Shown in pieces: positions 1 to 19,829 of a DNA stretch of 19,829 nt (the first letter of the stretch is position 1; every line of letters starts with the position of its first letter). The notes beneath the pieces were generated by a model. That model had not been told where the DNA came from, ran no database searches, and saw only the letters and a program-made list of their open reading frames with translations. Made by a program: the position numbers and the translations under genes. This stretch comes from Fonticula alba ATCC 38817 (taxonomy: Eukaryota > Protista > Nucleariida): assembly GCA_000388065.2 (NCBI GenBank), contig KB932204.1, one strand, 5' to 3'.

Positions 1-64
1 GAGAGAGAGAGAGAGAGAGAGCAGGCAGAAGAGGCAGAGGGGAAACACCCAACTCCGGACGTAC

Positions 65-3000
65 GCCCACGAGCCAGGTCGTGATAGAGGTTGGCCATGC
101 CATCGACGGGCAAACTTTCCCGGAAGAAGGTGTTGGCCACCACACGACGCCGGCCCAGCAGGACCTGCGTCAGGCGGATGGTGTCGTCCAGGTCGGAGAT
201 GACCGCCAGGCCGTCAATCAGCCCGGACAGGCATCGGTCCGTGAGGGGCATGTGCGGCTGGGCCGCCAACTTCGGGGCCGCGTGCGCCGCATCGATCAGC
301 GGAATGAAGGCATCCGACACGACTTGCATCTGGTCCTTGATGCCGGGCGGGCCGCTGACCAGGCGCGTGGTGATGCGCAGTCCGGCCACCGGGATGAAGG
401 GCTGCGCGCCGGACTGCAGCGCCGGCGGCAGGCAGTTGGACACCATGCGCCAGGGGGGCAGTGGGAGGGCCACCCGGGCAAAGAAGTGCCCGCTGTTGTG
501 CGTTGTCTGCGGGCACAAGGTCATCGTGAGAGGTGCGCCGNNNNNNNNNNNNNNNNNNNNNNNNNNNNNNNNNNNNNNNNNNNNNNNNNNNNNNNNNNNN
601 NNNNNNNNNNNNNNNNNNNNNNNNNNNNNNNNNNNNNNNNNNNNNNNNNNNNNNNNNNNNNNNNNNNNNNNNNNNNNNNNNNNNNNNNNNNNNNNNNNNN
701 NNNNNNNNNNNNNNNNNNNNNNNNNNNNNNNNNNNNNNNNNNNNNNNNNNNNNNNNNNNNNNNNNNNNNNNNNNNNNNNNNNNNNNNNNNNNNNNNNNNN
801 NNNNNNNNNNNNNNNNNNNNNNNNNNNNNNNNNNNNNNNNNNNNNNNNNNNNNNNNNNAGAGAGAGGCAGAGAGAGGGAGAGAGAGAGAGAGAGAGGAAC
901 ACCAGGGAGCACAAGCAGGCACACGCACTTCCCCTCGACCGACGCATCAGACGGAGCACCGATGACGCGCTTCAGGACGCCGAGCGCCACGGCCCGGCGG
1001 AAGCCACCACGCTTGCGCGGCGAGTAGAGCCACCCGTGCACCGTCATGTTGATGGAGGCCGCATAGGCCGAGGCCGAGGGCGGGACGGCCAGCTGGTACC
1101 AGCCGGTCGGCGAGGGGACCAGCACATGGGGAAGCTGCAGCGACCCGGGCTCCCCGACGGCGAATGTGGCAGCATCAGCCGGCAGGGCGATGCCCAGGGC
1201 AGCAGCCACCGAGGGAACGGCCAGCCGCGGGACCAGAACCGGCCCGGCGGAAACACCCTCCGGGTGCCAGGGCCCCAGGGGCGAGGTATGCTCCTCGGAG
1301 CTCGAGGAGGAGGAGGAGGACGAGGAGCCCGAGGGCCCCGTGGTGCCGGGGGCCGTGTAGTCGCGCACGGTGTACACCGATCCGCCGAAGCCCTGGTCGA
1401 TGCTGGCCGAGCAGACCCCACACACCCCGGACCCGGCCCACTCGAGGACCTCGCGCAGGCCGGCCGCCACGACCTTGGCATTGACCATGCTGTAGGAGTT
1501 GTCCAGGCGGATGGTCAGGCGCCCGCGGGCCGAGGCATTCAGGCAGAAGGCCCCGCCGGCCGGGCCATCCGACGCAAAGACCAGCGTCGGCGGGACCAGC
1601 TGCAGCCAAACAGCCGAGGAGGCATTGTTCGCGGCGGCGGCGGCGGCGGCCGCGGCCGCCGGCGTGCTGCCAGCCGCCGGCACAGCCCCGGGCCCGGGGA
1701 CCACCTGCGTATGCAGGCTACTGGTGGAGGACCCGAGCGAGGCCATGCGGCCGGCCAAGCTGGGACTCGCCCCGCCTGGCAGCATGCCATCAGGGCTAGA
1801 CCCTGGGGGTCGAGGATCCGAGGCACGGCGCCCGGGGGGCATCTTGCCGGCCGGACTGCCGGCGGCCGAATGGGCATGGTGATGGGATGGCTGTGGGTGT
1901 GATTGCTGCCGCAGCATGGGCGCATGATCGCCCGGGGTGGTCTGGGGCCCGGGCGCCTCGGCCCCGGGCGAAGAGGGGTCCTGGTCAAAGTGCTGGTTGC
2001 TCAGTTGGGCGAAATAGTGCTCGGCTTGGGCTTCATCGCCGCCGGAGGCCTCCCAAGCGGCGACCACGTCGCTGGCCGCCAGCCGTTCATTGCTCCCGAC
2101 GCCGTGGTACACATCGTGGCCAAGGAGCAGTTCCGGTGGGCCGGCCTGCTCCACCAGCACGGCCGTCGACTCGGAGCTGGCCGTTGGCTGGAGGTCTTCC
2201 TCGGCCAGAACCCGGGCAATGGCCCGGCTGGACACCGGAGACGCTTTGGACTCGAAGAACAGGGCCCCGGAGGCGGAGGATTGCACGGTGGAAACCCGGC
2301 CCAAGGGCGGAGCCGGCCGGGTGCCAGGCCGAGCCGGGAGCAGTGGCGGCGACCCGCTGCCGGGGGTGCTGCCAGCCGCCGTCGCCGCCGCCGCCGCCGG
2401 CGTCACGGTCGCAGCGGCAGGCTGCCCATGCCCGATGGCCGGATTGCCGCCCAGCAGCGAGGGGGCCGAGCCGGAAAAGCTGCCACTCAAGCGCGAGGGC
2501 ACCGGCGAGGGGGGCGCACTGCCGGTGCCGACCCGGGGAGGGGAGCCCGGCGACAGCAGCGGCGAGTGGGACAAAACCGACGCCGGGGCCGGGAGCACGG
2601 TGCGCGGGGCTTGGGGATACTCCGAGCCGCTGGCCGCCTCCAGGGTGGCCTGGTCTTCGGGCGCATCGTCCAGCGGATCGAAGCGGACCTCCACCACGAG
2701 GTCCTTCTCCTCGAGGGTGGCCTCCCAGCGGAAGGTGCGCCGCAGGTGGAGGTTGAAATTGGCCTGGGCCGTGGTCATGGGGGGCGAGGACCCGGGCCCG
2801 GGGGAGCCCGGTGCCCCTGCTGCATGGACATTCAGCGAGGAGCTCGAGGAGGCCACGGAGAAGCCACGCTCGGCGGGGCTGGCAGCCCGCGAGGAGGGGC
2901 CCCCGGTGGTCGCCATGCCGGAGAGGCCCGGGCTGGCCGGATCGATCGGGCTCCCCACGCGAGAAAGCCCGGCACTCCCGAGCGAGGACAAAGAGCAGGA

Positions 3001-6000
3001 GGGCTCCAGGAGGAGGGAGTCCGGACTGCGCGACTCGATCCCGGGCTCGGAGATGACGGTGGTGGCGATGTCATCGGCCAGGCTGTTGGCGGCGGCCTCG
3101 GTGGAGGCGTCCGACTCGGCCCCCTGGCCGTGGGGGGTCCGGAGAACCGGCTGCGAGCAGGCGCCACACTTTTGACACTGCCCCAGATCCACGGCCGGCG
3201 CCAGCACGGGGTTGATGTCGAGGCTGACGATGAGCACCTGCCCGGCTGGAACGATGTATGTGCGGGAGCTGTGGGCACATGGCCAGGCCATTCGGGCGAG
3301 AGGGGGGAGGCGATGAGGGAGATGCCGGAAGGGAGAGGGAGTGGGTCATGTGTGAGAGGAATGTCGCGTGCGCATGCGCGGAGAGTGAATCTGCGAAGAG
3401 AGAGAGAGGGCGAGGGAAGGGCGAGCAGGCGGCACACGCACACTCGGAGCCCGGCCAGGCGCAGGCCGCGGCGGATGCGCGGGTCAAAGCCGGAAGCCGA
3501 AGCAGCCGCGCTGGTGCCCACGGCCGAGGGGGAGATACGAGCGGCGGCCGCGGTGGCCGGCCAATCGTCCTTGACGATGCAGGCATACGTGGGGAAGAGG
3601 TCGATCAGGGTACCGGGCGAATCGCTGGCGGCCAGGCTGGCGGCCGCGGCGGCATCATCGCGAGGGGGGACGCCCCCGGTGACGGCAGAGCCCCCGGCGG
3701 TGGCGGTTCCAGAGCCGGGCCCAGCCCCGGCGGGCTGGAGGTTGCTGCTACTTCCGCTGATGACACCCAATGCACGGCGCCACATGTCGGTGGAGGCGCT
3801 GGTGAAGGCCGACAGGGAGGCCTGGCCGGAGGCGAAGGCGAAGTCCGGCGCAAAGACCGGGGGGAGGGTGGCGCGCGGGGCCTGCGGGGTGGTGGCGCTG
3901 TCGAGGCAGAAGCCGCTGTCCAGCGGCAGGGGCGAGTTCCAGGAGGACCCGCGAATGTTGGACCCGGTGAACTCCGAGTGGGGAATCCAGAGGGTGGGCT
4001 CGGTGGCACGTTGTGGCCGAAGGTGCGGGGTCAGCCAGTCCGAGGAGGGGGCTGCGGCGGTGGCGGCAAGCGAATACCCGGGGGCCTGAGCAGCGGCGTG
4101 CTGGTCGGGCGGCGGGAAGAAGACGACCGGCGGGGCGGTCGGGGTCTGGCCGAGGGGGGCGGCGGGGGCGGCGGGGACTGCGCCGTGTGGCGTAACCGGC
4201 AGGCTTCGGAGGAGGCGCGCGGGGAGGATGGGGCGCTGGCTCCAGGGGTCTACCAGCAGAGGCCCGTGTGTGGGGGTGGCCGAGTCACCGCTGCTGGTGT
4301 ATGTCCCGTGGAAGGCGGCACAGGAGAAGGCGGCCTGCTCGGTGGCGGCGGCGGAATCGCCGGACAGCTGGGCCTGGAGGGCGTGGGTGCGGATGGCAAG
4401 CCGGGTGCGGGCCTTGTCGCCGAACTTGTCCACGCAGGCGGTGGCCGCGGTCAGGGCCAGGAAGCGAAAGAGGCGGCCGGTGCGGGAGGGAGGCGGCTCG
4501 AGGGCAAGCTGCTCGGGGGAGAGGAGCTCGGCGTGGGGGTCGGGATCGGCGTCGGCCGGGGGGTGGGTGTGAAGGCGCGATCGGGCCGCCCGGCGGGAGG
4601 GCCAGGCAACGGGGGCCGGGGCGGCGGCCGGCTGGAAGTAGTCCGGCAGATACTTGCAGCCGGGGAGGGCGTGCTGTGGGAAGGTCCCCTGCGGGGCGGG
4701 CGGCGTAAAGAAGGAAGCTGGCGACCGGGGGGGCAACGAGGGGGGGGGAGGGGCGTGGGCTTCCGCCGAGCGGTGGACCGGGCGGCCGGAATGGCGGCAA
4801 AGCGAGGGGGGAGCACCGGAGGAGGGGCAGGGCAAGGGGGAGGAGGAGGGGGCGGACGAGGAGGAGGGATGGAGGGAGCTGACGCGGGGCTGGTCCGGGC
4901 CGGGAAAGCTCCCGGGTGCCCCATGAGGCGGCCTCGGCAGCCGGGGCAGCGGAGGCGGGCCGTGTCCGGGGCCCTCCTTCCGCCGGGCCCGTGTCGCCGT
5001 GTCGGGAGCGGGCGGGCGGGGCCCGGCGATCGGGACGGGGCGTCGAAGGGCCGGCAGGGGGACCGGTCGGCCTTGTCCGGCCGCCCAGCCGCCATGCGGC
5101 GGGGGGCCGTGGTGTTGGTACGGCCGGGCGGCCGGCGAGGCCCCCCGCGGCCAGTCGAGCGGCTGCCCCGGCAGGGGTGCCGGCCGGGAAGGGGGTGGCG
5201 GCGGCGGCGGCGGCGGCGGCGGCCGGCGCCGTGGCTGTGGCACCGGCCCCCCGGGGGGGCCATCCCCGAGTGGGGTAACTGCCGGCCCGGTGGTGGTGGT
5301 GGTGGTGGTGGCGGCGGCCGCGCGCCGCCGGGGGGAGGATGGCAATGGGGGGGATCGGGCAAGTGCCCCACTGGGCGTCCCGGTGCCGGGCGGGAGCAGG
5401 CGCACCGGCGGCCCGGCTGGCCGGGGCCGCGGACGAACACCTTGCTGGGCGGCATTGTCCTCGGGCCGGGCCGCTGGCCGGTCCGTTGCCGGGGGCAGGC
5501 TGCCCGGCCGGTCGGGTCGGCTGGCGCCGGCCGTGTTGCCGACAGGGTGGCCGGTGTCTGTGGGCCAATCGGCCTCGGTCGGGTCACGCATGACGAAGCG
5601 TACGGTGGGTCGATGGCCGGGCGAAGCCTCCCCCGGGTTGCCCGGCGGCGGGGGTGGTGCCGGTTGCGGCGACATCCGTCGCGGAGGCGCGATCTGCCCC
5701 AGCAGCGGCGGCAGCGGCGGCGGCGGCGGCGACGGTTCCCAACTGCGCATTGAGGCGGGCCCGGCGCCAGCCGGCCCCCCACGGGGAGCCGGAGGGGCCG
5801 CCCTGCCTTGGCATTTGCCCCTGCCGGCTGCCGGCCCAAAGGTGGATTGGGGGCCGGCATCAAGGGCCAGGATGGCGGCGCCGGCGCCGGCGCCGGTGGT
5901 GGTGGCGGTTGCCTCCACAGTGGGCAGCTTCCGGGCCTGGCGGTCGTGGCCTCTGAGCTGGTATTGTTGTTGTTGTTGTTGTTGTTGTTGTAGTTGCGCG

Positions 6001-6159
6001 CGCGGCCCCGGACCCGGGGTCACCGAAGTCCCGGGGTCCGAATCGAAGTTCGGGTCCGGGTCCGGGTCCGAGTCCGAGCCCGACCCGGCATCCCACCCGC
6101 TGGGGCCCAAGGAATGACTGGCAGGCCGCACAGGAGTCGCCGGGCAGAGAGGGGGAGGG

Positions 6160-6232
<73 letters not shown>

Positions 6233-7496
6233 AAGGGCGAGGGCGAGGGTCGATGTGAGATTCTCGAGTGTGTATGCGCTTGCTCGCGCGGCCGGACCTG
6301 ACGCGCGTGAAGCCGCGCGTGAATATCACCCACCCATGCCCGCTGGGGGTCGCGCGCGCGAGAGGCACTCCCCGGGCCCTTTTTCGCATGGGCCAGCCGC
6401 GGCGGTTTGGTTGGCCGCCAGAAGGCCCGCAGGAAGGACACACACACGCACACAGCCCAGGGGGCTGAGAGGCTCAAAACACTGGCCTCGGATGACAGTG
6501 CGCGCGGCATGGCCTGGCGTTGCGACACGCGCGCGCGCACGCCCATGCCCCCACATATTGCCGACATTTTGGCCTGCTCAGACCCCACCCCACAGATGAA
6601 CCCGCCCTCGGGCGGAATGCGCGCCCCCGTGGCTCCTCCTCCGCCCGCTGCCGCGCCGTGCCTGCCTCACACATCTGGGCCCGCACAGGCCTGGGCTTTT
6701 CCGGGGCCGCGGACCGGAGGGCAGGGCAGGCCCCCGGCCCGGACACAAACACAGCCGCCGGGGGGGGGGGCCGCCCGGGTTGGCCAGTCGGGGAGGGGGG
6801 GGGGGAGGGCGAGGGAAATAACATGGCCTGGCGCTGAGCCACACCAAAATAACCCCCGCCCCAATAACGCGTGCCCCGCCCGTCGGCGGCGGTGGCAGGC
6901 CGGTCGCCAGGTGGTCCCTCCGCACGGGTGCCAGGATGTCGGGACCGTGGGCGGCCGAGGCCCCCCCCCCCCCCCGCCCCCCCCCCGGGCCCCAAGCCCC
7001 CGGGTGGAGACCCGCACTCAGCTGAGGGGGCGGGCGGACGGGCGGGCGGACGGGCGGACGGGCGGCGGAAGAAATGGAAGTGCACTCCGTTGGTACGTAC
7101 GCTTCGGGGGACGCGTCGCGCTGGGAGCCGGCCCCGGGAGGACCGTTGGCAGGCACCGGGGTGCCCCCGGCCAGCGGCCCTCGACGGACATCGCCCGGTC
7201 CATCTGCCATCGCCCCTGGACGCCGGTCGGATGGCTGTGAAGGCCACAGGCTGGACGAGGGATGACCGGAGCCAAGATCCGGGCTGGGCGGCACCCCCAG
7301 CGGCGTCCGGCTCACAAGGTCCGAGAAGGAGGCGACCGGGCTCGCCGGTGAGGCGACGCCAGCCAGACGGTCGTCAGCCGGGGCCGGTGCCGGTGGAGTG
7401 CAGAGCACCGCCACCAACTTCGGAGAGTCGACCGGCGATCGGAGCCCCGGGAAGGGGTGTGGACTGGGGGCCGACATCCGGGCGCTGGCGGTGGAG
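65..7496 (-). CDS. APP1: Giant App1-family phosphatidate phosphatase with split GOLD-like domain. Exons (minus): 7101-7496, 3442-6117, 929-3268, 65-540 (may start inside the N gap). 3' end lies beyond the left edge.
   Basis: Seen: a minus frame of 65-540 not in the ORF track translates ...GLAVISDLDDTIRLTQVLLGRRRVVANTFFRESLPVDGMANLYHDLARG. DLDDT is at 180-194. Upstream is INMTVHGWLYSPRKRGGFRRAVALGVLKRVIG (958-1053). Donors GTACGT at 7100, GTGCGT at 3441, GTGCGT at 928 and GTACGT at 64. CAG acceptors at 7497, 6118 and 3269 join in phase 2. Knowledge: ISDIDDT..NTF....VPGMA.LY is the App1 catalytic (HAD-like DxDxT) signature. Confidence 0.85.
541..858. other. Assembly gap (318 N) inside the App1 gene
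   Basis: N run. It hides the acceptor or start of the catalytic exon. Confidence 1.
1447..3267 (-). other. GOLD-like beta-sandwich domain in three pieces (3208-3267, 2674-2760, 1447-1611) within the App1 gene
   Basis: Pieces SRTYIVPAGQVLIVSLDINP / RTFRWEATLEEKDLVVEVRFDP / WLQLVPPTLVFASDGPAGGAFCLNASARGRLTIRLDNSYSMVNAKVV follow, in order, the strand motifs of ACBD3/SEC14L-type GOLD domains, which end in FDNSYS..SK.V. Confidence 0.65.
5964..5990 (-). repeat. (CAA)9 coding repeat, polyQ, in App1 exon 3442-6117
   Basis: (TTG)n on the plus strand; ORF reads QLQQQQQQQQQY. Confidence 0.85.
6161..6230. repeat. G70 homopolymer (poly-C on the sense strand of an App1 intron)
   Basis: Direct count. It ends about 43 nt before the acceptor at 6118. 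The length may be an assembly artefact. Confidence 0.9.
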
Positions 7497-9005
7497 CTGT
7501 GCCAGGGATGCACGAGCGCGAGGCAAGAAGGTTAGCCCCGACCAAGGGCACACCGGAGGCGGAGCAGAGGCGAGGGGGCGGGGGAGATCTTCAATTATTC
7601 AAGCAGACAAGGCCCCGCGAGGGTGGCTGTGGGCGGCGCGTCGGTCCGGGACACGGCGCCCAGGCTAGCAGGAGGCGGAAAGGGCAAACGACAAGCGCCG
7701 ACGAACCCGGGACCCGTGTGGGCGCTGGCAAGGGGGAGGCGTGGACGACAACAACCAGGGGAGCGGGGAGGGAGGAGGAGGGCGAGAGGCGGGGACAAGC
7801 GAGCGAGCAGGGGGAGGTGTGCATTTTTGGGGGGGCTCGGAGGGGGGGACCCGCCCGGCCTGGGGTTTCCCTTTTAACTGGACACATGCCTGTGTGCTCC
7901 GAGCCGGCAGGGGGAGATGGGATGTGCGCGCGAGCGCCTCGGAGGGGGGAGGGGGCGGGGGGGGGGGGACATGAGAACACACCCTGGGTCTGCGAGGGCG
8001 AACTCGGGGGGACACACCGAGGCACGGGGCGTGGGCGTGCGAAAGCACGGTCGCAGAGGAGGGGTCTTTTTCACGCGCGCGCGACGAAAAACCCACACGG
8101 CATCATTGCACGGCCAGGGAAGGACCGGATGCCCCTTTACCGCCCGCCCCCCTCCCTCAGTACAGACACTGTTGCGCTGGTACACCCTCTTGTGCGCGGG
8201 GGCGCGGTGGTTTATACAGACCCATCAGCCAGCCACCGCCCGGGGGGAGCGGCGCCGCACACAAACATACACACGATGGGGCGAGAGAGAAGTGGGAAAG
8301 GGTGTGGTGGACCATGATGAATCCCGACCCCTGGGCAACCATGTGTTCAATTATTAATTGGAAAATCCCGTGGCATGTGGACACACACACATGGGAGATC
8401 CGTGGAGGATGGATCCCATGCGCAGGGTGTGTGGTGACCACAAGCCCCGGGGTGCGCATAGCAGGCATCGGGAGGAAGGAGAGACTCTCGAACATGAGAA
8501 CGAGCGTCCCCCCGACCCCGGATGTCTGTGCGCGCGTGGGGACAGAGAGCGACTCGGGCGCGGGCCGCTGACCATATGCGCCCCCTCTCCCTCACGGAGA
8601 CACTTCGGGGTCGGCCGAGGGGAACGCGGCGCGCATATGCCCGCGTGAGAGGGCAGAGCGACGGCCGGAGCCCGCACGGTGCACCAGAGGGGGCTCGAGA
8701 GAGGGGGGGGGCAAGAGAAACACATCGGGTGTGTACATGTGTGTGTGTGACGTCACGCTCTCAGCTGGAATCTAGAGAAGGAGGAAGAAAGGGAAGGTTA
8801 GCGGAAGGAAGGAGGGCAGGAGGAGGAGGGGGAGAGCGCGGTCGGGAGAAGACCGTCAGACAGTGTGAAATAACTCATGTACAGGTGCCCTGTGAGACAC
8901 CTGTTTGGCTCGGTAGGTGTCCTAAGATTGTCGATCATGCGGATGGAAGGGAGAAGAGAGGGGGGCAAAAAGGGGGCGAGGAGGGGGAGGGACGGGGAGA
9001 CGCAC

Positions 9006-9031
9006 AGTTGAGAGGGACGGTACAGGGCCAT
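9006..9031 (-). CDS. Probable 26-nt first coding exon (MALYRPSQL) of the App1 gene
   Basis: ATG at 9031, 28 nt downstream of TATATAAA. It ends at a consensus GTGCGT donor (9005) in phase 2, matching the phase-2 acceptor at 7497. Extra micro-exons in between are possible. Confidence 0.5.
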
Positions 9032-9058
9032 TGAACAGGACGGGACCGTGTATGGCCC

Positions 9059-9066
9059 TTTATATA
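9059..9066 (-). promoter_or_regulatory. TATA box (TATATAAA) for the App1 gene
   Basis: Perfect TATATAAA on the minus strand in a GC-rich context, just upstream of an ATG and a phase-compatible donor. Confidence 0.5.
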
Positions 9067-9750
9067 CCCCCTGTCCGGCAAGAAACAAGGGCATGCCGCG
9101 TGCCGCAGGGGGGGGGGGGGCAGGGAGGCCAGTCCCCCGGGCCGACAGTCAACTAGCCTTGCAACAGCCTGGAAAGCCGCCGTTTCTCTCACCCAGGCAC
9201 CCACCACGGCTGGGGCGACCTGGGCCCCGGGCACACACACACACACACACACACACGGGCATAGGCACAGGGATGCATGCCCCCAGGCAAGGTCACAGTT
9301 CGGGCCGTAGCACCCGCTCCCTTGGCCCCATCACTGGGGGCGCCCGACACGCGGAGGTCGAGACCGGACGAACCAGGCTCCACGATCGGCCCCCAGTGGC
9401 AGGGGGGGGGAAGGGGGGGCTTCTCGCCGAGCCACATGCCCCCCCACCCGTGTACCTGCGCAGTATGCTCACACCGCGACAAGGCCGCAGGGCCACACCC
9501 CGGGCCGGCACCGGCTCCGGTGGCACCCACCAGATGATAGCAGATCCATTCTGAGGGATTCGGCCCACACGAATTAATGGCATTCCCGGGTGGGGCCCCC
9601 GAGAAGGCTAGCCGTGTGGCATTTGCTTCATCCTCTAGTGAAAATGATCGCCGTTACTAGTTCCAGGCGTGGGACTTATTTGAATTCCCGGTTGCTCCGA
9701 GCCCCGGGCAGATGGGGGTTGCCCTGCCGGACATTAGCCGAGGAGGGGTC

Positions 9751-9753
<3 letters not shown>

Positions 9754-9803
<50 letters not shown>

Positions 9804-9824
9804 CGGAGAGACAGAGAGACAGAG
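9754..9824. repeat. (GA)n microsatellite, degenerate at the 3' end
   Basis: Direct. Other simple repeats: (GA)n 1-21, 859-895 and 19797-19829; (CA)n about 9232-9256; (TG)n about 11435-11478, 17791-17820 and 18573-18611; (TTC)n about 14648-14673; A-run 17264-17282. Confidence 0.9.
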
Positions 9825-10186
9825 GAACCCGAAACGGGCCAGGGGGCAACAAAAGTAGGGCACGCCCGAAAGGCCCTCTCGGCATGACTCGGCCCGGAGC
9901 CCATCCCGCCGAAGGACACCCCGCTGATCAGGCAGCTTGACCTTTGTGCGAGCCGGGCCTGCACCTCCCCTCGCCCTCCTGATCCTCTCGCCGGACAAGA
10001 TCCGCCCGGAGGAGCGCGGCCCGATGCGCCGGAGCGCCCCTGGCCGCTAGACAGGGCCCGGACGGCGATCGAGCGGACGCCCTTCTTCGGCAGCCTCCAC
10101 CTGTGTTGGCCACCCCCCGGCCCGAGAGGCATTCCCCCCTTCTCCCCCAAGCTCCCCCTCCCACACGTCCATTCCCCTCCCCCTCC

Positions 10187-10330
<144 letters not shown>

Positions 10331-10438
10331 TTCTCCTGCCCACCCCCCCCCCCTTTCCCCCCACCCTGCCATCCCCTCCACCCTCGCCGGCCACCCCGGC
10401 CCCCCCCTCCCCCCCACCGCCACTGGCGCCACGGTCAG

Positions 10439-13400
10439 TGGCGCCCTGGGGCGCAGCCCCTCGCGGCCCACCCCCTTCAGAGCGGGCCTCTCACCCGGCC
10501 AAGGACGCCCCCTCCACCCCCCGGGCCTTTAGTCGCTTCCACACGCCACCCCCCTCAAGCGACCCCTTTCATGTGGGCAGCGACCCGGCCACGCCGCAAT
10601 CTGCCCGCCGCGCCGGGCTCCACCCCACCCCCTCGACCGCAGGCCCGGCTGAGGCGACGCCTGCCCCGGAAATTGATGCCTTCGACATGTCCCCCCAATC
10701 GGACTTCCTCGGCCCGATGGGCCGGATGCTGATGCTGGACAGCGATGAGGGCGGCCACGGGGTGGATTCCTCCCCACCTGAGGACTTCGGCCCGAGGTGG
10801 CTTGCATCTGATGGCAGCCCGGCCCGGCATGATTCTCCATCCGAGGAGGCCTTCGTGCCGGCTCCGACTGCCCCGGTGGCGGTGGCCAAGAGGCCCGCCC
10901 CCCCGGCGACCGTGCCGCCCAAGCCGGCGCCCAGCCTCTCGGGCATCCCGCCACGCGGGAAATCCGCCCCTTCGGATCTGGCCCCGGTCCGACCCCCCGG
11001 GCCAAAGCCAGCCTCCACGAAGGCCGCGGTGCCGAAGGCCGAAGCCCGCCGGTCCTCCAGCCCCGTGGCCGCCGGCAAGTCTGCCCCACCCAAGACCATG
11101 CCGGCCAAGCTCGCCACCCCGACCACTCCCAAGAGCACCCCCGCCAAGCCCGCTGCCCGTGCGATCTCAGACGCATCGTCGGCCAGCTCGCCGGCCAAGC
11201 CGGCCAAGCAGACCAAGCCGGCCAAGCCCACCAAGCCGGCCAAGCCCACCAAGGGCCCAACCTCGGCAGGCACTCCGCCCGCGCGGAAGCGCCCGGCCAA
11301 GCAGCCCGCCTGCCCTCTGGTGGAGCTGGGCATGCCGGCGTTCGAGGCCCAGCCGGAAGGCTCAGCCGACTGGCCGCCCGCCCGCGCCACTGCCTGGGGC
11401 CAAGTCCAACAGAACATGAATGGTACGCCGTATATGTGTGTGTGTGTGTGTATGTGGGTGGGTGTGTGGGTGTGTGGGTGCACTTGCGCGGCATGCGGCG
11501 CGCCGACCGCGGACTAACGCCCTGCCTCCTCCGATAGCCTACTTCACGCGTTTCACCCATCCGAGCGTCGACGCGGCGGCTGGCCGCTGGTCCACCGGCG
11601 ACACGCGGACCTTCCTCAAGGCCTTGCGAGTGCGTTGCCCGCCAGTGGGCCAGGACAAAAGGGGGGCCGGGGAGCAGGGACACAGGGACACAGGGACCCA
11701 GGGACACAGGGACACAGGGACACCGGGACCCAGGGACACAGGGACACAGGGATACCGGGACCCAGGGACAGGGGGGGGGGGCCGAGAGGACGCGCCGGCG
11801 GCTCGGGCAGGGCGAAGGCCCCGCCGACTTGATGCGATGACTGACCTCGACTCCGCGGCCCCATGGTGCCAGACCCTGGACCCGGCGCGCACCGGCAAAT
11901 GGGGCTGCTTTGCGGCCAGCATTTTCCAGCTCGGCCGCACGGGGTCCCAATGCCGGGCGCACTACATGGCCCTGAAGAAACTCGGCGGCTATGGGCTCAG
12001 CACCAAGCTCAGCAGCACGATCGACTCGTCGGAGGTGGTCGACCTGGAGGCGGTGGCCCTCGGCCAGGCGGCCGCCGGCCGGGCGGTGGACAAGGAAAGC
12101 GGCGATCGGGATTTCGCCGCCGAGCTGGACGCCGTCTTTGCCGGGGCCGGTGTCTATGAGATGCTGATGAAGGAGCAACAGGCCAAGGAGCGGCGCCGAG
12201 CTCGGCCCCGGAAGCCGGCCACCCCCAGCCGGCCGCGTGCGACCACGCCCCGTGCCGCCCCGGCCAGCGAGCCGGACGCCAGCCCGGCCCCGGCGAGCCC
12301 GCCATCAAGCTCGCCCCCCTCGAGGGCCGGGCCTCGCCCGCCGGCCAGCAGCCCGGCACCCGAGAGCGCGGTCCGCGCGCACCCGGACCCCGACACCGAC
12401 GTGCAAGCCCGGCAGCAGCCCGGGCCAGCGGACGGTCCCCTGCCGGGGTCGCCGCGGAAGCCCGGCGCCTGGCCCGGCACCCGGCCACCTCCACCAACCA
12501 AGGCTGCCACACCGGCGGCCCCTCGGCGGCCATACTCGTGCGTGTCGATGCTCGCCCTCGCCCCCCCCCCCTCCCTCCTCCCCTCCTATCGGGCGGCCGG
12601 GCATCTGATCTCCTGGTGGCCTGCCCCGCTGCATTGCTCTAACCTCCTGTCCGGGATGGACACCATTCGGCAGCATGATTTCGCTCTCGCCCCCGGAGGC
12701 AAGCACGCTGCCGGGGCCGAGCTCAGCCATGGCCGAAGAGCTGGCCATGCCGTGTCCTCCGCCGCTACTTTCTGCCGAGTCGCCCTCCGCCGGGGCCGAC
12801 GCGCGCCTTGTGCTGACGCCACGGCGCCGGGTCCCGGAGAGCCCGGGCCGGTCGCGCGACCCGTCGCCCAGCCCGGCGCCATCGCCGGCCCGGGGCCCGA
12901 CCGGGCCGCTGCCGGGCGCCAGCCAGGCCGCCATCGTGCCGCCCGGGTCGCCCCGAAAGACCCCGCGCCTGGAGCCGGCTGGGCCGGAGCCCACCGATCT
13001 GGCGGTGCTGGCCCCGCTGGCGCTGGTGGCCGCCCCCGGCGATGAGCTGATGGCCGATCGAGAGGGCGCGCCGGGCGCCGGCCCGGATGGGGAGCCCCCC
13101 CGGCGCGCGGTCTTCCGCAAGCTGCGCTTCCTGGACGACGAATCGATGCCCCAGGTGGACCTGGCCCCGGTCTTGGCCCCCAGCATGCCGGAGGTGGAGC
13201 CGGCCACAACTCTGGCCCCGGGGGTGGGCTTTGGGCCGGTGGGGCTTCTGCCCCCGGCCCCCCGGGGGAAATGCCCGGGCGTGACGGTCCCCGCCATGGG
13301 CATGCTGGAGGATCTTTTTGGCAGCCACTGGCGCCGGGTTCTCGGGCTGTCGGCCGGGTCCGTGTGTCTGGGCGGGGCCGGCATGCCGCCCCGGCTGGAG

Positions 13401-13851
13401 CAATGCGTGGACTTGATGCACATGGCGCGACGCCTGTTCACTCAGTTCCGGCACGCGGTCCGGTCACCTGGTGACCTGGCCCAGCTTCGCGCGCGGCTCG
13501 ACACCATGGACGTGTCGCGGGTGCGTTTCTGCTGTGCTCCGGCACTTTTGGCCTTGTCTTTTGGTTGCCCTATTCCGTCCCGCCTCGCTCTGTCTTCGGG
13601 GGGCACTCACACGCATGCGCTTGGGCTGGCTGGCTGGCTGGCTGGCACAGAGCCGGATTACCATGGACCTACTTTTGCGCGACCCGGGGATACGCTTTCT
13701 GCTGGCCGGCAAGGGGGTCTGCCCGGCAGCCGGCGGCGCCTGCCCGGCCAGCCCCCCCGAGGTGCCCTGCGATCTGCATTTGGCCAACTGTCTGGTTGGT
13801 TTCCTGACCCGGCCGCTGGGGTCGCTGGTGGCCGAATTGAACACCGTTTAG
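10439..13851 (+). CDS. Myb/SANT single-repeat protein (at least 846 aa). Exons: about 10439-11422, 11538-11629, 11873-12537, 12674-13520, 13651-13851. N-terminus unresolved (internal ATG 10687, or an upstream exon ending at 9945).
   Basis: The splice 11629/11873 gives GRWSTGDTRTFLKALR-TLDPARTGKWGCFAASIFQLGRTGSQCRAHYMALKK, a Myb W..W..Y pattern with GRT..QCR. Donors GTACGC (11423), GTGCGT (11630, 12538, 13521). CTRAC branch sites precede three acceptors. Phases are consistent through to TAG at 13849-13851. Confidence 0.8.
11191..11253 (+). repeat. 7 x 9-bp coding repeat (PAK PAK QTK PAK PTK PAK PTK)
   Basis: Read directly in the Myb gene exon. Confidence 0.9.
11675..11770 (+). repeat. Intronic minisatellite, 12 x 8 bp (CAGGGACA) with a 32-bp higher-order period
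   Basis: Counted directly. Units 3, 7 and 11 end in GACC, and units 7 and 11 begin with CCGGG. Confidence 0.95.
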
Positions 13852-13894
13852 AATTGCCAACGCACAATGGCTGTGTCGCCCCCTGTGCGCACAG

Positions 13895-13900
13895 AATAAA
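13895..13900 (+). promoter_or_regulatory. Candidate poly(A) signal AATAAA of the Myb gene
   Basis: AATAAA lies 44 nt after the stop codon in GC-rich DNA. Confidence 0.4.
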
Positions 13901-14344
13901 CGCCGGGCGCGCGCGCCCGAAAGTACACACAAGCATGTTGCCGGTGTACATGCCTCCAGTCTGGGGGAGGGGGGGCATGTAATCGCATCCCGCACCCGCG
14001 TACCCGGGGCCAGGGCCGAGCATATCCGGTCCATTGGTAGCCATGCCGGCATCCTTGGCCTGGTTTCTGCGCTGGTTCCGCAGGGAGGGGGGGGGGGGGG
14101 GGGGCGAGAGAGACCCAGGAGGCAGGTATGGCGGGGCCAGGGGAGAGCACGCATACTTTCAAGGGCCACCACCCTCGACGCGGTGTCTCCCTCGGCCGAG
14201 CCCGTAAGACAGAGATCTCCTGGTGCATGCCTCCTCCGCCCTGCCCCGTGCACCGCACTGCGCTGCCCTCCCTCTCCGTCTCCTCCCTCTCTCTCCCCCT
14301 CCTCCCTGGACCTCCTCCTTGTCTCTGACTCCCTGCAAGCCTCG

Positions 14345-14643
14345 ATGACTGCCGCCCCGGCCCCGGCCCCGGCCCCGGCCCCGGCCCCGGCCCCGGCCCC
14401 GGCCCCGGCCCCGGCCCCGGCACTGATCCCCCCCCCGGCCGGTGAGGACACCGGCTGCTGCGGCCCGGATCCGGAGGCTGAGCGCCTTCTCCGGGAGATG
14501 GATGCGGATGATGCGGCGACGCCCGTGCTGGGGGGCCGGTTCATGATCGGCCCAGCCGGCGGTCGCCTAACCATTGGGATTTCCTTCTTTCTCATCCTGG
14601 CCATGTCAGCCTTGTATTGTGCGACGGTGTACGTTGCGTGTCC

Positions 14644-14674
<31 letters not shown>

Positions 14675-16251
14675 CTCTGCCCCTTTTTATCCATTCCCCT
14701 TTCCCCCCGGACAGGCGCGAGGGCATCCTTCATTTGGGCTCACATCCCTTCCTGGCCCTCTGACTCTCGCTCGCTGGGTCTTTGTGGCGAATTTGTCGAT
14801 TTCCCATAGCCTGCCGGACTTGATGGCGTATGGCCGCCTGGCCGTGGTGGAGATTGTCCTCTTCGTGCTGCATAGCCTCACTTGCATCCTGTCGCTGGCG
14901 ATTTGCTCGACCACCGACCCGGGGACCCTGCCGGCACCCATCGGCCAGGCCCGGCCACCCGCCAGGCGGGGTGACCCCCCCTCGGAACCCCAGAGCCATC
15001 TCGATCCCGAGAGCGGGGACACTGCAGGCCCCTCGCCGAAGGGCCTGCCCCCTCCTGGGGGAGCTCACTTTGCCTACTACCAGTTTGTCCTGCCACGTGT
15101 GCATGGCAAGTCCGGCGAGGTGACCCTCTCGATCCGCACCAAGTGGTGTAAGTATTGCGGACTGTACCGGCCGCCGCGGGCATCGCATTGCCACGACTGC
15201 AAGCGCTGCGTCGACCGCTTCGATCATCGTACGTATACCGCCAGCCTTGCTCCTTCCTGGCTCGGCCCTGTGACATGGTTTTGCTGACCCCCGGCGCTCG
15301 GACGTCAGACTGCCCCTGGATCAACAACTGCATTGGCCGTCGCAACCATCGGTCTTTCACCCTTTTCACAACGGCCACTTGCCTGCTGGGCGTCCATGGG
15401 ATCGTGGGCCTGGTCTTCCAGTACCTCTTCCTGACGGACGCCCTGTACCCGCCTCCGGGGATGGGGTCTGGCTCGGATGCTCGAAGTCCGACGATGTGGT
15501 TCATTTCCGCACGCCCAGGCAGGTGCGTCTGGCTTGGGGTCCCCCTCGTCGGCCCGGTGAATGCTGCCTGCCGTTTGTCTCCTTCCTCTTCTTCTTCGGC
15601 CTTGCTATCTCTAACCCGCAATGGTGATGCGCTTCCCTGCCCCCCCCCCCTCCCCCCCTTCGCGGCCGGTGTTTGGGTGCGGGTCTGTGTGTGTTTGTAT
15701 TTTCCCCGGGCCGCGACGACTGGGACAGTGTCGTCCTCATCATCGTTGGGGCCATCATCACCCTGGCTCTGGGTGGCCTGGCGCTCATGCACTGGTCGCT
15801 GCACATTCACAATCAAACCACCTTCGAGCATGTGCGTTTCGCCCTCCCTTGCTCCGTGTCGATGAGCCCCTCACTGACCCTCGGGAGCATGGCAACAATC
15901 CCCCATTCTGTGCGTCTGCGCGTGCCGCTTCTGTGTGCGTCCGTGTGGCTGCGGGCGCATCGGCGTCCGCGGATGTGTGTGTGTGTGTGTGCGCGCGCGC
16001 GCGCGAATATAGGCCCGCACCAGTGAGACCATCAACCCCTACACCAGCCGGTCCCGAACCAGCGGCAAGGTTGGCCTCCTGGGCGTGTTTGCCAACGTTT
16101 GGCAGGCGCTCTTCTCGCCGATCCGCCCCAGGTGCGAGGTTTTTGGCTGGCCCTTCCGTGCTGGACTTCCTTTGCTCACATTTGCCGACACAGCTACGTA
16201 TACCTCCGATCTCTGGGTCCCGGGCCAGGACAAGCACACCACGGGGCATAG
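14345..16251 (+). CDS. ZDHHC: DHHC protein S-palmitoyltransferase, ERF2/ZDHHC9-like, 398 aa. Exons: 14345-14628, 14810-15228, 15309-15522, 15729-15831, 16013-16131, 16194-16251.
   Basis: The spliced product has GGRFMIGP, hydrophobic TM segments, TTDPG, KWCKYCGLYRPPRASHCHDCKRCVDRFDH|HCPWINNCIGRRNHRSF, NQTTFE and NPY..G..N. All five introns are GTRCG..AG and in phase. Total 1197 nt ends in TAG. Subfamily is inferred from the N-terminal GGR.xxGP motif. An upstream exon is possible (acceptor-like site at about 14339). Confidence 0.95.
14354..14419 (+). repeat. (GCCCCG)11 coding repeat encoding (Ala-Pro)11
   Basis: Perfect hexamer array starting 9 nt after the DHHC ATG. Confidence 0.95.
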
Positions 16252-16413
16252 CTGTCCCCTCCTTGCCTCGGCCTTTCTCTTTCTCTCTCTCTCTCTCCAT
16301 CTCTTTGGAGGGGGCTACTTGCAGTTGACCGCTGGCGGTTGACCACGGTCCCCCCCGCGCCCTCCCTTCCAGGATGGGGGGGGGGGGATCGATTTGCCCT
16401 TCTTGCTTCACAA

Positions 16414-16419
16414 TTTATT
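16414..16419 (-). promoter_or_regulatory. Candidate poly(A) signal AATAAA of the hypothetical gene
   Basis: TTTATT on the plus strand, about 60 nt past the TGA at 16477-16479. Confidence 0.35.
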
Positions 16420-16476
16420 TACCTTTTTTTTCTTTCCTGACATTCGCCAGTTGCTAGAGGTGTGGACGGACAACCA

Positions 16477-18038
16477 TCACTGGCCACCGGGGGAGCTCTT
16501 AGACCGGGGCACGATATCGACGTCCATGGCGGAGGAGATCACTTCGGCTGTCGGTGTCAGGAGGGGCGGGGGGGGGGGGGGGAAGGGACATCCTTGACCT
16601 CCTCTTGCCGGGGGATTCCCGAGCGGCAGGGCGAGGAGATTTGGCCGGCCCGAAGCTTCCAGGGAAGGGAAAGGCGGAGAAGCAGTCGCGCTTTGTCAGG
16701 AGAATGGGATCAAACCAAATGAGCAGATGGAGGGGCGGGGAGGAAGGGGGAGCGGCGCACTGGTTCGCTCATCGAGAAGCTCCTTCGCCTCGAGGAGGAG
16801 CTTGAAACGGGAGCTCAGTTCGGAACTGGGCAGCGACATGAAGGCTGGGAGGGTGGGTGGGGGGGGGGGGGTCAGGGCTGGTGCCAGCAGGCGACGAATG
16901 GGTGGAGGGTGCCGAGAGAATGCGCACCGTTGAGTTCGCCGAGCTTCTCCTCGTACGTGGAATCGAGGAGGGCAGACGGCTCAATCAGGGGGATCTGGGT
17001 CGGGGAAAAGAGAGGGAGGAGTGGTGGGTGCGTTAGGGGGAGGCCGGAATGGGCAGCAAGACAAAGAGGACGGTCGGGCGGACGGGGGCAACACACGTCG
17101 GGGGCAATGAACTGAGGCTTGGCAGGGGGATTCATGACAGGTGGTGGAGGGAGGAAGAGGGGGGAGAGGAGAGGGAGGGAGAAAAAGAAGGGAGGGAAGC
17201 TGGAGTGGATGGGACTGGGACTTGGGCCAGGGCGATGATCGACCAGGAAGGCGGGGGTCCAAGAAAAAAAAAAAAAAAAAAAGGGCAGGGCCGGCGATCA
17301 GGCCCAGGAACAGGGAGGGGGGCGGGAGCGGGGGGAACTCAACAACGCATCTCAGAACTGACGGCGGCGATGGTCACGGGTGCATCCGGGAAATGTGGCA
17401 GGGCTCCCACGGCCTCAGTCTTGTGCCAAGAGAGCGCGGGTCTTTGACGGGAGACATAACGGAAATGTGCTTCTGCTTCGGTGTTGCCTGGGCCGGAGGG
17501 GGGGTTATCGCCGGCCGAAGATGATGCGGCCGCCAAGAGACAGGGTAACTCGGCCTGGGGCGAGCGAGCGGACGAGCGAAATAAAAGGCATAAATAGAAG
17601 GGGGGGGGGGCCCGAGAGGAGGTCCACGAGCAGGGGGCATCCACAGACTACACAGGTACTTCGGCGATGCCCTCGCATGCTTTTCGACACCGGCCGCCAA
17701 GGCCTTTGCTCTTGGGAGGCTCCGGGAGGGAGTCGTCACTCCTTTTCGACCTTCGGGCTTGGTCAATAGGCAGGTCTGAGAGATCTCCGCGTGTGTGTGT
17801 GTGTGTGTGTGTGCGTGTGTCCGCCCGCTGGGCTCAGGGCCGCGGCCTTGGCCTGCATTCTTCCCGGTAGGAATGCTATTAAGAGTGGCGGGCCATCACC
17901 CAAGTAGCAGGCCAGTCCGGCCTGTAACTCAATGGGCATCGGGCGCCGTTGGAGCTGGGCTCCCGTCACCAACCCCGGGCGGGCTCCCTCGTTGCGAGGA
18001 TCACCGTAGAGTCCGGCTGACATTTCGATCGCGGGCAT
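16477..18038 (-). CDS. Hypothetical protein, about 190 aa. Exons (minus): ?18005-18038, 17660-17775, 17351-17554, 16928-16994, 16761-16844, 16477-16547.
   Basis: The last three exons are well supported (GTGCGC donors at 16927 and 16760, YAG acceptors, phases match) and give IPLIEPSALLDSTYEEKLGELNAFMSLPSSELSSRFKLLLEAKELLDERTTEVISSAMDVDIVPRSKSSPGGQ*. The upstream exons use weaker donors (ATGCGT, GTACCT, GTGATC). No family recognised. Confidence 0.6.
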
Positions 18039-18568
18039 GTGATCCGATTTGGCGGCCTGAGGCTTCTTTGTGTTGGCCCTGTCCGGGGGTATTAATATCG
18101 GAAGAATATTATTCCTTCTCTCGACTCCTCCTTCCTTTGCCCGCCCCTTGTTCAGAGAGTGATGGGCCCGACTCGTGGCCACACCCACAGACAAGAAGGA
18201 GCAGCATGCCTCTCTGGAAGGGCTGCCCCGGCCAGCAGCCTCCCGCCACGGCCGCAACGCAGGCCGACCCCGGTGGGGGGGGGGGGGGACCGAACACGTC
18301 GGGTAATCCATGTTCCTGCGCTAGTGTGGTTCTCAAAAGTGAATACACAGCCACGCCCACGCGGCCGAGGGCTCTGCTTCAGGGGCGGGGGGGGCGGGTG
18401 GGGTAGAGTAGTGGTGGCGACGGTGAGGGGGGAGACACGCCTTTTACCGCGGGCCGGACGCAGCTGGAGAGGCCTGCCCCTCCCGCCCGGCGTGGGCCGA
18501 ACCTAGGCAGCCCCGGCGTCTTGGAGGGGGCGGATCAAAAGAGAACAACGCCCGCGCGAAATGGTCGC

Positions 18569-18604
<36 letters not shown>

Positions 18605-18691
18605 TGTGTGTGCGTGCATCTCCCCTGCCATGCAGAGGACCCTGGCGCGAATAACCGCCCCGCCAGTACTGTATTCCCGCCCCCCCCCCCC

Positions 18692-19141
18692 NNNNNNNNN
18701 NNNNNNNNNNNNNNNNNNNNNNNNNNNNNNNNNNNNNNNNNNNNNNNNNNNNNNNNNNNNNNNNNNNNNNNNNNNNNNNNNNNNNNNNNNNNNNNNNNNN
18801 NNNNNNNNNNNNNNNNNNNNNNNNNNNNNNNNNNNNNNNNNNNNNNNNNNNNNNNNNNNNNNNNNNNNNNNNNNNNNNNNNNNNNNNNNNNNNNNNNNNN
18901 NNNNNNNNNNNNNNNNNNNNNNNNNNNNNNNNNNNNNNNNNNNNNNNNNNNNNNNNNNNNNNNNNNNNNNNNNNNNNNNNNNNNNNNNNNNNNNNNNNNN
19001 NNNNNNNNNNNNNNNNNNNNNNNNNNNNNNNNNNNNNNNNNNNNNNNNNNNNNNNNNNNNNNNNNNNNNNNNNNNNNNNNNNNNNNNNNNNNNNNNNNNN
19101 NNNNNNNNNNNNNNNNNNNNNNNNNNNNNNNNNNNNNNNNN
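18692..19141. other. Assembly gap (450 N) flanked by C12 and G29
   Basis: N run. Confidence 1.
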
Positions 19142-19172
<31 letters not shown>

Positions 19173-19829
19173 AGAGGTTGCACTGGCGTGCGGCCCAGGC
19201 GCGCCGGCTCGGACACCGACGACGCGTGGGGCCGCGGCGAGTGTGGGACGGGGCGCGGGCTGAGCCTTTCACACGGGGACCTTGTTCTCAGGATGCGCTG
19301 AAAATGGGACTGCCAGTGAAACACGGCCGCCCGGCCCCGGCTCCGGCTCCGTGTGCGCCGCCCGCCTTGTCGGATGGCCCTTCGCGAGGGCGGCCGGCAC
19401 CCGGGCTCTGATCCGCTCGGCCGGACGAACTCCCCGCCGGGGCCCGGGACAACGGGGCGACGGGGGCCGGGGCGAGGTCCGGCTCTCCCACTGGACGTAC
19501 ACCCACCCCCAATCGGTCGCCAGCGCATGGCGCCCCCCCTCCCCCGCCCCCAATCCCCGACCGCGGCCAAACGCCCCGGCCGGCGCCGGCCCGGCCTGCA
19601 GCCACGGTTCGTGTGCTTCACCGTGCTTTGGCCAATTTCGCTCTCATCCCCATGCTTGCGTGCACTTTGTTACGGCAAATTGGGAGGGCGCGGTCTTGGT
19701 GCGCGTCTGCAAGCCAAGACCAGCCCCGGCCGGCCTGGCGGCCGTGTGTGCATGCCCTCGGCCCTGGCCGGCTGGACCGCCAACCGAGGAGGCGTAGAGA
19801 GGGAGAGCGAGAGAGAGAGAGAGAGAGAG

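What the first reader, a model, noticed from the sequence alone, without database searches (positions are those of the whole stretch)
65..3267. App1-type phosphatidate phosphatase fused to a GOLD domain that is split into three pieces
Seen: three hydrophobic beta-strand blocks (3208-3267, 2674-2760, 1447-1611) are separated by 149 and 354 aa of Ser/Pro/Ala/Gly low-complexity sequence. They lie upstream of App1 motifs (VHGWLY; ISDLDDT). Knowledge: concatenated, the blocks follow the ACBD3/SEC14L-type GOLD pattern (V..G.V..V; L.WEF.....DI.F.V.F; IVP......G......G.L...DNSYS...K.V). Yeast App1 is a Mg-dependent PA phosphatase at actin patches, and GOLD domains mediate Golgi/membrane targeting. Inference: a PA-to-DAG enzyme with its own membrane-trafficking targeting module. 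I do not recall this App1+GOLD architecture. Profile scans would probably miss it because about 105 aa of domain are spread over about 607 aa.
Basis: partly seen in the sequence, partly recalled or inferred. Interest (0 to 1): 0.72.

Follow-up and report, generated by a model that had tools for sequence, protein, structure and literature searches.

The report
App1 phosphatase with giant loop insert
This Fonticula alba gene encodes an App1-family lipid phosphatase whose first beta-hairpin carries a roughly 790-residue, mostly low-complexity insert, and the proposed GOLD targeting domain inside that insert rests on one short motif and could not be confirmed.

Summary

**Assembly gap.** cDNA-like contigs from four runs join window 929 to 507 through 186 letters that the window lacks. 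This is a hidden exon, and it keeps the reading frame.

**App1 identity: secure.**
- Exon 65-506 matches Pfam APP1_cat positions 2-51.
- The neighbouring public model carries positions 54-153.
- A 459-base contig overlap shows the scaffold order is wrong, so this is one gene split by the assembly.

**Position of the blocks.** They are not an N-terminal fusion. They lie inside the hairpin between the family's first two strands (FPTYA...W and MTVHGWLY). That loop is 4-11 residues in short homologs, 46-52 in fungal App1, and about 782 here.

**GOLD reading: not established.**
- Pfam, PDB sequence searches and an exhaustive homolog search found nothing.
- Against 25 Pfam-verified GOLD_2 domains, only a 23-column DNSYS motif aligns (27-78% probability).
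- Blocks 1 and 2 fall in the expected register but are not significant on their own.
- The strands flanking the motif score at or below chance.
- A colinear-chain test is suggestive.
- Single-sequence AlphaFold was uninformative.

None of 52 App1 homologs carries GOLD.

Best reading: a lipin-like split Ig domain with a long, mostly disordered linker. I put a GOLD-like fold at about 0.25.

The parts
3561..3605 (-). First beta-strand of the App1 N-terminal domain (LIDLFPTYACIVKDDW), at the end of the upstream exon, which ends at 3442.
   Evidence: The same element, [FY]P[ST][YI]A...W, opens the conserved part of 25 of 51 homologs. In the AlphaFold model of homolog P0006 it is strand 24-34.
3269..3441 (-). 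Intron between the upstream exon and the large exon.
   Evidence: The donor GTGCGTGTGCC is identical to the donor at 928, and the acceptor is cccacag. The join keeps the frame through codon GT|C (Val). Public model P0001 reads ...GLRLAGLR-V-SRTYIV. No RNA joint was listed for this intron.
929..3268 (-). Large exon of 780 codons. It encodes nearly all of the roughly 782-residue hairpin insert plus the second App1 strand.
   Evidence: The frame is open throughout. cDNA-like contigs cover it almost completely with no internal joint. An exhaustive phmmer search of 1.84 billion representatives found only the protein itself.
3208..3267 (-). Block 1 (SRTYIVPAGQVLIVSLDINP).
   Evidence: Single-sequence AlphaFold predicts a beta-hairpin here, with pLDDT 51-55. 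It is the second-best hit of the GOLD N1 matrix in the protein, at 7.5 bits, which is not significant. hhalign gives P 0.23, in the expected register.
2674..2760 (-). Block 2 (NFNLHLRRTFRWEATLEEKDLVVEVRFDP).
   Evidence: It is the top hit of the GOLD WEF..DIGF matrix in the whole 1812-residue protein, at 7.5 bits, with P about 0.05 by shuffles. hhalign gives P 0.49, in the expected register. The language-model look-up found nothing for it.
2002..2076 (-). Helical island within the second spacer (P0001 1197-1221).
   Evidence: AlphaFold predicts helices at model residues 463-487, with the highest pLDDT of the model, 50-63. The composition here is not low complexity.
1447..1611 (-). Block 3. It contains the motif GRLTIRLDNSYSMVNAKVV at 1468-1524.
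   Evidence: hhalign against 25 verified GOLD_2 domains aligns 23 columns, with probability 78% and P 1.8e-5 for the isolated block, and 27% and P 6.6e-4 for the whole protein. HMMER gives 9.1 bits. All of the positive score sits on the 10 motif columns; the free columns sum to -5.6 bits. The 40 residues before the motif score at chance.
1018..1053 (-). Second strand of the App1 N-domain hairpin (INMTVHGWLYSP), followed by the RKRGGFRRAVALGVLKRVIG helix.
   Evidence: It aligns to the fungal App1 consensus vdvRGWiYsPhk...R ('long' profile, domain 2) and to h.h.G.VFE of the short homologs. In the P0006 model it is strand 41-50.
508..928 (-). Two intron ends flanking the assembly gap (N at 541-858), which hides an exon of about 187 bases.
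   Evidence: There is a joint from 929 to 507 with 186 letters between, in contigs of all four runs. The frame is kept: 2+186+1 = 189.
65..507 (-). Exon holding the rest of the N-domain and the start of the catalytic domain. The DxDxT motif ISDLDDT lies at 180-200.
   Evidence: Pfam APP1_cat positions 2-49, E 5.3e-8. My own profile of the nearest homologs aligns positions 169-217, E 3e-17. Contigs stop exactly at 65 and run on into sequence outside the window.

Best explanation
This is one transcribed Fonticula alba gene for an App1/DUF2183-family, HAD-type (DxDxT) phosphatidate phosphatase. Assembly gaps and a mis-ordered scaffold have cut it into two public gene models.

The family fold is lipin-like: an N-terminal beta (Ig-like) domain packed on a HAD-like catalytic domain. 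In Fonticula the tip of the first beta-hairpin of that N-domain carries an insert of about 782 residues. The insert is lineage-specific and mostly Ser/Pro/Ala/Gly-rich.

[quoted passage not shown] The linker would then act as a flexible regulatory or interaction region.

A GOLD fold for them is not demonstrated.
For: **App1 identity**
- APP1_cat profile positions 2-51 lie in the window and 54-153 lie in the next public model.
- My own profile of the nine nearest homologs places P0001 1672-1721 at positions 169-217 and P0002 10-118 at positions 219-324. All HAD motifs are present.

**One gene, not two**
- L001 19198-19656 is 100% identical to 22345-22803, so the two contigs overlap in the opposite order to the scaffold.
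- An acceptor in front of ...ACATLHYVSNSPWQL keeps the frame with the exon that ends at window 65.
- Transcript contigs run on beyond 65.

**Insert position**
- The loop between FP[ST]YA and V.G..Y is 4 residues in bacterial-type forms, 8-11 in the nearest short forms, and 46-52 in fungal App1. In Fonticula the two motifs start 794 residues apart.
- In the P0006 model (pLDDT 90.9) these elements are strands 24-34 and 41-50 of one hairpin.

**Lipin-like fold**
- Foldseek matches the P0006 model to Tetrahymena Pah2 and the Nir2 LNS2 domain, with E 2e-12 to 1e-10.

**Precedent for a split domain**
- Lipin N-Lip and C-Lip co-fold into a split Ig-like domain across 250-500 residues (PMC7066176).

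**Character of the insert**
- The composition is mostly low complexity.
- There are no homologs anywhere.
- AlphaFold gives no packed domain.
- The insert is present in the mRNA without internal splicing.
Against: - Three islands give colinear best matches to the GOLD profile. The chain score is 27.8 bits against 9-11 +/- 4 in shuffles, reached by 0 of 1000 shuffles.
- For blocks 1 and 2 alone the chain has P 0.003-0.006.
- The language-model look-up names GOLD families for block 3.
- So a very divergent folded module in the insert is not excluded.
- Disorder is inferred from composition and from a low-confidence single-sequence model, not measured.
- The join from window 65 to the catalytic remainder is inferred from frame and profile continuity. 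I did not read it from RNA.
Confidence: 0.6

Rival explanations
1. The three blocks, with further strands, form an extremely divergent GOLD-like beta-sandwich nested in the hairpin of the App1 N-domain. Its own loops are expanded by 149 and 354 residues. It would give the phosphatase a membrane- or partner-binding module.
For: - hhalign of verified GOLD_2 domains hits the DNSYS motif, with probability 78% for the isolated block.
- The best registers of blocks 1, 2 and 3 are profile columns 5-14, 24-42 and 102-124, which is colinear.
- Block 2 is the top WEF..DIGF hit in the protein.
- The chain tests are significant.
- MAFFT places the GOLD halves on blocks 2 and 3 in all modes tried, and on block 1 in E-INS-i mode.
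- The language-model look-up lists only GOLD families among the named hits for block 3.
- The second spacer sits where ACBD3-type GOLD domains have their acidic insert.
Against: - No Pfam GOLD hit.
- No PDB sequence hit to a GOLD protein.
- My HMMER N-half profile finds nothing.
- Blocks 1 and 2 are not significant on their own.
- All of block 3's score lies on the 10 columns that also defined the reference set. The free columns give -5.6 bits, and the last strand is not beta-like.
- The beta5-beta6 region scores at chance, P 0.8.
- Real GOLD rows left out of the profile score 8.6-39.8 (N2) and -1.8 to 28 (free columns). This protein scores 7.5 and -5.6.
- None of the 25 references has an insert at the position of the first spacer.
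- The motif hit is near chance level across a whole proteome: HMMER E is 6.5e-5 per protein.
- AlphaFold did not pack the blocks, though that model is too poor to count.
Confidence: 0.25
2. The islands are structured but not GOLD. They could be extra strands that extend the App1 Ig-like domain, or short interaction motifs and a small helical module.
For: - AlphaFold gives a local hairpin for block 1, and helices for P0001 1197-1221 and for the stretch right after DNSYS.
- Fungal App1 also has a conserved element inside the same loop.
- Lipins carry a folded M-Lip domain inside their linker (PMC8342540).
Against: - No homolog, family or fold match of any kind for the insert.
- The model confidence is very low.
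Confidence: 0.1
3. The architecture is an artefact. The large exon and the App1 exons would belong to different genes, or the insert would be retained intron or mis-assembled DNA.
For: - The locus is full of gaps and one scaffold join is wrong.
- Long open frames are cheap in this G+C-rich DNA.
Against: - Single contigs link 1622-929 (which includes block 3), the hidden exon and 507-286. Another links 1294-929, the hidden exon and 507-123, which includes DLDDT.
- Both App1 hairpin strands flank the insert in one frame.
- Introns are removed from the same contigs, so they are processed RNA.
Confidence: 0.04

Closest known systems
Fungal App1 (yeast actin-patch phosphatidate phosphatase; Pfam PF09949 APP1_cat)
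   Same: It has the same catalytic domain with the DxDxT, SNSPW and GDSGE.D motifs. It has the same N-domain elements (LFP[ST]YA strand, V.GW.YSP strand, basic helix). Fungal App1 also has an insert in the same hairpin.
   Different: The fungal loop is 46-52 residues with its own conserved motif. Here the loop is about 782 residues and unrelated in sequence. In a tree of the catalytic C-part, Fonticula does not fall in the fungal clade (long branch). The protein totals roughly 2,400 residues against 800-1,000.
Short DUF2183/App1-like proteins of about 350-410 residues with FYPS[YI]A (P0003-P0010; origin unknown)
   Same: These are the nearest relatives of the catalytic part, at 44-50% identity. 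They group with Fonticula with support 98/85. They share the hairpin sequence, including the Trp before strand 2.
   Different: Their hairpin loop is 8-11 residues. They have short hydrophobic N-termini and no long tails.
Lipin/Pah1 phosphatidate phosphatases (Tetrahymena Pah2 structures 6tzy and 7lhk; Nir2 LNS2 domain)
   Same: They share a two-domain Ig-like plus HAD-like fold, by Foldseek on the homolog model. In lipins the Ig-like domain is split by a 250-500-residue, largely disordered linker and still co-folds (PMC7066176). A folded membrane-binding M-Lip domain sits in that linker (PMC8342540).
   Different: It is a different sequence family (11-15% identity). I did not show that the split point in the Ig-like domain is the same. 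Co-folding across the Fonticula insert is inferred, not shown.
GOLD_2 domains of the ACBD3/SEC14L type (Pfam PF13897)
   Same: The motif G.h.h.hDNSYS....K.h has identical spacing. A WE.....D.h.h.h.F stretch and a V.AG.h.h stretch lie upstream in the right order. A large insert sits at the family's known variable site.
   Different: There is no family-level hit. The strands before and after the motif do not match. There is an extra 149-residue insert where no reference has one. Scores are at or below the weakest true members.

Membership tests
App1 / DUF2183 phosphatidate phosphatase family (PF09949) | Match to the APP1_cat profile above Pfam's gathering score. | tested here: met
   Exon 65-506 scores 33.4 bits against a cut-off of 27.1, covering positions 2-49. 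The continuation at L001:20881-22755 scores 77.6 bits, covering positions 54-153.
App1 / DUF2183 phosphatidate phosphatase family (PF09949) | HAD-type catalytic motifs: DxDxT, a Ser/Thr motif, a conserved Lys, and GDxGxxD. | tested here: met
   The motifs are SDLDDT in the window, then YVSNSPWQL, ERGKSAAI and LIGDSGERDPELY in the continuation. They align to invariant columns of 50 homologs.
App1 / DUF2183 phosphatidate phosphatase family (PF09949) | N-terminal beta-domain that opens with the hairpin [FY]P[ST][YI]A ... h.h.G.h[FY]. | tested here: met
   Both strands are present (P0001 745-759 and 1537-1549) but about 782 residues apart. The hairpin is seen in the P0006 model.
App1 / DUF2183 phosphatidate phosphatase family (PF09949) | Mg2+-dependent phosphatidate phosphatase activity. 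| not testable with these tools
   This needs an enzyme assay of the full-length protein and a DLDDT mutant.
Fungal App1 orthologous group | Branches within the fungal App1 clade. | tested here: not met
   In a maximum-likelihood tree of the catalytic C-part, Fonticula joins the short FYPSYA forms (98/85) while the fungal clade is separate (98/87). The Fonticula branch is long, so this is provisional.
GOLD domain (PF13897 GOLD_2, PF01105, PF25099) | Profile match to a GOLD family model. | tested here: not met
   No GOLD family appears at E up to 10 for the 787-residue exon, for the three blocks alone, or for P0001. HMMER's filters may hide very weak matches.
GOLD domain (PF13897 GOLD_2, PF01105, PF25099) | Profile-profile similarity over the whole domain to verified members. 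| tested here: inconclusive
   Only 23 of 131 columns align (probability 78% and 27%). Blocks 1 and 2 give P 0.23 and 0.49, though in the expected register. The chain statistic is significant.
GOLD domain (PF13897 GOLD_2, PF01105, PF25099) | Conserved strands before the motif (IIP.YR..H.EV..G) and the last strand (K.LYYRVYY). | tested here: not met
   The region upstream of the motif scores 5.2 bits against 6.3 +/- 1.3 in shuffles. The free columns of the C-terminal block sum to -5.6 bits, below every left-out true member.
GOLD domain (PF13897 GOLD_2, PF01105, PF25099) | Eight-stranded beta-sandwich fold. | tested here: inconclusive
   Single-sequence AlphaFold of P0001:735-1580 gave mean pLDDT 35.7 and no sandwich. 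The model is too poor to count either way. Folding the joined blocks was left out.

The most novel reading that the evidence does not exclude
A highly divergent GOLD-like sandwich, itself split by two long low-complexity loops, is nested in the first hairpin of the Ig-like domain of an App1-type phosphatidate phosphatase. That would be a domain-in-domain architecture linking PA-to-DAG conversion to a Golgi or membrane-trafficking targeting module. None of the 52 homologs examined has it.
Probability: 0.25. Interest if true: 0.6.

Novelty: new variant of a known kind. Interest (0 to 1): 0.33.

Why it matters
**Annotation.** Two public Fonticula models (1812 and 619 residues) are pieces of one phosphatase gene of about 2,400 codons. 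One exon is hidden in an assembly gap and one scaffold join is in the wrong order.

**Biology.**
- The first hairpin of the App1 N-domain is a hot spot for insertion: 4, about 10, about 50 and about 782 residues in different lineages.
- The App1 family shares the lipin-like Ig-plus-HAD fold.
- The Fonticula protein is therefore a natural parallel to the split Ig-like domain of lipins.
- This suggests App1-type enzymes can also be regulated through a long linker.

**If the islands do fold into a GOLD-like module,** this would be the first phosphatidate phosphatase with a built-in trafficking-type targeting domain.

**As it stands,** this is a moderately interesting variant in a genome known for low-complexity expansions.

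Tried and rejected
**Searches that found nothing**
- Pfam on the large exon, on each block, on the upstream region and on P0001: APP1_cat only.
- PDB phmmer. Block 3 hit only antibody framework-3 segments (RFTISRDNSK), which I take as chance. Blocks 1 and 2 hit nothing.
- Word-indexed homolog searches on residues 545-787 and 558-622: none.
- Exhaustive phmmer of the 787-residue exon: only itself.
- Metagenome scan for relatives: none.

**Weak or negative look-ups**
- Language-model look-up. Block 3 gave GOLD families at 0.80-0.86, below the tool's 0.9 line, so this is a lead only. Block 2 gave nothing.
- Literature: among the 15 top-ranked of 50 papers holding at least two of the terms 'App1', 'GOLD domain' and 'phosphatidate phosphatase', none mentioned 'GOLD domain'.

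**Structure prediction**
- Single-sequence AlphaFold of P0001:735-1580 gave pLDDT 35.7, so I did not fold-search it.
- I considered folding the insert with the GOLD alignment as its MSA and rejected it. The result would be circular if positive and uninformative if negative. MAFFT in its default mode also misplaces block 1.

- The first DNA pattern for the metagenome scan was one specified base short and I corrected it.
- I left two contigs from that scan (L030, L067) out of all comparisons. They looked vertebrate, not human by my reading.
- The ATG at 3291 is not the start codon. The frame continues from an upstream exon.

Full report
**What is in the sequence**

The region lies on the minus strand of G+C-rich eukaryotic DNA. 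Earlier notes of this scan name the genome as Fonticula alba. The public name of the neighbouring protein agrees (H696_02889).

One frame is open from 3268 down to 929. The spacers are exactly 149 and 354 residues. VHGWLY is at 1041 and ISDLDDT at 200-180. The linkers are 50-90% Ser/Pro/Ala/Gly/Thr and the blocks are 15-35%. The descriptive part of the observation therefore holds.

**The assembly gap**

I laid the contigs of four small 2012 runs (two samples, one study) on window 1-6000. They behave as cDNA.
- They stop exactly at 65 and run on into sequence that is not in the window.
- They join 929 to 507 while skipping the real intron letters 508-540 and 859-928.
- Between the two sides they carry 186 letters that the window does not hold.

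The gap therefore hides an exon. The large exon ends with two bases of a codon. Adding 186 letters and base 507 gives 189, so the frame is kept and runs straight into the frame of the next exon. About 63 residues are missing from the window. The public model P0001 is wrong at this point because it splices ...SVEG directly to NGHFF.

Single contigs link 1622-929 (including block 3) to 507-286, and 1294-929 to 507-123 (including DLDDT). Block 3 and the App1 start are therefore on one RNA. No internal joint was reported between 929 and 3264.

**App1 identity and the true extent of the gene**

Exon 65-506 matches Pfam APP1_cat positions 2-49. The only database protein matching the large exon is the 1812-residue public model P0001.

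Its locus (L001) shows that the window ends at a 1720-N gap. The next public model, P0002 (619 residues), carries APP1_cat positions 54-153 with E 1e-21.

A profile of the nine nearest homologs places P0001 1672-1721 at positions 169-217 and P0002 10-118 at positions 219-324. These are the two halves of one domain.

The contig placed between them (L001 19198-20868) begins with 459 bases identical to the end of the contig placed after it. The scaffold order is therefore wrong, and both public models end in the same terminal exon. An acceptor (cccttcag) in front of ...ACATLHYVSNSPWQL keeps the frame with the single base left at window 65.

I infer one gene of roughly 2,400 codons with a complete catalytic domain (DLDDT, SNSPW, Lys, GDSGERD). 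I did not read the last join from RNA.

**Where the blocks sit**

The public model and my own reading of the splice sites agree that the large exon is preceded by an exon ending ...LIDLFPTYACIVKDDW...GLRLAGLR. The intron is 3441-3269 and its donor is identical to the one at 928.

Among 51 homologs the family opens with a strand [FY]P[ST][YI]A, a short loop, and a strand h.h.G.h[FY]. The loop length varies by lineage:
- 4 residues in bacterial-type YRGYG forms.
- 8-11 residues in the nearest short forms.
- 46-52 residues in fungal App1.
- In Fonticula, FPTYA and VHGWLY start 794 residues apart.

AlphaFold of the nearest short homolog with a 50-sequence alignment (pLDDT 90.9) shows the two elements as strands 24-34 and 41-50 of one hairpin.

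Foldseek matches this model to lipin/Pah (Tetrahymena Pah2) and the Nir2 LNS2 domain at E 2e-12 to 1e-10. The family therefore has the lipin-like Ig-plus-HAD architecture.

The three blocks lie inside a giant insert at the tip of the first hairpin of the App1 N-domain. They are not an N-terminal fusion. Lipins offer a precedent. Their N-Lip and C-Lip co-fold into a split Ig-like domain across 250-500 residues (PMC7066176). That linker also holds a folded M-Lip domain (PMC8342540).

**Is it GOLD? Standard tests**

The standard tests are negative.
- No Pfam GOLD family for any piece.
- No GOLD protein in PDB sequence searches.
- No homolog of the insert in 1.84 billion representatives or in metagenomes.

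A language-model look-up for block 3 listed only GOLD families among its named hits, at 0.80-0.86. That is below the tool's reliability line. Block 2 gave nothing. Single-sequence AlphaFold gave pLDDT 35.7 and cannot decide.

**Is it GOLD? A direct test**

To get a real test I scanned metagenome contigs for a back-translated G.Y.L.FDN[ST]Y[ST]....K pattern. I took 25 non-redundant eukaryote-type domains by reference. All 25 hit Pfam GOLD_2.

hhalign of this profile gave the following.
- Block 3: 23 columns around DNSYS, probability 78%, P 1.8e-5. Against the whole protein this falls to 27% and P 6.6e-4.
- Block 2: P 0.49.
- Block 1: P 0.23.
- Each best alignment is nevertheless in the expected register (columns 5-14, 24-42 and 102-124).

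My own position matrices gave further support.
- Block 2 is the top WEF..DIGF hit in all 1812 residues (P about 0.05).
- Block 1 is the second-best N1 hit.
- The best colinear chain scores 27.8 bits against 9-11 +/- 4 in global or local shuffles, reached by 0 of 1000.
- The chain of blocks 1 and 2 alone does not depend on the motif used to fetch the references. It has P 0.003-0.006.

The evidence against is as follows.
- In block 3 all the positive score (+17.8 bits) lies on the ten motif columns. The free columns sum to -5.6 bits, and the last strand (VVAAGLR against LYYRVYY) is negative.
- The 40 residues before the motif score 5.2 bits against 6.3 +/- 1.3 in shuffles.
- True GOLD rows left out of the profile score 8.6-39.8 for the WEF block and -1.8 to 28 for the free columns. 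Fonticula scores 7.5 and -5.6.
- None of the 25 references has an insert at the first spacer's position.
- HMMER's E-value for the motif hit (6.5e-5 per protein) is close to chance across a proteome.

My estimate is that a GOLD-like fold is possible, at about one in four, but not shown.

**Novelty of the architecture**

All 52 App1 homologs returned carry only PF09949 in their precomputed Pfam annotation, and none carries GOLD. Among the 15 top-ranked of 50 papers holding at least two of the three search terms, none mentioned 'GOLD domain'.

In a tree of the catalytic C-part, Fonticula groups with the short FYPSYA forms (98/85) rather than with fungal App1. The Fonticula branch is long. The origin of those short forms could not be looked up.

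**Verdict**

- App1-family phosphatidate phosphatase: confirmed.
- Single gene broken by the assembly: well supported.
- Insert of about 782 residues at the first hairpin: shown.
- GOLD domain: unproven, resting on one short motif plus weak colinear similarity.

I class this as a new variant of a known kind, of moderate interest.

I left two vertebrate-looking contigs (L030, L067) out of the comparisons.

Noticed in passing
window 508-928 (N run 541-858): Transcript contigs carry 186 letters between 929 and 507 that are absent from the assembly. This is a hidden exon of about 63 codons, and the public model P0001 splices across it.
   Followed up: partly
L001 19198-19656 and 22345-22803 (record KB932204.1, beyond the window's left end): These 459 bases are 100% identical. 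The contig placed first in the scaffold overlaps the end of the contig placed second, so their order is wrong. Two public models (1812 and 619 residues) share the same terminal exon and are parts of one gene.
   Followed up: yes
window 6160-6245, minus strand: A run of about 85 C, followed at about 5965-6000 by a CAA repeat that encodes a poly-Gln stretch of the public model. The model places an intron over the C run.
   Followed up: no
homologs P0014-P0030 (fungal App1), loop between LFPSYA and VDVRGWIY: The 46-52-residue hairpin loop of fungal App1 holds its own conserved element (D-A-E-[YF]-W..[EQ]W..[YF]E.D.A[VI]VD). I found no description of it.
   Followed up: no
model of P0006 against PDB: The App1/DUF2183 fold matches lipin/Pah phosphatases and the Nir2 LNS2 domain at E about 1e-11, with only 11-15% identity. 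App1 appears to belong structurally with the lipin-like Ig-plus-HAD enzymes.
   Followed up: partly
loci L016, L049, L061, L104 and L027, L035, L076, L117, L118 (metagenome contigs): Small prokaryote-looking proteins, some with signal-peptide-like starts, carry the same G.Y.L.FDNTYS....K motif as eukaryotic GOLD domains. I did not include them in the profile or examine them further.
   Followed up: no
window 3067, 4610, 4632, 5427, 5834, 5875: Transcript contigs of several runs have loose ends of up to 255 letters here that match nothing in the stretch. They could be chimeric contigs at G+C-rich repeats, or unmodelled splice or overlapping transcripts in the 5' part of the gene.
   Followed up: no
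window 2002-2133 (P0001 about 1178-1221): A segment of the second spacer that is not low complexity (ELLLGHDVYHG...DVVAAWEASGGDEAQAEHYFAQL) is predicted helical, with the best confidence of an otherwise poor model. It could be a small module or binding motif.
   Followed up: no
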